From positions 1 through 64,000 of the IMG/VR virus record IMGVR_UViG_2866513116_000002: a DNA stretch of 64,000 nucleotides, one strand, 5' to 3'. The translations under genes were made by a program, and so were the position numbers. Positions 1-64,000 of the stretch are shown piece by piece. The stretch is from a virus. Taxonomy: Duplodnaviria > Caudoviricetes. How positions within the stretch are numbered: the stretch's first letter is position 1; the number at the start of each line of letters is the position of its first letter. The notes beneath the pieces were generated by a model. It was not told the DNA's origin and made no database searches. It worked only from the letters and a program-made list of their open reading frames with translations.

Positions 1-1284
1 ATGCCGAACTCCGTCTTGTGGGTCTGCCTCGTTGCGGTGTGGCTCTTCGTGTTGGTCCCGATGGTGATCAAGGGTCGCCCGCAGACCAAGAAGACCACCG
101 AGGTCGCCAAGGCGACCCGACTTCTCCATCGTGGTGGCACCCGAGCACGCAGCACTCGTCGGCTCGCGGCCGGTGCACACCCGCACGACCCGAGTTACGT
201 CTCCGAACCCACGACAGCTCGTCGCTCGGCGACCGCGGTTCTCGACGCCGCGGACGACGACACCAAAGACCGGAGTGCAGAAGCGGTTTCGTCGGCCGAC
301 TCCGATGCCGACGAGGTGCCTACCGGTGACGTCGAGACCGACGACGTCGACGATGCCGTGAACGCGGTGGCCGAAAAGGTCACCGTCACTCGTGTCGAGG
401 TCGATGTCGTCGAGGTCGAGGTGGATCTGCTCGACGAGGACGACGACGCCGAACTTGACGACGAGTCGCAGTACGAGGACGCCGAACTCGACGACGAGTA
501 CGACGAAGACGACGAGTACGACGAAGACGCTGAGTACGGCGAAGACGCTGAGTACGACGAAGACGCTGAGTACGACGACGCTGAGTACGACGACGCTGAG
601 TACGACGACGCTGAGTACGACGACGCTGAGTACGACGACGATCTCGACGGTGACTCCGACCAGTACGACGATGACTCCGACCAGTACGACGATGACGACT
701 ACGACGGCGAGTGGGACCTCGAGGACGAGGTCGACGAGGAACTCGACGGTGTCCGCAGGCCTCGCAAGGCGACACCTGTAGCGGCGAAGGACTCGGCTCC
801 GGACACCAAGCAGGATAGGAAGTCTCGTCGTCGGAGTGCATTCACAATCGACGCGACAGGCGATGCCTTGCGCTACAAGGAGCGCCAGCGGGTCACCGTG
901 GCCCTTGCGGCGATGGTCATTGCGACCATTATTTGCGGTGTGCTATTTGGCCGATACGGTTGGATCGCCACCGGGGTGACGGGAGTTATGTTCGTCGGCT
1001 ACCTGTTCTATCTGCGACGAACCGTCAAGGCCGAGCAACAGATTCGGAGGCAGCGCATCGCCCGCGCACGTCGTGCCGCGAGGGCTGACGCAGAGCGTGA
1101 GCGTCGCGAAATGCAGACTCCCGAGTTCGCTGCCTACCCGCCGCCGCCGCGACTACGCCGTCCCGGTGGTGCGGTTGTCCTCGAAATCGACGACGAGCAC
1201 CCGGTATTCGACCATCTGCCACCGTTCCAGCGGCGTCGGGTCATGCGCGAGCACGAGGACTTCCGACAGGCCGCTGCCGGCTGA
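1..1284 (+). CDS. glpR: SepX/GlpR-like membrane protein (Rv0996-like)
   Basis: N-terminal TM (MPNSVLWVCLVAVWLFVLVPM), long acidic linker, two TMs, C-terminal LRRPGGAVVLEIDDEHPVFDHL motif; lies upstream of tRNA-Ala as in mycobacteria. Confidence 0.8.
   Translation: MPNSVLWVCLVAVWLFVLVPMVIKGRPQTKKTTEVAKATRLLHRGGTRARSTRRLAAGAHPHDPSYVSEPTTARRSATAVLDAADDDTKDRSAEAVSSADSDADEVPTGDVETDDVDDAVNAVAEKVTVTRVEVDVVEVEVDLLDEDDDAELDDESQYEDAELDDEYDEDDEYDEDAEYGEDAEYDEDAEYDDAEYDDAEYDDAEYDDAEYDDDLDGDSDQYDDDSDQYDDDDYDGEWDLEDEVDEELDGVRRPRKATPVAAKDSAPDTKQDRKSRRRSAFTIDATGDALRYKERQRVTVALAAMVIATIICGVLFGRYGWIATGVTGVMFVGYLFYLRRTVKAEQQIRRQRIARARRAARADAERERREMQTPEFAAYPPPPRLRRPGGAVVLEIDDEHPVFDHLPPFQRRRVMREHEDFRQAAAG
490..700 (+). 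repeat. In-frame 15/18/21-bp tandem repeats (GACGCTGAGTACGAC-like) encoding DAEYD/EDAEYD/DDDSDQY
   Basis: Directly visible tandem repeats in the acidic linker. Confidence 0.9.
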
Positions 1285-2011
1285 CATCCAAAGACTCCGG
1301 GTGCGCGACAATCCATTCGCGTCCCGATCGGACGGCACGGCACAGTGCCAACCGTTCGCCGATGTAGAGCGACGGCGCTCCCAGCAGTGGAATCCACGAC
1401 AGTGTCGAGAACGGTCGGGGTGGCTGGGGGCGCCGGCCCATCTGTGCGTCGACCTTGCGCAGGATCTGCGCGATGTCCCACAGCAGACGCACTGCTAAAC
1501 GTTTGGGCTTAGCGTTCTCCGGGCCGACCGGTGTCACCGATGCCGGGAGGGAGTCATCGCGGAGTTCACGGCCACACAACACCGAAGCCAGCAGGCGGAT
1601 CTGCCAACCGCGGTCGGTGACGCCGTATTCACGTGCGATGGCAACGAGGACCGTGGCCTGATTGGCGAACCCCAACGGTGTTGCCAAGGGCAACACCTTG
1701 GCCCATGCCCCCAGCGCGCCGGGATAGGCCACTGCGATCGTATTGACGGCGCCGAGTCGATTGATCCACCAGTCGGCGCGATCCTTCATCGACAGCTCCG
1801 TCCAGCCCTTGGTACCGGGCCAGTCGGCGACGTCCAGCGCCTTGGCGACGGTGTGCTGGACTGCGGCGATCCCGGAATGATCGCCCTCGTCGAAGGTGTG
1901 TGCCTTCAGCCCCAGCGGATCCCGTTCGGCCAGCACGTCCAGGAGTGGATCGATCACCGTGATCGCTGCGTCCAACGCTCTTGCCAACTGCTCATTCGTC
2001 ATCTCGGCCAC
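1241..2011 (-). CDS. Hypothetical protein (host)
   Basis: 256-aa ORF with normal composition, convergent with and overlapping the glpR 3' end. Confidence 0.7.
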   Translation of the reverse strand: MAEMTNEQLARALDAAITVIDPLLDVLAERDPLGLKAHTFDEGDHSGIAAVQHTVAKALDVADWPGTKGWTELSMKDRADWWINRLGAVNTIAVAYPGALGAWAKVLPLATPLGFANQATVLVAIAREYGVTDRGWQIRLLASVLCGRELRDDSLPASVTPVGPENAKPKRLAVRLLWDIAQILRKVDAQMGRRPQPPRPFSTLSWIPLLGAPSLYIGERLALCRAVRSGREWIVAHPESLDVSRQRPVGSPRARA

Positions 2012-2117
2012 GCGGTGCAGTGTAGCGACACGAGGTCACGACACGGTGTGACCTGGCGTTTGTGAGGTGCGCGGGCGGTGCTGCTAGAGTGTCAACGGTC
2101 GGTTTCCGGGCCGGCGC

Positions 2118-2190
2118 GGGGCTATGGCGCAGTTGGTAGCGCGACTCGTTCGCATCGAGTAGGTCAGGGGTTCGATTCCCCTTAGCTCCA
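2118..2190 (+). tRNA. tRNA-Ala (anticodon CGC); prophage integration site (attL)
   Basis: GGGGCTA..TAGCTCC acceptor stem with G3:U70, anticodon arm ACTCG-TT CGC AT-CGAGT, GTTCGA T-loop; integrase ends 14 bp downstream. Confidence 0.97.
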
Positions 2191-2203
2191 CAGAAACACC
2201 AGT

Positions 2204-3460
2204 TCAGACGGCCTCTCCCGACTTCCGGGAGGGGCCGTTTTTCGTGTCACCCACGGAATACCCACGAGAAACCGGAGCGAGCCGGTCCAGCACGTGGCGG
2301 ACATCCCCCGTGATCTTCTTGCGCTGCACGTAGTGGCGGCGGGTGATCTCCGGCGAGGTGTGGCCCAGTTGCTCGGCCGCGGCCTCCATGCCGATCTCGT
2401 CAGCGAGGATCGTCGCCACGGTCTTGCGGAAGGTCTTGGGCGTCACCCACTCGAACATGTCGGCCGGACCGTCGGGCTCCCCGTTCTCGAGGACCACGAA
2501 CTTGCGGGCGTCGCGGAACTGACGCCGGGTGTTGGCGGTAGTGCGGGGTCCACCATCGCGAGAGGGGAACACGAGTCCGAGTTCGTTCGAAGGGAGGTCG
2601 CGCGCCTTCTGTCGCTGCAGGGCGCTCACCATGAAGTCGGGCAGGATGAGCCAGTGCTGGCTCGTGGCGGTCTTCGGCCGCGGCTGGTACTCGCCGCGCT
2701 TGTTGATCGCACCCGCGAGGTACACCATCGCCGGTGAAAGGTCGGTGGCCCACCGGATGTGCTCCCACTGGAAGGCGAGCACCTCGGAGATGCGCCCACC
2801 GGACCCGATGAGGCAGTCGGCGAGGTCGGGGAAATCCGTCCCCCGCTTGGGTCCGTATTGGTTGGTGCCCGACCAGGTGGCGATGCGGATCCGCAACTGC
2901 TGCAGCTCGTCGATGGTCAAAGCTCGCGCTGCTGCCGGCGCCGAGAACCGACGCGTCGTATCGACGATGGGGTTGCGGTCGATCGCGTCGTGCTGGGCGG
3001 CGAGGGTCATCATTCCCGACAACACCGTGCGGCACTGGCGTGAGCGTGCGTCGGTCGCCACAGCGCGCAGGAACGCATCGAGCACGCCGACGGTCGCCTC
3101 GCCAACGCGGACATCGCCGAGTCCGGGTGTGATGTGCAGCTTGATCAGCTCTCGGTCGTTGTCCAGGGTGCCGGCGGCATACTTGCTCGACTCTTCGCGC
3201 TTCTCCAGCCACAGCTTCGCGAGATCGGCGAGCCGGGTATCGCGGGTGATGTCGACGACCGAGTCCGTTGGCCGCGCCCTCGTGGACAGCGCCTCCACGA
3301 GGGCCCGCTCGGCCTTCGCCCCACTGGCGCCGAAGCGCTCCACTACCCGCGTCTTGCCGTCGTAGTCCCGGTACTGTGCCCGGGCTCGGTGGCGTCCGGG
3401 AGCTACCTCGGTGCGGTTGATCCGGCCCCAGGTGCCGAGGGGGAGTGGTGGGCGTGGCAT
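2204..3460 (-). CDS. int: Tyrosine integrase
   Basis: GGRISE (R), KTFRK (HxxR variant), LGH..T..HY catalytic motifs. Confidence 0.95.
   Translation of the reverse strand: MPRPPLPLGTWGRINRTEVAPGRHRARAQYRDYDGKTRVVERFGASGAKAERALVEALSTRARPTDSVVDITRDTRLADLAKLWLEKREESSKYAAGTLDNDRELIKLHITPGLGDVRVGEATVGVLDAFLRAVATDARSRQCRTVLSGMMTLAAQHDAIDRNPIVDTTRRFSAPAAARALTIDELQQLRIRIATWSGTNQYGPKRGTDFPDLADCLIGSGGRISEVLAFQWEHIRWATDLSPAMVYLAGAINKRGEYQPRPKTATSQHWLILPDFMVSALQRQKARDLPSNELGLVFPSRDGGPRTTANTRRQFRDARKFVVLENGEPDGPADMFEWVTPKTFRKTVATILADEIGMEAAAEQLGHTSPEITRRHYVQRKKITGDVRHVLDRLAPVSRGYSVGDTKNGPSRKSGEAV
2208..2242 (+). terminator. Intrinsic terminator after the tRNA, overlapping the integrase 3' end
   Basis: ACGGCCTCTCCCG-loop-CGGGAGGGGCCGT followed by a T run. 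Confidence 0.75.
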
Positions 3461-3463
3461 CGG

Positions 3464-3916
3464 CTATTCCGTCGGTGTTGGGGTGTCGGTGTCGTCGTCA
3501 GGGGTGTCGGTCGGGGTCGAGTTGTTGTCGGCGATGTTCGCAATCCCGGTCGCGTCGCCGTTCTGATGCACAACCGCTTCGCAGGAGAATGCTTCATCGC
3601 CGACGTAGCCACCGAACTTGTTCTTGGCGTTGACCATTCCCACGATGATGTAGAAGTGGTCTGTCGCAGCAGCGGATGTCTCAAGCGTGGCTGGCGGCGT
3701 GTACTGGTGGTCTGGACGTTTTGTCACTTGCTCCTGGCTGAACTGCGCACTGCCAGGGTCGCTGAGCTGATTCTTTATTGAATTCTCGCATGCCTCTTTC
3801 GCATTCGCCTCTGCGATGTATGGAGTATCGCCATCTGGCGTGCTGGAACATCCGCTGACGATGAGGACAGCCAGCATGCAACTTGCGGCAATTGGGGCGA
3901 ATCGGGCGATTCTCAT
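3464..3916 (-). CDS. Lipoprotein (possible superinfection exclusion)
   Basis: Signal peptide with lipobox VSGC; LSDPGSAQF and VNAKNKFGGYVG motifs typical of prophage lipoproteins. Confidence 0.75.
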   Translation of the reverse strand: MRIARFAPIAASCMLAVLIVSGCSSTPDGDTPYIAEANAKEACENSIKNQLSDPGSAQFSQEQVTKRPDHQYTPPATLETSAAATDHFYIIVGMVNAKNKFGGYVGDEAFSCEAVVHQNGDATGIANIADNNSTPTDTPDDDTDTPTPTE

Positions 3917-3986
3917 ATTCGTATTCCGTTCTACCGCTCAGTGATTCACGGATCGTATCGGGCCGACGGGGCAGAGTGCCGGGGAT

Positions 3987-4211
3987 TCATCTCCCCAGAG
4001 GACGTTCTCGCAGTCTCCGCAGTCGGTTCACCAGCACCGGGTTGTAGGCGAGTGCCTCCTCGGTGTCCAGGAGCCGATTCACGCGCTGCCAGTACCGCGT
4101 GACCGAGATGCCGAACTGGGCCATGATCGCGTCGGCCTGCCTGCCGGCGTATCGCCACTGCTTGTCGGCGAAGTCGAGTAGGGCGCGGTCGTCGCTCGAG
4201 AGTGCCCTCAC
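3987..4211 (-). CDS. DUF3263 family protein
   Basis: DRALLDF..QWRYAG..I..FGISVTRYWQRVNRLLD..ALAYNPVLVNRLRRLR; GTGA overlap with the upstream stop. Confidence 0.85.
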   Translation of the reverse strand: MRALSSDDRALLDFADKQWRYAGRQADAIMAQFGISVTRYWQRVNRLLDTEEALAYNPVLVNRLRRLRERPLGR

Positions 4212-4726
4212 GGGTTCGCCACCCAGGTTTGGCCGCCGCACAGGATTGCTTTGCCCTGCGGGTCGGTGCTGACGCTGTCGACGCTGGGATCGCATGGGTC
4301 GCCGATGTTGTGGGTCTCGCCGTCGTTGTCGCCGTGGAGTACCCACTGGTACCCGCCGCCGGCGCCGAGGTAGGCGCACACGAGGCTCGTGCCGTCGGCT
4401 GCGGTCCCGAAGGAGCGGGCTTCGGATTCGAAGCATTGGCCGCCTTGTACTGGCGTCGATCCCGTGGGGGTCGGTTCCTCGGTTGTCGTTTCCGTGACCG
4501 TCGGTGTGGGCGCGGCGGCTGGTGGTGTCGACGACGCCGGTGGTGTGGTGGTCGCGGTCATCGTGACCGTCGAGGGACCGGTCGCGCCGGTCGAGTTGTC
4601 CCTTCGGCTGTCGACGATCACGAATATCACCGCGACGACGAGAGCCGCGACGAGTAGGAACGCGATGACGCACAGCACCCAGGTCAGCCGAGAGCTGCGC
4701 CGTGGTTCGGATTCGGGGTACGTCAT
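4208..4726 (-). CDS. Single-TM protein with T/P-rich linker and Cys-rich C-terminal domain
   Basis: AAGGAG RBS before ATG 4726; TM helix; T/P-rich stalk. Confidence 0.75.
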   Translation of the reverse strand: MTYPESEPRRSSRLTWVLCVIAFLLVAALVVAVIFVIVDSRRDNSTGATGPSTVTMTATTTPPASSTPPAAAPTPTVTETTTEEPTPTGSTPVQGGQCFESEARSFGTAADGTSLVCAYLGAGGGYQWVLHGDNDGETHNIGDPCDPSVDSVSTDPQGKAILCGGQTWVANP

Positions 4727-4730
4727 CGGT

Positions 4731-5171
4731 TCAGGCTCCTTGCTCGCGCCCGGCGCCCCGCCGGTCCAGTTCGTCGTCGATCCACGCCCGCTCATCATCC
4801 GACAGGGACTGCACCAACGTCACCAGCATGGGCACATCCACCCACAACTCCTCGGCGACCTCATCGGTGTGGCGGGTCCAGCACAGGACGTCGACGAGGT
4901 CCTCGAGCGCGACCAGCCGGCGCGCTGCGATCCTCTCGACCGTCAGCTCCTCCCGCGCCCGGAGCACGCGGTCCGTGGGGAAGACACGGCGTTCGTCGTG
5001 AACGAGTTCGTGTGCAATGGTGCAGCGCCGCTCGTCGCCGAGCATGTGGCGATTCACTTCGATGCGATCACCGACGATGCGGCCCCGAACGCCGACGGGC
5101 AGGTGCTCGACGAACTCGATCCTCAGGTGCTCGCGGAGTCGGGCGTCGCGCCATGGGTGGTAGATCGACAT
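4731..5171 (-). CDS. ImmA/IrrE family metallopeptidase
   Basis: RRCTIAHELVH HExxH motif, E..VE.IAARRLV, AEELWV HTH-like tail. Confidence 0.9.
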   Translation of the reverse strand: MSIYHPWRDARLREHLRIEFVEHLPVGVRGRIVGDRIEVNRHMLGDERRCTIAHELVHDERRVFPTDRVLRAREELTVERIAARRLVALEDLVDVLCWTRHTDEVAEELWVDVPMLVTLVQSLSDDERAWIDDELDRRGAGREQGA

Positions 5172-5178
5172 GCCGGAC

Positions 5179-5201
5179 ACCGTAGAACCAGACACTGACA
5201 A
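5179..5201 (-). promoter_or_regulatory. PafBC-dependent (RecA-NDp) type promoter driving leaderless immA
   Basis: Minus strand reads TTGTCAG-TGTCTGGTTC(10 nt)-TACGGT-7 nt-ATG, matching TGTCRG-N10-TAnnnT. Confidence 0.75.
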
Positions 5202-5221
5202 TCGCCTTGCGATGCAACGAA

Positions 5222-5716
5222 TTACACTGATGCAATTCCCGCCGGTGGGGCATCGTCACTAGCTTCCGCATCATCGTCGAAGAGCATCGGCAACACCTCA
5301 TCCCAGGACGGTGTGCGGATGGGGAGCATTGCTGTGGGCATACCGATCAGTCTCGTCTGATCTGCCACTGCCGCCCGCACGAAACCAAGGACATACTCCA
5401 AGGCGTGGTCGCGCAGGAATTCTTCAATCTCCTTCCGGCCAGGCGCCGATACATCGACAAAACGGAACTGGACCGCGCAACTCAGCTCAGCCGTGATGTC
5501 TTGGTCCGCCAGCTCAAGCTCGACGCGCAGCTCTATGTGATAGCTGGCAGAGTCACCATCATCTGGAGCGTCAAGAACCTGATGATGCGAGAGACCAAAA
5601 CCGATCTGTAACCGAGCGTCCTCATCCCACTGATCGCGTTCATCCCCATAACGTCGCTCGATCGAGCGTTTGAACCAACGAAGTCCGGCACCCGCGGCAC
5701 TCTCGATCAGAGCCAT
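5222..5716 (-). CDS. SecB-like chaperone (TAC chaperone)
   Basis: 164 aa, acidic; beta-rich N-half then EFLRDHALEYVLGFVRAAVADQTRLIGMPTAMLP, resembling the SecB helix-helix-LP signature. Confidence 0.65.
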   Translation of the reverse strand: MALIESAAGAGLRWFKRSIERRYGDERDQWDEDARLQIGFGLSHHQVLDAPDDGDSASYHIELRVELELADQDITAELSCAVQFRFVDVSAPGRKEIEEFLRDHALEYVLGFVRAAVADQTRLIGMPTAMLPIRTPSWDEVLPMLFDDDAEASDDAPPAGIASV

Positions 5717-5717
5717 T

Positions 5718-6110
5718 TCATCCCATCGCCCGCGTCGCCAACGGTGGCCACGGCCGCAGATCGTAGTCGCTTTCTGCGATCTCGTCGTGGTCCCAAGTAA
5801 CGACGTCGGCGTTTCGCGAGATCATGCGGCACTTCTCGGAGTGCCAGCTTGAGACATCCACGCGAAAGATGGCGTTCACGGCCTTGGCGTATCGACGCAC
5901 GGTCGCCATCGTGGGATTGGTCGATCCACTCTCGAACCGAGAGACCTGCGACACGTCCACCTTCATCATCTCCGCCACCTCTGCAAGCGACAGTTCGCGA
6001 TCGATGCGGCATTGGCGCAGATCAAATATCAACTTCAACTGCTCGTTGGCCAGCTCCGCCCCGAGGTGGTCGATCGATGTTGGGTGCTCAACTCCTGGAA
6101 ACATGCTCAT
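5718..6110 (-). CDS. XRE/HigA-like HTH antitoxin with C-terminal extension (possible ChAD)
   Basis: LSLAEVAEMMKVDVSQVSRFESGSTNPTMATVRRYAKAV HTH_3, followed by about 45 aa of aromatic/acidic tail; start may be 6134. Confidence 0.8.
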   Translation of the reverse strand: MSMFPGVEHPTSIDHLGAELANEQLKLIFDLRQCRIDRELSLAEVAEMMKVDVSQVSRFESGSTNPTMATVRRYAKAVNAIFRVDVSSWHSEKCRMISRNADVVTWDHDEIAESDYDLRPWPPLATRAMG

Positions 6111-6195
6111 GCGGTGTGTGCCCTTTCGATGCATACGAAGGCACCGCGCTCTGCGCGGGCTCTCACTCCCTCATTGCGCTATAACGCAAAAGCTA

Positions 6196-6750
6196 TCACG
6201 CTGCGTTCCAACGTCGCCAGGTAGTCCGCATGTTCAGACACCGATCAATCCCCGAGTGCATCGCGTCCTTAATCTCGACTGTCTGTTGGTTCGGGTCGTA
6301 CGTCGCGTCATTCGCTGGTTTCGCGCCAAGCCCACTGCCAACGATCTCAATGGTCGCACCCTCAGGCGTTGCACGGCGTTCGATAAAGTACAGCCGGTAC
6401 AGCGTTAGCTGATCACTGGACTCGGCGTAGAGTTCGCCCGCCCATGGCATCGGTCGTTCAGGCGTGAAGTTGTGATCCGGCAGATCCATCACCCTTTCAC
6501 CTACCGGCACCCTGTGGGACGGATGACTCACTCCTTCGAGGCTGTTGTTCTGGGTGGGTGCGATTCCCTGCAGGCGCGCGCGGTTCGTGAGCGCGATCAG
6601 TAGGTCGTAAGCCTCAGAGTCCACAGCGTGAAGCGCACCGAGCTGCTCTTCAGCCTCAAAGGTGTATGACCAGCTACAGCCCGGTCGATGAATCCGCGAT
6701 GCTAGTGCTGCGTCGATAGGATCGATTATGCATCCTCCCGCCCGTTGCAA
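6196..6750 (-). CDS. Divergent RelE/HigB-like toxin candidate
   Basis: GELY..LYRLYF and K..QTVEI..A segments resemble the HigB/RelE core; directly upstream of the HTH antitoxin; start uncertain. Confidence 0.5.
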   Translation of the reverse strand: MQRAGGCIIDPIDAALASRIHRPGCSWSYTFEAEEQLGALHAVDSEAYDLLIALTNRARLQGIAPTQNNSLEGVSHPSHRVPVGERVMDLPDHNFTPERPMPWAGELYAESSDQLTLYRLYFIERRATPEGATIEIVGSGLGAKPANDATYDPNQQTVEIKDAMHSGIDRCLNMRTTWRRWNAA

Positions 6751-7019
6751 TCGCCAATCCGACCCCTTGCTACGGCGATGACCAGGCCAGTCAGTGCTCC
6801 GATTGCGGCGGCGACCAGACCGTAGAGGACTTCGTTGGCAAGGACACCTACGGCGACGCCTAGTGCGTAGGCGACACCTCCGTCAGCGCCTCGGTGGGCG
6901 AACTCCTCGTTGCTGAGCTGCGCGAGCGCAACAAGAATGACCAGGGTGGTCCCAACACACCCGCCTGTCAGCGCACCTACTTTAACTGCGCGCCCGCGCA
7001 GGGATGAGTTCTCAAACAT
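6726..7019 (-). CDS. Small two-TM membrane protein
   Basis: Two hydrophobic stretches. Confidence 0.6.
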   Translation of the reverse strand: MFENSSLRGRAVKVGALTGGCVGTTLVILVALAQLSNEEFAHRGADGGVAYALGVAVGVLANEVLYGLVAAAIGALTGLVIAVARGRIGDCNGREDA

Positions 7020-7169
7020 GCCCGGCCCTTCTTGTCGGCTCGCGACTACTCGGCGTGCGGCTCAAGAATTCTCCCTGGGGTCGCCGCACTTGTCGTGGTT
7101 GATCGCAAGATTCATCTGGTCGAGGGACGGCCGAGCGCTGCGGGGTAGGGTGCCACGACTCCGCTTGAG

Positions 7170-7270
7170 TCACCGCGGCCCCCTCGGCGCCGCGTGTTCG
7201 GTCCATCGCACTCCGTCCCAGTAGCGCTGTAGTGCGGGGTTGACGGGGTCGGGGTACCAGCCGGCGGGAC
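7170..7270 (-). pseudogene. DUF2510 domain fragment, not in the ORF track
   Basis: Minus frame encodes PAGWYPDPVNPALQRYWDGVRWTEH; no ATG/GTG start after the upstream stop. Confidence 0.65.
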
Positions 7271-7388
7271 CACGTAGGGCGGCGATCTCGGCTCTCCTCG
7301 GGGTTGATCTGCGACTTCACTGACTCTTTCATCGCAGCCGGTTGCCAGGCGCAGCCCTCCGAGTTCTTCGCGGCCAGCGGCCCCGACG

Positions 7389-8057
7389 TCACGCTGGCAA
7401 CCCTTTCGGCGGGGCAGACTTAGGAGGCACCATCGCCGCGGACAATGTCAGCAAAACGAGTCCAATTCCGGCGACAATCATTGGTCGGATGTTCGAGGTG
7501 TCAAGGATGACGAGTGCGGCGACGATACCGAACAGGAGGAAACCGATTGAGGCGAGTCCCACGTGCCACGCACGCCGCCGATACAGATTCCGACCGTGAA
7601 GGCAGACCAGCATTACGCAGCAGCATACGATTCCGTATGACACGAGCCAACTACAGATGCCGATGACGAACCACGCTGCTGTCTCGGCTGAACCTCTGAG
7701 AAGCGAAGAAGCGTAGGCCACCGGAATTACGAGTGCTGTTGTCACGACGATGAAGTGTGCGACTTGTCTACCGATCTTCTCGTTGCCACTCAACTGCGTG
7801 GCGGGCGCGATGAATCGAGTGGCCACCCACACCACCAGGTAGGCGGATAGGGCCTGTGGCAGGTAGACCAGATAGTCGCCGAAAATCGTTCGGGTCAAAA
7901 CAAACTGGATCAGTCCAAGCCCTGATCCGCCGAAGGCCAATGCGGTGGCGCCAGCTGCGACCGCCGACAGGGTCGCTAGTGGACGCTCGCGGCGCCTGTT
8001 AGCGACCACCGCTCCAACTGCTATCAGTACGAACGTCGCTGTGAGTTGCAAGTTCAC
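7389..8057 (-). CDS. Multi-pass membrane protein
   Basis: About 7 hydrophobic segments; starts 4 bp after the repressor stop. Confidence 0.7.
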   Translation of the reverse strand: MNLQLTATFVLIAVGAVVANRRRERPLATLSAVAAGATALAFGGSGLGLIQFVLTRTIFGDYLVYLPQALSAYLVVWVATRFIAPATQLSGNEKIGRQVAHFIVVTTALVIPVAYASSLLRGSAETAAWFVIGICSWLVSYGIVCCCVMLVCLHGRNLYRRRAWHVGLASIGFLLFGIVAALVILDTSNIRPMIVAGIGLVLLTLSAAMVPPKSAPPKGLPA

Positions 8058-8060
8058 CTC

Positions 8061-9038
8061 TTACTCGAACCCTCCCGTGTCCGTGCCATCATTGAAGTCT
8101 TGCGATTCCTCGCCAAGTCCCGCGTCTCGGTCACGGAGCTGCTCACCCCTTGTTCGTCTGGGGCCGCGGCGATTGGCGTACGCGAGTGCTCGTTGCTCGA
8201 TTGGCAGGTTCGCCGCGATGAGATCAAACTGGCCAGTCTCAATCCGTAGAACCAGTTCCCGCAAGTCGGCAATCAGGTCCGCGATGACGCCTTCCGCGCC
8301 AGCTACATCGCGAGTCTCGACAAGCTCAAGGACCGCCGCCCGTTTCGCAACAGCGATGGACGCGGACGCCAATGACTCGTTCCCATCGACGAGCCGACGC
8401 ACGGCGTGGGTGTCAACGGACTGGGTGGAACCGCGAGCGACGATTTCGCCGAGCACGTCGTCCCGAGCGCTAGTTAGCATGCCTACTGCTTGGGCGAGTA
8501 GATTCCGGAAATGCTCTGCATGGAGCCGAGCATCGTCAGCTGCTTTGCCTTCTGGGTCGGTCCCACCATCGCGGCCGGCGAGGTCGTAGTCGTCAGTGTG
8601 TTCACCGTAGCCAGTAGACACACGAGACGCGTTCTTCTGGTCTTCACGCGCTTCGCCCGATGCTCCCGATTTCTGCGTAGCTTCCAGTTCATGGCGATGT
8701 CCTCGCGTCGCGACGATGCTGCGGATCAGCTCGTCTACTGCGCGGCGCTGCCGTTCGTCGAGGAGTGCTGCTTCGTCGGGCGCGACATATGGCCCGAGCG
8801 GGGCGGAGACATCCCATGCGGCCTCTTGTAGCTGCTTTTCGGTGAACGGCACCACCTTCGCGAGCTTGCTGAGCGTCTTCGCGGTCGGTCGCCCGTGACC
8901 ACCTGACCAGTAGGCGGCGATGGTGCCGTACCGGAGGTCCACGCCCGCCTTCTCCGCTTTGTCCGCGGCCTGGCGAGCGGTAACGGACCCGCTGTTCAGG
9001 AGATCGCTCAACTTGCTCACGGTTTCAGACGCTCCCAT
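8061..9038 (-). CDS. Immunity repressor (CI-like)
   Basis: N-terminal HTH-like region, divergent from Cro, RG..LR..D..GEESQD tail typical of actinophage repressors. Confidence 0.7.
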   Translation of the reverse strand: MGASETVSKLSDLLNSGSVTARQAADKAEKAGVDLRYGTIAAYWSGGHGRPTAKTLSKLAKVVPFTEKQLQEAAWDVSAPLGPYVAPDEAALLDERQRRAVDELIRSIVATRGHRHELEATQKSGASGEAREDQKNASRVSTGYGEHTDDYDLAGRDGGTDPEGKAADDARLHAEHFRNLLAQAVGMLTSARDDVLGEIVARGSTQSVDTHAVRRLVDGNESLASASIAVAKRAAVLELVETRDVAGAEGVIADLIADLRELVLRIETGQFDLIAANLPIEQRALAYANRRGPRRTRGEQLRDRDAGLGEESQDFNDGTDTGGFE

Positions 9039-9065
9039 GCTTGCCGCTTGTTCGAATAGCCGGAG

Positions 9066-9204
9066 TGTAACTCCAAAAGTTACAAATCACTCGGATGTGA
9101 TTTCTTAACCTGCATGTCAGGTGCAGTTACAGGGGTTGCGCAATGTAACTAGAAGCAGTTACATTGGTCTTGGTGCTTGACCAAGCAACAAGAAGGGAGT
9201 TACA
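9066..9204. promoter_or_regulatory. Genetic-switch operators and cro promoter
   Basis: TGTAACT-N5-AGTTACA (9066-9084), AATGTAACT-N6-AGTTACATT (9142-9165), half-sites at 9125 and 9198; TTGCGC-18-TACATT promoter overlaps the second palindrome. Confidence 0.75.
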
Positions 9205-9501
9205 GTGATCGCACACCGCAGACCAGTCGACACAGGGAGGCTCTGGGTGCGACTTATCAGCAAGCAAGCGTTCCGGGACTACATGAAGCACCGCGGCATG
9301 ACCAATGAAGAACTGGCCCGGGAGGCGAAGTGTTCGCCGTCGTCGATTGCCTTTCTTCGTTCGCGCGGCAAGAGTGCTAGGAACACTGTTGGTCCCGACA
9401 CGGCCCGCCGCATAGAGGAGGCTCTCAACGCCCCTCCTGGATCGCTCTTTTCGGCGCAAGTGCTTGTCGCTTCGCCCAGCGTCAACCGTGGAGCTGCGTG
9501 A
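9205..9501 (+). CDS. Cro-like HTH protein
   Basis: MTNEELAREAKCSPSSIAFLRS HTH; ARRIEEALNAPPGSLF. Confidence 0.85.
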   Translation: MIAHRRPVDTGRLWVRLISKQAFRDYMKHRGMTNEELAREAKCSPSSIAFLRSRGKSARNTVGPDTARRIEEALNAPPGSLFSAQVLVASPSVNRGAA

Positions 9502-9935
9502 TGGCGGACAAGAGTGACGGCGTTCGAAACCACTTCGTCTACCGCTATTTCGATGCAGCCGGCGACCTGTTGTACGTCGGTTGCAGCCATCGCCCCGCAA
9601 TTCGGTGGGCAGAACACAAGACCACGCGTCCGGGCGTGTGTGCCGCCGTGACCAAGGTGAAGATCTCCGGTCCGTACTGCTACACGAAGGCTCGGGAGAT
9701 CGAGCGCGCGGCGATCCGTACGGAGCATCCTCTGTGCGGATGGACCCCCGACAAGCAGCGCGAAAAGGTACTGCGCAGCAAGTGGATTGACGAGCGAATC
9801 TCAACACTCCGTGCTGACGGCGTGCCGTATTTCTACGCAGTCAAGGTCGCGGTCGCCGAGGCCGAGGATGTCTGGCCTGACCCGATGCGCAGTCCGTACG
9901 ACCCGCCGACTGCCCTATCTCAAATCCCAGCCTGA
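9498..9935 (+). CDS. GIY-YIG nuclease domain protein
   Basis: FVYRYFD..LLYVG, R..EH, E..AI..EHP. Confidence 0.8.
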   Translation: MMADKSDGVRNHFVYRYFDAAGDLLYVGCSHRPAIRWAEHKTTRPGVCAAVTKVKISGPYCYTKAREIERAAIRTEHPLCGWTPDKQREKVLRSKWIDERISTLRADGVPYFYAVKVAVAEAEDVWPDPMRSPYDPPTALSQIPA

Positions 9936-9999
9936 AACGGAAACGGCCACCTCGGCGCGCGAACGCCGGGTGGCCCTGAACGAGAAGGAGAAGTTCTCG

Positions 10000-10872
10000 A
10001 TGGACCTCACACTACCCAACGCGAGAGAAGAGCGCGATCAGCTCTCTGCTCGCACCGACGTCCTCGACAAGGTGGGCGTGCTCTCGACCCTGCCGGACGA
10101 TATGCACGCCAACGCCGATCAGGTAGCTACGTTCTACGGAACCACCCGCGAAGTAGTCCGCCAGGTCGTTCTCCGCAACAAGGACGAGTTCGATGCTGAC
10201 GGGTATCGGGTACTCACTCGTGCAGAAGTCAGTGACGAGTTGTCACTGACTCCCGACGAGCTGGGAATGCCTCGGACCGCGCCGTCGATGTCACTCTTCC
10301 CTCGCCGTGCAGTCCTTCGTGTCGGGATGCTGCTCCGCGATTCGCGGGTTGCTCGCCAGGTCCGCGACTACCTGCTCACCGTCGAGGAGGTCGCCCGCGA
10401 GTCTGAAGACCAGATCATCGAGCAAGCTCTGTTCATCCTCCGCGATCGCAATGAGGCTCTCGTGGCTGAGGTTCGGGAGCTGAAGGAGGAGCGCGAGCGC
10501 GATCGGCCAGCGATCGACTACGTCAACACTCACGTCGTCGTCGATGACGACGTGATGCTGATCGAGGACTGGGGCCGCGCGTACGGGCTGACGAAGCCGC
10601 AGGCGTTCGCGCTCCTGCGGGACGAGAAGGCCTTGATCTACCCGAAGACGTTCGAGCGATGGTCTCGGACGAAGCAGCGCAAGGTTACTGAGACCGAGTA
10701 TCGCCCCCGGGCGGGCAAGCCGTCTTTCACATGGTTCGACGTGAAGGAACAACGCGATGCGCCGCGGCGCAACAACGGTCAAGCGCGAAAGACATGCTAC
10801 GTCAGGGCAGTTCACGCAGTCGACCTGGCTCGACTGGTCGGACTCCTGCCGAACATCGAGGTCGCATCGTGA
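10000..10872 (+). CDS. Antirepressor-like protein
   Basis: AAGGAG RBS; LFPRRAVLRVGMLLRDSRVARQVRDYLL domain plus KilAC-like C-terminus. Confidence 0.75.
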   Translation: MDLTLPNAREERDQLSARTDVLDKVGVLSTLPDDMHANADQVATFYGTTREVVRQVVLRNKDEFDADGYRVLTRAEVSDELSLTPDELGMPRTAPSMSLFPRRAVLRVGMLLRDSRVARQVRDYLLTVEEVARESEDQIIEQALFILRDRNEALVAEVRELKEERERDRPAIDYVNTHVVVDDDVMLIEDWGRAYGLTKPQAFALLRDEKALIYPKTFERWSRTKQRKVTETEYRPRAGKPSFTWFDVKEQRDAPRRNNGQARKTCYVRAVHAVDLARLVGLLPNIEVAS

Positions 10873-11138
10873 GCGCCCCCATCTTCGACGGCCACCGGTC
10901 CGACCCTCATGATCAGCGACACGTCCAGCACGAGACCGCAGTGACGATGCGAGTTGATGAGAGCGACGAGTGGATCGTGGTCCCGATTCGCGCGGTGTTT
11001 ACCGATGATGGACTGTCTGGCTGGTCATTTGAGATCGGTCCCTACTCCATCGGCGGTTCAGATGCCACCGAACTCGCCAATGCCCTGGCGCACTATGGGC
11101 GACTGTCTCATGACTTCCGTCCCATCGGCGGTGCGTGA
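10869..11138 (+). CDS. Hypothetical phage protein
   Basis: GTGA-coupled ORF. Confidence 0.6.
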   Translation: MSAPIFDGHRSDPHDQRHVQHETAVTMRVDESDEWIVVPIRAVFTDDGLSGWSFEIGPYSIGGSDATELANALAHYGRLSHDFRPIGGA

Positions 11139-11274
11139 TGACCATCGAAGACTTCACTGATCACGGCGCCGGTGCGGGCTGCACCTGCGTCGAGCGCGGA
11201 CCAGCCGCCACTGGTGATCGCGCGGCCCTCGACGCCGGTGATGGCGTCGAGGGCACCAAACCTCCGGAGGGGCA

Positions 11275-11574
11275 ATGCTGACCCGGGCCGATCTCGACGC
11301 CCTCGGGGTCACCACCGACGTGGCTACGGCCGCAAAGGCTTTGGGCATCTCAGCCAGTGCCGCGTACAAGGCCATCAACGACGGACACTTCCCCGTCCGG
11401 GTCATCCCTATCGGGGGCCGATACACCATTCCCACCGCCGACCTTCGCCGCGAGGTCCTGGGGGAGATCACGCCGCCGGCTGATGTCACAGACCGCCTCG
11501 ACCGCATCCTGTCCACCCTCGACGCCATCGTGCAGATCCTCAAAGTCCAGTCCATCAACAGCATTGCCGCATAG
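11275..11574 (+). CDS. Excisionase-like HTH protein
   Basis: TDVATAAKALGISASAAYKAI..FPVRVIPIGGRYTIPT (HTH_17-like). Confidence 0.8.
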   Translation: MLTRADLDALGVTTDVATAAKALGISASAAYKAINDGHFPVRVIPIGGRYTIPTADLRREVLGEITPPADVTDRLDRILSTLDAIVQILKVQSINSIAA

Positions 11575-11582
11575 GAGATTCC

Positions 11583-11765
11583 ATGTTCACCACGTTCGAA
11601 CTGTCCCTCATCGTGATCGGCGGGATCGGCTGCACCGTCGCCATTCTCGCGGATGAAATGCGGGCTCTGGTTGCCAGACGCAGCGTTCCGTACCTCACCG
11701 TCCACAAGGGCGACATCATCGACTCCACCCCGGTGGGTGTTCTCGGACGTCGGGGGGAGCGGTGA
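11583..11765 (+). CDS. Small membrane protein
   Basis: AGGAG RBS, one TM. Confidence 0.55.
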   Translation: MFTTFELSLIVIGGIGCTVAILADEMRALVARRSVPYLTVHKGDIIDSTPVGVLGRRGER

Positions 11766-11995
11766 CCCGCCACGGATTACGCCTCGGGGCAACACTCACC
11801 GACGACGACGTCCGCGACGCAGCATCCGAGCGGGCCGATCGCTGCTGGGATCTGATGGCCGGCGCCACAACGGTCTTCGTTGACGGCCTCCACATGTACG
11901 GCGCTAACGCTGTAGGGCTACTGGAACGGGCCGCTGCTGATCATCGCGAGGCCGTCATGGCGCGTGGGGAGCTCATCGCGGAGGTGGCCCAATGA
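11762..11995 (+). CDS. Hypothetical phage protein
   Basis: Coupled ORF. Confidence 0.55.
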   Translation: MTRHGLRLGATLTDDDVRDAASERADRCWDLMAGATTVFVDGLHMYGANAVGLLERAAADHREAVMARGELIAEVAQ

Positions 11996-12297
11996 CCGAC
12001 ATCCTTCACGCAGTGCCAGACCTCGCCGAGCCGACCAATCTCACCGAGCAGCGCAACGCCGACGAGGCGCGAGGTAGGGCGCTGCGGAATCTCGAAGATG
12101 CCTGCGACAAGGCCGGTCTCGACTTCACTGTGAGTCGATTCGCCAGCACCTTCTCTTACGAGACCCGCGAGCCGTTCTGGGTGATCGTGAAGAAGTGGAT
12201 GAAGACGGAGCCGATGATCACCGTCCACGAGTCCACCCTCGTTGAGGCCCTGGACCTCGCTCGCGATCGCCTGAACCGCGAGGAGTGGGACCAGTGA
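11992..12297 (+). CDS. Hypothetical phage protein
   Basis: GGAGG RBS, ATGA overlap. Confidence 0.65.
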   Translation: MTDILHAVPDLAEPTNLTEQRNADEARGRALRNLEDACDKAGLDFTVSRFASTFSYETREPFWVIVKKWMKTEPMITVHESTLVEALDLARDRLNREEWDQ

Positions 12298-12599
12298 GCG
12301 ACAGAACCATGCGGAGCCTGCTCGAGGTTCACCGCGAAGAGATCGGCTTGCGCGATCGCGACATCGAAACCCTAGAGAGGGTGAAGGAGTCCTTCGAGCA
12401 GAGTCTCGCGGTGTCGAAGAAAGAATGCGCCGAAGTGCGTAGGCAACTCGTTCAGGCCAATCAGCGCGCGGACGAGCGGCGGGACAAGATCGCCAAGCTC
12501 GAAGGCGTCGTCGAGTCGCTCAAGATCGAGTTGCAGAACGAGCGCGCCGCCCATACATCCACGAAGAAGCGGACCGCACGAAAGGTGGCTTCGTCATGA
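12294..12599 (+). CDS. Coiled-coil hypothetical protein
   Basis: GTGA overlap, heptad-like charged sequence. Confidence 0.6.
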   Translation: MSDRTMRSLLEVHREEIGLRDRDIETLERVKESFEQSLAVSKKECAEVRRQLVQANQRADERRDKIAKLEGVVESLKIELQNERAAHTSTKKRTARKVASS

Positions 12600-13033
12600 G
12601 CATCGACCTCGCACAGATCCCCGACGAGTCGGTCCGCCACGAGTGGGCACACTTCCGCGGATTTGGTTGGGACGACGAGAGAATCGCCACTCGTCTCGGG
12701 TACTCCGAGGACACCCCGAAGCAGTGGGCGCTCCGGGCGCCGAAGGTGACCCGAGGGACGCGGCAGCATCGCGAGGCGCGCAGAGGCGAGATCCGGAGAC
12801 TCACTTCCGAGGGGTGGACGGCAGCCGAGATCGCCTCAGCCCTGGGGTGCTCCATCGACACCGTGCACAAGGACCGTCGGCGCATGGGTCTGCTGCTCAT
12901 CGGTGACCAGTCCGCCGAGTGTCCTGTGTGCCTCCAAAAGGTCCAGTCCACAGCGGTATACGCCCACCACCGCGATGTCACTGGCCACGACTGCCCGATG
13001 TCGGGGCAGGCATTGGAGCAGGTCGCCTCATGA
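12596..13033 (+). CDS. HTH DNA-binding protein with Zn ribbon
   Basis: GWTAAEIASALGCSIDTVHKD; CPVC..H..C. Confidence 0.7.
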   Translation: MSIDLAQIPDESVRHEWAHFRGFGWDDERIATRLGYSEDTPKQWALRAPKVTRGTRQHREARRGEIRRLTSEGWTAAEIASALGCSIDTVHKDRRRMGLLLIGDQSAECPVCLQKVQSTAVYAHHRDVTGHDCPMSGQALEQVAS

Positions 13034-13164
13034 CCGAACTCGACGGCCTCGAGTGCGTCGACTGCGGTCGCCAGATGTCCGGTCTACCGATCCGGATCGC
13101 AGACGGTCTGTGCCGAGACTGTCGCAAACACAACGACTCCGATACGGACGTCGAGAAGGAGTAG
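13030..13164 (+). CDS. Small Zn-finger protein
   Basis: CVDC..CRDC, ATGA overlap. Confidence 0.55.
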   Translation: MTELDGLECVDCGRQMSGLPIRIADGLCRDCRKHNDSDTDVEKE

Positions 13165-13166
13165 AA

Positions 13167-13514
13167 GTGCAGGACCCGAAAGACGAAGCCGAACAGGACT
13201 TCGCCGCCGTGCTGATGCAGCACTCCGGAGGCAGAGCCCACACCGAGGTGTCGAAGAAGCTCGCCGAACTGATCGCCGCGGTCCGCGAGACGGGCAAGAA
13301 GGGATCGGTTTCGGTGACGCTCACCGTCTCCCGCGACAAGGAGATGAGCCGCGTGGTCAAGATCGACGACTCGATCAAGGCCAACATCCCGAAGGAAACC
13401 CGACGCTCGCTGTGGTTCCCGGACGACAACAACCGACTGCACCGCAACGATCCCACCCAAGATTCCCTCTTCGACGAGCCCGCGAAGAAAGTCCAAACCC
13501 CCGAAGGGAACTGA
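13167..13514 (+). CDS. YfdP-like partner of DUF2303
   Basis: LIAAVRETGKKGSVSVTL..F.DDNNRLHRNDP.Q motif. Confidence 0.7.
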   Translation: MQDPKDEAEQDFAAVLMQHSGGRAHTEVSKKLAELIAAVRETGKKGSVSVTLTVSRDKEMSRVVKIDDSIKANIPKETRRSLWFPDDNNRLHRNDPTQDSLFDEPAKKVQTPEGN

Positions 13515-13520
13515 CAACTG

Positions 13521-14396
13521 ATGAGCGAACTCAAGATGTCCCCGTCTCTGATCGCATCGAATGACGGCGACATAGACGGTGCGCAGAAGCTCGGAATCAT
13601 CGCGACCGACGACATTCCAGGCATCGACCCCGGAGTGTTCGTGCTCGCCGCAACCACTCGCGAGCATGGCCTCCAGGTGGAGACCGTCGACCTCAGGGAG
13701 TTCATCCCCGGCGTCACCGCGTCGGCAGATTCGGGCACTCGCCTGGTGGCCGACGTCCCGTCGTTCCTCGCCGAGCTGGATCGTAATCCACTCTCCGCGA
13801 CTGGCAACGTGGGTTCCGGATCGTTGTGGGGCGACGAGACCAAGGGCCGCGTCGAGGCCATCTACAACGACCACGTCGAGGACGAGGCAGGGCTCCGCGA
13901 CAGCCGACTCCGCCTCGAGCTCCGCCCGGATGAGGACTGGGTGGCGTGGCATCGGCTGTCCGGAAAGTACATGCCGCAGGAGGAATTCGGCGACACGGTC
14001 GAGGAGCTGCTGCACACGGTCACCGACCCAGCTCAGGCTGAGCTACTGGAGGTCATCGACTCCATCCGCGCAAGTACGAAGGGGTCGTTCGAATCCAGCA
14101 TCTCCCGCGCCGACGGCGGCCAGTCCGTCGCGTTCAAGGAGGACGTCACCACCACCGCCGGCCGATCTGGTCGGCTTGAGGTGCCGCAGATCGTCACGCT
14201 GGCATTGCGCCCGTGGGAGGGGCTCGACCGCTACGAGGTGAAGGCGTGGTTCCGTCTGCGTGTGCAGAACGGACAGCTACTCCTGGCGATCAAGCTCAAG
14301 CCGACCCGCAACGTCCTGCGCGGCGCGTGGTCCGATGTCGTGTCGCAGATCGAGAGCCACCTCGATGGCAAACCCGTTCTCGCAACGCGCTTCTGA
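13521..14396 (+). CDS. DUF2303 (YfdQ) family protein
   Basis: QEEFG..VEE and LEVP..TLALRPWEG..Y.V.A.FR.R motifs. Confidence 0.8.
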   Translation: MSELKMSPSLIASNDGDIDGAQKLGIIATDDIPGIDPGVFVLAATTREHGLQVETVDLREFIPGVTASADSGTRLVADVPSFLAELDRNPLSATGNVGSGSLWGDETKGRVEAIYNDHVEDEAGLRDSRLRLELRPDEDWVAWHRLSGKYMPQEEFGDTVEELLHTVTDPAQAELLEVIDSIRASTKGSFESSISRADGGQSVAFKEDVTTTAGRSGRLEVPQIVTLALRPWEGLDRYEVKAWFRLRVQNGQLLLAIKLKPTRNVLRGAWSDVVSQIESHLDGKPVLATRF

Positions 14397-14519
14397 GGCG
14401 CACGCCCATCGAGCCTATGAGGAAGGGCTCGATGGGCGTCTTCCCCGCGTTGAGTACACCGACGACGACATCCTCGACTGGATCGCCGGTGACCACGATC
14501 GGTACACACGCGACCGCGA

Positions 14520-14759
14520 ATGAGCTACGCGCAACGCGCCCGCGGTGGCATGTCCGAGCAAGACCAGTGGGATGCCGACGGCATCCCGCAGTGCGACTAC
14601 TGCGGCGAGTACGGCCACCCCAACCACAGATGCCCTCACTACAGCTACGCGGATCAACTCGACTACGAGCTCCGCAAACTACAACACAGGAGATCCGTTG
14701 AGCACGAAAGACCTTGCCTTCCTGGCACTGCGAAGAAGAGCACTGATCGACGCCGCTGA
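14520..14759 (+). CDS. Small Cys/His hypothetical protein
   Basis: CDYC..H..C; boundaries uncertain. Confidence 0.4.
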   Translation: MSYAQRARGGMSEQDQWDADGIPQCDYCGEYGHPNHRCPHYSYADQLDYELRKLQHRRSVEHERPCLPGTAKKSTDRRR

Positions 14760-15192
14760 CACCGTGGTCAAGGAGGACCGCAAGGCCCTCGCCGAAGCCA
14801 TCGCCGTCGGGGAGCGCATCGGCGACCCCGAAGTGGGATACGCCTCCATGACCAACCCTGCCGACGTCGTGGTCGTGGTGGACCAGGAAGAGCTCGACCA
14901 CTTCCTCACCCTCGAAGGCAAGGCTGTTACCCACACCCGTGTCACCAATGAGGCTGAGGCGATCAAGGTGTTGCGAGAGCACGCGCCACACCTGCTGGCC
15001 GACGACACCGGCATTCCCGAGTATGAGCACACCGCAGCGAAGGGGAGAGCGAAGTCCGGCGAGAACATTCCCGGTATCGCAGTGCGGAAGGGCAACTCGT
15101 CTCTGCGGCTCACGCCATCCAAGGCGGTCAAGGAGTGGGCGCAGAACGTCGTCACCAACGGTCTCGCAGGGGAGTTGGGGGCTGGAGAATGA
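14698..15192 (+). CDS. Hypothetical phage protein
   Basis: AGGAG RBS before TTG; GENIPGI motif seen in recombination-module proteins. Confidence 0.6.
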   Translation: MSTKDLAFLALRRRALIDAADTVVKEDRKALAEAIAVGERIGDPEVGYASMTNPADVVVVVDQEELDHFLTLEGKAVTHTRVTNEAEAIKVLREHAPHLLADDTGIPEYEHTAAKGRAKSGENIPGIAVRKGNSSLRLTPSKAVKEWAQNVVTNGLAGELGAGE

Positions 15193-15731
15193 CCAAGTTC
15201 AGCCTCGATATAGAGACCGCGATGGCGGCTCTCCATGGTGATCCGACGCGCATCGACATGGACCTCGACCCCATAGCCGAACGCATCTCCGGAGTCGCGG
15301 CCCACGGCAATACGCCATTCGACATGCCCTACATCTCAGAGATCGTCCCCGGGCTGTGGCAGGGAGGGTGCCGAAACGGAATGCGGCTGCCCTCCGACAT
15401 CAAGCATTTGGTGTCGCTGTATCCGTGGGAGCGGTACACCCATGAACACGACCTGGACAGTGCGATCGCGGTTCGCATGTACGACAGCACCTCTCAAGCA
15501 TTCGATCAGGTGGACGTGTTGGCTGCCTGGGTGAACGTGTGCCGTGCCTCGGCGCCCACGCTCGTGCATTGCCAGGCGGGGCTCAACCGATCATCCCTCG
15601 TTGTGGCCCGCGCTCTCATGCTCGACGGGATGGGCGCATCGGACGCGATTCACCTGATCCGTGAGAAGCGTTCTCCCGCATGCCTGTGCAATGAGTCCTT
15701 TGAGGCGTGGCTGACGGGGATCGAGGCGTGA
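15189..15731 (+). CDS. Dual-specificity/tyrosine phosphatase family protein
   Basis: VHCQAGLNRS (HCx5R) P-loop; SEIVPGLWQG; IREKRS. Confidence 0.9.
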   Translation: MTKFSLDIETAMAALHGDPTRIDMDLDPIAERISGVAAHGNTPFDMPYISEIVPGLWQGGCRNGMRLPSDIKHLVSLYPWERYTHEHDLDSAIAVRMYDSTSQAFDQVDVLAAWVNVCRASAPTLVHCQAGLNRSSLVVARALMLDGMGASDAIHLIREKRSPACLCNESFEAWLTGIEA

Positions 15732-15922
15732 ACCCCGGGGACCGCGTCCGCGGAAAGGATGGGCGCACCTACGTGATCCTCAAGGTCACCGAGATGCATT
15801 ACGGCCTGGTCGATCCCACCCGCCCTCCGATGATCGACGCGAAGAACGGCCAACAGGTCGCCCACATCGCAGTGCGCCACGAAGAGGTCGAGCCGTTGCC
15901 AGTGCAGGGAGTGGCGCAATGA
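15728..15922 (+). CDS. Hypothetical phage protein
   Basis: GTGA-coupled. Confidence 0.55.
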   Translation: MNPGDRVRGKDGRTYVILKVTEMHYGLVDPTRPPMIDAKNGQQVAHIAVRHEEVEPLPVQGVAQ

Positions 15923-16104
15923 TCCACTCACTCACCCTCTGGGTACTGCTGTCGATCGTGCTGCCACTGGCGTCGCTGTCGTTCCTCGTTGCAGCGACCA
16001 ATGCTCCTCAGCGCGCTGGTGGACGCATCACGGTGTTCTCGCTCGTAGCCCTGGTGTGTGCCGTCGGGACCTGCGTCGCAATCGGTATGGCGGTGGCGTC
16101 ATGA
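15919..16104 (+). CDS. Small two-TM protein
   Basis: Two hydrophobic segments. Confidence 0.55.
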   Translation: MIHSLTLWVLLSIVLPLASLSFLVAATNAPQRAGGRITVFSLVALVCAVGTCVAIGMAVAS

Positions 16105-17105
16105 CAGCCCTCAAGACCAGACCGCCGACCGGCGCTGTGCCGTGGCCACTCATCCTCGTTGAAGGCCCAGAGAAATCGGGCAAAAGTTGGTGCGCCGCAG
16201 AGCTATCCGCATCCGACAAGGTCGGCCGCACCCTGTGGATCGACGTCGCCGAAGGCGCGGCGGATGAGTACGGAGCGATCCCAGGAGCCCGGTATGAGGT
16301 TATCGACCACGACGGGACGTGGCTCGACATCCTCGGCCAGGTGAAAGCGGCACGAGACGAGGCCAAGAGGGCACTGGACGCCGGCGAGAAGCCAGTAGTT
16401 CTGGTCATCGACTCCATGACCGCCGAGTGGGACATGCTCAAAGAGTGGGTGGACGGGAAAGCCCGAAACCGGAAGTCCAACCGCGCCAAGCTGGAACGCG
16501 ACCCCGAGGCAGAGATCGTAATCGGCCCCGACCTGTGGAACCTCGCCACCGCTCGACACCGAGACCTGATGCGAATCCTGATGAGATTCCCGGGCATCGT
16601 CGTGATGACCGCCCGTGGTGCCGAACAGGTCGCGATGGAGAACGGCCAGCCGACGAAGGATCGGACATGGAAGGTCGACGGCCAGAAGACTCTCGCGTTC
16701 GACGCCTCCGCATGGGTGCGCCTCCAGCGAGGGTCTCAGCCGCAGGTGATCGGAGCGAGATCGGTGCACGCCGGAATCCGTCCAGGGGAGGACAAGGCGC
16801 GCACCATCCCTGGGTTGACGTTGGAGCGCTTGGTGTTCGACATCCTCAAGTGCGATCCGAAGACGGCTAAGGTCCGTGATTTCGCGTCGGTCCAGGACCG
16901 AGTCGCCGACATCCTCGAGGCCATCGCCCAAGCCGAGAACCGGGATGAGCTGACCGCGTTGTGGCGGGAGGCGAAAGACGCCGACGTGCTGGGACTGGGT
17001 ATGGAGGGCGGTCCCACCATTGACGAGGCTCTGATGTCGCGAGCGTCTGCCATCGAAGCTGCCGCGACGCAGTCCGACTCCGAGGCGGTGCCGAACCATG
17101 GCTGA
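16101..17105 (+). CDS. AAA/RecA-like ATPase (Sak4-like recombinase)
   Basis: Walker A GPEKSGKS, Walker B VLVIDS. Confidence 0.8.
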   Translation: MTALKTRPPTGAVPWPLILVEGPEKSGKSWCAAELSASDKVGRTLWIDVAEGAADEYGAIPGARYEVIDHDGTWLDILGQVKAARDEAKRALDAGEKPVVLVIDSMTAEWDMLKEWVDGKARNRKSNRAKLERDPEAEIVIGPDLWNLATARHRDLMRILMRFPGIVVMTARGAEQVAMENGQPTKDRTWKVDGQKTLAFDASAWVRLQRGSQPQVIGARSVHAGIRPGEDKARTIPGLTLERLVFDILKCDPKTAKVRDFASVQDRVADILEAIAQAENRDELTALWREAKDADVLGLGMEGGPTIDEALMSRASAIEAAATQSDSEAVPNHG

Positions 17106-17460
17106 TGCCGAGCCCTACACCCCCGTCTCGATCGAGGCCGCGATCAATCACTGCGCCAACAGGATCGCCAACAGTGTCTCGGTGGTCAACGATCGTTACA
17201 AGGCGTTCCTCACCGCGGACCGGGACTTCGACCACGCGTTCTCGCAGGCGTTCCTCGATCACGACGGCCCCCAGACCGAGAAGAAGCACGCAGCGGTCGT
17301 CGCCACGATCAGCCTGCGTGAGGCCCGCGACGTCGCGGATGCCGCGTACCGCTACGCCGACCGGAAGGCCAAGGCTCTCGAGGATGAGCTGCGTGCACTG
17401 CAGTCGGTGAACAAGTCGATGCGATCGGCGTACTCGGCGGCGGGGGTGGGGGAGCGATGA
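17098..17460 (+). CDS. Helical hypothetical protein
   Basis: Coupled ORF downstream of the ATPase. Confidence 0.65.
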   Translation: MADAEPYTPVSIEAAINHCANRIANSVSVVNDRYKAFLTADRDFDHAFSQAFLDHDGPQTEKKHAAVVATISLREARDVADAAYRYADRKAKALEDELRALQSVNKSMRSAYSAAGVGER

Positions 17461-17675
17461 GCTGGCGCGACCACGCGGAGTGCCGGGGAGCCGACAGGGA
17501 ACTCTTCTACCCCAACCCTGGGGAGAAGGGCAAAGCCGATCAGGCGCGGGCGATCTGCCGATCCTGCAAGGTCCGACAGGAGTGCCTGGAGTGGGCGTAC
17601 TCGGTCAATGACCAGTACGGGATCCTCGGTGGTTTCACGGCCGGCCAGCGCAACCACCTGAGGCAGGCGTCATGA
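17457..17675 (+). CDS. whiB: WhiB family transcription factor
   Basis: W..AEC..D.ELF..C..C.VR.EC..GILGG. Confidence 0.95.
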   Translation: MSWRDHAECRGADRELFYPNPGEKGKADQARAICRSCKVRQECLEWAYSVNDQYGILGGFTAGQRNHLRQAS

Positions 17676-18010
17676 GCGAGAAGACGACCCGCCGCATCGT
17701 GAACCTCCGCTCCGGCGGCGAGGAGTCTGTTGGCCAGTGCGAGCGTTGCGGCCGGTGGGGCACCACGATCCATCACCGCAAGAACAGGTCCCAGGGTGGC
17801 GAGTGGTCACCGGTGAACTGCGTGGCGTTGTGCGGTGACGGCGTCCGAGGTTGCCATGGGTGGGCAACAGTGAACCCGAACGCCGCCCACGACGAGGGTT
17901 TTCACGTTCGCCCATGGGAAGACCCAGCGAGCGTCCCGGTCAAGTTATTCCTCTATGGCCGTGCCTATTTGGGCGATGACGGCTGTGTTGCTTCGAAGGA
18001 GTTGGGATGA
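17672..18010 (+). CDS. HNH endonuclease
   Basis: CERC..HHRKNRSQGG..N..LC..CH. Confidence 0.85.
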   Translation: MSEKTTRRIVNLRSGGEESVGQCERCGRWGTTIHHRKNRSQGGEWSPVNCVALCGDGVRGCHGWATVNPNAAHDEGFHVRPWEDPASVPVKLFLYGRAYLGDDGCVASKELG

Positions 18011-18474
18011 AAGACGATCCAGCAGCACTTATCCGGGAGTGCACATCACAGATCAGGGCCGTGGTCGATGACCTCCTGACCGATCTCGCGGAGACGGAGA
18101 ACGCGCGCCAGAGTGCCCAGGCGAAGGTGTTCGCTCCGCAGCTACCGGAGCCTGACCCCACCAAACCGGCGAATTGGCGGTTCGCGGCCGACGTGATCGC
18201 GGCGGCGGATGGGTTTTCGCGATTCCGGGCGGACGACACGTTGGTGGTGGTTCACCTACGTCGCGAAGCCGACCGTCTCGAAGCCGCCCAGCAGCAGGCC
18301 GACGCGGATGAGGAGCTGATCGAGAAGGCGGCGCGGGTGCTATACGAGCGCACAGATTGGTCAGGATGTGCAGGGTCGGCCTGGGATGCACTCGACAGCG
18401 CGTATCAGAAGCCGTGGATCGACATGGCCCGTGCCCTCCATGCCGCCAACCTCCTACGGGACGGTGAGAAGTGA
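18007..18474 (+). CDS. Hypothetical phage protein
   Basis: Coupled ORF ending in a junction repeat. Confidence 0.65.
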   Translation: MKDDPAALIRECTSQIRAVVDDLLTDLAETENARQSAQAKVFAPQLPEPDPTKPANWRFAADVIAAADGFSRFRADDTLVVVHLRREADRLEAAQQQADADEELIEKAARVLYERTDWSGCAGSAWDALDSAYQKPWIDMARALHAANLLRDGEK

Positions 18475-18986
18475 TCCTCCAGTCAGCTATCGAGCAGCAC
18501 CGCCGTGAGCAGAACCCCGAAGGATATTGGGACGACGACCTGGGCAGCATCGACGACTATGCGCCGTTTGCCATGGCCCGCATTGTCGGCGGCATAGTAG
18601 CAAGCGAGCTTGGCGAGCTCGTCTCGTGGAGCAGCTTCGACAACTGCCGTGAGCATGGGCTCACGGTATCGACTCCGGGCGGGTGGACATTCTGCTGGTA
18701 CGAGCACCGCAACTCGGACGTGGTTCACATTGAGGGTTGCCCTACCAGCGAAGTGCGCGAGTGGGGGCCGTATGGCGGTGATGACAAGTGGGACACCCTG
18801 GCCGAATTCTGGCCCGAGACCTATGAAGCCGTGGCGAAGTGTCTCGTCGAGATGATTCGCCACACCATCGAGTCTTCAACTCGGCGTGCTGATTTGAAGG
18901 CGATCGGCCTGCGTCACGGGAATGTCGAACTGGAGCGTCGACGACACTGGGCGTCATTTGCGCGGGACGGCGGTGACCACGCATGA
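18471..18986 (+). CDS. Hypothetical phage protein
   Basis: Coupled ORF between junction repeats. Confidence 0.65.
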   Translation: MILQSAIEQHRREQNPEGYWDDDLGSIDDYAPFAMARIVGGIVASELGELVSWSSFDNCREHGLTVSTPGGWTFCWYEHRNSDVVHIEGCPTSEVREWGPYGGDDKWDTLAEFWPETYEAVAKCLVEMIRHTIESSTRRADLKAIGLRHGNVELERRRHWASFARDGGDHA

Positions 18987-19561
18987 GTTCGATGTTCGCA
19001 GACGCGTTCGCCGCAATGGGCGACGGGAAGCATCAGCCCTCTCGGAGGAATGGTTGGCTTGGCGGTGAGAGCCAGGATAAGGGCAGTAGGCAGCGCGAGA
19101 CTCGCTGGCTCACTCCGAGCCCGATTGTCGATGCCCTGGGTGCCTTCGACCTGGATCCATGCGGGGCGCCTGGGCACACTTTGGCCCGTCGCACCTTCCA
19201 GATCGACGACGGGCAAGATGGCCTGGAGTTGCCGTGGGTGGGTCGGGTATTCCTGAATCCGCCATACGGCAAGCTCACCCTGCCATTCATGCGAAAGATG
19301 GCCGATCACGGGAACGGGACGGCACTCATCTTTGCGCGCACCGAAACGGCAATGTTTTTCGAGACTGTTTGGGACAGGGCGACCGCGATCCTCTTCCTCA
19401 AGGGCAGGGTGACGTTTCTTGACGCCCAGGGCGCGCCAGCGAAAGCCAACTCGGGTGCCCCTTCATGCCTGGTCGCATATGGGGCTGCTGATGCCACGGC
19501 ACTGTATGAGTGCGGGCTAGATGGGATGTTCATTCGCCTGCGGGACGGCGGTGAGAAGTGA
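18983..19561 (+). CDS. Phage DNA N6-adenine methyltransferase
   Basis: WLTP, FDLDPC, DGL..W..VFLNPPY, ARTET, GRVTF. Confidence 0.9.
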   Translation: MSSMFADAFAAMGDGKHQPSRRNGWLGGESQDKGSRQRETRWLTPSPIVDALGAFDLDPCGAPGHTLARRTFQIDDGQDGLELPWVGRVFLNPPYGKLTLPFMRKMADHGNGTALIFARTETAMFFETVWDRATAILFLKGRVTFLDAQGAPAKANSGAPSCLVAYGAADATALYECGLDGMFIRLRDGGEK

Positions 19562-19854
19562 TGGCTCTCAATCCGAAGATCACCTGGCTTCTTGGGAAGC
19601 CCATTAACCCGTGTGGATGCCATGTGTGCGAGAACGAGTGGCTTCGCATCATGGATGAACTCGATCCTGATGGATGGATGAGTCGCCTGTCGCGGGGAAT
19701 GATTTTGTGCCCCGAGTGTGGTTGCAAGCGCTGTCCACGTGCGACCTATCACGAGCATTCGTGTACGCGCAGCAATGATTCGGGCCAGCAGGGATCGATA
19801 TACGGCGGATTTGACGCTGGCGAGGGCGAGCCCGTGGACGGCGGTGAGAAGTGA
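19558..19854 (+). CDS. Cys-rich hypothetical protein
   Basis: MILCPECGCKRCPRAT.H. Confidence 0.7.
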   Translation: MMALNPKITWLLGKPINPCGCHVCENEWLRIMDELDPDGWMSRLSRGMILCPECGCKRCPRATYHEHSCTRSNDSGQQGSIYGGFDAGEGEPVDGGEK

Positions 19855-20048
19855 TGGGGAACCTTAGCATTCGCAGTGGCTCACCACTGGACATTGAGGT
19901 CGACAGTTTCGACGAGGTGGTCATCGACGAGATGTACTGGCTCACCTTAGATGAGGCCGAGGCGCTGGCTGAAGGGATTCTGTGTGCGGTAACGCTTATC
20001 CGCGAGCGTCGGCACAGCAAGCCCGTGGACGGCGGTGAATCCCGATGA
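19851..20048 (+). CDS. Hypothetical phage protein
   Basis: Between junction repeats. Confidence 0.6.
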   Translation: MMGNLSIRSGSPLDIEVDSFDEVVIDEMYWLTLDEAEALAEGILCAVTLIRERRHSKPVDGGESR

Positions 20049-20233
20049 GCATGATGCACATTGCCTACGAGATTGACCGGCTGGCCGCACAGGCCAAGCG
20101 TGGCACCGAGCACGAAGACCATGACGGCTCGACATTCCCTCACGACCATTTCGGCCTGTATTGCGGGTGCGGGGCAGCGCTGGTGGATGCGTCCATGTTG
20201 CCGAGCGAGGAAGAGGACGGTGAATCCCGATGA
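20045..20233 (+). CDS. Hypothetical phage protein
   Basis: Between junction repeats. Confidence 0.6.
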   Translation: MSMMHIAYEIDRLAAQAKRGTEHEDHDGSTFPHDHFGLYCGCGAALVDASMLPSEEEDGESR

Positions 20234-20499
20234 CCTGGCATCCCATCACCTGCGCCGAGCGTGAAGCACTCATCGACCAGGTGGGCCGTTCCTACAACGG
20301 GCCAGCAGCGCCGTACGTCCCAATCAGTGGCCGGAGTGATCTCGGCGGCGAATACGGCGATCCCTGCATCCTCACCATCTGGGGACATAGGGAGACGAAA
20401 GCGCCTCTGCTCAAGGACATTCGATACCCGGCACCCGATTTCGATGGGCATGATTCGCGCCCGTGTGAACACTACCGATGGGAGGAGGAATCCCGTTGA
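20230..20499 (+). CDS. Hypothetical phage protein
   Basis: Between junction repeats. Confidence 0.6.
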   Translation: MTWHPITCAEREALIDQVGRSYNGPAAPYVPISGRSDLGGEYGDPCILTIWGHRETKAPLLKDIRYPAPDFDGHDSRPCEHYRWEEESR

Positions 20500-20732
20500 G
20501 CGACAGTGAAGCCCTAGCGGTCGAACAGTTCCCGGTCGAATACCGGGAGACCATGATCATCGCCTACCCGGTCATCGCGCAAATGAGCCGCAATGAGTTC
20601 TACTTCGCGAGCAGCCGTGCTCGTGACGAGGCGTTCGCTCGTGTGCTCGCCGCGAAGAACCTACGCCGCACACACGAGATGTTCCTGGAAGACCTGATGA
20701 AAGACGTGGAGAGGCGGACAAGGGATGAGTGA
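20496..20732 (+). CDS. Hypothetical phage protein
   Basis: GGAGG RBS, TTGA overlap. Confidence 0.55.
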   Translation: MSDSEALAVEQFPVEYRETMIIAYPVIAQMSRNEFYFASSRARDEAFARVLAAKNLRRTHEMFLEDLMKDVERRTRDE

Positions 20733-21057
20733 CAACGTGATTGATACCGAACATCTCGAACGTCAGCGAGAGTTCTCGCTCCGCACATTCGGGCCGGGTC
20801 AGCGGCTAGCGGGGGTTCTCGACCACATTCGTAAGGAACTCAAGGAGATTGAGGACAGCCCGGACGACATCACCGAATGGGCCGACCTGATCATTCTGGC
20901 GTTCGACGGCGCTATGCGATCTGGCCACGAACCCCAAGACATCATCGACGCGATCAAAACCAAGCAGACGAAGAACGAGCAGCGGGAGTGGCCAGACTGG
21001 CGGACTCAAGACCCGAACAAGGCCATCGAGCACGTGCGAGAGGCGGACAGGGGATGA
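20725..21057 (+). CDS. dATP/dGTP pyrophosphohydrolase-like (DUF550, MazG-like)
   Basis: FS.RTFGPG..G..DHIRKE..E..EWAD.IILAFDG..K..KN..R.WPDWR. Confidence 0.85.
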   Translation: MSDNVIDTEHLERQREFSLRTFGPGQRLAGVLDHIRKELKEIEDSPDDITEWADLIILAFDGAMRSGHEPQDIIDAIKTKQTKNEQREWPDWRTQDPNKAIEHVREADRG

Positions 21058-21299
21058 GCGACCCAGCCGTGGAGGCGGCATGGAGGGCATTCGGTGCGCT
21101 GTGGCCAGACCAAGGCCACTTCGAGTTTGACTTTGATTCGAAAGACTATGCGCTGCTCACCGCCCGCGAGATGGCCGCACCGATCCGGGAGCTGCACAAG
21201 CCACGTGGCAGCGGCAGGTTTCAAGAATGCATTGAATGCCACACGCCGTGGCCCTGTGCCACAGCGCGTCTCGTCTACACCGAGGAGGAACTGTCGTGA
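21054..21299 (+). CDS. Hypothetical phage protein
   Basis: PIRELH.P..C.EC..WPCATA..Y..EEL motif common in actinophages. Confidence 0.7.
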   Translation: MSDPAVEAAWRAFGALWPDQGHFEFDFDSKDYALLTAREMAAPIRELHKPRGSGRFQECIECHTPWPCATARLVYTEEELS

Positions 21300-21559
21300 G
21301 TGACGCAGAAGATCGGGCACAGGAATTGCTGTCCTACTACGACTCGTGCCGCGGACGCGGCACGACCATCGCACTCACGGCGGACACCACTGACACCATC
21401 CGCGACCTCATAGCCGACCTCACCAAGGCCCGCAACGTGATCGAGCAGGTGCGGGAGGTAGTCGCCGAGATGTTGGAACAGCTCGTTTCTGGGCCGGAGC
21501 GTCGCGATGTCGAGCGAATCGCGAGCATCCTCGCCGACGCTGAGGGGAGTGGACAGTGA
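21296..21559 (+). CDS. Hypothetical phage protein
   Basis: GAGGAG RBS, GTGA overlap. Confidence 0.6.
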   Translation: MSDAEDRAQELLSYYDSCRGRGTTIALTADTTDTIRDLIADLTKARNVIEQVREVVAEMLEQLVSGPERRDVERIASILADAEGSGQ

Positions 21560-22095
21560 GCGAACTACGCGACCTTGACGACATCCTCGACGATCGACGT
21601 CACCTCGCCTACGTCAGCGACGGCACCAGTGGCAGTGAGAAGGTCGGGCGACTGCTCAATGACGTTGCGCCACTAGTGGATGAGGTTAGGCGTCTCCATA
21701 ACGTGATCGAGCGGGTGCGGGAATACCTGGAGAACGACTGTGGACCATTCATCGCCGCAGATGGGTTCCAATCGTTTCGAGGGGCCGACCGTTCTCGCCT
21801 ACTGGCCATCCTCGCCGACGCTGAGGGGAGTGGACAGCGCGCCAACGGGTTTGCGGTGGTGGAGCTGCCGAAGCCGACGGACACATATAACCACCTGACC
21901 GAAACATCAATGATGGGCTGGGAGATCCCATCGTGGGAACACTTCGTCGAAACCATCGGCAACGAAGTGCAACTGTCGTACAACGGAGAGCCCGAGGAAC
22001 CGTTCAGCTCCGAGGTTGCCCGAGCGTTCGCCGCTGCCCTCTTGGCCGCTGCCGACGCTGCTGATCGTGCCGGGGACGACGGGGAGGGGCGATGA
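21556..22095 (+). CDS. Hypothetical phage protein (apparent fusion of two cassettes)
   Basis: Internal copy of the preceding gene's end (ILADAEGSGQ) without its stop codon. Confidence 0.6.
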   Translation: MSELRDLDDILDDRRHLAYVSDGTSGSEKVGRLLNDVAPLVDEVRRLHNVIERVREYLENDCGPFIAADGFQSFRGADRSRLLAILADAEGSGQRANGFAVVELPKPTDTYNHLTETSMMGWEIPSWEHFVETIGNEVQLSYNGEPEEPFSSEVARAFAAALLAAADAADRAGDDGEGR

Positions 22096-23579
22096 GAACC
22101 GGCTCCCTCTTCTCCGGCTATGCCGGTCTCGACATGGCCGTCAACGCGCACTTCGGCAGCGAGACAGCCTGGTTCGTCGAGAAGGACGCCGCGCCCGCCC
22201 GCATCCTCGCCCACCACTGGCCCGACGTACCCAACCACGGCGACATCACCGCGATCGACTGGGCGGCGGTCGAGCCCGTCGACATCCTCACGGGCGGCTT
22301 CCCCTGCCAGGACGTGAGCGCCGCCGGCAGACGGGCCGGTATTCGCGAGGGCACCCGGTCTGGTCTATGGTCCTACTTCGCCACAGCCATCAATCAGCTC
22401 AAGCCCCGAATGGTGGTGATCGAGAATGTCCGAGGACTCCTATCAACCGCAGCCCATCGCCCAGTGGAATCCGTTGCGGATGCTATGGGAGACGGAGCAG
22501 GGAGACCTGTTCTCCGAGCACTTGGAGCCGTACTCGGCGACCTTTGCGACATCGGGTATGACGCGCAATGGACGACTGTTGCCGCTGCCGACGTCGGCGC
22601 CTGCCACCGACGAGAACGGGTCTTCATTGTCGCCACTCCTCGCGACGCCCCGCGCGTCTCGGGGCGCGAGTTCGAAGGCACTTCTGCCGACGCCGAGCGT
22701 GGCGGATGGGATGGGCGGGCATCTGACGAGATCGGGGAGCCGGTCGGACGAGTTGCTATTACCGGGAGTAGGGAAGCTCCTGCCGACGCCGGTGACCGAA
22801 CCCGAGACAGGGAACGGGAACGCACGGAACCTCGGCAAGGAGGTGAGGTTGCTACCGACGCCGAGCGCATCGAACCCGAACGACGGCGAGGATCTGGCCT
22901 CGTGGGAGGCGCGCCGGGATCGTCTGAAGGCGCAGGGCTGCAACGGGAATGGGATGGGGACGCCGCTCGGCGTCGCGGTGCGGAAGCTGTAGCACTGCCC
23001 CCGACTCCGCGGGCTATGGATGGCCACGGGTCGATGGTTGCCCCGGCCGCGCGTCAGCACGTCGCCGACGGCGCCGGGTCGCTCCCCGAGGTGCTGGGCG
23101 TGCATCTACTCCCGACACCCAAGCAGACCGACCACAAGCACAACGACACCGCCGGCGAACGGGATCGGCGGAGCCCGTCCCTGGGTGCAGTGAACGCACT
23201 CCTTCCCACCCCGAATGCCAGCGACAGCACGGGCGGTGGTCAGCACCCCGACAAGCGTGAAGGGCACTCGCGTCAACTGATCGACTACGCGTTGACGGTG
23301 GCGACCGACTGGGGCGACTACGAGCCCGCGATCCGCCGCGCCGAGAAGGCTTCCGGACGTCCCGCGCCAGCGCCAACCGAGTTGAGCCGCAACGGCAACC
23401 CTCGACTGTCGTCCCGGTTCGCCGAGTGGATGATGATGCTGCCTGAGGGGCATGTCACCGGAGTCGGGTTGTCGCGTAACGAGGAGTTGAAAGCCATTGG
23501 TAACGGAGTTGTTCCTGCGCAAGCCTTTGCGGCGCTGGGGATTCTGACGCCGATCGCCGAGAGCCTGGGGGTGGCCTGA
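22092..23579 (+). CDS. DNA cytosine-C5 methyltransferase
   Basis: Motif I LFSGYAG, IV GFPCQD, VI ENV, VIII HRRERVFI, X IGNGVVP. Confidence 0.92.
   Translation: MRTGSLFSGYAGLDMAVNAHFGSETAWFVEKDAAPARILAHHWPDVPNHGDITAIDWAAVEPVDILTGGFPCQDVSAAGRRAGIREGTRSGLWSYFATAINQLKPRMVVIENVRGLLSTAAHRPVESVADAMGDGAGRPVLRALGAVLGDLCDIGYDAQWTTVAAADVGACHRRERVFIVATPRDAPRVSGREFEGTSADAERGGWDGRASDEIGEPVGRVAITGSREAPADAGDRTRDRERERTEPRQGGEVATDAERIEPERRRGSGLVGGAPGSSEGAGLQREWDGDAARRRGAEAVALPPTPRAMDGHGSMVAPAARQHVADGAGSLPEVLGVHLLPTPKQTDHKHNDTAGERDRRSPSLGAVNALLPTPNASDSTGGGQHPDKREGHSRQLIDYALTVATDWGDYEPAIRRAEKASGRPAPAPTELSRNGNPRLSSRFAEWMMMLPEGHVTGVGLSRNEELKAIGNGVVPAQAFAALGILTPIAESLGVA
22426..22992 (+). CDS. Overlapping +1-frame methyltransferase subunit with LLPTP modules, truncated
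   Basis: ATG inside the ENV codons; LLATP/LLPTP x4 modules matching those in the main ORF's C-terminus. Confidence 0.7.
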   Translation: MSEDSYQPQPIAQWNPLRMLWETEQGDLFSEHLEPYSATFATSGMTRNGRLLPLPTSAPATDENGSSLSPLLATPRASRGASSKALLPTPSVADGMGGHLTRSGSRSDELLLPGVGKLLPTPVTEPETGNGNARNLGKEVRLLPTPSASNPNDGEDLASWEARRDRLKAQGCNGNGMGTPLGVAVRKL

Positions 23580-24250
23580 TGGGCCCCTACTACTCCGATG
23601 ATCTCGTGACGCTGTATCACGGGGATTGTCTCGCGATCACCGAGTGGCTGAAAGCTGATGTCCTGGTGACCGATCCGCCGTACGGCACACAGTTCTCGGG
23701 AGCCAATCCGAAGGGCGGCTACGGGCGGCGACAGAATGCCGGGTTGGGGCCCGAGGGATTCACTATCGCCAACGACGGCACAACAGAGACCCGTGATGCT
23801 GCCCTCACAGCATGGGGTGATAGACCGGCAATGGTCTTCGGAAGCCCTCGGCTACCTGATCCACCGGGAGACTGGATTGACAGGCTCGTATGGGACAAGA
23901 AGCGACCCGGTATGAACGGTGGCCCTTGGCGCTATCGCCATGAATCCATCTACGTCACAGCGGGATTCGAACGACGAAACAACGAGAGTGTGTCGATACT
24001 CGCCGCTTGGCCCGACCAGAAGGACCATATTCACGCGAAACCGCTGGGCCTTATGAGCGCTCTCGTTGACTGCGTCCCAAGGGGCGCGGTGATCGCCGAC
24101 CCATTCGCCGGTTCGGGGTCGACGCTCGTCGCAGCAGTCAATCAGGGCCGCAGGGCAATCGGTGTCGAGTTGGAAGAGAAGTACTGCGAGATCATCGCGC
24201 GGCGGCTGAGCAACCAGACGATGGCCTTTGACTTCGAGGCAGGTGCGTGA
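23579..24250 (+). CDS. DNA N4-C/N6-A methyltransferase (beta class)
   Basis: LYHGDC, TDPPY, H..KP, DPFAGSGST, IGVEL. Confidence 0.92.
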   Translation: MGPYYSDDLVTLYHGDCLAITEWLKADVLVTDPPYGTQFSGANPKGGYGRRQNAGLGPEGFTIANDGTTETRDAALTAWGDRPAMVFGSPRLPDPPGDWIDRLVWDKKRPGMNGGPWRYRHESIYVTAGFERRNNESVSILAAWPDQKDHIHAKPLGLMSALVDCVPRGAVIADPFAGSGSTLVAAVNQGRRAIGVELEEKYCEIIARRLSNQTMAFDFEAGA

Positions 24251-24399
24251 TGGGTCCGTACACATGCCGCTGGTGCGGCCTCGTCTTCGTCGGCCGAGGC
24301 ACCACCCCGGCTGAGACCGCCGTGCAGCGCTGGTCCGATCACACGTGGGAGCACTACACGGAATGGCGAGAAGGCTTAGACGCGAAGGCAGGTGCGTGA
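24250..24399 (+). CDS. 49-aa C2H2-like zinc-finger protein, not in the ORF track
   Basis: MGPYTCRWC..HTWEH..AGA*; coupled at both ends and flanked by a 17-bp direct repeat. Confidence 0.6.
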   Translation: MGPYTCRWCGLVFVGRGTTPAETAVQRWSDHTWEHYTEWREGLDAKAGA

Positions 24400-25412
24400 T
24401 GGCCGACCACACCGACATCGAGTGGACGGACCGGACGTGGAATCCGGTAACGGGTTGCGCCAAGGTATCTCCCGGCTGTGATCACTGCTACGCCGAGGGC
24501 ATCGCTGAGCGGTTCCGCGGCGGGCCGGCGTTCCCGAACGGCTTCGATGTCCAGCTTCGCCCGCATAAGCTGACCGAGCCGTTGCGGTGGCGGAAACCGT
24601 CAAAAGTGTTCGCGAACAGCATGTCTGACCTGTTTCACGATTCGGTTCCCGACGAGTACATCGCGCAGGTGTTCGCCGTCATGGTCATCGCCGAGCATCA
24701 CACGTTCCAAGTCCTGACGAAGCGGCATGGTCGGATGCGATCACTACTTAGCCGCAATGACTTCTGGCGCAGTGTCTACTTGGCGGCTATCGACCTGGGC
24801 GCCGACGATCCTGCTGACGTCTCGACAATCGCACCGCCGAGCAACGTGTGGCTCGGCGTCTCCACCGAGAACCAGCAGTGGGCCGACATCCGGATTCCCG
24901 CGCTGCTCGACACCCCGGCGGCGGTGCGGTTCGTCAGCGCTGAGCCGTTGCTTGGGCCGATCGAGCTGGAGTTCGTGCACTACTTCGACACCGACTGCAA
25001 CGGCTGCTCGGGGATCATCTCTCCCGCACACGAACCAGCCTGTGGCAATGAACCTGGCCGCCACTGGGGTATCGACTGGGTGATCGTCGGCGGCGAGTCT
25101 GGCCCGAAAGCCCGCCCGATGCACCCGGATTGGGCGCGATCACTGCGAGACCAGTGCGCGGAGGCCGGGGTGCCGTTTCACTTCAAGCAGTGGGGTGAGT
25201 GGGTTCCCGAGTCGGCGAACCTCCACGCCGCCAAAGCCGCTGCCGCATTCCTCGACCTCGACGGCACAGTGCGGCCACTCGTCAACGGATACCCAACCAC
25301 CCCGCCAATGAGTCGCGGAGAAGCCATCACGATCCGCCGCGTCGGTAAGAAACGCGCTGGCCGGGTGCTCGACGGGCGGACGTGGGACCAGTTCCCGGGC
25401 GGTGAGGCGTGA
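24399..25412 (+). CDS. DUF5131 / Gp37-Gp68 family protein
   Basis: IEWTD.TWNPVTGC.KVSPGCDHCYAE, SMSDLFH, WVIVGGESG, FHFKQWG. Confidence 0.92.
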   Translation: MADHTDIEWTDRTWNPVTGCAKVSPGCDHCYAEGIAERFRGGPAFPNGFDVQLRPHKLTEPLRWRKPSKVFANSMSDLFHDSVPDEYIAQVFAVMVIAEHHTFQVLTKRHGRMRSLLSRNDFWRSVYLAAIDLGADDPADVSTIAPPSNVWLGVSTENQQWADIRIPALLDTPAAVRFVSAEPLLGPIELEFVHYFDTDCNGCSGIISPAHEPACGNEPGRHWGIDWVIVGGESGPKARPMHPDWARSLRDQCAEAGVPFHFKQWGEWVPESANLHAAKAAAAFLDLDGTVRPLVNGYPTTPPMSRGEAITIRRVGKKRAGRVLDGRTWDQFPGGEA

Positions 25413-25765
25413 TGGGCTACCTACTCGGTCTTCTCACACTCCCCGCGATCGCGCTCGTTTGTGTGGCTCTGTGGGGCGCGTATCGGTGGCTGTGGCGTTG
25501 GTGGACAAGCCCAGTCGACCTTGACGAAGTGACCCGGGATCGCAGAGCGCACGTCACGGCGATCGTCGCATCCGAGCTGTGTGCCGCACGCCGCATGTGG
25601 CACATCAAGATCCCGGGCGGCGTCATGCTCGCGATCCGGTCCGGCGGTGTTGGTCACGACAAGGGCTACGGGTGGGTGCTACTCGACCGTCGGATGCAGG
25701 CATTCGAGAACGGAATCCGCGGCGCATTCGACGACCTCGACGAGCAGCCGGGCGGTGAGGCGTGA
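25409..25765 (+). CDS. Membrane-anchored hypothetical protein
   Basis: N-terminal TM; flanked by 21-bp direct repeats. Confidence 0.65.
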   Translation: MMGYLLGLLTLPAIALVCVALWGAYRWLWRWWTSPVDLDEVTRDRRAHVTAIVASELCAARRMWHIKIPGGVMLAIRSGGVGHDKGYGWVLLDRRMQAFENGIRGAFDDLDEQPGGEA

Positions 25766-26376
25766 TGGCCACCGACCTGAAATTCATGATGCGGGTACAC
25801 AATCTGATCCAGGACATCCACCTCGACGACGACCTCGACGCCAACGCAAAACTGTTTTGCCTACTGGTCCTCGCGGACATCGCCCGCCGTCGCACACTCA
25901 GCCCGTCTGCACGACTGGCCGAGACGGTCGGGTGGATAAACCGCATCGATGAGCGTGCCGGGCAGCCCTACTTCAGTCGCATGGTGATCCGTCGGGACGT
26001 CCCACGCTATGAGCGCGAACAGGACACCGGAGTGTGTGTTGGCGAGATGATCCGGCGTGACGGCCCATGCGGCAAGAAGGTGTACAAGACCATCGTCGAC
26101 GTCGACCCCGCGACTGGGCGAGAAGTGCTCATTGGGTACTGCACCCGCCACTGGAGCCTTGACCACGAGCAGCGAGCCAGGGAACAGCGCAGGCAATGGT
26201 ACGAGAACGGCCGCCCTCGACCACCAGTCAACGCGGGAGGGGTTCTCCGGCGCCACCTCTCGACCGACTGGGATTACCTCTACGACTGGGCGGACCCGCA
26301 CCGTGATCACGCCGAGGACGGCAAAGAACCCATACCGCCACGGCCAACACTGAGCCTCATTCAGGGCGGTGTCTGA
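25762..26376 (+). CDS. Hypothetical phage protein
   Basis: Coupled ORF with L.LIQGG C-terminus. Confidence 0.65.
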   Translation: MMATDLKFMMRVHNLIQDIHLDDDLDANAKLFCLLVLADIARRRTLSPSARLAETVGWINRIDERAGQPYFSRMVIRRDVPRYEREQDTGVCVGEMIRRDGPCGKKVYKTIVDVDPATGREVLIGYCTRHWSLDHEQRAREQRRQWYENGRPRPPVNAGGVLRRHLSTDWDYLYDWADPHRDHAEDGKEPIPPRPTLSLIQGGV

Positions 26377-26594
26377 TGCCCCGCAACCCTGATGGTCTAC
26401 CCGCTGCACGGTGGCAGACGGTCGAATACGACAACGGACACCGTAATCAACAGCGCTACCGGTCCGTGATACGCGGCAACCGGTACGAAACACGAGTCGA
26501 CACCCGCCGCGACCCCACCTGTCTATGCCTCGCATGTCGGCGACGGTGCCTGGGGGAGACGACGAAGAAGGAGGAGGTGAACGAGAAGCAGTGA
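26376..26594 (+). CDS. Hypothetical phage protein
   Basis: Coupled ORF, C.C..C motif. Confidence 0.5.
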   Translation: MPRNPDGLPAARWQTVEYDNGHRNQQRYRSVIRGNRYETRVDTRRDPTCLCLACRRRCLGETTKKEEVNEKQ

Positions 26595-27478
26595 GAACGC
26601 ATGGAAGGCTCCTCGTCTCGATTTGGCGCGACAAGGACTTCGTCTCCTGCAGCGTTGAGGCCCAGCGCTGCTACATGATGCTGCTCGCGCAGAAGGACGT
26701 GAACAACGCGGGCGTCCAGCCGCTCATGATCCGCAAGTGGGCGCGAGGTTGTGAAGCGACCTCCGAGGACGACATTGTGCGAGCGCTCAATGAGCTACAG
26801 GGCGCTCGATTTGTCTGCTACGACGTCGACTCCGAGGAGTTGTTGATCCGTTCGTTCATCCGTAACGACGGAATCGTGAAGCAGCCGAACGTGCTCAAGA
26901 ATGCGCTCCGGGTGGCCGAGCAAACCGAGTCGCCGAGGCTCCGTCAGGCGCTCTCCGACGAACTGCAAACTCTTGGCCGCAAGGACGCCTCAGAGGTGGC
27001 TTCGCGAATGGCTGTGGAAGGCAGCGGAAACCCTTTCGAGAACCCTTCGGAAACCCTTCCTGAACCCTTGAACCCTTCGGGAACCCCTCGCGAACCACGC
27101 GGAGATGGGGATGGGGAGGGGGTAACTAACAACGTTGTCTCACCTTCAGATTCCAAGAGAGTTTCCGCGCAGAAGCGCGGCACCAGACTCCCAGAGGGGT
27201 GGATGCCCGATCAGTCGGTGATCGCACAGATGCGCCAAGAGCGGCCAGACGTCGACCTCCAGGCAGAACATCGCAAGTTCGCGGATCACTGGAAGGCGGC
27301 CACTGGGAAGAACGCGACCAAGCGGGACTGGGACGCAACCTGGCGGAACTGGATCAGGAATGCCCGCGGCAGTTCCCGTGTCGCGCCCATCTCGACCACC
27401 GACGCGCGTATCGCAGCCGCCCAGGCACTCAAGGATCGACCCGCCAACGTTCACCCCTTGCGAGGACTCGAAGCATGA
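26591..27478 (+). CDS. Replication initiator protein
   Basis: IW.D.DF..Y..LL N-terminal wHTH-like region; RGTRLPEGW.P and F.DHW..K.DW.ATWRNWIR C-domain; internal iterons. Confidence 0.8.
   Translation: MRTHGRLLVSIWRDKDFVSCSVEAQRCYMMLLAQKDVNNAGVQPLMIRKWARGCEATSEDDIVRALNELQGARFVCYDVDSEELLIRSFIRNDGIVKQPNVLKNALRVAEQTESPRLRQALSDELQTLGRKDASEVASRMAVEGSGNPFENPSETLPEPLNPSGTPREPRGDGDGEGVTNNVVSPSDSKRVSAQKRGTRLPEGWMPDQSVIAQMRQERPDVDLQAEHRKFADHWKAATGKNATKRDWDATWRNWIRNARGSSRVAPISTTDARIAAAQALKDRPANVHPLRGLEA
27026..27100 (+). repeat. Iteron-like repeats (GAACCCTT-like, about 7 copies), putative origin
   Basis: GAAACCCTTTC/GAACCCTTCG/GAAACCCTTCC/GAACCCTT/GAACCCTTCG/GAACCCCTCG/GAACCACG. Confidence 0.75.
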
Positions 27479-27813
27479 ACCGCAACCAGATCATCGACCT
27501 TTTGACCATCGCCTCGGCGTATGACCGCCGCACGATCGGGGAGGGCGACATCGCCGCCTGGTCGGAGGCGTCACGCCGCGCCGGGTGGCGTCTCGAGCTT
27601 GCGACGGACGCGATCCACGAGCACTATGCGCAGACCTCGAAGTGGCTGATGCCCGGTCACATTACCGAGCGGATCAAGCTCGCGGCCCGACAGCCTGCGC
27701 CGGTCGATGAGGCGATGCGACAGCTTGGCGCAGCCCCGCCGGCATCGGCCGAGCGCCGTGCCGAGGTGATGGCCGAGATCCGAAAGTTCGCCGATCGGAA
27801 GGCGATGCCATGA
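27475..27813 (+). CDS. Putative helicase loader/inhibitor
   Basis: MNRNQIIDLL..ASAYDRRT..AW..A..HY..LMPGHI, directly after the initiator. Confidence 0.65.
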   Translation: MNRNQIIDLLTIASAYDRRTIGEGDIAAWSEASRRAGWRLELATDAIHEHYAQTSKWLMPGHITERIKLAARQPAPVDEAMRQLGAAPPASAERRAEVMAEIRKFADRKAMP

Positions 27814-28118
27814 CCAACAACATCCCTGCCGATCTCGCGCGCCTGGATGCGTCTCTCGGACCCGTGATGTGCGAGTGCGTATGCGCCGAGTGCCACGGCT
27901 CGCGGCCGGCCACCACGGTGGTGGTGATCCACGACTGCGGCAACACCCCGACGCGCAAGGCGATGCTCGCGTGTGAGTCCTGCGAACGGAACCTCGTCCG
28001 CGTGATGGCGCAGCAGATCCACGCTGCGGCACTCCGTGGGGAGATGTTCGCGTGCCGTGGTTGCGGGGTGCGCTTCCACTCAATCGCCGACTACGTGCTG
28101 GAGGTGAGCCCGCTGTGA
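27810..28118 (+). CDS. Cys-rich hypothetical protein
   Basis: Several CxxC motifs. Confidence 0.6.
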   Translation: MTNNIPADLARLDASLGPVMCECVCAECHGSRPATTVVVIHDCGNTPTRKAMLACESCERNLVRVMAQQIHAAALRGEMFACRGCGVRFHSIADYVLEVSPL

Positions 28119-28336
28119 TCCCGATCCAGGCGGCTCTACGCAACGCTGTGGGCTTCGTGGCCACTCTCACGGGTAATGACCACCCCCACGACGCCAGCGA
28201 AGCTCTCAGCGGCTCTCAGGCCCCGATTCGACCCACTCCACTCCGAAACCCGTCAAACCCCAGCGATCACCTGCCTGCCGACACCGTGTGGTGGGAGAAC
28301 CAGGCTGATCGCATCGCAGAAAGGCTCGCGAGATGA
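28115..28336 (+). CDS. Hypothetical phage protein
   Basis: Coupled ORF. Confidence 0.5.
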   Translation: MIPIQAALRNAVGFVATLTGNDHPHDASEALSGSQAPIRPTPLRNPSNPSDHLPADTVWWENQADRIAERLAR

Positions 28337-28905
28337 AAGCACCACTACAAGGCGACATCGTCGTCGTCGACGTCGAGACCACCGGACTCAACCCGGAGGC
28401 CGACCAGATTTGGGAGTTCGCGGCGATCCGTCGCCATGCCGATGGGTCGACGACTGAAACCCACATCTACCACCAGGCCCATTCGGACCTCGTGGCACAG
28501 ATGCCCGAGCGATTCAAAGCCGACTACGACCAGCGATACGGGGTGGACGGCCACGCCTACTCGACCCCTGCCGCTGCCGCGATCATCCACGCGGCCTGCG
28601 ATGGCCCCGGTGTTCATCTGGTCGGAGCCAATCCGCGCTTCGATCACGAGTTCCTGAGCCGGCTACTTGCTCGCAGTGGATTCGAGGCGCCCTGGGATTA
28701 TCACGTCATCGACGTCGAATCCATGGCCCTAGGTTGGCTTTTGGCGAAAGGGCACCGGATCACGCTGCCGTTCAAGTCCGACAACCTGGCGGAGCGTTGT
28801 GGAGTGCGTGGAACGTTCGCGCGTCACACCGCATTAGGTGACTGCCGATGGGCGCTTGCGTGGCTGGAGCGGATTGAAGAACAGTCGGTGGTGATGGGGG
28901 CATGA
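28333..28905 (+). CDS. DnaQ-like DEDDh 3'-5' exonuclease
   Basis: DVETTGL, N..FD, HTALGD. Confidence 0.9.
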   Translation: MKAPLQGDIVVVDVETTGLNPEADQIWEFAAIRRHADGSTTETHIYHQAHSDLVAQMPERFKADYDQRYGVDGHAYSTPAAAAIIHAACDGPGVHLVGANPRFDHEFLSRLLARSGFEAPWDYHVIDVESMALGWLLAKGHRITLPFKSDNLAERCGVRGTFARHTALGDCRWALAWLERIEEQSVVMGA

Positions 28906-29228
28906 ACCACCCACCCTGCTCTGTAGACGACTGCGGTCGAGACGGCATCAAACGAGGCATGTGCGAAGTGCACTACATGCGCTGGTACCGGAAGGCTATG
29001 CGCGATGGGACATTCGTGAGAGTTCAACGCCGGTCAGACTCTATACCGCCCGAAGAGGGTGTCGAAGAGTTCGAGATGCTCATGCAACACACCACCGACA
29101 TGCTGTTGGCCTGCCGACGGCTGGGGGTGCATCCACGCACCGTGATCCGATGGCATAAGCGTGCCGGAAAGCCCGTGCCACAGGGACTCTGGCAGGCGTA
29201 CAACGTTGCATCGACTCGGGTTGCGTGA
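28902..29228 (+). CDS. Zn-finger/HTH protein
   Basis: CSVDDC..GMCEVHY; RRLGVHPRTVIRW. Confidence 0.65.
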   Translation: MNHPPCSVDDCGRDGIKRGMCEVHYMRWYRKAMRDGTFVRVQRRSDSIPPEEGVEEFEMLMQHTTDMLLACRRLGVHPRTVIRWHKRAGKPVPQGLWQAYNVASTRVA

Positions 29229-29596
29229 TGACTGCGATGACTGACGAGTGTGATGCACTATGCGACGACATTGAGCGTGACCGCGACGCCCTGCGCCAGG
29301 CGTGGGATGACCACCACGACGCTGAGCAAGCTGAGGGTTTGTGGTGTGACCGCAATGATCTTCTGATTCGGATCGAGAAGTTGCGGGCCGAGGTGAAGCG
29401 GCTGACACCCCGCGAAATCACGACGGTGGTGGAGTTGGAGGCGTTGCCGAACGGGGGTGTGATCCGCTCCGACGAGGGCTGCATCTGGGAGAAAGACATC
29501 AGCGGATGGTATGAGCCGGGTTCTCGACATGAACACATCGCTTCCGACCTCGCACTCCCCGCCGCCGTGCTCTACCTACCTGAAGGTGGTGAGTGA
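29225..29596 (+). CDS. Hypothetical phage protein
   Basis: ITT..EL.ALP.G.VI motif. Confidence 0.65.
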   Translation: MMTAMTDECDALCDDIERDRDALRQAWDDHHDAEQAEGLWCDRNDLLIRIEKLRAEVKRLTPREITTVVELEALPNGGVIRSDEGCIWEKDISGWYEPGSRHEHIASDLALPAAVLYLPEGGE

Positions 29597-29784
29597 CGTT
29601 GAAGGCCAAGCACAATGGCCCCTGTGCCGACGACTGCGGCCGTTGGATTCACGAGGGTGACGAGATCGAACACCGAGACAACGGTTGGGCTCACACCACA
29701 TGCCCAGACCTGGCAGAGATGACCGGCGAGGCATCCGATGCATGCCCCGACTGTCACCTTATCCACGCAGGGGAGTGCTGGTGA
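29593..29784 (+). CDS. Small Zn-binding protein
   Basis: C..C..I..GD.I..H..C; CPDC..H..EC. Confidence 0.6.
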   Translation: MTLKAKHNGPCADDCGRWIHEGDEIEHRDNGWAHTTCPDLAEMTGEASDACPDCHLIHAGECW

Positions 29785-30185
29785 CCACCTACCGGCTCGA
29801 CCTTCCGTGGACGAAACCGCCACTGTCGATGAACGACCGCCGCAACCACTTCGCCCATGCTCGCATCGTCAAGCAGATCCGAAACACGGTGCACCTGTTA
29901 GCGATTGCCGCTCATCTGCCCCGCGATTGCGAGCACGTCACGGTACAATTGCACTACGCACCCAGAGATGAAAGACGCAGGGACACAGATAATTTGGTCG
30001 CCACGTTGAAGCCGATGTGCGATGCCCTGGCCAAGGGAACGACGGCGCATCCCGGATACGGTCTCGTCGAGGACGACACCCCGATGTGGATGTCGAAACC
30101 CGAACCGATCATCCATCCGAAGACAGGCACCGGAGTGGGGGAGATGTGGCTGGAGATCGAGGTGGAGATCGGGGTCGACGGATGA
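29781..30185 (+). CDS. RusA-like Holliday junction resolvase
   Basis: PPLSMN, RRRDTDNL..K..D.L..VEDD. Confidence 0.85.
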   Translation: MTTYRLDLPWTKPPLSMNDRRNHFAHARIVKQIRNTVHLLAIAAHLPRDCEHVTVQLHYAPRDERRRDTDNLVATLKPMCDALAKGTTAHPGYGLVEDDTPMWMSKPEPIIHPKTGTGVGEMWLEIEVEIGVDG

Positions 30186-30460
30186 CCGGATGGAAGCACG
30201 GCACCCCATCGGGCGCTCAGATGCACTACCGGATGGGCGAGAAGCCCTGCGAGGCTTGTCGAGCGGCGAAGAACGAGTACAACCGGAAAAAGAATCACCT
30301 GCGCCGCCTTGTCCACCGATGCATCTCAATCCCCGAAGGTGTGCTGGTGGAGTTGTACCTCAACGCCACTCCCGAAGCGCAGGAGCACCTGGAAGCCGTG
30401 ATCGACCTGCCCACCTTGGATCGCATGGTCGCGGCACATGACGAGAAGGAGAGCGCGTGA
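30182..30460 (+). CDS. Hypothetical phage protein
   Basis: HGT..G..H..GE.PC..C..A. Confidence 0.65.
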   Translation: MTGWKHGTPSGAQMHYRMGEKPCEACRAAKNEYNRKKNHLRRLVHRCISIPEGVLVELYLNATPEAQEHLEAVIDLPTLDRMVAAHDEKESA

Positions 30461-31068
30461 ACCCCGAAGACGCGGTGCTCGACGAAATCGACCGGCTGGT
30501 GGACGAATCCCTCGCCAAACCGTGGGATCGGATCAGCGGCTACGACAACGACATCAATCAGCCTCAGTGTCGGTGCGGGCTCGACTGGCATGGGCTGCCG
30601 AGAGGGTACTGTCCCGGGTCGGATACGGAAGGTCCTATCGACGATCCTTGGTCGCGAAGGCGTGCGAAGAGGTTGTCGAGCAACCTCGTCAATTCAGGGA
30701 CAGTCTTTGTTGCTCAAGCCAGCCCCGACCCTGAGGGCCAAAGCTGGAGTCCTCTCGGGACGGTCACCGCTGGTCCTCGATTCACCTATGCGCCGGAGTT
30801 CTCGTTCTCCACACCTCAGTGGCCGCGTATCGGGCCGTCCTATGCCGAACTGTTCCATCGCGCCAGCGAGATCTTCCCCGAGATCTTCGCCGAACTGTCC
30901 GTGACGTTCCAGAACCTCACCGCCGCAGTGGAGACCAGTAGGGAGCGTCTTGGCGCCTGGCAAGAGCCATCCGAGGAGCCGCAGACACCCCAGCAGCGAG
31001 CACTCCCGCGCCCATCCACCACCCCGCCCATGTGGGCACCGCGCGCCGACGGACGGAGACGACACTGA
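30457..31068 (+). CDS. Hypothetical phage protein
   Basis: AAGGAG RBS; IDRLVDESL, WHGL motifs. Confidence 0.65.
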   Translation: MNPEDAVLDEIDRLVDESLAKPWDRISGYDNDINQPQCRCGLDWHGLPRGYCPGSDTEGPIDDPWSRRRAKRLSSNLVNSGTVFVAQASPDPEGQSWSPLGTVTAGPRFTYAPEFSFSTPQWPRIGPSYAELFHRASEIFPEIFAELSVTFQNLTAAVETSRERLGAWQEPSEEPQTPQQRALPRPSTTPPMWAPRADGRRRH

Positions 31069-32039
31069 TGCAGTGCACGAAGTGCGGTGGACGAGCAACG
31101 GTGTACCTGTGCCGTGAGTGCATCCGAGAATTGGACTCCAACCTCGAGCAAATCCCGTGGATCGCTGACCGACTCACCGAGGCGTACGCGAAGCAGAACG
31201 CGCTCTCTACGCCACCGGGACCGCGGCACATCGTGGAAGCCGAGGACGATGAACAGTCCCCGATGCCGTATGACCGGGTGGCCGGCGACACCTACAACGA
31301 GTTGCGCACCGTGCTGATGCGCTGGTGCCGTGACCTCGCCGACCTGATCGGTGTGGAGTGGCTGCCCGTGGATGCCGTGCCACTGGACTTCATCGGCCCA
31401 CTACGGCCCATGATCCCGGCCAACAACACCGAGCGGATCCCGGAGATCCCCGGCCAGTTCCGCATCTCCCGCCACTACATCCCCGACATCGCGGATCTGT
31501 CCCGGTGGCTCAACGTCCACCGCTTGGATCTCGCCAACTCCGAGGATGCGGCGTTCGCGGCCCACGAGATCGACCGTGTGTGCCGCAAGGCGTTCCGGGT
31601 ACTGAATCCGCCGAAGCGGGTCTACTGCGGCCCGTGTCCCACGGTGGTGGGCAAGGATGCCCGCAACCGCCCGTTGGAGTGTGCGCAAGGCCTGTGGGCC
31701 GACTGGGATGACGACAACGACCACGCAGCCACCCATGTGGAGTGCTGGAAGTGCCGCAAGCGACACAACGTCGACGAGCTGAAGAAGCACATCTACGCTC
31801 ACGCCGATCACTTCTCGATGACGGTGGAGGAGCTGTTGAGCGTGCTCGACAACCTTGGGGAGCCGGTGCCGCAGTCCACGTTGTACCGGTGGATCAAGGA
31901 GGGCCGTGTGAGACCGCGCGGATATCAGCGTGATGGACGGATCACACCGACGCGCCTGAGACGTGGTGACCCGGCGGTGTTCTCGCTCGCCGAGGTGCGT
32001 GGACTGATGGCACAGAACGAGAAACAGACGGTGGGATGA
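31068..32039 (+). CDS. Zn-ribbon/HTH protein, possible late transcription regulator
   Basis: CxxC pairs, C-terminal STLYRWIKEGR HTH, last gene of the early operon. Confidence 0.6.
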   Translation: MQCTKCGGRATVYLCRECIRELDSNLEQIPWIADRLTEAYAKQNALSTPPGPRHIVEAEDDEQSPMPYDRVAGDTYNELRTVLMRWCRDLADLIGVEWLPVDAVPLDFIGPLRPMIPANNTERIPEIPGQFRISRHYIPDIADLSRWLNVHRLDLANSEDAAFAAHEIDRVCRKAFRVLNPPKRVYCGPCPTVVGKDARNRPLECAQGLWADWDDDNDHAATHVECWKCRKRHNVDELKKHIYAHADHFSMTVEELLSVLDNLGEPVPQSTLYRWIKEGRVRPRGYQRDGRITPTRLRRGDPAVFSLAEVRGLMAQNEKQTVG

Positions 32040-32085
32040 CTCGAAAGTCGAATACTCGCGTGGAGGTGTGAAAACCGAGCGGCGC

Positions 32086-32388
32086 TCAGGCCGAGTGCCG
32101 CTCGATGTACTCGCCAACAGCGCGGCGGATGACTTCGGCCGGCGCGACGCCCTCGGCAGTGGCCACGGCCTCCAGTTGCGCCCGGAGTTCCTGCGGGAGC
32201 CGCACTGATGTGGTGGGCGTCTTCCCTCGTGCGGGGGCGGTCTTCGGTGGCCGACCGGTGCGCAGGATCGCGTGGTTGACTTCGATCTCGCCAACGATCT
32301 CGTCGGCGGTGGGCGGGTTGGCCTCGAAGTCTGCGGCCATCTCCGCATACTCGTCATCGGTGAATCGTCGTTCCATCTTCTCTCTCAC
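32086..32388 (-). CDS. Ribbon-helix-helix (CopG-like) antitoxin
   Basis: GRP..TSVRLPQELRAQL..A..G..AEVIRRAVGEY. Confidence 0.8.
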   Translation of the reverse strand: MREKMERRFTDDEYAEMAADFEANPPTADEIVGEIEVNHAILRTGRPPKTAPARGKTPTTSVRLPQELRAQLEAVATAEGVAPAEVIRRAVGEYIERHSA

Positions 32389-32684
32389 TTCCGTTGTGGC
32401 GCATAGGTGATATCGCCGAGGAGTTCAGCGATCCCGAGGTTGTTCACGAGGCTGCGGCGCAGCATCATCGCGTGGAACACCACAGCCTCGTCTTCGTCGG
32501 CCATGTCGGCCAGGACCTCGATGTAGGGCGCATTGGCGGCTGCTGGTCCGATGTGCAGGAACAGCACCGCGCCCTCACGCTTCGCCGGGAGGGAGATCCG
32601 GAGGGCGAAGTAGGCGAGGACCGTGCGGATCTCGTCGCCGGTGATCCCGTGCTGACGGGCGCTTGGGGTGATGGTGATCCGCAT
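32385..32684 (-). CDS. Toxin (BrnT/RelE-like fold, actinobacterial SAR.HG..HAM family)
   Basis: SARQHGI..IG..IEV..VFHAM.LR; coupled to the RHH gene. Confidence 0.65.
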   Translation of the reverse strand: MRITITPSARQHGITGDEIRTVLAYFALRISLPAKREGAVLFLHIGPAAANAPYIEVLADMADEDEAVVFHAMMLRRSLVNNLGIAELLGDITYAPQRK

Positions 32685-32690
32685 GAGATA

Positions 32691-32720
32691 AGTGTACTGC
32701 ACTTACCTACGATAGTGCAA
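32691..32720 (-). promoter_or_regulatory. Leaderless SigA promoter of the TA pair with operator palindrome
   Basis: TTGCAC-18-TACACT-6 nt-ATG; inverted repeat TGCACT..AGTGCA at 32698-32719. Confidence 0.7.
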
Positions 32721-32841
32721 CACAATTTCTTGAGTTCGGGCAAATCATACTTGGACGTTTTCACTAGGCGTGTGTGAGAATGGATCTGCAGCACTACAGC
32801 TGTCCCCAAAACACACCTGATCAGTGGTGTGTACCCGATCT

Positions 32842-32969
32842 TCCGCCGCGCCGCGTCAACGCCGTCTACTCATGCGGCAATGCCACGCCCATGACCGTCC
32901 TTCCGGCAACTCCGCGCGAGGCGTGAATCGGGTTCGGGCAGGACCCGAGTTGCAGCGCGGCGCGGCGGA
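32842..32969. ncRNA. Candidate structured RNA closed by a 14-bp stem
   Basis: TCCGCCGCGCCGCG pairs with CGCGGCGCGGCGGA; internal helices GCAACTC/GAGTTGC, TCGGGTTC/GGACCCGA, CACGCC/GGCGTG. Confidence 0.45.
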
Positions 32970-33052
32970 TCACCCACCGATGAAACCGAGAAACCGATGA
33001 CAGTTCTCCTCCATCTTCTTGTCGAATCACTCATCTGTGCAAGGCATTTGGC

Positions 33053-33268
33053 ATGAGTGCCGAGGCGCGCGCCGAGAAGACTGCAATTCTCACAGGCGCC
33101 ATATTGGGCGTCGTGGCGATTCTGCTCCCGCTGGCGATCGGGGTCGTGGCACTTAGTCGGGGTGGTGGATGGCTCACGTACTGCGCGGTCTACCTCGTGG
33201 TCGTTAGCTCCATCGACATCTTCCGATACTGCGTCCGCGGCGTCTCGTCCGATTCGAGACGACGATGA
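33053..33268 (+). CDS. Small two-TM protein
   Basis: Two hydrophobic segments. Confidence 0.6.
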   Translation: MSAEARAEKTAILTGAILGVVAILLPLAIGVVALSRGGGWLTYCAVYLVVVSSIDIFRYCVRGVSSDSRRR

Positions 33269-33510
33269 GCCGCCAGAATCCGAATCCCGTCGCGCACCTC
33301 GACCAGCGCGCTGTGAAGACCCTCGCAGACCACCTGAGCCACCTGGAGCATCCGGGCCGCGGTGGAGAGCCGGCGAAGATCATGCGTCTCGTCCAGCTCG
33401 ACGGCACCGGCCCGGGAACGGTGAAGATCAAGAAGGATCTCGCCGAGGCGATCATCCACCACCTCTACGTCTCCGGATTCGAGCTGAAGCGACGCAGGGG
33501 ACGCGGATGA
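33265..33510 (+). CDS. Hypothetical phage protein
   Basis: ATGA-coupled. Confidence 0.6.
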   Translation: MSRQNPNPVAHLDQRAVKTLADHLSHLEHPGRGGEPAKIMRLVQLDGTGPGTVKIKKDLAEAIIHHLYVSGFELKRRRGRG

Positions 33511-33683
33511 TCGGCCGCAAGAAACCTCAGGCCATCCCACCCCGCGCACCAAAGCAGGGAAGCGTCGAGGCGTTGCTGAAGATGTTCACCCTCACCCTGC
33601 AGCGTGCCGGCGCCACTGTCGACGTCAAGGAGCCGCAAACCCGCACCGTCGTCATGACCATCAGTTGGCGCAAGGGTCAATAA
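33507..33683 (+). CDS. Hypothetical phage protein
   Basis: ATGA-coupled. Confidence 0.55.
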   Translation: MIGRKKPQAIPPRAPKQGSVEALLKMFTLTLQRAGATVDVKEPQTRTVVMTISWRKGQ

Positions 33684-33985
33684 TGGCCGTGCTGATCGAG
33701 CTCGAAGGTGACGAGTTCGTGTGCAAGTACGGCACGATCTCATCTGCGCCGCCCGTCCTCTCGAGCGCGCCAGTGCCACTTGACATGGCTGGCTGGCTGC
33801 CAGACCTTCGGCCCGAAGATGTTCCGCCACCACCGCTGATGTTCCTCGGTACGAACATCGTCGGCACGGAGCCCTTCTACACCGTCGAGACCAACCGGGG
33901 CTCCTGGACATACCAACTCCACGAGATCGAGTGGTGGGACCGCGGTCTCGATCCCAAGTTCCGTCTCGGCGTCTGGCCAGACTGA
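33683..33985 (+). CDS. Hypothetical phage protein
   Basis: TAATG-coupled. Confidence 0.6.
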   Translation: MAVLIELEGDEFVCKYGTISSAPPVLSSAPVPLDMAGWLPDLRPEDVPPPPLMFLGTNIVGTEPFYTVETNRGSWTYQLHEIEWWDRGLDPKFRLGVWPD

Positions 33986-33995
33986 AAGGCAGCCG

Positions 33996-34217
33996 ATGCA
34001 CCCCGCAACACGACATTTGCTTGACCAGTTCCATTTCGACCACTTGCGCACCGACCATCTTCGTCGTGTGTCGCAGCAGTTCCACGACCTCGCACACGAT
34101 CTCGCCGAGGTGCTCAATGACGGCCCCGAGCTGTCGGCTGGTCTGCGCAAGCTGCTCGAGGCCAAGGACTGCTGCGTACGCCAGGCCGTCATGGACGCAC
34201 AACCGAAGGAGTCCTGA
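33996..34217 (+). CDS. Helical-hairpin protein, Acb2/Tad1-like candidate
   Basis: F.F.HL..L..VS..F..LA..GPELSAGLRKLLEAKDC.VR. Confidence 0.55.
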   Translation: MHPATRHLLDQFHFDHLRTDHLRRVSQQFHDLAHDLAEVLNDGPELSAGLRKLLEAKDCCVRQAVMDAQPKES

Positions 34218-34468
34218 TGCAGAAGGTTGACCGAGACTGGTTGGCAGCCAACGACGCCCATCCGCACATCCTGCATCTCGCGGACGTTCTGAACGGCATC
34301 GTGGAGCACCTGACCCAGGAACGGCTCGAGCGCAATCCCCACGCTTTGGATGCGATCGCCGACGGAATCGCCAATGAGCACAACGCGGTGACGATCTCCA
34401 TGCAGGCCACCGATGAGGCCACCACCGACGGAGAAGTTGAAGCCACCGACCCCTCCGGGGATGCCTGA
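34217..34468 (+). CDS. Hypothetical protein, paralog of the next gene
   Basis: AAGGAG RBS; shared VD..WL.A..PHI.H..VLN.IVE.L. Confidence 0.65.
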   Translation: MQKVDRDWLAANDAHPHILHLADVLNGIVEHLTQERLERNPHALDAIADGIANEHNAVTISMQATDEATTDGEVEATDPSGDA

Positions 34469-34932
34469 TGCGCATCGAGCGCGTCGACATCAGTTGGCTC
34501 GAAGCCCAACGCTGCGAGCCGCACATCATCCACATCAGCAACGTCCTCAACGCCATCGTTGAGGGATTGGAGCTCATCATGACCGCACAGGACGACATCA
34601 ACGCCGCAGTCGCCGAGGAGACCGCCGCCGCGACCGCGATCGCATCGGCCGTCAGTTTCGTCGCCACCGAGGTCGCGAACCTCAAGGCCGCGAATCCCGC
34701 CGTCGACACCACCGCACTCGAGGCCGCGACCTCGGGTTTGACCAGCGCTGTGGCGACCCTGCCGCAGCCCGCAACTTCCGCATCGACCGGCGACACAACC
34801 GCTCCGGCTTCGGGATCGACCAGCACCGCGACGACCACCGGATCGGGCGATGCCTCGACCACCGGTGCAGCGGCGAGCAGCGACTCGACTTCCGGCACCA
34901 GCGCCACCGGTGCGGAACCAACGTCGGCCTGA
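34468..34932 (+). CDS. Hypothetical protein with A/T/S-rich tail
   Basis: Paralogous N-terminus, low-complexity C-terminus. Confidence 0.65.
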   Translation: MRIERVDISWLEAQRCEPHIIHISNVLNAIVEGLELIMTAQDDINAAVAEETAAATAIASAVSFVATEVANLKAANPAVDTTALEAATSGLTSAVATLPQPATSASTGDTTAPASGSTSTATTTGSGDASTTGAAASSDSTSGTSATGAEPTSA

Positions 34933-34941
34933 CCACCGACA

Positions 34942-34986
34942 GCCGAACCACCCGCACGTCCGTAGCCAGCGCGCGGGTGGTTCGGC
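34942..34986 (+). terminator. Strong hairpin (terminator or processing site)
   Basis: GCCGAACCACCCGC..GCGGGTGGTTCGGC 14-bp stem. Confidence 0.55.
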
Positions 34987-35009
34987 ACCTTTCGTTACGG
35001 AGCAAACCG

Positions 35010-35324
35010 ATGAGCAAGAAGGAACTCAAGGCCCGCGTTCGCGAGCTGGAGATTGAGAACGCCACCCTGCGTGGCGAACTCGCCGCACACCGACAGCAGT
35101 CATGGACCGCGCCGTTCGTCGGCGACGTACCGCCATTGCCGACAGTCAGACCGTGGGTCTGGTGCGACGTCTCGGCATCGGGTGGCCAGATCAAGCACAT
35201 CAACGACTACTCAGTGAGTCCGATGATGAACGACGCCGACTTCATGGAAACCGCGCTCGCCGCGTCACGCATTCAGCGTCAGACGCGGCACGACTTGGCC
35301 AAGCTGACCACCGAGCTGCTGTGA
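35010..35324 (+). CDS. Hypothetical phage protein
   Basis: GGAG RBS; short N-terminal coiled coil. Confidence 0.6.
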   Translation: MSKKELKARVRELEIENATLRGELAAHRQQSWTAPFVGDVPPLPTVRPWVWCDVSASGGQIKHINDYSVSPMMNDADFMETALAASRIQRQTRHDLAKLTTELL

Positions 35325-35473
35325 CGACCCACTCCTGTGGTTGCACCGTGGACGGCACGCCGAAGTGCGCGTACGCCACCGGCCGCATTCCGGCATCGGG
35401 AGTCTTCAGCGTCCACGGCATTCCCCGTCCACCGGTCGTCGATGCGGGTTCGGCACACGACACACCAACACTT

Positions 35474-35523
35474 GGCGGGGCAAGGTTAGGCACGGCAAGC
35501 CGTGGCCTGGCATGGCATGGGAT
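35474..35523 (+). repeat. Degenerate pentamer array (GGCNN)x10
   Basis: GGCGG GGCAA GGTTA GGCAC GGCAA GCCGT GGCCT GGCAT GGCAT GGGAT. Confidence 0.75.
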
Positions 35524-35554
35524 AGACACCAGCACAACGAGGGAACGTGGACAC

Positions 35555-35872
35555 ATGGACAAGTGGCTGTCATGGATACCCACAGCACTGTCATCCAAGA
35601 CGTCGATCATCATCGGCATCGCGATGTTCGCCTACCTCGTTGTGTTGGGTGCCGTCGGCATCCTGATCGGTCACCCGAGCCTCGTACCCGACAACGCACA
35701 GTTGGTCCTCGGGAACTATTGCAACGTGGCGAGCATGGTCGCTGCGGGCATCGCGGCAGGCGCCGGCCACAAGGCCGTGCAGAACCAACGCCGTGCACAC
35801 GAGATGCACCAGCAGACCCACGAACTCCTCACCCAGATCAGCGAACAACTCGACGTCCCAGATGCCGAGTAA
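35555..35872 (+). CDS. Two-TM membrane protein
   Basis: Hydrophobic segments; could start at GTG 35321. Confidence 0.6.
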   Translation: MDKWLSWIPTALSSKTSIIIGIAMFAYLVVLGAVGILIGHPSLVPDNAQLVLGNYCNVASMVAAGIAAGAGHKAVQNQRRAHEMHQQTHELLTQISEQLDVPDAE

Positions 35873-36242
35873 GCCATCTCGACCATGCAGTAAGTGCGGT
35901 CGTAGAGCAGCGCCACAGAGCAACCTCTGTGACACCCACACACGACAACGAGAACAACGACGAGGCAGTGCCGCCGACCGCGGGTACACCTCCGATGGTC
36001 ACCAGTCCTTCCGCCGCTCAGTCCTCGCCCGGGATGGCTACCGGTGCACCTTCCCCGACTGCGACCACCGAGACCCCACCGGTCGGACACTCCACGCCGA
36101 CCACCACCCCCACAGCCGCCGGGACCTCCTCGCACAGGGGCGCAACCCGAACGACCCCCGGTACGGCCGGACCCTCTGCCACTCCCACCACTCCTCCGAG
36201 ACCGGACGCAAGGAAGGTCGAGGGAACCTCCACCGCGGGTAG
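35862..36242 (+). CDS. Terminase-associated HNH endonuclease
   Basis: RG...RGY..R..VLARDGYRC..ADH..LC.SHHS..T; directly upstream of terS. Confidence 0.85.
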   Translation: MPSKPSRPCSKCGRRAAPQSNLCDTHTRQREQRRGSAADRGYTSDGHQSFRRSVLARDGYRCTFPDCDHRDPTGRTLHADHHPHSRRDLLAQGRNPNDPRYGRTLCHSHHSSETGRKEGRGNLHRG

Positions 36243-36369
36243 CGCAGGGATCTCCGACCGGAGAGCCCTCCCACACTGGGGGAAGACCGGGAGAGCCCGA
36301 CAGAGCACCGGGATGGACCCCACCATCCACCATCCCCACCCCGGAGGGACCACACAGGACCCCGAGGTC

Positions 36370-36480
36370 ACCACCCCCATGGGCTAGGGGGCACCCGAAA
36401 CCTCTGCGCGTGGCACAAGAGGACCGCTTGGAAGCTCCCCGCGTGCCACTTCCAATTTTTCAAAAAATGTCAGAAATTCC
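36370..36480. other. Probable cos packaging region
   Basis: Between HNH and terS; CCCCC/GGGGG tracts, GTGGCAC/GTGCCAC inverted repeat, AT-rich tract. Confidence 0.5.
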
Positions 36481-36495
36481 CCCAATTACCGGGAG

Positions 36496-37194
36496 GTGAT
36501 CGAAAAAATGGCTGACCAGCATGTTTGCGTTGACTGTGGCCAGACCTTCGACCCTCCGGGAGGGCGGGGAAGGCCACCATCCCGCTGCGAGTCGTGCCGG
36601 GAGGGCCGCGGACCGAAGTCGGGGGCGTGCGCGCACTGCGGGAGCGAGATCAAGCCCGTGAAGGGTCGCGGTCGCGGTCGTCCGAACGCTTACTGCTCGG
36701 TGGATTGCCGTCGGCAGGCCCAGTGGGAGCGCGCCCGGGTGCGCGGCCACGGTGAAGAGACGCCCGATGACGTCGATTCGATCATTGACATCCGCCGCGC
36801 GCAGAAGTCCGAGCCCCGCGAGCCGTCGGCGGCCGCCATTGGCGATGTGAAGCCGCCGTGGGGCCTCACCGAGGGCGCCGAGAGGGTCTGGATGGACCTT
36901 GCACCCGATCTGGTGCGCAAGAAGATCCTGACAGCGGCCGATGTGCACCTGTTTTCGGTCTACTGCGAGGCTGCGGCGATGTACAAGGAGTGCCGCGACC
37001 TCCTTGGTGACCGCTACATCGGCAAGGGCGCTGCCGGCGGGGACATCGTGTCGCCGTACTTCCAGGCCATGGTGAAGTGCCAGCAGCAGATGGTGCAGAT
37101 CGGCGCCCGGATGGGCCTCACACCGGCCGATCGGGCCCGCCTTGCTTCCGCCGACGAGCCCGACGCCTCCGGCCTGGATGAACTGATCTCCTGA
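36496..37194 (+). CDS. Terminase small subunit (P27 family) with N-terminal Zn fingers
   Basis: PP..L..A..W..L..L..D..YC.A..P..MGLTPADRARL. Confidence 0.85.
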   Translation: MIEKMADQHVCVDCGQTFDPPGGRGRPPSRCESCREGRGPKSGACAHCGSEIKPVKGRGRGRPNAYCSVDCRRQAQWERARVRGHGEETPDDVDSIIDIRRAQKSEPREPSAAAIGDVKPPWGLTEGAERVWMDLAPDLVRKKILTAADVHLFSVYCEAAAMYKECRDLLGDRYIGKGAAGGDIVSPYFQAMVKCQQQMVQIGARMGLTPADRARLASADEPDASGLDELIS

Positions 37195-37195
37195 G

Positions 37196-38875
37196 ATGGA
37201 CCTGCCACCCTGTGGCCGGTCACTCGGTGGTCACACCTGCACCGAGGTGGGGGAGCACTTCTGCGTCCCGCGTGCCGATCACGCGCAGCGGTTCATCGAG
37301 ACCGCGCTGAAGCACACCAAAGGCCGTTTCGCGCGGACAGCGTTCACGCTCCTGTACTTCCAACGCGAGGAGATCGTCCGGCCGTTGTTCGGCACGGTCG
37401 TGTGGGACGAGGAGCACGAGTGCTACCGGCGCCGATACCGCATCGCCTGGATCGAGATTGCCCGGAAGAACGGGAAGTCCGAGCTGCTGGCGGCGATCAT
37501 GCTGACGGTCTTCTTCTGCGACGGCGAGTATGGCGCAGAGCTCTTCTCGATCGCCCGGGACCGGAAGCAGGCGGCGCTGATCTTCGACGTCGCGGTGCAG
37601 ATGATCAAGTTCAACCCGGCGCTGGCGAAGCTGTGCAAGATCATCCCGAGCCAGCGACGCATCATCAAGACGAACTCGAACTCGATCTATCAGGTCCTCG
37701 CGAACGACGCGGCCGGTGCGCTCGGATCCAATCCGAGCGCGGTGGCCGCCGACGAGATCCTGGCGTGGCATGACGGCGGCATGTGGGAGGCACTGCGCAC
37801 GGGCATGGGCTCGCTGGCGCGGGTGCAACCGCTATTCGTGGCCGCGACCACTGCCGGATATGACACCGAGAGCTTCGGGCACAAGGAGCACACCGAGATG
37901 CTCCGAGTCGCCGAGGATCCCAGCTACATGCCTCACTGCTTCTCCTACATCCGGGCGCTGCCGCGAGACGCCGACGCCTTCGACGAGGACAACTGGTCAA
38001 TCGCCAACCCTGCGCTGAAGACTCCGGACAACCCCGACGGGTTCCTCTCGATGCAGTCGATGCGGGAGATGGCTCTCGAGGCGAAGAACAATCCATTGAA
38101 GCTCAACGGATTCCTGCAGTTCCAGCAGAACCAGTGGACCAACCAGGCTGTGCGGTGGATGCCGATGCACCTGTTCGACGGCTCTCGCGGGACTGTCTAC
38201 CGATCGGCGCCCGACACGATGGAGCAGTTCGCCGGTCGAGAGTGCTGGATGGGGATCGACCTCGCCGGCCGCCAGGACCTTACGAGCATCTGCTACCTGT
38301 TCCCGGACGGCGAGTCGTGCGACGTGGTGTGGCGCCACTTCTGTCCGGAGGGTGCGCTGACGCGGCTCGACGAGCGCAACTCGGGTCGGTTCTCTCGCGA
38401 GTTCGTCACGGAGGGATGGTTGACCGTCACCGAGGGTGACGTCCTCGACTTCGAGAAGGTGTACGCCCAGATCGAAGAGGACTCGCGCCGATTCCGCATC
38501 CTCGGCGCCGACATGGATGTGTGGTCGTCGGCGCCCGTGCTGCAGGCTCTCGAAGAACGGCTCTACACAGAGATTTTCGCCTACGCCAACGACTTCAAGC
38601 ACATGAGCGACTCGATGCACCGCATCTTGGAACTCACGACCGAGAAGAAGTTCCGGTGGCATGGGAATCCGTTGGCCCGGTGGTGTTTCGACGCCGTGCA
38701 GGCCCGTATCGCCGCATACGACCCGAATCTGATCCGTCCTGACAAGCCCAACCGCGACACCGAATCGAAGCGAATCGACGCCGTGCCGGCCGCCATCATG
38801 GCGGTCAACGCCTGGCAGGGCCGCGGTACCGCGTCGACCTCGTATTACGCCGACAACGACGTCATGACCCTGTGA
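37196..38875 (+). CDS. terL: Terminase large subunit
   Basis: IARKNGKSE Walker A, ADE Walker B, TTAG, GIDLA, RIDAV. Confidence 0.95.
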   Translation: MDLPPCGRSLGGHTCTEVGEHFCVPRADHAQRFIETALKHTKGRFARTAFTLLYFQREEIVRPLFGTVVWDEEHECYRRRYRIAWIEIARKNGKSELLAAIMLTVFFCDGEYGAELFSIARDRKQAALIFDVAVQMIKFNPALAKLCKIIPSQRRIIKTNSNSIYQVLANDAAGALGSNPSAVAADEILAWHDGGMWEALRTGMGSLARVQPLFVAATTAGYDTESFGHKEHTEMLRVAEDPSYMPHCFSYIRALPRDADAFDEDNWSIANPALKTPDNPDGFLSMQSMREMALEAKNNPLKLNGFLQFQQNQWTNQAVRWMPMHLFDGSRGTVYRSAPDTMEQFAGRECWMGIDLAGRQDLTSICYLFPDGESCDVVWRHFCPEGALTRLDERNSGRFSREFVTEGWLTVTEGDVLDFEKVYAQIEEDSRRFRILGADMDVWSSAPVLQALEERLYTEIFAYANDFKHMSDSMHRILELTTEKKFRWHGNPLARWCFDAVQARIAAYDPNLIRPDKPNRDTESKRIDAVPAAIMAVNAWQGRGTASTSYYADNDVMTL

Positions 38876-38879
38876 GGAG

Positions 38880-39191
38880 GTGCCGATGCTGATCGCGCTC
38901 ATCGTCTTCGCTGTCGCCGCTGTGGTGTCGGTGTTGGTGAATATCTTTCTCGCGCTACGGATTCGCGCCATCCGGAGTGACCCGCTGTGTCGGCGCATCC
39001 TGCAGCGCCTCGTCATCACCTCAGACGATCCTGTCTTCACCGGAGTGCTCCGAGAGGTGGGCCAGGGCCGGGATGGGCATGTGGTGTTCTCCGACTGCCA
39101 GCTCGTCGAGGGCAAGCAGGCGATCGCAGGTGACGTGATCAAGGCGAAGTCGCAGATCGTGACCTACCAGGTGCCTCATGCTGCTGGCTAA
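38880..39191 (+). CDS. Small pre-portal protein
   Basis: GAGGAGG RBS, N-terminal TM. Confidence 0.65.
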   Translation: MPMLIALIVFAVAAVVSVLVNIFLALRIRAIRSDPLCRRILQRLVITSDDPVFTGVLREVGQGRDGHVVFSDCQLVEGKQAIAGDVIKAKSQIVTYQVPHAAG

Positions 39192-40686
39192 CGGCCTGCA
39201 GATCGCCCCGCAGGCCCTCGCTGAGGTCACCCCGCAGCTCGCCGAGTCCTACTGGTATCAGGACGGCGGCGCGCTGCAGCTAGAGCACACGTACGCGCTC
39301 TACGGCGAGATCTACCGCTCCGAGCCGTGGGTGGCGGCCGTGGTGAACAAGCGCGCCGACGCCATCGCGCGGTTGCCGATGCATGTGTGGTCCGACGACG
39401 GCCCAACCCGGCTACAGGTCACCCCTGCGCAGTCGGGATACGCCAAGCTCATCGCGCAACCCTGCTACTACCTCGACTCGTACACGTTCTGGTCCTGGGT
39501 GGCCACCACCTACGACATCTATGGCGAGACATATCTGGCGATCGTGTTCGACGACAACGGTATTCCGGTGACGCTCATGCCCATGCACCCTTCGCGGGTC
39601 GCGGTCCGGCGAGATCCCGATACCGGAAAGCATGAGTATCTCTTCATGGCCGGCAACGCCCTGGGGGCGGGGCTGGTGAAGTTCGGCGATGGGGAAGTCG
39701 TGCCGATCCGTTCGTACAACCCCGCCGGCACCGAGCGCGGGCTGTCGAAGATGGAGCCGCTGCGGTCGACGATCTTCGCTGAGGACTCGTCCCGGACCGC
39801 CGATGCGGCGATGAAGACCAACGGTGGTCGTCCGAACGTCGTGCTGTCCACCGACAAGGTGCTGGGTCCAGACGGTAAGAAGCGGCTACGCGACAGCTGG
39901 AATCAGGCGCATGCCGGATCGTCGAACGCCGGTAAGGCTCTCGTGCTCGAGGATGGGGTGACCGCGTCCCCGGTGCAGTTGACGTCGGTGGAGCTGCAGA
40001 TGATCGAGGCGCGCCACCTCAACCGCGAGGAGATTTGCGCGGTGTACGACGTCGCGCCGCCGATGGTGCACGACCTGACCCGAGCGACGTTCTCCAACAT
40101 CGCCTCCCAGATGCGGGCGTTCTATCGGGACACCATGGCTCCGGTGATCGAGCGGTTCGAGTCGGCCTTCGATTTCTACGTGGGCCAGTTCTTCGATCCC
40201 AAGTTGGCGGTCCGCTTCGACGACGCCGATGTCACCCGAGGTGATTTCGAGCAGCGCGCCACCTCGGCGCAGGCGCTCGTCGTGATCGGCGCGCTCACGC
40301 CCAACGAGGCACGCGAACTCATGGGCTTCGGCCGGTTCAAGGACGCCAAGGCTGACAAGTTGTACGCCAACTCGGCGCAGCAGCCCCTCGGTGAGCCCAC
40401 CGAGCAGATCCGCCTCACCGGGGAAGTGCTGAACGACCCGGACGGCATTGCCGTGGCGCCTCCGGGGCCCACGACCGACGTTCCCGCGATCGCCGGTGGC
40501 ACACATCAGATTCCGCAACTCACCGCCCCGTCAGCCAAGGCCGTCCGCGATCTCAAAGCCGAAGTCGGCCGCGGGAAGTCCATCGCCGACGCCGCCCGCG
40601 CGCTCGCGCAGAAGAGCCCCGACGACCTCAACGACATCGCCGCCGCCGTCCTGACGGCGATGGCAGCCCAGCGCGAGAACGCATAA
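39178..40686 (+). CDS. HK97-family portal protein
   Basis: IA.LP, GLS.., GSSNAGK..VLE.G, LTPNEAR. Confidence 0.95.
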   Translation: MLLANGLQIAPQALAEVTPQLAESYWYQDGGALQLEHTYALYGEIYRSEPWVAAVVNKRADAIARLPMHVWSDDGPTRLQVTPAQSGYAKLIAQPCYYLDSYTFWSWVATTYDIYGETYLAIVFDDNGIPVTLMPMHPSRVAVRRDPDTGKHEYLFMAGNALGAGLVKFGDGEVVPIRSYNPAGTERGLSKMEPLRSTIFAEDSSRTADAAMKTNGGRPNVVLSTDKVLGPDGKKRLRDSWNQAHAGSSNAGKALVLEDGVTASPVQLTSVELQMIEARHLNREEICAVYDVAPPMVHDLTRATFSNIASQMRAFYRDTMAPVIERFESAFDFYVGQFFDPKLAVRFDDADVTRGDFEQRATSAQALVVIGALTPNEARELMGFGRFKDAKADKLYANSAQQPLGEPTEQIRLTGEVLNDPDGIAVAPPGPTTDVPAIAGGTHQIPQLTAPSAKAVRDLKAEVGRGKSIADAARALAQKSPDDLNDIAAAVLTAMAAQRENA

Positions 40687-40780
40687 GAAAAACCGCCGAT
40701 CGCATCGCCATTGGGTATCGGGCCGAACATGGATCAGCGGCTTTCACCAACTCTATACCGCCTGAACGACAGGAGACGCA

Positions 40781-41956
40781 ATGTTCATCCAGGATAAGGC
40801 TGTCGCCGACATCACCTCTTCCGGTGACGATTTCGGCCCCAACGGCGGATTCGAGGCGATCTTGTCGGCTCCTACCCTCGATCGGGACGGCGACGTGTTC
40901 GCAACCAATGAGTGGAAGACCCCGCTCCCGGACAAGATCACCGTGGACGTCGATCATGAGATGTCCGTCTCGGGAACGATCGGCTCGGCGAAGCCCTACA
41001 TCGCCGACGACGGCACCCTGCGCATACGCGCATCGTTCGCGAGCACCGCCAAGGCGCAGGAGGTCCGAACCCTGGTGCAGGAGGGCCACATCGACTCAGT
41101 TTCGGTGGCGTGCATGACCGACAAGACGCTCAAGAAGGCCGGCGAGCCGTGCCGGGAGCTGCTGAATGCCGGGGTGGTCGCGGTGCCGTCGAATCGTGAG
41201 GCCAAAATCCTTGCGTCGAAGGCCAAGGACGGCGGGACCGTCAAGGCCGGCGCCCGAAACTCCAAGTCCGATCAACAGTGGATTCAGGCTGCGCACGACG
41301 CCACGATTATGGCCGGCGCCGACTGTGTCGAGGAGATCTCCGACGACGGCGGTGAGGCCGACGGCGCCAACAAGTCCGCCGCCCGAGACAACGAGCCTGC
41401 GTTCGTCATCGGCGCGAAGGCGGTCAAGGGATCGTTGGAGGATCTCCAGTCCACCATCGGAGAAGCACTCGATGCCGCCTACGCCAACTCCGGTGCATCG
41501 TTCTCCTACCTCGTCGCTACCTTCCTGTCCGGTGACGGTGGGACGATCGTCTATCGCCTGTACCCGGCGAATGACGGCCCCTCGCAGACCCTCTCGCGTG
41601 CCTTCACTCTCGCGGAAGACGGGTCGGTGACCCTGTCGACTGAAGTTGAGGCGGTCGAACTCGTCACCACCACCACGATCGCCGAGAAGGCCGCAGGTCC
41701 CGAGCGAAAGCCCGAGCCCACCATCACCCTCGAGCAGTTCGAGCAACTGCTCGCCAAAGCCACCGGTCAGATGGCCGGTCCGCCACAACACGAGGCCAAG
41801 TCTCCCGTCGACGCTCCCGCAGATCCTCCCGCGCCCGAGGGCGCCGCTGGTGATGCCGCTGCGAAGGCCGCTGATGGTGCCGAGTCCGACGTGGCCGAGG
41901 AACTACCCACACACCTGCTGGACATGGTCAACGCGGCCAAGTCCCGCCTGGAGTAG
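40781..41956 (+). CDS. Prohead maturation protease with C-terminal extension
   Basis: DRDGD, DH, IG, SVSV, V.VPSN..A. Confidence 0.85.
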   Translation: MFIQDKAVADITSSGDDFGPNGGFEAILSAPTLDRDGDVFATNEWKTPLPDKITVDVDHEMSVSGTIGSAKPYIADDGTLRIRASFASTAKAQEVRTLVQEGHIDSVSVACMTDKTLKKAGEPCRELLNAGVVAVPSNREAKILASKAKDGGTVKAGARNSKSDQQWIQAAHDATIMAGADCVEEISDDGGEADGANKSAARDNEPAFVIGAKAVKGSLEDLQSTIGEALDAAYANSGASFSYLVATFLSGDGGTIVYRLYPANDGPSQTLSRAFTLAEDGSVTLSTEVEAVELVTTTTIAEKAAGPERKPEPTITLEQFEQLLAKATGQMAGPPQHEAKSPVDAPADPPAPEGAAGDAAAKAADGAESDVAEELPTHLLDMVNAAKSRLE

Positions 41957-42001
41957 TTCCTCACCTGTCCGAAAGGCATTCGGACTCAACCCATCCCATA
42001 C

Positions 42002-42033
42002 AAACCCCCGCACTCACCGTGTGGGGGTTTTTG
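42002..42033 (+). terminator. Hairpin plus T tract just before the capsid RBS
   Basis: AAACCCCCGCAC-TCACC-GTGTGGGGGTTT followed by TT. Confidence 0.6.
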
Positions 42034-42051
42034 CATGAAAGGACACCGATC

Positions 42052-43575
42052 ATGGCCACGGCCAAGCAGATCGAGACCCGTCAGCGTGAACTCGACAAGA
42101 AGATCGCCGACATCTACCAGAGCACCGAGCTCACCACCGCCGAGAAGTCGTCTCAGCTCGATGCCATCGCCCCTGACTACGAGGCGCTGCAGAAGGAGTT
42201 CGAGCTGTCTGAGCGCGTCACCGAGATGCGCTCCAAGCTCAAGGCTCCCGACTCCGGTGCCGAAACCGAGGACGGCGCACCGATCCGGATGGCCACCGGC
42301 CGGATGGAGGCGCGGACCCTGCGCCAGACCAAGCGCGCGCTCGCCTACGCGCTGGCCAATCACCCGCAGATGCGCTCCGCCGTCGAGGAACTCGGCGGCA
42401 TCGCTGTCGAGGGCAAGTCGCAGGGATTCAAGGGTGAGGCGTTCGAGAAAAAGTTCTCGGTCGAGCTCAAGGATTCCACCGCCGCCGGCAACGGCATGGG
42501 TGAGGGATTCTTCGGCGCCGGCCCGGGCGTGGCCGCCGGTCAGAACCTCTTCGCTCCGGGCGCCTGGGGTGAAGGCATCCTCCCGACGTTCCTCCCGGGC
42601 ATTGTGCAGCAGCCGCTCTATGACCTGTCGATCGCCGACATCCTGCCCGCGATCTCGGTGTCGACGCCGATGATGAGCTACCTGATGCAGGGGGCGACCG
42701 CATGGAACGCCGCGGAGACCGCCGAGGGTGCGGCCTACCCGTTCAGCTCGGTCCAGTTCACCCGGGTCGATGAGCAGGTCGGCAAGATCACCAACGCCGC
42801 CGAGGTCTCCGACGAGGGTGTGCGGGATGCCCCGCAGCTGTTCTCGTTCCTGCAGAACGAACTCATCACCGGCATCGAGCGCCAGGAAGAGGTGCAGCTC
42901 CTCGCTGGCAACGGCTACCCGGGCGTCAATGGCCTGCTGAACCGTGCCTCGGGCTTCACTCAGGACGCCACGGCGGTGACCGCGGGTGCCGCCGTGAACT
43001 TCCCGGCCGTCGGCACCCCCGCCGCGGGCGTGACGTCGCAGGCCCTCACTGGTCTGCGGTACGGCCGCGTCATCGCCGGCTCTTACGCCAACTCGGCGGG
43101 CGCCTACCCGACCGGCGTGCAGATCGGCCTCGGCCTGCTGTCGGCGATCACGCAGGTGAAGTACAACAGCTGGATCGCACCCAACGCGGTGCTCATCAAC
43201 CCCCTCGACTGGGAGCTGATGCGCAAGGCGACCGACAACAACGGCCAGTTCTTCGGCGGCTCGTTCTTCGGCACCAACTACGGCTACGCACAGGGCGGCG
43301 GTACCACCCTGTGGGATACCCGCGTCGTGCAGACCCCGTCGATCCCGCAGGGGTCGATCTTGCTCGGTGGCTTCTACCCCGAGACGATCACCGCGGCCCG
43401 CAAGGAAGCCATCTCGGTGCAGATGAGCAACCAGAACGGCACCAACTTCGTCGACGGCATGGTCACCGTGCGCGCCGAGGAACGCCTCGGCCTGATGGTG
43501 TTCAAGCCCGCGGCCTTCCAGCTGATCCAGCTGGCCACCGGCACCTCCACCGTCGCGGCTCCGTCCGGCGAGTGA
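42052..43575 (+). CDS. Major capsid protein (HK97 fold with delta domain)
   Basis: GAAAGGA RBS; AEG..P.S..F, E.QLL.GNG..G, NP.DW..D.NG, VTVRAEERL. Confidence 0.93.
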   Translation: MATAKQIETRQRELDKKIADIYQSTELTTAEKSSQLDAIAPDYEALQKEFELSERVTEMRSKLKAPDSGAETEDGAPIRMATGRMEARTLRQTKRALAYALANHPQMRSAVEELGGIAVEGKSQGFKGEAFEKKFSVELKDSTAAGNGMGEGFFGAGPGVAAGQNLFAPGAWGEGILPTFLPGIVQQPLYDLSIADILPAISVSTPMMSYLMQGATAWNAAETAEGAAYPFSSVQFTRVDEQVGKITNAAEVSDEGVRDAPQLFSFLQNELITGIERQEEVQLLAGNGYPGVNGLLNRASGFTQDATAVTAGAAVNFPAVGTPAAGVTSQALTGLRYGRVIAGSYANSAGAYPTGVQIGLGLLSAITQVKYNSWIAPNAVLINPLDWELMRKATDNNGQFFGGSFFGTNYGYAQGGGTTLWDTRVVQTPSIPQGSILLGGFYPETITAARKEAISVQMSNQNGTNFVDGMVTVRAEERLGLMVFKPAAFQLIQLATGTSTVAAPSGE

Positions 43576-43580
43576 TCTGA

Positions 43581-43611
43581 ACGCCGGGGCGTCCGCGTGG
43601 CGCCCCGGCGT
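43581..43611 (+). terminator. Hairpin after the capsid gene
   Basis: ACGCCGGGGCG..CGCCCCGGCGT. Confidence 0.6.
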
Positions 43612-43640
43612 CCCACTCTCTCACCAGCGAAAGGGATTCC

Positions 43641-43841
43641 ATGATCTCGGATATCGATCCGTGGCACATGAGCCTGCGGCGACCGTTCGGCAAGACCATC
43701 CCCACCGGTCGGCACGAACTCACCCCGGATGACCCCGATGAAGAGACCGTCGAGGACGTCGCCGAGAAGGTGGAGCAGAAGGTCGTCGAGCGACCCGCGC
43801 CGAAGTCCACGAGCAAGACCACTGGGGCACAGGGTAAGTGA
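43641..43841 (+). CDS. Small post-capsid protein
   Basis: RBS, coupled to the adaptor. Confidence 0.6.
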   Translation: MISDIDPWHMSLRRPFGKTIPTGRHELTPDDPDEETVEDVAEKVEQKVVERPAPKSTSKTTGAQGK

Positions 43842-44443
43842 CCACCCCGCAGTTCGCGGCGTCGGATGCGATGCTCGTCGCCCCTTCGACGATCACCGCT
43901 CCGGCGTTCACCCCTGCGCAGATGTCGACGGCAGTCGGTGTGGCCTCAGCGATGATCACCGGCTACACCGGTCGGTCGTTCGTGGCCAACGCCTCCGACA
44001 CCGTGACCCTCACTGCATCGGCTGACGGCTTTCAGCTGCCCCAATACCCGGTCACCGCAATCACATCCGTGTCCATCCTCACCGATACCGGATGGGTGGT
44101 CTGCGATCCATCCACCTACTCGTCCGACGAGACCGGGTGGGTGACGATGCCGATGTCGGCGATGAACTACATGGTGGAGCTGGGGTCCACAACCCCCGCT
44201 CCACTGTTGCCCGACTACGGGTGGCAGGTGCAGGTGGTGTACTCCCACGGCTACACCACCGTCCCCACAGACATCGCCGCGGTGTGCACACATCTCGCAA
44301 CCCAGTACCTCGACAATCCCTTCGGCTCGATCGAGCAGAAGGTGGGGGAGATTGCCGACCGCTACGCACCACAGCGCGCTGGCGATCTCGAGCCGTGGGT
44401 GACGAAAATCCTCGACCGGTACGCCGACGTGGGTGTGGCGTGA
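43838..44443 (+). CDS. Head-to-tail adaptor
   Basis: AS..I.GY.G, LP..PV..I.SV, V.YSHGY..VP.DI, ILDRY. Confidence 0.8.
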   Translation: MTTPQFAASDAMLVAPSTITAPAFTPAQMSTAVGVASAMITGYTGRSFVANASDTVTLTASADGFQLPQYPVTAITSVSILTDTGWVVCDPSTYSSDETGWVTMPMSAMNYMVELGSTTPAPLLPDYGWQVQVVYSHGYTTVPTDIAAVCTHLATQYLDNPFGSIEQKVGEIADRYAPQRAGDLEPWVTKILDRYADVGVA

Positions 44444-44796
44444 TCTACGGCAACGACTCCGGGACGTTCTCGGTGCCGTCTGCTGTGACGCAGCTGGACA
44501 AGCACTTCCAGCCGATCAACAACCCCGCCACCGTTTCCGTGCAGGGGCTGTCGATGCAACCGGTGTCCACCAGTGAGGTCATCTCCAATACGGATCTCAC
44601 CATCGACGACTCCAAACTGCTGATCCCCGCGACACAGATGCCGTCAGGAATCACCACCGAATGCACCTACACCCCAACCGGATCGACCGACATCTATCAG
44701 ATCGTCGGTGAGCCGCGCCCGTGGACCAACCGACTCGGCATCCCGCACCACACCACGGTGTATCTCCGGAAAGCGAGGGCTACCAGTGGCGCTTAA
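44440..44796 (+). CDS. Head-to-tail stopper
   Basis: Synteny; QP, Y.IVGEP..W..H. Confidence 0.7.
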   Translation: MIYGNDSGTFSVPSAVTQLDKHFQPINNPATVSVQGLSMQPVSTSEVISNTDLTIDDSKLLIPATQMPSGITTECTYTPTGSTDIYQIVGEPRPWTNRLGIPHHTTVYLRKARATSGA

Positions 44797-45124
44797 CGTC
44801 TCCGAACTCGAGAAGGCGCTCGCCGGTCCGATGGTGACCGCCGAGGTACTCAAGCGCACCGAGGAAGTCGCCGAGTACTGGCGATCCCTCACCCAGGGAG
44901 TGTTCGAGCACCAGAAGGAGCACACCCTGAAGTCGGGGTACGTCGAGGAGCCGGGGGATTACGAGCGCTCCATCCGGGCAAAGACCATCCGTCGCAAGGA
45001 TGGATCAATCAAGGGGCGCGTGGAGTCCACAGACTACAAGGCGCACTGGATCGAGTACGGGTCTTCGAAGATGCCCACCTACGCGTTCGCCGAGAAGACC
45101 CGAAGCCACTTCACCAATGGCTAA
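44786..45124 (+). CDS. HK97 gp10-like neck protein
   Basis: G.Y..SI, KAHWIEYG. Confidence 0.75.
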   Translation: MALNVSELEKALAGPMVTAEVLKRTEEVAEYWRSLTQGVFEHQKEHTLKSGYVEEPGDYERSIRAKTIRRKDGSIKGRVESTDYKAHWIEYGSSKMPTYAFAEKTRSHFTNG

Positions 45125-45518
45125 CTTCGTCTGGACCTTCCCGGACGCCGAGGATCTGGTGTGTTCCTACCTGAATCCTCTGTGTCCCAACAATGTCCGT
45201 CCCGAGATGGACAACTCCGCAGGGCTCCCCTTCGTGCTGATCCGCTGCATCGCGGCCGGTAACGACGGGGTCACCGACTATGCCAGCGTGCAAGTCGATT
45301 TTTTCCACAACAACCGATCGAGTGCCAATGACCTTGCTCAGCAGGGACATTCACTCATGGTCGACATCAAGTCGGCACCCATATCGGTCAACGGGCAGCT
45401 CGTGTCCATCGACCGATTCCAGGTCATCCAGAGGCCCATCTGGATGCCCTACGACGACGAGAACCTCAAGCGGTTCGTCGGCCGCTACCAACTCGACACG
45501 CGCATCTGCGTGCTCTGA
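45117..45518 (+). CDS. Tail terminator
   Basis: PDAE.LV..YL, LPFV.I, VQVD.F; synteny. Confidence 0.75.
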   Translation: MANFVWTFPDAEDLVCSYLNPLCPNNVRPEMDNSAGLPFVLIRCIAAGNDGVTDYASVQVDFFHNNRSSANDLAQQGHSLMVDIKSAPISVNGQLVSIDRFQVIQRPIWMPYDDENLKRFVGRYQLDTRICVL

Positions 45519-45529
45519 AAGGAATCATC

Positions 45530-46495
45530 ATGACTGATGTGTTGTGGGCCGCTGGCAACACCACCAACTACAACCGCATCTTCAAGGCGCAGTTCGGATC
45601 TGTGTTCGCACGCGACTACGGCAACGCGTCCACCGCGCTGCTGCCGACGTTCACGCCGTTCACCTCCGACGGCCTCGCGATCGACTTCGCCCGACTGGCC
45701 ACCCTCGGGTTCATCAACCTGGGGTCGTGCTCGTCCAACGGCATCAAGTTCAACCCGAAGTTCACCACCTCCGAGGTCGATGTGTGGCAGACGCGCATGC
45801 CGGTCCGGTCGGACGTCGAGACCGACCAGGATTCGCTGACCGTCGAGTTCATGGAAGCCACCGCCGCGGTGGATGCCATCTACAACGACACCCCGCTGAC
45901 TGGTCGGCCGGCGGACGGCTCGATCGGCTACAACATCGTCAAGTCCGGTGTGACGCCGCTGTTCCCGCGCCAGATCATCGTGATCGGCGTCGACCAGCAG
46001 GCTGGAGTCGAGGAGTACTCGGCCGTCACCTACGCGATGGCGAAGCGAGACAAGGCCACCGGTCAGTCGTGGGATCCGAAGAACCCGGTGATGTCGGCCT
46101 ACGATCCGGTCTCCTACATCGACCCGTTCTCCGGCCTGGCTCGCATCTTCTCGCGTGGCGGTCCGGGCTGGGTCAACTCCGGCGGCACCACCGGCGCCGT
46201 GGGCACGCCGGTCGCCGCCGCGCAGTCGGGCGACAAGGCCACCCTGACGTTCACCCCGCCGCAGACCGGATCGGGCGCCTACACCTACACGGTGCAGGAG
46301 ACCACCGGTGGCAACACCACCGCGGTGTCGAGCGGCAACGTCACGGTCACCTCGAGCTCGAGCAACAGCGTGGTGCTCACCGTGTCGGGCCTGACCACCG
46401 GCTCGGCCTACACCTTCACCGTCACGGCCACCTCGACCACCAACGGGTCGGCCGCGACCTCGGCGCCGTCGAACAGCATCACCGCGACGAGCTGA
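45530..46495 (+). CDS. Major tail protein with C-terminal FN3/Ig-like domain
   Basis: Synteny; WQ..PVRSD; LTVSGLT.G..YTFTVTA. Confidence 0.85.
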   Translation: MTDVLWAAGNTTNYNRIFKAQFGSVFARDYGNASTALLPTFTPFTSDGLAIDFARLATLGFINLGSCSSNGIKFNPKFTTSEVDVWQTRMPVRSDVETDQDSLTVEFMEATAAVDAIYNDTPLTGRPADGSIGYNIVKSGVTPLFPRQIIVIGVDQQAGVEEYSAVTYAMAKRDKATGQSWDPKNPVMSAYDPVSYIDPFSGLARIFSRGGPGWVNSGGTTGAVGTPVAAAQSGDKATLTFTPPQTGSGAYTYTVQETTGGNTTAVSSGNVTVTSSSSNSVVLTVSGLTTGSAYTFTVTATSTTNGSAATSAPSNSITATS

Positions 46496-46606
46496 TCACA
46501 GACCGGGGCGGCGTGGGGTTTCTCATCGGTTACCCGCGCCGCCCCGGCCCTTCGGGGCCACCCACAACCGATGACCTACCAACCGATGATCTGAAAGGAA
46601 CAACCG

Positions 46607-47188
46607 ATGACACAGCCAGCACACGCGGCCCCGGAGATCGTCAACGCCGAGGTGGTGGAGGAAAAGTCGCCGATCCGGCTCAAGAGCCTTCCGACGCGGA
46701 TGACGCTCGAAGAGCTGCAGCTGCAGATCGCCGACAAGCTCGGCATCACCCCGTACGTCGACATCAATGTCGGCGGTCGCGACTACCGAGTCCACGGCAT
46801 GCAGGTCATGCCCGATGACGCCCTGGAGCGCATCAACGCCATGTGGCAGGACAAGGATCTCGACCCGTGGCCTGATGACACCCCGCCGCGCAAGGTGGCT
46901 GTCACCGACAAGGACGGGAAGATGACCGGCGAAGTCATCGAAGTCCCGCGTGCAGGTAGGCCCAACACCGAGAACCCCACGATCGACGGAAAGACCGCCC
47001 CGAACCCGTCGGCTCGACTCGCTCGCTCGATCTTCGGCGTGGAGAAGTACGAGCAGTTCAAGGCCGACGGCGGCGAGTCGTACATGGTCGCCTGGGTTTT
47101 CAACGAGCTCAACGACATCGCGAAGGCCAAGGAGGACGCCGAGAAGGGTGAGGCGGACCCAAAATCGCCCGCGCCCTCGGACTCCTGA
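46607..47188 (+). CDS. Tail assembly chaperone (G)
   Basis: Between major tail and tape measure; slippery site near the 3' end. Confidence 0.85.
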   Translation: MTQPAHAAPEIVNAEVVEEKSPIRLKSLPTRMTLEELQLQIADKLGITPYVDINVGGRDYRVHGMQVMPDDALERINAMWQDKDLDPWPDDTPPRKVAVTDKDGKMTGEVIEVPRAGRPNTENPTIDGKTAPNPSARLARSIFGVEKYEQFKADGGESYMVAWVFNELNDIAKAKEDAEKGEADPKSPAPSDS

Positions 47189-47568
47189 GGCAGTTTCCCA
47201 ACGAGATTGAAGCCGACCTCCTGTTCCGGACCCCGTACACCATCGAGGACTGGTACAGGGGTCGGCTCTCATCGAGGGAACTCGTGGTGATCGTCACCCA
47301 CCTCCCCGATGATTCCGCCACCAAGACGGCCATGCGCGAAGGCGATTGGTCTGAGGCCGAATACATGTCGGCCTTCACCGTGAACCAGCTGCTTCTCGTT
47401 CGCGCCGATCTTCGAGGCATGTTCGGCGGCCAGCAGTGGTCCCCGCCGCTCGTGAAGTCCCCGCAGCAACGGATCGCCGACGAGGCAAACCGCCAACAGG
47501 CGTCCTCGTGGAATGCCCACGTCACGGCTCAGATGCGTAACGCCCAACTCGCTCTCGAAGGGAGGTGA
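47158..47568 (+). CDS. Tail assembly chaperone GT, -1 frameshifted part
   Basis: C CCA AAA at 47158-47164; the -1 frame is open: KIARALGLLRQFPNEIEADL..LSSREL..LPDDSA to 47568. Confidence 0.85.
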   Translation, partial: PKIARALGLLRQFPNEIEADLLFRTPYTIEDWYRGRLSSRELVVIVTHLPDDSATKTAMREGDWSEAEYMSAFTVNQLLLVRADLRGMFGGQQWSPPLVKSPQQRIADEANRQQASSWNAHVTAQMRNAQLALEGR

Positions 47569-47571
47569 TCA

Positions 47572-50500
47572 GTGGCTCTCGATTCGATCTTCGTCGACGT
47601 CCTACCCCGGTGGGATATGGCCGGCGTGCAGGCGTCCATGGATGCGATGAAGGCGCGCTACGAGAAGTTTGGCCAGACTCTCTCGGATGCCATGGGGATG
47701 AAGGGGTCTCCCGCCGCCGCCCGTGCGGCTGAGCAGCAGGCCAGGCAGGTCGCCGCCGCACAGAAGGTCGTTGCCGACGCCATGACGAGCCAGTCCCGGC
47801 AGTCGCAACTGGCTGAGGATGCGATCTCAAAGCAACAGATCGCGCAGGCGCGTCTCAACGAGGTGCTGGCCAAGTATGGCGACACGTCGAGTAAGGCGAT
47901 GGCCGCCCAGCTCAAGCTCACTCAGGCGACGCGGGACGCCTCGGCGCAGACTGAACTCGCCACGAAGGCAACCACCGATTACGAAGCGGCGCAGGCGAGG
48001 CTCGCGAGAACCACCGAGGAGTCGGCCGCCGCCACCGACACTCACGCAGCGCGGATGACGGCGCTCAACGGCACGCTGAAGACCGTCGCAACCGTCGGCA
48101 TGGTCGGCGTGGTAGCTGCGCTCGCAGATGGCACCAAGCAGGCGGCCGAGTTCAATCGCACCACCGAATTGCTCGTCACCGGTGGAGGTTTGGATCCGAA
48201 GAACCTTGAAACAGTTCGGCAGGGCATCCTCGGCATGGCTGGTGACGTCGGCTACACCTCGGATCAACTTGCGACTGGCATGCGCAAGATCACGCAGGCG
48301 ACCGCGTCGATGGGGCCGGCATTCTCCGCGCCTCAGGCGCAACTCTCTGCCCTGAAGGCGGCAGCGCAGGGTGCGTCCAACGAGAACGCCGATCTGTCCG
48401 AGGTCACCGATGCGCTGACCACGACGATGATCAACTTCAACGAGCCGATGTCGAAGTCGTCGACGATCATGTCGCAGATGGTCACCGCGGTGTCCAACGG
48501 CAAGACGACCTTCGATGAGTTCTCTCGGTCGCTAGGAACCGTGGAAGGCGTTGCAGGGCAATATCATATCTCGCAGACCGAGCTGTGGGCCGACATGGAC
48601 GAGTTCACCAAGCATGGCATCTCGGCAGAGCAGGCCGCGCAGGACCTCCAGCACGCGATCCAGGTTCTCGGGCGTCCAGTCTCCGGCGGTCAGGCCACTG
48701 CTCTGGGCATGCTCGGGCTGCAGGCCGACTCGCTGCAGAAGTCTTTGGGCACCAACGGACTCGCCGGCACCCTCGACATGGTCATGCAGAAGGTTGCTGC
48801 CATGCCACAGCTTCCCGGCGGCCAAGTGCTCATGTCGACGTACAACACCTCGAAGGTGGACGCTCAACGTGCCCAAACGATGTACTCCGGGCTCAGCTCT
48901 GCCGATCAGCAGCAAGCCGACGCGCTCCAGGCCGATCTCGCGTCAGGCAAGAAGGCGTCCGCATTCGGCAAGGACAAGCAACTGCAGCAGTGGTTTTCGT
49001 CCTACCAGAAGTCTCAGGGATTCTCTGATCTGATCAACAAGACGGGGACGAACGACACGTCGGCCGCAGGCCTGGTAAAGCAGGCCGTGGGCGACTCTCC
49101 GACACTCCAGACGGCCCTCATGCTCGGCGGCACGAACTACGAAGACGTCCGTTCCATCCAGGGGCGCATCGCGGGAGCTCGACCTGATGCGAACGGCGAC
49201 GTCAAGGACACCGCCCAAATGCACGCCACCACCTCGCAAGAGGTGAAGGACATCAAGTCGGGCATCAACTCGAGCCTAATCTCGGTCGGCGAGACGACTC
49301 AGGGACCGCTCAACTCGTTCCTCGGTGCCCTCAAAGACGCGACGTCGTGGCTGTCGAAGCACTCCACGGTCCTGCAGTCGACGATCCTCTCCCTCGGCGC
49401 TCTCGGGGTGGCGGCAGCTGGCGTCAAGGGCCTGAACATGGCCGGGAATCTCTTCGGCGCCGACCATCTCGGCGGCTCGATGGTGAAGGGTGCGGCGCGC
49501 GGCATCGGCAGAGGAGTCTCGGCAGCAGGACGCGGCGTAGCTGGGGCCGCGCGCACTGTCGCGAACGTCCCGGGCGCTGTGGGGGACTACTGGAACTGGA
49601 CCGGGAAGGCGAAGGCCGGTCAGGCCCTCGACACGGTGAAGGGGAAGGCTCGGGCCGGCCTGGACGCGGCGAAGTCTGGCGGCTCCAAGGTGCTGGAGGG
49701 TGCGAAGTCCGCCGGGTCGAAGACGCTCGACGTTGCGTCGGATCTCGGCACCGCCAGCGTGTCCGGGGCGAAGAAGGCGGGTACCGCGGTCGCCGAGCTT
49801 GGCGGCAAGGCGAAAACTGCGGTCACCGACCTCGGGAAGCTCGCCGGTAGCAACATCGCGAGCGGGTTCGAGAAGCTCGCCGGCGGCGCGTCCAAGGCCG
49901 CAAAGGGCGTCAAAGACCTCGAGGTCGGATCGAAACTGGCTTCGGCCGCAACGAAGGTGTGGTCTGGCATCCAGGCGGCCTTCAATATCATCATGGACGC
50001 CAACCCGCTGGCGCTCATCGTGATTGCAATCGCCGCCCTCGTCGCCGGAGTGGTGCTGGCCTACAAGCACTCTCAGACCTTCCGGGACATCGTCAAGGAT
50101 GTTTGGAACTGGGTGAAGAAGGCGGCCGACGCGATCGGTAACGCCCTCACCAAGGCGTTCCGCGATGTCGTGGGATGGATCGAGAAGGCCTGGAACTTCG
50201 TCAAGAAGTGGCACGACGTGCTGCTCATCGCTCTCGGACCGATCGGTCTGGTGATCGTCGGGATCGAGCAGATGGTGAAGCACTGGCACGACATCACCGA
50301 TGCCCTGTCGGATGGGTGGAAGGTCATCTCGCAGGTCTTCTCCGATATGGAGTCGGGGATCCGGGACGGCATCGGCAAGGCGTGGAACTGGCTCTATGAC
50401 GACGTGATCAAGCCGGTCGGCGACAAGATCGGGCAGGTCTGGACCGATATGCAGACCGGCGTGAAGGTCATGGTTGAGGCCTTCAAGCTGGAGTGGAACA

Positions 50501-53343
50501 AGATCATTTCGATCGTCGCCACGCCGGTGAATTTCATTGTGAACACGGCATATAACGACGCGCTGGCTCCTCTGTGGAATGACATTGCTGGCGCGTTCGG
50601 TGCCCCGAAGCTGGATAAGATCAATTTCAGCCTTCAGTCGGCCGCAGGGTTCGCGGGCGGCGGTGTCCTGTCTCCGGGTCAGGGAATCCTGGTCCCCGAA
50701 GCCGCACGCGCCTTCGGCATCCGCTCTCCGTGGCCCGGTTACGAGCCTGGTATCGACTCGGTTCCCGTGCCGATCCGTGGTGGTGGCATGGCGGTCGTGT
50801 CGAAGGGTGAGGCACCGGTCGATCCGGCGCAGTTCGGCGGCGTCGGAAACCTGCTGGCGATCAATCACCTGTTCTCCGGCGGTCGGAAGAATGCCAACGG
50901 CATCCCTCCGAACCACTTCGCTCCGGGGGGCGTCCTCAGCTCCATCGGACACGCGCTATCGAGCGTCGGCAGCGGTGCCGTGAACCTCGGCAAGAGGGCC
51001 ATCCACGCGACGGTCGACACCGCGGAGTTCCTGGCGAAAGTCGTCACCAATCCGATCGGCGTGATCAAGGACTATCTCAAGAGTGCCCTTGTGCCCGTGC
51101 AGGGGTCGGGATTGTCCTCGTTCGGGTCCCTCGTCGCGAAGGTGCCCGGTAAGGCTGTCGACGACATCGCGAATTGGGTTGCCGGGTGGGTGAATCGCAA
51201 CCCCGATGCCGGTGCTGCGGCGGCTCTTCCTGCGTCCATCGCCAACAATCAGCAGATAAGAGCGTGGATCTCTCAAGCTGAGCAGTTGACCGGTGTGGAT
51301 TCATCGTGGACACCCGACATCCTTCGGATCATCGCCCGTGAATCTGGCGGTAACACGCACGCCATCAACCTCACTGACTCGAACGCAAAGGCCGGAGACC
51401 CTTCTCGCGGTTTGATGCAGACAATTGGGTCCACTTTCCGGGCATACCACCAGCCGGGTACCTCCACGGACATCTACGACCCGGTGGCGAACATTGCGGC
51501 GGCGATCAACTACATCAAGGGCCGTTACGGCGGCAACCACGCCGAGGCGGCGGACGGCCACAACTATGCCGGCGGCGGGGTCGTCGATCCGATGCAGGAA
51601 ATTCAGTCGCACGTCGGAACCCCTTACGGGATGGGTGGATTCAGCGCGAGTTCGCTGGACTGCACAGGCGCGACGAGCATGATCGTCAACGACTACCTCG
51701 GTGCGCCGGAGTTCGGCTCCCGCATGTCCACACCTTCCGAAGGTCAGTGGCTCTCCGCACGCGGCGCCCTTCCCGGCCGGGGCGGTGCCGACGATCTCAC
51801 CGTCCTGTGGTGGGACGGCGGTACCGGCGGATTCAACAACGGGCACTCCGAGGTCGTCCTCCCCGGCGGGCAGGTCGCTGAGGCGGGCGGTACCGAGCAG
51901 AACTTCCACATCGGCACTGGCACATCGCCCAACGACCCGCAGTGGACGAACGCAATGCACTTCCCCGCGTCGATGCTGCGTGGTGCGAAGAGTCAGCAGG
52001 ACCCGAACACGCCGATGGGCATCGGGACGACTGGCGCCGGAGGTACGTCGGGGGGCACCTCGGGAGGTAGTTCTGGCGGCTCGTCGGGCGGCTCGTCGGG
52101 TGGATCATCCAACGACTTCGGCCAGACGCAGGGCGGTTTCGGCGCGCTCACCGACATGACCGATCCGTCGAACTGGACCGTCCACGGCCTCGGATCGTTC
52201 CTCGGCTCGACGATGATGAACTGGGCCCTGGGCAATCCGGTCGGCAAGGGCCTGCTCGCTGCTCAGCAGCAGGCACAGCAGCAGAACGCCACCTCTGCGA
52301 CCACTGCGGCGACCGACTCCACCACGTCGTCTGCGGCGGCGACCACCGCGGCGACGACGGCCGCCACCGCGGGAGTGGATGCCACCGCCAAGGCCACCGA
52401 GCGACTGTCGAAGGCGCAGAAGACCTACAACGACGACGTCGCGAAGTACGGGAAGAACTCGACTCAGGCGCAGACCGCGCAACTTGCGGTCACCAGCGCG
52501 CAGGAGGCGATCACCAACCATGCGGCGACGTCGGCGCAAGCGGCGACCGCTGCACAGCAGTCCTACGACAACCAGGTCAAGCGTGTCGCGATCGACCAGC
52601 AGAAGCTCAACGAGGCGATCTCGAAGTACGGTCAGAACTCGAAGCAGGCCATCTCGGCGGCGAACACCCTGCGCAACGCTCAGGCCACCGAGGCGAAGGA
52701 CAAGGCTCGGCTCGCACAGAAGCAGTCGGCCGCAGCAGCTACCGGACCCATGACGCCCACAGCCCCCACCGGGGCTACCCCGAGTGCGTCCGGCGACTCG
52801 TCGGCAAACTCGGACACCACCAACACCGCGGGCAGTGACTCGACAACTCCGGACTACTCGGCGTCGTCGGACACCTCCGGTGCTGCCAACTACCAGTCCA
52901 GCGGCCTCGGTGTCGGCGGCGGGTTGGCCGGCGCCGCGATGGGCGCGGTCACCTCGGCCGCCGGTGCAGCGGGCGGACCTGCCGGTGCTCTCGCGGGCCT
53001 GGTGGGGGCGAATGCCGCCACCACGATCACCAACGGAGCGATCCAGTACGCCGGCAACATCGGCGGCGACCTCGCCGACGGTCTGCTCGAGACGTTCGGA
53101 CTCACCGACCCCACGGACACGTGGCCCGGGAAGATCGCCACCGCTCTGGGGCAGGCGCACTTCGCCACGGCGAACACCGCCGGTCAAGCAGCATCTCCCG
53201 CGGTGTCGAAGCGTTCCACCGATTCTCGCGGAGGGGTGAGCGTCAACATTGGTGAGCAGCACGTCCACGGCGGTTCGGGCGACAAGGTCGCCAACGACAT
53301 CTACCGCAAGATCAACTCCAAGGTCGGGAGTGGTACGCGATGA
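47572..53343 (+). CDS. Tape measure protein with lytic transglycosylase and peptidase-like domains
   Basis: 1923 aa, Ala-rich, W-periodic repeats, ANPLAL; RESGGN..SRGLMQ (SLT); PY..GG..DC.G..GH. Confidence 0.95.
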   Translation: MALDSIFVDVLPRWDMAGVQASMDAMKARYEKFGQTLSDAMGMKGSPAAARAAEQQARQVAAAQKVVADAMTSQSRQSQLAEDAISKQQIAQARLNEVLAKYGDTSSKAMAAQLKLTQATRDASAQTELATKATTDYEAAQARLARTTEESAAATDTHAARMTALNGTLKTVATVGMVGVVAALADGTKQAAEFNRTTELLVTGGGLDPKNLETVRQGILGMAGDVGYTSDQLATGMRKITQATASMGPAFSAPQAQLSALKAAAQGASNENADLSEVTDALTTTMINFNEPMSKSSTIMSQMVTAVSNGKTTFDEFSRSLGTVEGVAGQYHISQTELWADMDEFTKHGISAEQAAQDLQHAIQVLGRPVSGGQATALGMLGLQADSLQKSLGTNGLAGTLDMVMQKVAAMPQLPGGQVLMSTYNTSKVDAQRAQTMYSGLSSADQQQADALQADLASGKKASAFGKDKQLQQWFSSYQKSQGFSDLINKTGTNDTSAAGLVKQAVGDSPTLQTALMLGGTNYEDVRSIQGRIAGARPDANGDVKDTAQMHATTSQEVKDIKSGINSSLISVGETTQGPLNSFLGALKDATSWLSKHSTVLQSTILSLGALGVAAAGVKGLNMAGNLFGADHLGGSMVKGAARGIGRGVSAAGRGVAGAARTVANVPGAVGDYWNWTGKAKAGQALDTVKGKARAGLDAAKSGGSKVLEGAKSAGSKTLDVASDLGTASVSGAKKAGTAVAELGGKAKTAVTDLGKLAGSNIASGFEKLAGGASKAAKGVKDLEVGSKLASAATKVWSGIQAAFNIIMDANPLALIVIAIAALVAGVVLAYKHSQTFRDIVKDVWNWVKKAADAIGNALTKAFRDVVGWIEKAWNFVKKWHDVLLIALGPIGLVIVGIEQMVKHWHDITDALSDGWKVISQVFSDMESGIRDGIGKAWNWLYDDVIKPVGDKIGQVWTDMQTGVKVMVEAFKLEWNKIISIVATPVNFIVNTAYNDALAPLWNDIAGAFGAPKLDKINFSLQSAAGFAGGGVLSPGQGILVPEAARAFGIRSPWPGYEPGIDSVPVPIRGGGMAVVSKGEAPVDPAQFGGVGNLLAINHLFSGGRKNANGIPPNHFAPGGVLSSIGHALSSVGSGAVNLGKRAIHATVDTAEFLAKVVTNPIGVIKDYLKSALVPVQGSGLSSFGSLVAKVPGKAVDDIANWVAGWVNRNPDAGAAAALPASIANNQQIRAWISQAEQLTGVDSSWTPDILRIIARESGGNTHAINLTDSNAKAGDPSRGLMQTIGSTFRAYHQPGTSTDIYDPVANIAAAINYIKGRYGGNHAEAADGHNYAGGGVVDPMQEIQSHVGTPYGMGGFSASSLDCTGATSMIVNDYLGAPEFGSRMSTPSEGQWLSARGALPGRGGADDLTVLWWDGGTGGFNNGHSEVVLPGGQVAEAGGTEQNFHIGTGTSPNDPQWTNAMHFPASMLRGAKSQQDPNTPMGIGTTGAGGTSGGTSGGSSGGSSGGSSGGSSNDFGQTQGGFGALTDMTDPSNWTVHGLGSFLGSTMMNWALGNPVGKGLLAAQQQAQQQNATSATTAATDSTTSSAAATTAATTAATAGVDATAKATERLSKAQKTYNDDVAKYGKNSTQAQTAQLAVTSAQEAITNHAATSAQAATAAQQSYDNQVKRVAIDQQKLNEAISKYGQNSKQAISAANTLRNAQATEAKDKARLAQKQSAAAATGPMTPTAPTGATPSASGDSSANSDTTNTAGSDSTTPDYSASSDTSGAANYQSSGLGVGGGLAGAAMGAVTSAAGAAGGPAGALAGLVGANAATTITNGAIQYAGNIGGDLADGLLETFGLTDPTDTWPGKIATALGQAHFATANTAGQAASPAVSKRSTDSRGGVSVNIGEQHVHGGSGDKVANDIYRKINSKVGSGTR

Positions 53344-54344
53344 TCCCTCAGCTCACGCAATTCGGGATCAACTCTCTCCTTAGTGGTGCTGATCCGATCA
53401 TCACATGGATCGACCGCAACGGTGACATCTGGCCGCTCTCTGGCGGATTGGCGCCGATCCCTCCGCTGGAGGGCGTCAACATGTCCTCCATCGAGGGGTT
53501 GATGGCGTCAATCAAGATGCTGACCCAGCAGGGGGCACTGCAGGACGGTGACACGTGGATGGGTGCGGTCTACGACCCTGCCGAGATCACCGTCGATCTG
53601 GAGGTGTTCGCGAACTCGCCGTCGTCGTACCGAGACATCACCCGGCGTCTCATCTCCGGTCTGGATCCGAAGTATCCGGGGAAGCTCAACTGGTTCAGCC
53701 CGGAGATGGGGGACTGGTGGCTGCCCGCGCGATTGGGGAAGCAGATCGACGCCACGTGGAAGACATCGCCTGCGCTGGTGGGGCATTCGACCATGGCGGT
53801 GCCGCTACACATCGACCAGGCGTTCTTCCAGTCCTACGACTCAGTATCGGCTCCTGTGGGCCAGTCGGGCGGTTTCTCCTGCATGACCAACCTCGGTGAT
53901 CAGGACGAGTGGGCGCGGTATCTGGTCTACGGTCCGGGAACTGTCACCTTCCACGATCCGGGCGGTGAGGTGACGTTTGGGCCGATCGAGTCCGGACAGA
54001 TCGTGCTGGTCACGACGAAGCCCGGTGTCCGCGGGGTGCTGGACCTGACACCGAATCGGCCGACCACTGCGCAGATGTCGCATTGGCAAACCTGGCTGGA
54101 GAACATCATCGACCTGGCCACCAACAACAACGTGCCGCCGCTGTTGCAGACATTCGAGTCTTGGTTCGGAATCGTCCCGCCGCAGGGGAACTTGTATTCG
54201 CTTCTCAACGGTCGCTTTTCGACACCGGTGCCTGCTACCCCTACCAAGCCCACGACCTGGTCGATGCCGATCTCTGTCACCGGCGGCACTGCGCACACTC
54301 AGGTGATCGGTGCGCTCACCCCACACCGGAAGTGGCCTGAGTAG
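53340..54344 (+). CDS. Distal tail (minor tail) protein
   Basis: Directly after TMP; N.GD..W..GPG. Confidence 0.8.
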   Translation: MIPQLTQFGINSLLSGADPIITWIDRNGDIWPLSGGLAPIPPLEGVNMSSIEGLMASIKMLTQQGALQDGDTWMGAVYDPAEITVDLEVFANSPSSYRDITRRLISGLDPKYPGKLNWFSPEMGDWWLPARLGKQIDATWKTSPALVGHSTMAVPLHIDQAFFQSYDSVSAPVGQSGGFSCMTNLGDQDEWARYLVYGPGTVTFHDPGGEVTFGPIESGQIVLVTTKPGVRGVLDLTPNRPTTAQMSHWQTWLENIIDLATNNNVPPLLQTFESWFGIVPPQGNLYSLLNGRFSTPVPATPTKPTTWSMPISVTGGTAHTQVIGALTPHRKWPE

Positions 54345-54346
54345 CG

Positions 54347-56008
54347 GTGTACGCCGTCAAACCGGACCCGACACAGCTCACCGCAGCTCTGTACGGGCGG
54401 CCCGATGCTGCCATGAATGCGGCCCAGCAGGTGTGGGACACATCGCCTTTGACCAATCCCGGCCAGGGTCAGGTCCTCGTCCAGATGCTCACCAATATGT
54501 ACGAGTACGCCGGGGAGGCGTCGGACTACATTTCCACCACAGCCACGTGGGTGGTCAACGACGTCGACACCGCCACGGTCACCCTGAAGGGGTCAGATCC
54601 GTTGGGGCCGTTCGCGTACAACTGCGACAAGACCGTGGTCCCGATCTTCATCACCTCAGGGTCGATGCGGTTCACCGGGCAGGTCGACACCTGCTCCCCG
54701 GACTTCTCCGAGGGTGAACTGAAGTGGACGATCCAGGTCAAGGGCGACTGGGACTGGTACAACCGAATCCTGGTGTGGCCCAACTTCGCCGCCCCGATCT
54801 GGCTGCAGGAGCCCAAGGAAGCCATCTACATCGGGCCCGCGATCTCATGCCTGAAAGCCATGGTCGGGGAACAGTGCATCCGCCTGCAAACCGGTCTGTG
54901 GGAGATGGCCAACAACATCACCGATCCCGCCGCATGGTTCGGGTCGATGCTGGAGAAAGAAGGACTTCTCACCCCATGCGCGGTGGTGCCCACCGACCCG
55001 CTGTTCGACACGTCGAAGTGGGTGGCGTTCTCGGCCAAGATGGACACGGCTGCCACGTTGATCCAGCAGGTGTGCAAGGACAATGGGCTCGTCTCCACGG
55101 CGGATGTGTGGATGCCGGGAGATGCACAGCCCACCGACTGGTTCACCCTCACTCAGCCGACTGTGGTGTTCGACGTGAAGGACCGTTCGGGCATCACCGG
55201 ACCGACGGGCACGATGGTCGACGGCCTCGTCGAGGATGCCGTGGACCTCGAGCACTCGATGCTCGGCGACATCCTTACCCCGTTCCTCAACGCCGAAGGC
55301 GAATATGCGCCGGAGGGGGTGAACATCGCTCCCGCTTTGGGCGTGAACTTCGTCAAGCCGTGGGTGTTCTTCGACTGCGACAACCCACTTCGCAGCGGTG
55401 TCAAGGAGTTCCACGCTCCCGCTCATGCCCCGCTGGCATGGCAGATCGTCGGCGGCGGGAAGTCACCCGACTGGGTCAACAACATCATCAACGCCACCGT
55501 CGAGTTCCTGCTCGGATCGGCGCTGACGGTCGTGGGTCTTGAGGGAATCCCCAACACCCTGCTCGACGGGGTGCTCGACGACGTGCTTTTGGCGTATCAG
55601 CTCATCGAGAACGAGCAGCGCCGGTCAGAGATGGGGCCGTACGGCAAGCCGGAGTACTTCTGCTCCACGGGATCGACCGCCTACACCCTCAACGAGGAGT
55701 TCGCCCTCGAAGGAGCGATGTGGGAGACGCGCGGCTACAAGAGCGCAGAACTCATCTTCGACAACGGATTTCCATACGTCCTCGGCGTCGATCTGTTCCT
55801 CGGTGCGCTGGCCACGTGGAAGTTCATGAACGCGCTCTACACCGACTACGTCATGCAGATCACCCTCACCGACGACCGGGACAACCGGGTGCAGGTGACG
55901 GCGCAGATCGGTGACAACTCTTCCCGCCAGGACCCCGCCGAGATCATGCAGCGCAAGTTGGCCGGTCTGCAGACCGATCTCCAGATCGCGATGCTCTCGC
56001 AGAATTAG
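54347..56008 (+). CDS. Minor tail protein (Gp37-like hub)
   Basis: Synteny; WPN..PI..Q.P, GGKSP.WVN, G.D..LG. Confidence 0.85.
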   Translation: MYAVKPDPTQLTAALYGRPDAAMNAAQQVWDTSPLTNPGQGQVLVQMLTNMYEYAGEASDYISTTATWVVNDVDTATVTLKGSDPLGPFAYNCDKTVVPIFITSGSMRFTGQVDTCSPDFSEGELKWTIQVKGDWDWYNRILVWPNFAAPIWLQEPKEAIYIGPAISCLKAMVGEQCIRLQTGLWEMANNITDPAAWFGSMLEKEGLLTPCAVVPTDPLFDTSKWVAFSAKMDTAATLIQQVCKDNGLVSTADVWMPGDAQPTDWFTLTQPTVVFDVKDRSGITGPTGTMVDGLVEDAVDLEHSMLGDILTPFLNAEGEYAPEGVNIAPALGVNFVKPWVFFDCDNPLRSGVKEFHAPAHAPLAWQIVGGGKSPDWVNNIINATVEFLLGSALTVVGLEGIPNTLLDGVLDDVLLAYQLIENEQRRSEMGPYGKPEYFCSTGSTAYTLNEEFALEGAMWETRGYKSAELIFDNGFPYVLGVDLFLGALATWKFMNALYTDYVMQITLTDDRDNRVQVTAQIGDNSSRQDPAEIMQRKLAGLQTDLQIAMLSQN

Positions 56009-56017
56009 GAGACTTCC

Positions 56018-57097
56018 TTGACCGCAACGTTTTACGTTCTCCCGTTCGGTAATCCGTCTTCGGGCACGTTCACCGCTGGCTTCACCGGCACTACCATGTC
56101 AACGGCGGCGTTGGCCTACGACGTGTCGGCCGCGAACTTCCAGTCGGCGCTGGCGGCGATCGTCCCCGGCACCACGGTGACGGGCAGTGGTCCGTGGGTG
56201 GTCACCGTCCCCACGGGCTACACGCTGACGGTCAATGACTCTGGGATGCCGCAGAATACGTCCATTGTGGTGCAGTCCACGGACGCCTTGTCGTGGTCGG
56301 GCAACATCATGATGAGCAACACCACCGACTATCAGTCGACGGGTGTGGCGACGGGCGTCTTCACCCCGGCCGGTGGCGTGGCGAATCTCCCGGCCTTGGT
56401 GGATGGACAGCCCGGGCAACCTCCGGAGCTGAACTTCCAGGCTACGCCGGTGAATCCGGGTAACCCGCCGACGATCTCGCAGACGCAGACCTCTCCAGGT
56501 GGCGCAGGGCAGCCGTCGGCGTACACGGTGACCATCGGTGTGCCCACAGGGCAGACGGGAGCCACCGGGCCAACGGCGACGGTGAGCACAGCCTCGGATG
56601 TGGAGGGCACGCCGTCGGACGGCGCCGCGCTGATCTACTCGGGAGCCGACGAGAAGTGGAAGATCCAGGCGATCTGGGTGCCTGCCCTGTACTCATGCCA
56701 GAGCTTCACCGCTGGGACAGGGACGGGCTCGTCGACGGTAACCATCGCCTCTCTGGGCATCCCCGCGCAGCCGTTCGCGTGGCGTCCCCGCGTGACCGCG
56801 CAGGCACAGTTGACCGGCACGGTGAACACCCACCTGGATCTCGCGGTGTACCTCAACGGGACCTCGGGCACGCAGGTCGGATACGGCCAAGGTGTCACCG
56901 GAGCACTCACGCAGACGGTCTCCTGCCTTCCCGCGTTCGGCTCGTCGATCTCCGGCTCGTCGGCCTACGCAGAGGTGGCGGCGGGAGCGACCGCAACCCT
57001 GTATTTCGTTGCGCTGCAAACAGCATCGACCACCGATCAGTGGTCAGTGTCGGTTGCGCACGCCTCGTTTGAGATCGAAGTGGTGCCGCTCGCATGA
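56018..57097 (+). CDS. Minor tail protein
   Basis: GTFT..TAAL.Y..A..Q.ALAA; GQTGATGP; IPAQPFAWRP. Confidence 0.8.
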   Translation: MTATFYVLPFGNPSSGTFTAGFTGTTMSTAALAYDVSAANFQSALAAIVPGTTVTGSGPWVVTVPTGYTLTVNDSGMPQNTSIVVQSTDALSWSGNIMMSNTTDYQSTGVATGVFTPAGGVANLPALVDGQPGQPPELNFQATPVNPGNPPTISQTQTSPGGAGQPSAYTVTIGVPTGQTGATGPTATVSTASDVEGTPSDGAALIYSGADEKWKIQAIWVPALYSCQSFTAGTGTGSSTVTIASLGIPAQPFAWRPRVTAQAQLTGTVNTHLDLAVYLNGTSGTQVGYGQGVTGALTQTVSCLPAFGSSISGSSAYAEVAAGATATLYFVALQTASTTDQWSVSVAHASFEIEVVPLA

Positions 57098-59022
57098 CCG
57101 AGCCCAGCTCGATCCTCAATGGGGTCGTCAAGACGTCGTGGCCATCGGACATGCTGCCGTCGGAGACCTCCAACGTCATCGACATGCTCCCGGCGATCTG
57201 GAAGGCGTTCTTCCTCGGGATCGTGGGCAACATCGCGATCAACATCGCGAACGCCGCGGACATTGACGGCCTGGATCCGCTTGCACTCCTGCGGCAGTGG
57301 GGCCAGGAGCAGGAGCAAGCTGCCTCGAATGCGTTGGCGGCCGCGAACTCGGCACAGACCACGGCGACGTCGGCGCAGTCAACCGCCAACAATGCGTCCA
57401 CGACGGCGAACACCGCGAACACGACCGCGACCAACGCGCTGAGTGCCGCGCAGAACGCGCTGCAGAACGCGGAGAATGCTCTTGGTCAGCTCGGCACGCT
57501 GATTGGTGATGTCCTCGGCGGGCAGTCGACGGCGGCCGATCTGGCGGCCTTCATTACCGGCCTCGACGGCATCATCGACCCGTCGCGGATCGCGCAGGTG
57601 TCGGCGTCGGCGATCGGCGCGGTCGGGACTCCGAATCTGCTGACCAATGGCAGCTTTGTCGATTCGGTGTCGATGGCGCCGGAGGGCTCGGGGTGGACGT
57701 GGGATGGCACCACCACTCACAGCAACACCGCACCCTCGGGGCACACCGACGGGTCGGTGACGACCACCGGCACTGGAGTGCAGCAGACCCTCGTGTCGAA
57801 TGTGGTGGCGGTCAGTGCGGGCCAGTCTCTTTCGGTCGCCGGGTGGCTGAAGTGGTCCGGGGTCACCGCCTCAGGTTCGGCGTTCTCGCTGAACGTCATC
57901 TCCTACCTCGACGGTAATCAGTTGTCGCATCAGACGATCGGCAGCGTTGTGTCCCCGTCAGCGGCCGGGTCGTGGCAGGAGATCACCGGCACCTACACGG
58001 TGCCCTCGGGTGCTGATCAGGTCCGCGTCCAGCTCGTGGTGACCGCGAATGTCACTGCGGGGCAAGTGTGGTGGGATGACCTGTCGCTGACAAAGACGCA
58101 GACGATCGACCAATCGCTGATCACCGACCTCGAGAACGCGCTGTCCACAATCAATTCGACGTTCAACCAGATCGGGCAGACGCTAGAAGGCGAAGCCGTG
58201 ACCGCAATCAGCACTGCGGTCACCAATGTGCAGAACTTCGCGGCTTCGCTGACCGGGTGGCAGTCAACAACGACCGCCAACGCGCAAGCCGTGGTCGACG
58301 GCATTATCAACGGAGCGACCAACGCATCCGGGTCTGGCTATGCGACCTCGGAGGTCCAAGCTGCCGTTGCCGGTCTCGCCACCGGGTATGCGACGCCCGC
58401 TTACGTGTCGAATCTGACGGATATGGCCACGGTCCCGCGTCAGTCGGTCATTGGATGGTCAACGCAGATACCGAGCGGATGCCCCCTGGTCTGTTCGTCG
58501 TCGGGGCTGCCAACGTTCCCTCCACAGGTGGACAAGTTCGGATCACCGGGCACGGGCACCGCCTACTTCACCCCCATTGTCTCGGACCGGAAGGGCACGC
58601 TGGGAAAGCTGCGATTCATCACTGGAGCGGACGGTGCACTCTTCTCCATCGACGCATGGTTCCTCGACGTGTACGTCTACTCCGGGGGCACCCTCACCAA
58701 GGTGACGAGCAACGGAAACCTGAAGTCCGCCATGATGTCATCCCTTGGCGAGCAGAGTATCGACATTTCCTCCTTCGGAATCAACGTCGTGCCAGCTGAG
58801 ATCCTGTTCGTCGCTCACCTCCAGCAGGCGCCCGGATTGGCCCAGACAGCTCGCAGCTACGCTGCCGCCCCGAATAACGGAGTTCCACGGGCTGACGTTG
58901 TGCTGCAACACGCGTACTACACCCAGACCGGACTCAGCACACTGCCTCAGACCGTCAGCCTCTCCAGCCTCACGGGCGCAGATCGAATGATCCCCTGGGC
59001 GGCAGTCAGCGTTGTCTCGTGA
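57094..59022 (+). CDS. Minor tail/receptor-binding protein with carbohydrate-binding-like module
   Basis: NLL.NGSF..W..G..W..GTYTVP.G..V.WDD. Confidence 0.8.
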   Translation: MTEPSSILNGVVKTSWPSDMLPSETSNVIDMLPAIWKAFFLGIVGNIAINIANAADIDGLDPLALLRQWGQEQEQAASNALAAANSAQTTATSAQSTANNASTTANTANTTATNALSAAQNALQNAENALGQLGTLIGDVLGGQSTAADLAAFITGLDGIIDPSRIAQVSASAIGAVGTPNLLTNGSFVDSVSMAPEGSGWTWDGTTTHSNTAPSGHTDGSVTTTGTGVQQTLVSNVVAVSAGQSLSVAGWLKWSGVTASGSAFSLNVISYLDGNQLSHQTIGSVVSPSAAGSWQEITGTYTVPSGADQVRVQLVVTANVTAGQVWWDDLSLTKTQTIDQSLITDLENALSTINSTFNQIGQTLEGEAVTAISTAVTNVQNFAASLTGWQSTTTANAQAVVDGIINGATNASGSGYATSEVQAAVAGLATGYATPAYVSNLTDMATVPRQSVIGWSTQIPSGCPLVCSSSGLPTFPPQVDKFGSPGTGTAYFTPIVSDRKGTLGKLRFITGADGALFSIDAWFLDVYVYSGGTLTKVTSNGNLKSAMMSSLGEQSIDISSFGINVVPAEILFVAHLQQAPGLAQTARSYAAAPNNGVPRADVVLQHAYYTQTGLSTLPQTVSLSSLTGADRMIPWAAVSVVS

Positions 59023-60074
59023 CCGGCTGGTCACCGTCGGGTCCGTCCGACCAGTCCCAACCGCTCAACGGATGGTCACCGCCCGGACCGCCGACTGTGA
59101 CCGCGCCGCGCGTCGGCTGGTGGTACGAGCCCGTCGTCGCGGCTCTGCTCTCCGGATCGGGCCAGCTATCGGTCAGCGCGTACGTTCGCGTGCCAGCCGC
59201 CGTCAATCTCGCAGGAGCAGGACAGCTCTCGGTCGCGGCGTACGCCATCACCCCGGCCGCCGCGCAGTTCGCCGGAGTCGGAGCGCTCACCGCCACCGCC
59301 TACGCCCGCGTGCCTGCCGATGCGCAACTCATCGGCGCGGGTGTGCTCGCCGTCGCCGCTCAACGCTGGTACCAGTACGTCACTGCCGCCCTCGCCGGTA
59401 GCGGCGCATTGTCGGTGGGCGCCTACGCCAGAGTGCCCGCCACGGTGGCCCTCGCCGGTGCTGGAGCGCTCGCCGTCGGCGCAGCATTCCCAGCGAAGTC
59501 CGCGACCACCACCACCTACGCCACCGCAGGCACCTCGACGTACACCATTCCCTGGTGGTGCCGCTACATCGACGTCATCATGGTCGGCTCAGGCGGTGGC
59601 GGATCCGGAGGCGACACCGGATTCGGTGCCACCGGCAACGGCGGGTCGGCCGGATCCTGGACCGCGGTCACCCTCACCCGAGGTGTCGACATCCCTTGGA
59701 ACGCAACCACACTGACCGTCACCGTCGGCACCGGCGGCACCGGCGGCGCCAAAGGCACAAGCGGCAACACCGGCACCGCCACCACCCTCACCTACACCGA
59801 CCCGTCAGGCACCAGTCACACCGTCACCGCAGCAGCCGGAGCGGGTGCACCCTACGGCGGCGGCACCGGACAACCCGGCGCATCGCCGGGGAACGAGACC
59901 TACAACGGCGTCACCTACACCGGGGGCGGCACCGCAACCTCCGGCTCGTCCGGCTCGGCTGGAAAGTCGCCCGGCGGTGGTGGTGGCGGCGGCGCGGGCG
60001 GCTACTTCGGTAGCGGCAGCCCCGGATTCAACGGCGCACCAGGCGCATCCTGGCTCGTCGCGCGACAAACCTAA
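59019..60074 (+). CDS. Glycine-rich minor tail protein
   Basis: Repeated LAG.G.L.V.AY units; G-rich C-terminus. Confidence 0.8.
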   Translation: MTGWSPSGPSDQSQPLNGWSPPGPPTVTAPRVGWWYEPVVAALLSGSGQLSVSAYVRVPAAVNLAGAGQLSVAAYAITPAAAQFAGVGALTATAYARVPADAQLIGAGVLAVAAQRWYQYVTAALAGSGALSVGAYARVPATVALAGAGALAVGAAFPAKSATTTTYATAGTSTYTIPWWCRYIDVIMVGSGGGGSGGDTGFGATGNGGSAGSWTAVTLTRGVDIPWNATTLTVTVGTGGTGGAKGTSGNTGTATTLTYTDPSGTSHTVTAAAGAGAPYGGGTGQPGASPGNETYNGVTYTGGGTATSGSSGSAGKSPGGGGGGGAGGYFGSGSPGFNGAPGASWLVARQT

Positions 60075-60085
60075 AGGAGACCCAC

Positions 60086-60427
60086 ATGGTCGCAGTCACC
60101 AGCACCAAGCAAACACTCGCCGCGTACTACGCCACTCTCGGACCGTATTTCGGCCTCGCAACCGGCAGTCCGGGAGCCACGGCTACGCCCGCCAACGAGG
60201 CATCCGGCGGCTCGTACGCCCGCGTCGCCACCACCTGGTCGGCCGGATCGGGCGGGGTGATGAACGGGAGTGCCGTCACCGTCAACGCCCAGGCTGGCAC
60301 CTACACCTACGCCATCATGTGCTCGGGAGCGTCGGGCAACAACATGATCGACAACGTCGCCATCACCTCAACAGTCCTGTCAGCTCCCGGGCAAATCGTT
60401 CTGACACCGACCTACACACAGTCATGA
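60086..60427 (+). CDS. Small tail fibre/structural protein
   Basis: L.T..PG..NE..GG.YAR..W. Confidence 0.7.
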   Translation: MVAVTSTKQTLAAYYATLGPYFGLATGSPGATATPANEASGGSYARVATTWSAGSGGVMNGSAVTVNAQAGTYTYAIMCSGASGNNMIDNVAITSTVLSAPGQIVLTPTYTQS

Positions 60428-60750
60428 CCGCCCCCGTCCACGGCGACGGCCGTCTCGCTATCACCGTGTGGCCCACCTTCATTGGCGTCATCGGACGCTG
60501 CGCCGACGGAACCCTCGGAGAGCCCACCCACCACCCCGACTATCGGCGATCCCAGATCACCTGGACCACAGGCGTACTCGTCACCGGACGCGCCCGGATC
60601 GCCGCCCCCGCAGGAGAGTGGACACACTTCGCCTACTTCCGTGGCCCTGGCGACCACGAGCCCGTCGGCGAGCCGGTCCCGATCGGTCAGTTCCCCATCC
60701 GCCTACCCGCAGGCGGCGTCATCGACGCCGATCCCATCATCGTCAACTGA
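60424..60750 (+). CDS. Small structural protein
   Basis: ATGA-coupled; EP..DY.R.QI.W. Confidence 0.6.
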   Translation: MTAPVHGDGRLAITVWPTFIGVIGRCADGTLGEPTHHPDYRRSQITWTTGVLVTGRARIAAPAGEWTHFAYFRGPGDHEPVGEPVPIGQFPIRLPAGGVIDADPIIVN

Positions 60751-60760
60751 AAGGGCGACC

Positions 60761-61465
60761 ATGTCTCTCTTCGCCGACGTTTCGGAGTTCCAGAACGTCG
60801 TGAACGACTCGTACCCGTACCAGATCCTCTCGATTCGCGCGAACGATGGCACATACCGCGACGGACACTTCGCCGCCAACTATCTCTGGATGTGCGACGC
60901 TCTCAACAGCGGTCGTCTCGCGTGCGGAATCGTCTACGCCTACTGGCGCACGAACTGGCAGGACACCGTCAACACGATGCGGTCGATGATCGACTCCTGC
61001 GGTGGCCTGCACCCCAAGGTCATCCTGATGATCGACCTCGAGCGCGGCGGCAACCCGGCCGGCGACGAGACCGGAGCCGTAGACGCGACGGTCGACGCCA
61101 TGGCCGCCTACGCCGGGAACCTCAAGCGGGTCATCGTCTACGCGAACTCCGGCGACTTTCATGAGATGTGGGCGGAATACTCGACTCGGCTCCCACAGAT
61201 CGGCGGCCTGATCGCGGCCGGGTACGGCGCCAATCCTGGCCTGCCGTACCAGATCGCCCACCAGTACACCGACGGAAGCGGTTACGGCGGTGGACTTCCC
61301 GAAGGAACGGCACCATTCGGGAACTGCGACATGAACAGTGCCGACAACCTCACCCCGCAGCAGTTCGCGTCGCTCTGCGGTGTCGGCCCGACGAACCCCG
61401 GAGGCATGACCGACGCGCAGTACGCCCAATTCGCCACCTACATGGGGCAACTCGGACCCTCGTGA
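60761..61465 (+). CDS. Endolysin (lysin A), GH25-like muramidase
   Basis: FADVSEFQ, IRANDG, MIDLE, Y.N..D, AHQYTD, CDMN. Confidence 0.85.
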   Translation: MSLFADVSEFQNVVNDSYPYQILSIRANDGTYRDGHFAANYLWMCDALNSGRLACGIVYAYWRTNWQDTVNTMRSMIDSCGGLHPKVILMIDLERGGNPAGDETGAVDATVDAMAAYAGNLKRVIVYANSGDFHEMWAEYSTRLPQIGGLIAAGYGANPGLPYQIAHQYTDGSGYGGGLPEGTAPFGNCDMNSADNLTPQQFASLCGVGPTNPGGMTDAQYAQFATYMGQLGPS

Positions 61466-61584
61466 CCACCGAGAGCGCCGCGGCCGAATGGCTCGCGCAG
61501 CAACGGCGCCGCACCGACGCCACCGAGCACGTCGCCCGACTACTCGCCAACAACGCCCAACTGAGACCCCTGAAAGGAATCCCG

Positions 61585-61962
61585 ATGTCCGATCCCGTCG
61601 CCAACGCCTCCCAATTGGGAGACGCACAGAGCACGTGGGGCAAGACCCCGCGTCAGCTCGCCGCCCAGTACAACGCCGACCAGTCCGACTGGGGCCGCGT
61701 CTCGATCGAGCGCGCCGCACTCCTCGCGGGCAACACGCAGTTGTCGTGGAGCCCCTACGCCAACGGCAACACCACCAAGTTCGACGTCGAAGCTCTGATC
61801 CGGGCGACCGACGCCCGCTCGGATGCCATGTACGTCGAGGCCGGCGCCGCATTCGGCGACCCCGATTCCATCTCTCGCCTCACCGCCGCCGCAGCAGCGG
61901 GAAACGCCCGCGCCATTGCGTGCTGCAAGCACCTCGGCCTCACCTACGGGAGCGCATCGTGA
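61585..61962 (+). CDS. Stand-alone lysin C-terminal-like domain
   Basis: GAAAGGA RBS; D..VE..A..GDP..I..L..A motif; may start at GTG 61462. Confidence 0.55.
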   Translation: MSDPVANASQLGDAQSTWGKTPRQLAAQYNADQSDWGRVSIERAALLAGNTQLSWSPYANGNTTKFDVEALIRATDARSDAMYVEAGAAFGDPDSISRLTAAAAAGNARAIACCKHLGLTYGSAS

Positions 61963-62606
61963 AGTACAACAAGGCAATCTGGTCCGGGGCACTGTCGGTC
62001 GCCTCGGGGCTTGTGTTCATCTTGACCGTCGCACAGCCATACCTTCCGACGAAGGTTGGTGTGCCCATCGGCATCATCCTGCTGATCGCGATCCCCGTCG
62101 TCACCTACCTGGTGCCCAACTTCGACCGCATCAGGGCCGATGCGGAGAAGGTGCTGAAAGACGCCAAGACCGGCAACGTCACCGCAGTGGTGCACGACGG
62201 CGCCCTGTTCGTTCGTGAGGACCTGGAGCCCGCACTCACAGCGGGGCAGGCATATCGGCAGAAGGTCGACAGCGAAGGAGCGACCGCGATCCTCTCCGGC
62301 GCAGACGGGCTGATCGGTGACGTCGAGCGCTATGCGCCAGCGCTCGGGAAAACCGTCCCTGCCGTCACCGAGGTGACCGCCGAGATACCGAAGGTCGAGC
62401 AGGCCGTGCACGCGGCGCGGGCAGGTCTCGCGGGCATTGCGAAGTTCACGGATACCCCCATCGCCAACGAGGCGTTGGCAGCCGCATCGGAGGCCAGCGC
62501 TGTCGCCACCAAGGTCACCCCGATCGCCAACGTGGCCGTCGCCGACGCCGAGAAGGTGATGTCCGCGCTACCGGTGGCCGACCTCCGCAAGGCACTCGGG
62601 TTGTGA
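61959..62606 (+). CDS. Holin-like protein with long cytoplasmic tail
   Basis: YNKAI, two TMs, VTYLVPN; in the lysis cassette. Confidence 0.7.
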   Translation: MKYNKAIWSGALSVASGLVFILTVAQPYLPTKVGVPIGIILLIAIPVVTYLVPNFDRIRADAEKVLKDAKTGNVTAVVHDGALFVREDLEPALTAGQAYRQKVDSEGATAILSGADGLIGDVERYAPALGKTVPAVTEVTAEIPKVEQAVHAARAGLAGIAKFTDTPIANEALAAASEASAVATKVTPIANVAVADAEKVMSALPVADLRKALGL

Positions 62607-62989
62607 CGGCTCAGGCGAAGCTACTCGCACACGAGTCGGCCCGGTGGCTTTCCGTGCTCCTCCTCGGATTGGCGGCTGTGCTGATCCTTGGTGGCCAGCA
62701 GCGAGTCTCGGGCCCGTCATACAAGTTCGTCCACGACCTCGGCGGCTCCGACGTGTGGGGGCTGCTGTTCTTCGCCGGGGCGTTTGCGGTAGCCATCGCC
62801 AGCCTGAAGTGGCCCAGGGCGCTGAAGTGGGCGCTACGCCTCGCCGCAGTGAGCTTCCTGCTCTTCGCCCTCGCCGGGATCGGCGCGGCCATCGCCTCGC
62901 CGATCGCCGGCCTCACCGGGATCGTGGTGTATCTCTGGCTGGCCTGCTGGGTCGTGTGGGTCGCAGCCGGGGTGGATGATGTCCGCTGA
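62603..62989 (+). CDS. Four-TM membrane protein (lysis cassette)
   Basis: Hydrophobic, coupled. Confidence 0.7.
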   Translation: MTAQAKLLAHESARWLSVLLLGLAAVLILGGQQRVSGPSYKFVHDLGGSDVWGLLFFAGAFAVAIASLKWPRALKWALRLAAVSFLLFALAGIGAAIASPIAGLTGIVVYLWLACWVVWVAAGVDDVR

Positions 62990-63443
62990 CGAGCCCGCAC
63001 CCCTTGTGTGGGTCGGCGTCCGGGGCGCTGCCCCGTTCGAGAAGGCCGTCTTCTGGGCAGGCGTCCTACTGGGCCTGATCAGCCTGTGTACCGAGGTGGA
63101 TGTGTCCAACGCTCTCGCCGCGTCGTGGCCGCAGTACTTCCGTATGGGCAACGACGTCTTCTATGCCATCTACGGGATCGGCGGCCTCATCGGCGTGGTG
63201 GCGACGTGGCGTACCTCGGACTGTCCCACGATCTCTCATCGGCGTGCGACTTCCGAGGCGTGGGCGCTGTTCGTGTGCGCGATGGCTCAACTGGCCTACT
63301 CTGCTGCGGCATTCGATGCCGGACACGGCGGTATCCACGGCGGTGTGGTTGGGGCACTCCTGGCCGCCGCCTGTGCAATTCGTATCCGGCAGATCCGGTC
63401 TGATCTGAAAAAACTACGGCAGGTGAGAGACGGTGACGAGTGA
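62976..63443 (+). CDS. Four-TM membrane protein (lysis cassette)
   Basis: Hydrophobic, overlapping. Confidence 0.7.
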   Translation: MMSADEPAPLVWVGVRGAAPFEKAVFWAGVLLGLISLCTEVDVSNALAASWPQYFRMGNDVFYAIYGIGGLIGVVATWRTSDCPTISHRRATSEAWALFVCAMAQLAYSAAAFDAGHGGIHGGVVGALLAAACAIRIRQIRSDLKKLRQVRDGDE

Positions 63444-63766
63444 TCACGCAGGTAATCGCGATCTTCACAGCACTCTCCGGCGCGGGCCTGCTGTCGTGGA
63501 TCGCGGCGCTGGTCAAGCAGTGGATGGACCGTGGGCATCGACGAGTCCATGACGAGTCGATCGTGGCCGCCACCACCCGCAACCTCATCGAGCCCGTCCA
63601 ACAGGAGTCGGAGCGTCGCCTGCAACGAATCGTGTTCCTCAAGAGAGTGATTCGGCGGCTGGACGACCACCTCGACGACTGCCGAGATGCGGCACGCAAT
63701 GCGGGAATCACCCTGCCATTGATGGACGACGACCTCCGCAACCAGATCGACGAGATCGGAGAATGA
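63440..63766 (+). CDS. Single-TM coiled-coil protein (lysis cassette)
   Basis: N-terminal TM, charged helix. Confidence 0.65.
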   Translation: MITQVIAIFTALSGAGLLSWIAALVKQWMDRGHRRVHDESIVAATTRNLIEPVQQESERRLQRIVFLKRVIRRLDDHLDDCRDAARNAGITLPLMDDDLRNQIDEIGE

Positions 63767-64000
63767 CAATGCAGATCACCAAGGTCATCCGCTGCCGTGG
63801 GATCGGCGAAGACCCCACCGGCCACGACACAATGCTCGAGGGGGTCACCGATCTCATCCCCGGGATCGAGACAGTCGAGCTGCCCTGGTCGGCTCAATAC
63901 GGCCCCGTGGGACGTGCAGGCCTCACCGGCGACGACTACCTCCACGCCCTCCAGCAAGGCGTGGCCCTGGCGCTCGCCGAACTCGATCGAGGGCCCGCCG
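63763..64000 (+). CDS. Lysin B-like (cutinase/PE-PPE) esterase, truncated by the window
   Basis: MTMQITKVIRCRGIGE..ML..ELPWSAQYGPV; open to the window end. Confidence 0.65.
   Translation, partial: MTMQITKVIRCRGIGEDPTGHDTMLEGVTDLIPGIETVELPWSAQYGPVGRAGLTGDDYLHALQQGVALALAELDRGPA

Follow-up and report, generated by a model that had tools for sequence, protein, structure and literature searches.

The window analysed here, a 64-kb stretch of a viral record, carries a three-gene cassette that we interpret, with a probability of roughly 70%, as a tripartite toxin-antitoxin-chaperone (TAC) module of a temperate actinophage, expressed from the lysogeny region of the prophage. Its genes, termed T, A and C in their order of transcription, encode a toxin-like protein with a predicted RelE/HigB1 fold, a HigA-type helix-turn-helix (HTH) protein and an acidic chaperone candidate with a predicted SecB fold.

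Layout of the cassette in the prophage

The stretch is a prophage of a Gordonia-type bacterium, inserted beside tRNA-Ala. T (6196..6750), A (5718..6134) and C (5222..5716) are minus-strand genes that run in the same direction, flanked on one side by a gene resembling a repressor and on the other by one for an ImmA-like peptidase. The original prediction had located them in the lysogeny region of the prophage, which is correct, and the list of open reading frames confirms all three genes with their coordinates, their orientation and the predicted spacing of A and C, where a single base separates the A stop codon (TGA, 5718-5720) from the ATG of C (5714-5716). The motifs that had been quoted were found as well, with GELY at residue 105, LYRLYF at 117 and QTVEI at 156 of T, and the string EFL..A..YV.GFVRAAVAD.T..G.P..LP in the C protein. 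The claim that the cassette lies between a repressor and immA stood on one side: the gene 3' of C (4731-5201) encodes an ImmA-like metalloprotease with an HExxH motif (phrog_87, E 1.8e-17), whereas the gene at the repressor position, upstream of the cassette (8061-9038), gave weak matches only (HTH_3 E 0.1; PHROG repressor families E 2e-4 to 6e-3). Its product shows no BLASTP similarity to the immunity repressor of Gordonia phage Agueybana (E 0.28).

An ImmA-like peptidase gene lies directly 3' of the cassette in the window, in Agueybana, in phage Wrigley and at locus L009. This peptidase gene is common to 129 Gordonia phage records, only two of which (the Agueybana records) also cover the cassette, and the flanks (up to 5 kb) of six of the seven genome loci with T and A showed no similarity to the window peptidase. 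Thus, the peptidase and the cassette are not linked as a pair.

Just 3' of the T stop codon we found a conserved near-palindrome, TTTGCGTTATAGCGCA (6175..6190), which forms an invariant block across nine aligned T-A intergenic regions. All eight module-bearing loci have one match each, and none occurs in Jablanski, which is without the module. In the 64-kb window 6175-6190 is the only such site, the two hits being the two strands of one site, with 0.16 expected. The palindrome may be an operator or an internal promoter for A and C.

Structure and conservation of the three proteins

C is a protein of 164 residues and is acidic, as the original prediction had it (pI 4.36; 33 Asp and Glu, 15 Lys and Arg). 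Its AF2 model (pLDDT 78.4), which like that of T was built on a shallow alignment (8 and 13 sequences for the two models), consists of four strands followed by two helices. A Foldseek search of this model against the PDB yielded 23 matches at E<=0.001, all of them SecB, Rv1957 or the SecB-like 2hng/2o2a chains, with a best E of 3e-6. VIA-align placed Rv1957 in complex with a ChAD peptide (5mtw_C) first with a Z of 10.9 and E. coli SecB at 10.8, while the next unrelated fold, LptE, reached 5.7. The original prediction had staked itself on a SecB-like fold of this protein, and the model shows that fold, with Rv1957 of the M. tuberculosis TAC as its nearest match. The homology to SecB thus appears in the fold, but not above threshold in the sequence. 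C itself has no match to Pfam SecB (PF02556), and only two of the 36 members of its family have one, the best at E 0.027 and under threshold; a score above the gathering cut-off, as expected of a SecB export chaperone working with SecA, was not reached. The sole PADLOC family matched is PD-T4-9_C (CmdC), by the window protein at E 0.005 and by five of the 36 family members, the best at E 6.7e-4. Neither phmmer nor the family profile found anything among the PDB sequences. The host genome, which is 100% complete, contains no Pfam SecB match.

A is listed with 138 residues and contains an HTH_3 domain (Pfam, residues 39-85, E 8.5e-11). Because conservation begins only at MFPG (residue 11), the true start is probably the ATG at 6110 or 6104. 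Searched against the PDB sequences, the A family profile matched DdrO (E 2.2e-6), M. tuberculosis HigA3 (1e-5) and HigA2 (2.6e-4), and S. pneumoniae HigA (6af3_B, 6.7e-3). Moreover, A and the antitoxin of L029, a locus with the canonical Gp49-HigA-SecB set, are 40% identical over 75 residues (E 3e-11). The HTH part is followed by a C-terminal extension of 46 residues (residues 93-138; 5721..5858, minus strand), a ChAD-like candidate tail with three Trp (W97, W114, W129), one Tyr (Y124) and nine Asp or Glu. The Trp/Asp-rich tail of about 45 residues that had been described behind an XRE-type HTH is therefore present. An aromatic residue directly follows the HTH in nine of nine sequences (Trp in eight, Tyr in one), and mean pairwise identity over eight loci is 20.7% in the tail compared with 64.3% in the HTH part. 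For comparison, the M. tuberculosis ChAD motifs read WHRLSSYR and WARHISVR (PMC5105189, PMC6377645). A thus joins a HigA-type HTH to an aromatic tail at its C-terminus that evolves fast, and TAC antitoxins are characterized by such a variable aromatic extension on a protein of the HigA, MqsA or HicB family.

T starts with TTG and has 184 residues. The genome's own annotation gives it 142 residues only, yet residues 18-27, which lie 5' of the annotated start, are conserved in 13 homologues, which establishes the long form as correct. The alignment of the 13-member family contains 44 invariant columns, and the invariant polar residues include R19, H21, H79, R80, E106, R119, E124, R126, K144, Q156, R179 and R180. 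T has no family match in Pfam, PHROG, NCBIfam or PADLOC, and phmmer and profile searches of the PDB sequences found nothing. In the ESM Atlas it hit unnamed clusters only, with one lead (22% Gp49) whose score of 0.88 lies under the tool's reliability level. No relatives were found in IMG/VR viral contigs, and no longer or fused forms in a search that by the tool's own account is weak evidence.

A highly diverged, long RelE-fold (or new) toxin had been proposed for this gene, and as regards the length, divergence and fold of the protein this agrees with the model. VIA-align aligned 111 of 121 residues of M. tuberculosis HigB1 (7nbu_Y) to the AF2 model (pLDDT 89.8, pTM 0.86) with a Z of 10.2 and an rmsd of 3.2, followed by S. 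pneumoniae HigB (6af3_A, Z 9.5) and then by RelE, YoeB, YafQ and ParE toxins. These two HigB chains alone reached Z>=8 among the 48,161 chains compared, and RelE/ParE-superfamily toxins account for 20 of the 21 top matches. Foldseek, in contrast, found nothing in the PDB at E<=0.001 (best E 0.13; HigB2, 5ja8, ranked 19th with E 0.82). The model has the RelE fold, defined by a strand, two helices and an antiparallel sheet, and its helix 153-173 corresponds to the long helix at the C-terminus that marks the HigB1/Gp49 branch, a feature described for HigB1 (PMC9098466). Within the aligned range 47 of 158 T residues remain unaligned to HigB1, apparently residues 62-103 as judged from the DSSP string. 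With respect to the HigB1 residues K58, E66, R68, R77, K95 and K99, the invariant E106, R119 and K144 of T lie on the strands expected for E66, R77 and K95, and Y108 occupies the position of R68; both assignments follow motif order and not residue-level superposition. Invariant Cys and His residues are H21, C25, H79 and C171. We also considered that T might consist of its C-terminal ~97 residues, from M88, joined to an unrelated N-terminal part, and rejected this as the model forms one domain and residues 18-103 are highly conserved. As modelled, this unannotated protein is related to the HigB/RelE fold but unusually long and acidic for it.

The charge of T differs from that of Gp49 toxins. 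Its pI is 5.32 and those of the family range from 5.0 to 7.7, with 12 of 13 members at or below 6.7, values that describe whole-protein and not surface charge. By comparison, the median pI is 9.5 for 12 Gp49 toxins of relatives, calculated with approximated starts, and the L029 toxin has a pI of 10.1. None of the 13 T family members matches Gp49 (PF05973) at E<=5, and hhalign of the family against the 12 Gp49 toxins gave a probability of 0.5% (E 0.12). Ribosome binding by M. tuberculosis HigB1 has been tied to a large positive patch, which the non-toxic HigB2 and HigB3 do not have (PMC9098466). The whole-protein pI of T does not show the basic character expected for binding to 16S rRNA in the A site. 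Together, the acidic pI and the lack of Gp49/HigB profile similarity argue against T being a standard ribosome-dependent HigB, and T probably differs from HigB1 in some part of its mechanism. Given its acidity and its conserved insertion, it is quite possible that T acts elsewhere than at the ribosomal A site.

Recurrence of the cassette and relation to known TAC systems

The order T-A-C was found again in Gordonia phage Agueybana, in seven Nocardia, Tsukamurella and Mycolicibacterium genomes and in two metagenome contigs, which together with the window give 11 loci with a T homologue. A is the next gene after T at all 11. Behind A, a C-family gene is intact at eight loci, lies off the contig end at one, is split at one and was not detected at one. 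Counting the adjacent, co-oriented order, which is an order of genes and not a transcript, T-A-C is present at nine of the 11 loci, and A and C overlap by 1-7 bases in the genome loci. At locus L007 the third ORF is unrelated to C (hhalign probability 8.9%). As the same order recurs in other genera, the arrangement is above chance. In the Nocardia genome with the split gene, C is interrupted by an insertion with an IS4 transposase and the T reading frame is cut short by a TGA ahead of the invariant WRRW. Such a stop in T alongside a disrupted C would be expected if unchecked T is harmful.

Over eight loci, mean identity is 52.7% for T, the second most conserved part after the HTH, and 25.6% for C. 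The same pattern, with tail and chaperone evolving fast and the rest conserved, has been reported for TACs (PMC5105189). Tail similarity and chaperone similarity between loci are not correlated (rho 0.13, p 0.52, 28 non-independent pairs), and we dropped the idea that tail and chaperone co-vary.

In Agueybana and in a prophage of Tsukamurella ocularis, the module likewise occupies the slot preceding the ImmA-like peptidase. In phage Wrigley the same slot, from immunity repressor to ImmA-like peptidase, contains gp48-gp47-gp46. Here the homologues of A and C, gp47 (hhalign probability 98.2%) and gp46 (tblastn E 1e-6), stand behind another first gene, gp48 (187 residues), which has no significant similarity to T. 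By eye FPVG, GEL, RAYF and KP occur in the same order in gp48, but the hhalign probability is 1%, and we discarded gp48 as a diverged T. The genome announcement of Wrigley likens gp46 to SecB and does not name the locus a TAC (PMC9670969). In all three phage records the cassette genes are annotated as hypothetical protein or plain helix-turn-helix protein. Homology also extends to L029, where A corresponds to the second gene and C to the third; the first gene of L029 scores above the Pfam Gp49 cut-off (29.9 vs 23.9 bits).

In Agueybana a second SecB-like ORF lies upstream of T (hhalign probability 91%). Lone uncharacterised SecB-fold matches were seen in other actinophages, namely JuJu, Juicebox and two Siphoviridae entries named SecB.

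Among known systems, the cassette most resembles the M. tuberculosis TAC HigB1 (Rv1955)-HigA1 (Rv1956)-Rv1957, which has the same gene order and provides the best structural match for both T and C. A shares with HigA1 the XRE-HTH followed by a C-terminal extension of ~45 residues with spaced Trp motifs (PMC5105189, PMC6377645). In contrast, identity is only 14-16% for T and for C, T is ~60 residues longer than HigB1 and acidic where HigB1 is basic, and the M. tuberculosis TAC lies on a chromosomal island and the present module on a temperate phage. In E. coli HigBAC and CmdTAC a SecB-like chaperone reads aromatic ChAD patterns, and phage structural proteins divert the chaperone (bioRxiv 10.1101/2024.02.24.581848, PMC9519451). 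HigBAC and CmdTAC (PD-T4-9) are tripartite like the window module, and members of the C family match the CmdTAC chaperone profile. Their toxins, of which CmdT is an ADP-ribosyltransferase and E. coli HigB a basic RNase, are unrelated to T by sequence, and host and phages here are actinobacterial. The HigBA pair of S. pneumoniae (6af3) is matched by both T and A, and Gp49-like HigB proteins differ from T by its insertion as well as by pI and profile similarity.

Alternative readings, proposed mechanism and significance

The TAC interpretation has to be weighed against three others. T might be a degenerate RelE-fold protein without RNase activity or ribosome binding, like HigB2 and HigB3, that together with the HTH protein controls transcription of the lysogeny region as a non-toxic regulatory cassette. 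The acidic T without Gp49 profile similarity, the conserved operator-like palindrome inside the cassette and the non-toxicity of HigB2 and HigB3, which have no positive patch (PMC9098466), fit such a cassette, but we consider it unlikely: the conservation of T and the many polar residues among its invariant columns point to selection on an active site, T has a premature stop in the one locus with disrupted C, and a dedicated SecB-fold partner would be without obvious role in a purely regulatory pair. Still less probable is that T and A form an ordinary two-part HigBA-like pair beside which C is an independent phage gene, e.g. a holdase acting on proteins of the phage or the host. One base lies between A and C in the window and the two overlap in the genome loci, they occur together at nine of 11 T loci, in Wrigley with another first gene and in the Gp49 locus L029, and A has the variable aromatic extension that is the defining mark of chaperone-addicted antitoxins; all this speaks against independence, which the lone SecB-fold matches in JuJu, Juicebox and the two Siphoviridae entries and the second SecB-like ORF of Agueybana would favor. 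That A is an ImmR/DdrO-type repressor cleaved by the adjoining ImmA/IrrE-like peptidase, and the cassette an induction switch and not a toxin-antitoxin system, is very improbable, as the A profile, although it matches DdrO (a substrate of IrrE-type peptidase) best, also matches HigA2, HigA3 and S. pneumoniae HigA, and as the peptidase, although directly downstream at several loci, is mostly found apart from the cassette.

For the TAC module we infer, by analogy with M. tuberculosis and E. coli, that T would be toxic, that A would depend on C and that the system would sense superinfecting phage proteins. A tetramer of C would hold the tail of A and keep A soluble and shielded from proteolysis, and A would neutralise T. 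A probably binds the palindrome just 3' of the T stop codon and would thereby regulate A and C. Upon infection C would be drawn off A, most plausibly by the structural proteins of a heterotypic phage, which are abundant and prone to aggregation; A would then be lost and T would arrest the cell, with abortive infection as the outcome. Addiction to the prophage would be a side effect of the cassette.

A more far-reaching version is conceivable, and we hold it only tentatively. T may represent a new acidic branch of RelE/HigB1 proteins of ~180 residues with a conserved insertion of ~45 residues, in which H21, C25, H79 and C171 may bind a metal and whose target would lie outside the A site. In that case the cassette might be the first TAC defence of an actinophage, with a SecB-fold protein as sensor of the structural proteins of rival Gordonia phages and with an exchangeable first gene, as gp48 of Wrigley would illustrate.

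The TAC systems known are a single locus in M. tuberculosis and a small number of antiphage systems in E. coli. In a literature search covering article text we came across no TAC reported for an actinobacteriophage; the nearest is the remark on gp46 and SecB (PMC9670969). The family offers a TAC testable in cultivable and harmless pairs of phage and host, with Agueybana or Wrigley lysogens of Gordonia terrae 3612 set against hundreds of sequenced Gordonia phages. The charge and the insertion of T suggest a mechanism unlike that of HigB1, and there is evidence that these phages exchange defence-type cargo in the slot that runs from repressor to ImmA-like peptidase.

Gene order and prophage setting of the cassette

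The original prediction placed a toxin-antitoxin-chaperone (TAC) module in three minus-strand genes, the toxin-like T (6196-6750), the HTH gene A (5718-6134) and the third gene C (5222-5716). The coordinates, lengths and motifs of these ORFs were all borne out, and so were the 1-base spacing between A and C, the Trp/Asp-rich tail of A (46 residues) and the acidity of C. In the genome's annotation, T begins only at V43 (142 aa), which removes a conserved N-terminal strand. With its TTG start at 6750, T shares 25 bases with the end of the membrane-protein ORF upstream. As residues S18, R19, I20, H21, C25 and W27, which lie ahead of the 142-aa start, are kept in 13 homologues, we conclude that the 184-aa TTG form, or one near it, is real.

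The window is part of contig 18 of a 4.5 Mb genome in 30 contigs. A tRNA-Ala (anticodon CGC; 2118-2191) adjoins a tyrosine-integrase-like ORF (2204-3460), and this junction (window 2118-3460) is the likely attachment site and left prophage end. The minus strand opens, in 5' to 3' order, with a gene in the repressor position (8061-9038), which encodes a 325-aa protein with weak similarity to HTH_3 (E 0.1) and to PHROG repressor families (E 2e-4 to 6e-3) and diverges from a Cro-like HTH gene at 9205. Two predicted membrane proteins follow, located between the repressor-like gene and T, one of 222 aa (7389-8057; weak HisKA_7TM match, E 3.9e-4) and one of 97 aa (6726-7019); both could be superinfection-exclusion cargo of the prophage. 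Downstream of T-A-C come an ImmA-like peptidase with an HExxH motif (4731-5201; phrog_87, E 1.8e-17), an exported or membrane protein (4208-4798), a DUF3263 gene (3987-4220; E 6.7e-25) and a lipoprotein-like ORF (3464-3916). The motif TTGTCAG-N10-TACGGT-N7-ATG precedes the peptidase gene (window 5172-5215, minus strand), 7 bases past the stop of C. Should this motif act as a promoter, control of the peptidase would be separate from that of the TAC transcript.

Predicted folds of C, A and T

C has no family in Pfam, PHROG or NCBIfam, and neither the protein itself nor the profile of its 36-member family matched any PDB sequence. A HMMER scan across all 1.84 billion representatives detected 37 relatives (13 at E<=1e-10), and Pfam SecB was matched by two of the 36 family members (best E 0.027). 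The AF2 model, obtained from an 8-sequence alignment (pLDDT 78.4), consists of four long strands followed by a 30-residue helix and a short helix. A Foldseek search of the PDB revealed 23 matches at E<=0.001 (best E 3e-6, TM 0.43-0.57), all of which are SecB from H. influenzae or E. coli, Rv1957 from M. tuberculosis or the SecB-like entries 2hng and 2o2a. VIA-align placed the model on Rv1957 in complex with a peptide of the ChAD, the C-terminal antitoxin tail that the chaperone holds (5mtw_C; Z 10.9, rmsd 4.2, 126 residues aligned), and on E. coli SecB (Z 10.8), with LptE as the next unrelated fold at 5.7. Thus, the third protein is predicted to fold like SecB, as originally proposed. Its sole PADLOC match was PD-T4-9_C (E 0.005 for the window protein; 5 of 36 family members match), the third component of the CmdTAC system, described as a SecB-like chaperone (PMC9519451). 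The host genome, which is 100% complete, holds no Pfam SecB match. BFVD matches of the C model include two Siphoviridae entries that bear the name SecB, as well as uncharacterised SecB-fold proteins from two phages, JuJu of Gordonia (E 4.6e-6) and Juicebox of Corynebacterium (E 1.7e-5).

A matches HTH_3 (E 8.5e-11), and its family profile matches DdrO (2.2e-6), M. tuberculosis HigA3 (1e-5) and HigA2 (2.6e-4) as well as S. pneumoniae HigA (6af3_B; 6.7e-3). The N-terminal 92 residues are readily aligned across nine loci (31 invariant columns), and the final 45-68 residues cannot be aligned; mean pairwise identity is 64.3% in the HTH part and 20.7% in the tail (8 loci, 28 pairs). Every tail opens with an aromatic residue right behind the HTH (W in eight of nine, Y in one), and most carry one or two more Trp 15-30 residues further on; in the window these aromatics are W97, W114, Y124 and W129. 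The ChAD has been defined as a C-terminal extension of variable length and composition, with the M. tuberculosis motifs 108-WHRLSSYR-115 and 137-WARHISVR-144, of which the chaperone buries W108, R110 and Y114 (PMC5105189, PMC6377645). The variable, aromatic tail of A corresponds to this description. Between T and A, a TTTGCG(T/G)TATA...CA block is invariant in nine otherwise diverged spacers. It begins a few bases past the T stop codon and forms a palindrome, perfect over 14 bp in several loci, with one copy in each of eight module-bearing loci (8/8) and a single copy in the window (6175-6190). We consider it a candidate operator to which A would bind, and it may also hold an internal promoter that drives A-C.

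T matched no family in any library searched. Its thirteen homologues, of 175-185 aa, come from Tsukamurella, Nocardia, Mycolicibacterium, Gordonia phage Agueybana and metagenomes and share 44 invariant columns. The AF2 model is a single, confidently predicted domain (pLDDT 89.8, pTM 0.86), whose first elements are a strand (26-29) and two helices (31-43 and 45-61). Residues 62-103 contain a short strand and helix, and three strands (104-110, 116-126 and 133-145) and a C-terminal helix (153-173) complete the domain. Foldseek found nothing for this model. VIA-align against 48,161 representative chains, where Z values of 7-8 are frequent by chance, gave M. tuberculosis HigB1 as best match (7nbu_Y; Z 10.2, rmsd 3.2, 111 of 121 residues, 16% identity) and S. 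pneumoniae HigB as second (6af3_A; Z 9.5). Z>=8 was reached by only 2 chains, and RelE/ParE-superfamily toxins made up 20 of the top 21 rows, further matches being RelE, YafQ, YoeB, HigB2 and ParE toxins at Z 5.4-7.7. Since the top two matches exceed the chance level and cover nearly the whole target, the modelled fold of T is of the HigB1 type, including the long C-terminal helix emphasised in the HigB1 paper (PMC9098466).

T departs from HigB in three respects. Within the aligned range, 47 of 158 T residues have no partner, mainly those of 62-103 as judged from the DSSP string, and this region is highly conserved (invariant N68, H79, R80, P82-G84, V87, F95, P102 and W103). In a profile-profile comparison with 12 Gp49-type toxins from related genomes, T scored a probability of 0.5%. 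Furthermore, T is acidic (pI 5.32; 12 of 13 family members <=6.7), whereas those 12 toxins, with starts that are approximate, have pI values around a median of 9.5. Binding of 16S rRNA by HigB1 has been ascribed to a large positive patch that is absent from the non-toxic HigB2 and HigB3 (PMC9098466). E106, R119 and K144 are invariant in T and, judging from motif order, may occupy the places of HigB1 E66, R77 and K95. Given the charge and the insertion, a role of T as a HigB1-like A-site RNase is doubtful.

Conservation and exchange of the cassette

Loci with a T homologue, 11 including the window, were analysed by hmmsearch of T, A and C profiles on six-frame translations and by ORF reading. 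Several of these loci had contributed to the alignments behind the profiles; independent are L006, L031 and L032 for C, and L001, L006, L031 and L032 for A. A lies directly 3' of T in 11 of 11 loci, and an intact C-family gene stands beside A in eight. At L032 the C gene runs past the contig end, and at L007 no C was detected, its place being taken by another acidic ORF of 173 aa (hhalign probability 8.9%). In Nocardia sp. alder85J (L006), a ~2.8-kb insertion (6170-8970) with an IS4-family transposase (Nterm_IS4, E 3.3e-19) has broken the C gene into an N-terminal (5897-6169) and a C-terminal piece (8971-9375). T of this locus carries an in-frame TGA (5462-5465) 13 codons short of the normal stop, which places it before the invariant C171 and WRRW. 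This single case is as expected if T is harmful and losing the chaperone sets it free.

The C family is sparse and patchy, as only 3 of 401 same-order genomes, the window's own included, carry relatives. One of the three holds a textbook TAC (L029). Its first gene lies above the Pfam Gp49 cut-off (29.9 versus 23.9 bits) and encodes a toxin of pI 10.1; its HTH antitoxin shares 40% identity with A over 75 residues (E 3e-11), and its third gene is a relative of C (E 4e-5; Pfam SecB E 0.005). Judging from this sequence relatedness, A belongs to the HigA lineage and C to the SecB-TA lineage found in canonical TACs of actinobacteria, T alone being aberrant.

A blastn search of 50,697 phage records retrieved 129 from Gordonia phages, 127 of which share the peptidase part only. 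The cassette was covered by just two, both of Agueybana (80% of query, 69% identity), where genes 43 (hypothetical), 42 (HTH) and 41 (hypothetical) lie between the immunity repressor and a metalloprotease. Phage Jablanski carries a methyltransferase and other genes in this slot, which is therefore a variable cargo site. In Tsukamurella ocularis, homologues of three further window genes come after the cassette, namely the peptidase (57-59% identity), the DUF3263 gene and the integrase (49%). In Gordonia phage Wrigley, gp48-gp47-gp46 (L033 1959-3402) occupy the same slot between immunity repressor and peptidase. Homology to A was found for gp47 by hhalign (probability 98.2%) and homology to C for gp46 by tblastn (E 1e-6). 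For gp48 (187 aa), neither a family nor similarity to T (hhalign probability 1%) was detectable, and the locus may hold a TAC with another first gene. A genome announcement likens Wrigley gp46 to SecB, in a remark that draws no link to a TA system (PMC9670969).

Directly 5' of the Agueybana T homologue, a 144-aa ORF (L001 7055-7489, minus strand) matches the C family profile (hhalign probability 91%, E 1e-6; hmmsearch E 3.9e-8); in the record, gp44 comprises no more than the last 87 codons of this ORF. As this SecB-like ORF follows gp45 (220 aa, annotated helix-turn-helix), the two may form a second chaperone-linked pair. TA cargo is common in this part of the genome, further annotated examples near the integrase being HicAB in Agueybana (L001 2172-2894), RelBE in Jablanski (L002 2434-2933) and, in Wrigley, a BrnT-like toxin.

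A probable TAC in an actinophage setting

From folds and synteny, a TAC is the best-supported reading of T-A-C. C would hold the aromatic tail of A, A would neutralise T and autoregulate, and diversion of C would free T. In E. coli HigBAC, the lambda major tail protein gpV diverts the chaperone via ChAD-like aromatic patterns (bioRxiv 10.1101/2024.02.24.581848); by analogy, structural proteins of a superinfecting phage would be the trigger, as in the original prediction. The folds and the synteny are computational results. We infer that T is toxic, that A depends on the chaperone and binds its candidate operator, and that the cassette is expressed in lysogeny and senses phage.

TACs are already known, and so are prophage-borne antiphage TACs. 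In a search of main texts, literature on a TAC or SecB-like chaperone in actinophages amounted to the Wrigley remark and an unrelated review. New here are the actinophage setting, a toxin-like family without annotation, tied to HigB1 by structure prediction alone, the atypical charge and insertion of T, and an apparent exchange of first genes between phages.

Follow-up and report, generated by a model that had tools for sequence, protein, structure and literature searches.

The window, that is the whole 64,000-nucleotide stretch analysed here (positions 1 to 64,000 of IMG/VR record IMGVR_UViG_2866513116_000002), carries a locus in which two reading frames of the plus strand overlap; it is present as a single copy in its own genome. 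According to the ORF list, the main frame (frame 0) holds a gene encoding 495 aa (22092..23579). Its translation begins with a catalytic part (22092..22652) bearing motifs I (FSGYAG), IV (FPCQ), VI (ENV) and VIII (HRRERVF), continues through a stop-free linker (22653..22991, about residues 188-300) and three LLPTP modules (22995..23309), and ends with a motif IX-X region (23310..23576; WGDYEPAIRR ... EWMMM ... GNGVVP) made of invariant or near-invariant columns. FSGYAG, FPCQ, ENV, HRRERVF and GNGVVP all lie in frame 0 and are invariant columns in 47 relatives. The protein matched Pfam PF00145 with an E value of 3.8e-33 and 115.7 bits (cut-off 22), over residues 1-187 only and positions 1-166 of the 324 in the profile. 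Residues 1-189 scored 100.4 bits against TIGR00675, slightly below the cut-off of 100.65, while phrog_363 matched residues 1-482 (E 1.7e-70) and a phmmer comparison of the catalytic part with M.HhaI chains gave an E value of 2.4e-10. With a Pfam score above the cut-off and motifs I, IV, VI, VIII and X all present, the frame-0 product is a predicted C5 DNA cytosine methyltransferase. AlphaFold2 modelled this chain with a pLDDT of about 95 at residues 1-189 and 400-490 (92-98 in the motif IX-X region) and of 30-46 at residues 190-353.

Nested in this gene, an ORF in the +1 frame (22426..22992) encodes 188 aa, comprising a conserved N-terminal region followed by four LLPTP-type modules, and stops at TAG 22990-22992. 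High G+C at third codon positions marks frame 0 (0.87-0.97) up to about 22407, frame +1 (0.77-0.90) from there to about 23080, and frame 0 again beyond. Every element of the two-frame layout described in the first-pass annotation is present in the sequence: the two overlapping ORFs, the +1 start within the codons of motif ENV, four +1 modules ending on a stop codon at a module boundary, and three further modules followed by motifs IX-X in the main frame. That annotation did not include the conserved +1 N-terminal domain of about 60 residues lying over motifs VI-VIII, nor the conserved start of its own that the +1 frame possesses.

The +1 ATG (22426-22428) falls within the GAG AAT GTC codons of motif ENV. 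Together with a likely ribosome-binding stretch, it occupies positions 22412..22428 (GGTGGTGATC), within the frame-0 V-V-I-E-N-V codons, and the GGTGATC upstream of the ATG presumably pairs with the 3' tail of the 16S rRNA. A +1 start codon (ATG, GTG or TTG) was found at W-7 or W-13 in 83 of 84 unique related loci; these loci, like all those compared below, are related and recombining, so that the counts overstate independent support. The window has the rarer ATG type, seen in 18 of the 84 loci and mostly at W-13, as here, with a Shine-Dalgarno-like stretch weaker than that of the GTG type. In 48 aligned sequences, rare frame-0 codons upstream of the start spell AGRGGR...AGT G. The frame-0 arginine is encoded by AGA or AGG in 42 of 48 sequences (background 12%), the glycine by GGA or GGG in 44 of 47 glycine codons (background 24%) and the serine by AGT in 40 of 47 serine codons (background 6%). 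This codon choice suggests that in most loci rare frame-0 codons likely build a Shine-Dalgarno site for the +1 gene.

The N-terminal region of the +1 protein (22447..22611, residues 8-62, PIAQWNP..LWET..SGMTRNG..LPLPTSA) overprints frame-0 motifs VI-VIII. Residues W14, N15, W21, E22, G44 and G49 are invariant in 68 sequences, and AlphaFold2 placed short beta strands in this region with a pLDDT of 71-89. The +1 protein matched phrog_1008 (E 7.9e-23) and has a letter-identical entry in the ESM Atlas. With a threshold of E<=1e-3, its first 80 residues matched 696 representative proteins, and the match starts within the first 19 residues in 143 of the 150 of these listed; gene callers thus do predict the +1 ORF. 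No match to the chain was found in Pfam or NCBIfam, and a PDB sequence search gave chance-level hits only (E 0.023 and 0.56). Structural comparisons of the +1 model returned nothing usable, either with Foldseek against the PDB (best E 3.2) or in a wide VIA-align search (best Z 2.2). On the frame-0 side, synonymous differences fall to 0.19 in codons 120-165, compared with 0.47 upstream (n=48), and the 46-codon window with the least synonymous change starts at codon 119. This drop coincides exactly with the +1 N-terminal region; a set of 16 sequences was analysed as well. By this pattern of substitution, the stretch 22447..22611 is coding in both frames.

Downstream of motif VIII and as far as 22992, frame 0 is rich in R, G, E, D and A, and AlphaFold2 gave this linker a pLDDT of 30-38. 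The first-pass annotation had taken it for an out-of-frame reading of the four +1 modules, and the substitution analysis bears this out. Over 349 aligned blocks, pN/pS was 0.24 in the +1 frame versus similar values of 2.60 in frame 0 and 2.07 in the third frame, which identifies +1 as the frame under purifying selection in the linker. Nevertheless, frame 0 runs open across the linker in 68 of the 77 loci, where codon shuffles predict 25.0; in the third-frame control, 10 loci were open for 9.0 predicted. When the +1 codons of the window's own linker were shuffled, frame 0 stayed open in only 8% of trials, and its openness here is thus beyond chance. The frame-0 linker is no real domain, and its openness is all that selection appears to keep. 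An intron or intein was considered as an identity for the linker and rejected, since its +1 reading consists of selected modules like those in frame 0.

The same data bear on the idea that the +1 modules are a fossil, left by an old compensating pair of indels, so that frame 0 alone matters and the +1 frame owes its openness to chance in DNA rich in G+C. At 64% G+C, out-of-frame ORFs are indeed frequent, and the decayed look of two split relatives described below (Dorothy and ByChance) would fit such a history. It is contradicted, however, by the pN/pS values of the two frames, and a fossil would not be expected to conserve the +1 start or to keep the LLPTP words and the N-terminal invariants over 68 sequences. 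We regard this explanation as very improbable. The conservation of the +1 ORF, on which the first-pass reading depended, is well documented by these three lines of evidence. Taken together, the alignments establish that selection maintains both frames, that the +1 start site is conserved and that the layout is family-wide.

Between motifs VIII and IX, the two frames together hold seven modules of 15-47 residues, each headed by LL(A/P)TP or a close variant, four in frame +1 and three in frame 0. The +1 modules (22636..22989) start at 22636 (LLATP), 22681, 22777 and 22849 (LLPTP), corresponding to residues 71, 86, 118 and 142 of the +1 protein. Those in frame 0 start at 22995 (LPPTP), 23106 and 23199 (LLPTP). 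The last one is of a type conserved throughout the family, NASD.TGGGQHPD.REGHSRQLIDYAL in the consensus of 50 C-terminal parts. Module types are common to the relatives whichever of the two frames carries them; for example, the RAMD.HGSMVAPA module is in frame 0 in the window and in frame +1 in two related loci (L003 and L019). AlphaFold2 gave the modules of both chains a pLDDT of 30-59. From their position and repeat architecture, rather than from a fold match, we infer that the LLPTP modules are target-recognising units at the place of the target recognition domain (TRD) of a C5 enzyme.

At the junction between the two arrays (22987..23009, CTG TAG CA CTG CCC CCG ACT CCG), the +1 stop lies 5 nt ahead of the first frame-0 module, and removal of TA would put both arrays in one frame. 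Among the 53 fused loci having a frame-0 module, the +1 stop lies at most 12 nt before the first such module in 43 and exactly 5 nt before it in 36. Of 100 later modules, only 4 have a +1 stop within 12 nt upstream, which indicates that the stop is specific to the junction. The codon preceding it varies (CTG, GCG, CCG, GAG, ATG, GAT and others), and across the 53 junctions neither a slippery sequence nor a take-off/landing pair is conserved where the shifts would occur.

Such a junction could also be read as a recoding signal. Ribosomes would shift to +1 after motif VIII and shift back or hop at the TAG, giving one chain with seven modules, and the stretch of the +1 ORF that precedes motif VIII would be incidental. 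If one base after ...FIVA is skipped, and likewise TA in the TAG, everything does fall into one canonical order, and 12 of the 53 junctions, including that of the window, have the paired leucine codons CTG TAG NN CT. that a take-off and landing would use. Yet neither site has a conserved slippery motif, and the GCG, CCG, GAG or ATG that precedes most junction stops does not suit a hop. Recoding does not require an open frame-0 linker, but the linker is open far more often than expected. It also leaves unexplained why, 65 codons upstream, the start and the Shine-Dalgarno codons are conserved, and why frame 0 is under synonymous constraint beneath the N-terminal region. Recoding is accordingly a quite unlikely explanation, less so than a fossil.

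The junction, at about 22990, is equally where an error in the sequencing or assembly of this genome would have to lie, and the first-pass annotation had named an artefactual indel as one way in which its reading could fail. Among the sequencing runs searched, none came from the source strain and none was an RNA run; the best one contained 17% of the sampled words and was exact only at 23200-23517. An error would, however, have to produce by chance and together a TAG 5 nt before a module, a frame open over 495 aa (that 8% of shuffles) and the junction words AAG CTG TAG C.CT, which recur in two related loci (L034 and L045) and in one metagenome contig. With a junction of the kind usual in the family, an artefact is the least credible of all the explanations and can be set aside for practical purposes.

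To place the locus in its family, viral loci were fetched from IMG/VR through the +1 N-terminal region, using a 13-sequence alignment. In all 78 unique loci, methyltransferase motifs VI-VIII lie in the -1 frame relative to this region; 61 loci share the fused state of the window, and 7 are split. The first-pass annotation had proposed an ancestral overlapping alpha/beta pair in which a small indel fused alpha to the distal modules, as a candidate specificity switch. The fused state is the commonest one in a large family and not a private change of this genome. No near-identical allele in which to compare the indel was found among 60 relatives, only partial matches, none better than 73% identity over 345 bases. 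When the catalytic parts were placed in a quick tree rooted at its midpoint, no fewer than 3 changes of the split label were required, and a fused clade contained one of the split loci. The same layout also occurs in Derg, Babsiella (where the nested gp55 carries an annotation), prophi91-4 and Tweety, and in Nocardia and Leucobacter prophages. The family spans hundreds of database clusters, and the annotation of its members is inconsistent: some are entered as a single gene, others as two or as a nested "domain protein". In the literature outside subscription journals, REBASE and PhagesDB notes, no description of the nested +1 ORF was found.

The existence of split alpha/beta relatives, also anticipated by the first-pass annotation, is exemplified by Dorothy gp71/gp72 and ByChance gp63/gp64, in which beta is in the +1 frame and overlaps alpha, and motifs IX-X of the split relatives sit on the +1 chain. 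Dorothy and ByChance look decayed, with one module even in the third frame. At the other end, 14 of 67 unique fused loci (e.g., L085 and L021, the latter a Leucobacter prophage) have no LLPTP module in frame 0, which makes the +1 chain the sole carrier of modules there. Proteins ending in ...P.QLSLD were considered as a third class with a tail of its own; this was rejected, since in L112 and L085 the tail proved to be what the conserved motif IX region gives when read in +1.

We propose that the locus is probably, though by no means certainly, a dual-coding prophage C5 DNA methyltransferase gene giving two polypeptides, most like M.EcoHK31I, with a +1 chain that would hold recognition modules acting in trans. 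Frame 0 would give the 495-aa chain, with catalytic core I-VIII, a spacer of about 110 residues that would be a mere out-of-frame reading of the +1 gene, three LLPTP modules and motifs IX-X. From its own ATG in motif ENV, the +1 ORF, which conservation of the start and codon constraint suggest is translated, would yield a separate 188-aa chain composed of a small N-terminal domain and four LLPTP modules, terminating at the TAG on the module boundary where the arrays switch frame. The N-terminal domain may dock on the catalytic core and the docked chain bring its recognition modules to it, resulting in an enzyme of the kind of M.EcoHK31I or M.AquI.

The +1 chain could instead be made and selected without being a methyltransferase subunit, as a regulator or competitor, a separate DNA-binding protein or an easily recombining cassette, frame 0 being the whole enzyme. 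In the window, no catalytic motif is missing from frame 0, which also has three modules with the conserved type in last place, and AlphaFold2 folds its core in the absence of the +1 chain. This explanation sits poorly with the module types of the +1 chain, which are those found in frame 0 of relatives, with the 14 fused loci whose modules are on the +1 chain only, and with the position of motifs IX-X on the +1 chain in split relatives. We consider it unlikely, although it has a better claim than recoding. A two-chain enzyme remains our preferred reading, although it counts against it that the frame-0 chain of the window, with its three modules, could be a complete enzyme by itself.

Several known systems resemble parts of this arrangement. 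M.AquI is a split C5 methyltransferase with motifs I-VIII on alpha and IX-X on beta. The split relatives (Dorothy gp71/72, L061, L090, L101, L105 and L113) similarly have one chain with I-VIII and another with the remaining parts, encoded by overlapping ORFs, whereas the window is fused, with I-VIII and IX-X on one chain. The overlap in this family, unlike that of M.AquI, covers about 65 codons constrained in both frames. The multispecific C5 methyltransferases of Bacillus phages SPR, phi3T and rho11s have tandem target-recognising domains in one frame and on one chain, with specificities demonstrated experimentally. The window likewise has short modules in tandem between motifs VIII and IX, but this array is divided over two frames and its module roles are putative. 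In Type I restriction-modification, HsdS carries target recognition on a chain apart from catalysis and is modular and recombining. If recognition in trans holds, the present family would share a modular, recombining recognition part on a separate chain; it belongs to another enzyme class with no homology, and HsdS is not nested in a catalytic gene.

M.EcoHK31I, to which the first-pass annotation had likened the locus, is described as having a second polypeptide encoded in a different frame within the methyltransferase gene, association of the chains being required for activity; motif IX is on its small beta chain, with I-VIII, X and the TRD on alpha (PMC2836561). The likeness stands for the second chain, encoded here too in another frame within a methyltransferase gene. 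It does not extend to motif IX, which in the window is in frame 0 with motif X, nor to the nested chain, which is known here from the sequence layout and combines a novel N-terminal domain with TRD-like modules; the nested ORF of the window also overlaps motifs VI-VIII. In the account given of the "ShiLan domain", a hidden out-of-frame HNH endonuclease lies in an actinophage methylase whose host frame is stop-free; the hidden ORF has a GTG start and a stop at the very end of the stretch, and encodes a mobile homing endonuclease of patchy distribution (PMC11855218). As far as that account goes, both cases have a stop-free host frame in an actinophage methylase while another frame encodes a real protein. 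The ShiLan methylase is nonetheless of another family (Dorothy_75 type), and the nested ORF described here encodes the enzyme's own kind of module and was present in every family member examined.

A wider scheme, which we put forward tentatively and hold with less confidence than the two-chain reading of this locus, is that the actinophage C5 methyltransferases of this family are two-part enzymes whose nested gene is a specificity subunit made of a docking domain and exchangeable modules. A 2-nt TA junction, possible at any module boundary, would split the modules into cis and trans arrays, and recombination at LLPTP words could re-deal modules, and with them target sets, between near-identical cores. 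This would amount to a Type-I-like division of labour achieved by overprinting. To our knowledge, bacteria and phages rarely have long overlaps that code in both frames, and such cases are seldom backed by so many lines of sequence evidence. Should the nested chain prove to act as a recognition subunit in trans, C5 methyltransferases would gain a new architecture, the quick re-assortment of anti-restriction specificities by phages would be explained, and a natural modular scaffold would be available for targeted methylation. The locus would also clearly exemplify the birth of a new protein domain by overprinting, here on one of the most highly conserved motifs known in enzymes.

The first-pass annotation had described a C5 methyltransferase gene read in two overlapping frames, and the ORF list bore this out: an ORF of 495 aa at 22092-23579, whose reading frame is hereafter called frame 0, contains a nested ORF of 188 aa in the +1 frame at 22426-22992. 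Translation of frame 0 gave, in order, motifs I (FSGYAG), IV (FPCQ), VI (ENV) and VIII (HRRERVF), about 110 residues rich in R/G/E/D/A, three repeat units or modules (headed LPPTP, LLPTP and LLPTP), and motifs IX-X (WGDYEPAIRR...EWMMM...GNGVVP). The ENV codons GAG AAT GTC supply the ATG start of the +1 ORF, whose protein has LLATP/LLPTP modules at positions 71, 86, 118 and 142 and which stops at a TAG at 22990-22992; the frame-0 stretch that reads these modules out of frame is called the linker. The Pfam methylase match is confined to frame-0 residues 1-187, while matches to PHROG phage methyltransferase profiles extend over residues 1-482, and a profile search matched the +1 ORF to phrog_1008, “DNA methyltransferase” (E 7.9e-23). 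Third-position G+C tracks frame 0 to about 22400, +1 to about 23040, and frame 0 thereafter.

The gene is present in one copy in the 4.5 Mb genome, where the window lies within contig 18, and the flanking genes are phage-like. Its stop overlaps, as TGATG, the start at 23579 of an N4/N6 methylase gene (23576-24250; PF01555, E 4.4e-17), so that two different DNA methylases adjoin in this prophage; a DUF5131 gene follows at 24345-25412 (E 2.7e-102). Just upstream, the ORFs 21236-21559 and 21556-22095 have common stretches (NVIEQVREV../NVIERVREY.. and ..ILADAEGSGQ), the downstream one resembling a longer paralogue of its neighbour; Pfam matched neither.

Related sequences show that the two-frame layout belongs to the family and is not peculiar to the window genome. 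Blastn found partial matches in 488 phage records (71-76% identity), and tblastn with the +1 protein matched 363 records. Three-frame reading showed a shared order, in which +1 modules follow motifs I-VIII of frame 0 and precede the frame-0 modules and motifs IX-X, in Gordonia phage Derg gp4, Mycobacterium phages prophi91-4 gp24 and Tweety gp72, two Nocardia and three Leucobacter prophages, and a dozen IMG/VR contigs. Mycobacterium phage Babsiella gp54 has the same order, and its record already annotates the nested gp55 as “DNA methylase domain protein”. Dorothy gp71/gp72 and ByChance gp63/gp64 are split: frame 0 ends after motif VIII and +1 continues to motifs IX-X, which fused loci reach in frame 0. 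These two phages (L004 and L005, respectively) also have one module, ..SPVAHPSGNSPEAHLRKKPGR..VTDLAIIVENNLLET, in the third frame at about 2000-2200 of the loci and are small indels apart just after motif VIII; their split copies may be decaying. Tweety-like phages (L006/L029/L043/L050) carry two family copies 1.3 kb apart, each with its own +1 ORF; the short copy (Tweety gp69) ends soon after the first frame-0 module and the other (gp72) is complete.

The query of a reverse search was confined to residues 1-80 of the +1 ORF, which include its conserved N-terminal region of about 60 residues (N-region). It matched 696 representatives in a library of 1.84 billion proteins (E<=1e-3). Among the matches listed, 143 of 150 begin in the first 19 residues of the called protein, and some matching proteins extend to motifs IX-X (e.g., P0010, P0019, P0123, P0138). 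Eighty loci were fetched through the N-region, of which 78 are unique, and in each of the 78 the -1 frame contains ENV and motif VII/VIII. The N-region is therefore never alone, but always overprinted on motifs VI-VIII. Sixty-one of these loci are fused, 7 split and 10 unclear or cut, with motifs and modules defined by regular expressions that misclassify a few loci, such as L112, one of the unclear ones, which is fused on read-through. The loci are related and recombining, so counts are not independent trials.

A start codon for the +1 gene stands at one or other of two set positions in 83 of 84 unique loci. In most it is a GTG seven codons before the N-region tryptophan, drawn from frame-0 AGT GCN (Ser-Ala) and preceded at 8-12 nt by GAGAGGA or AAGGGG, from frame-0 Arg-Gly codons. 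Frame-0 codon choice at this site is far from background: arginine is encoded by AGA/AGG in 42 of 48 sequences (versus 12% of the Arg codons upstream), glycine by GGA/GGG in 44 of 47 (24% background) and serine by AGT in 40 of 47 (6% background). The window has the second start type, in which the ENV Asn codon AAT, found in 10 of 48 sequences, yields an ATG. It is preceded by GGTGGTGATC, which presumably can pair with the 16S tail. Sequence comparison shows two coding frames with distinct constraints, together with an internal start for the +1 gene.

Selection acts on both frames, though in different ways. Between the motif VIII end and the +1 stop, pN/pS over 349 ungapped blocks (70-97% identity) was 0.24 for +1, compared with 2.60 for frame 0 and 2.07 for the third frame. 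The +1 modules therefore behave as a conserved protein, and the frame-0 reading can vary freely. That the +1 modules are a fossil is very improbable, being ruled out by this difference. Frame 0 is nevertheless open across the linker in 68 of 77 unique loci, versus 25.0 expected after shuffling of +1 codons (third-frame control, 10 versus 9.0); in the window alone, an open frame 0 has a chance of 0.08. Frame 0 would therefore be translated through the linker, where openness alone matters. Over the ungapped 175-codon catalytic part of 48 unique sequences, the frame-0 synonymous difference rate between motif I and ENV is 0.47; it drops to 0.19 at codons 120-165 and is 0.52 beyond. The minimum 46-codon window begins at codon 119, the site of the +1 tryptophan in ...IAQWNP..., and the dip under the N-region is likewise seen with 16 sequences. 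In the +1 protein, W14, N15, W21, E22, G44 and G49 are invariant (68 sequences). Recoding, in which two ribosomal shifts yield a single canonical chain, is unlikely: it leaves frame-0 openness, the upstream start and N-region constraint unaccounted for, and slippery words are not conserved at the shift sites in the compared loci.

At the window junction, +1 reads ...AAG CTG TAG and frame 0 GTA GCA CTG CCC CCG ACT CCG (V A L P P T P); if the TA were removed, both module arrays would share a single frame. An assembly error here is extremely improbable, as it must reproduce the family junction by chance. At least one frame-0 module lies past the junction in 53 of 67 unique fused loci, and in 43 of these 53 the +1 stop falls at most 12 nt before the first one (exactly 5 nt in 36, ...N TAG AC CTG...), versus just 4 of 100 later frame-0 modules preceded by a +1-frame stop. 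The module type preceding the stop varies among loci, and the position of the junction in the array therefore varies; the RAMD.HGSMVAPA module, for example, is in +1 in prophi91-4 and a Nocardia prophage and in frame 0 in the window. The remaining 14 of the 67 lack any frame-0 LLPTP module. In L085 and Leucobacter prophage L021, the frame changes directly before WG.Y..AI.RWE and all modules are on the +1 chain. The window junction words also occur in L034/L045 and at the loose end of a metagenome contig. A metagenome contig (run X2) matches the second +1 module of the window (22684-22776) at about 88%, diverges from the window at 22776 and continues ...GGGGAAGCTGTAGCGCTGC, the junction words found 210 bases further on in the window; compared with that contig and L034/L045, the window therefore seems to have two additional +1 modules. 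Many database proteins in the family (P0040, P0068, P0072, P0066, P0108, P0149, P0151) carry the C-terminal tail ...G..T.P.S..G....P.QLSLD, which looks conserved. In L112 and L085 it arises when frame 0's conserved motif IX region is read in +1, so its conservation is a by-product and it is no domain.

AlphaFold2 modeled the frame-0 chain (47-row alignment) with pLDDT of about 95 at residues 1-189 and 400-490, apart from a weak loop at 121-139, and 30-46 at residues 190-353, staying mostly below 50 to residue 394; this span takes in the linker and all three frame-0 modules. The model of the +1 chain (68 rows) shows short strands in the N-region (pLDDT 71-89) and scores of 50-59 in the modules, with one helix at 157-170. 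Fold searches with the +1 chain model gave no match. The confidence pattern supports a folded core and a folded N-region, the low-confidence models being uninformative on the modules. The presence of a folded N-terminal domain in all +1 chains, and its absence from frame-0 chains, suggests that it docks. A lesser possibility for the window, where frame 0 itself carries three modules, is that the +1 protein is made but works independently of the methyltransferase.

The modules occupy the position of the target-recognizing domain of a C5 enzyme and would be recognition units. Multispecific Bacillus phage enzymes have tandem target-recognizing domains, which the family modules resemble in layout only. 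The beta chain of M.EcoHK31I is encoded inside alpha in a different frame and must associate with it (PMC2836561); this is the closest precedent for the window gene, with the difference that its beta carries motif IX. The ShiLan HNH element (PMC11855218), which belongs to another methylase family, is an actinophage precedent: there the host frame stays open over an ORF hidden out of frame, which begins with GTG and stops at the very end. In the window's own methyltransferase family, a LAGLIDADG-type ORF resembling that hidden endonuclease is inserted in +1 directly after ENVRGLLSA in L034 (at about 500-1010 of this locus), L045, L051 and L060, with a short duplication (..AHRP) and frame 0 open throughout. 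It also occurs in proteins P0036, P0043, P0071 and P0051; in L034 it ends one codon ahead of the N-region gene start, and it is fused to the N-region in three database proteins and follows it in P0051.

A quick tree of 58 catalytic parts, rooted at its midpoint and a weak guide given recombination, requires at least three changes for the split state, with one split locus inside a starred fused clade. Module numbers vary among nearly identical catalytic parts (+1 1-4, frame 0 2-4 in one tight clade), which shows, on this comparison, that modules are re-dealt fast. Relatives without frame-0 modules, as well as split relatives, would depend on the +1 chain for any modules.
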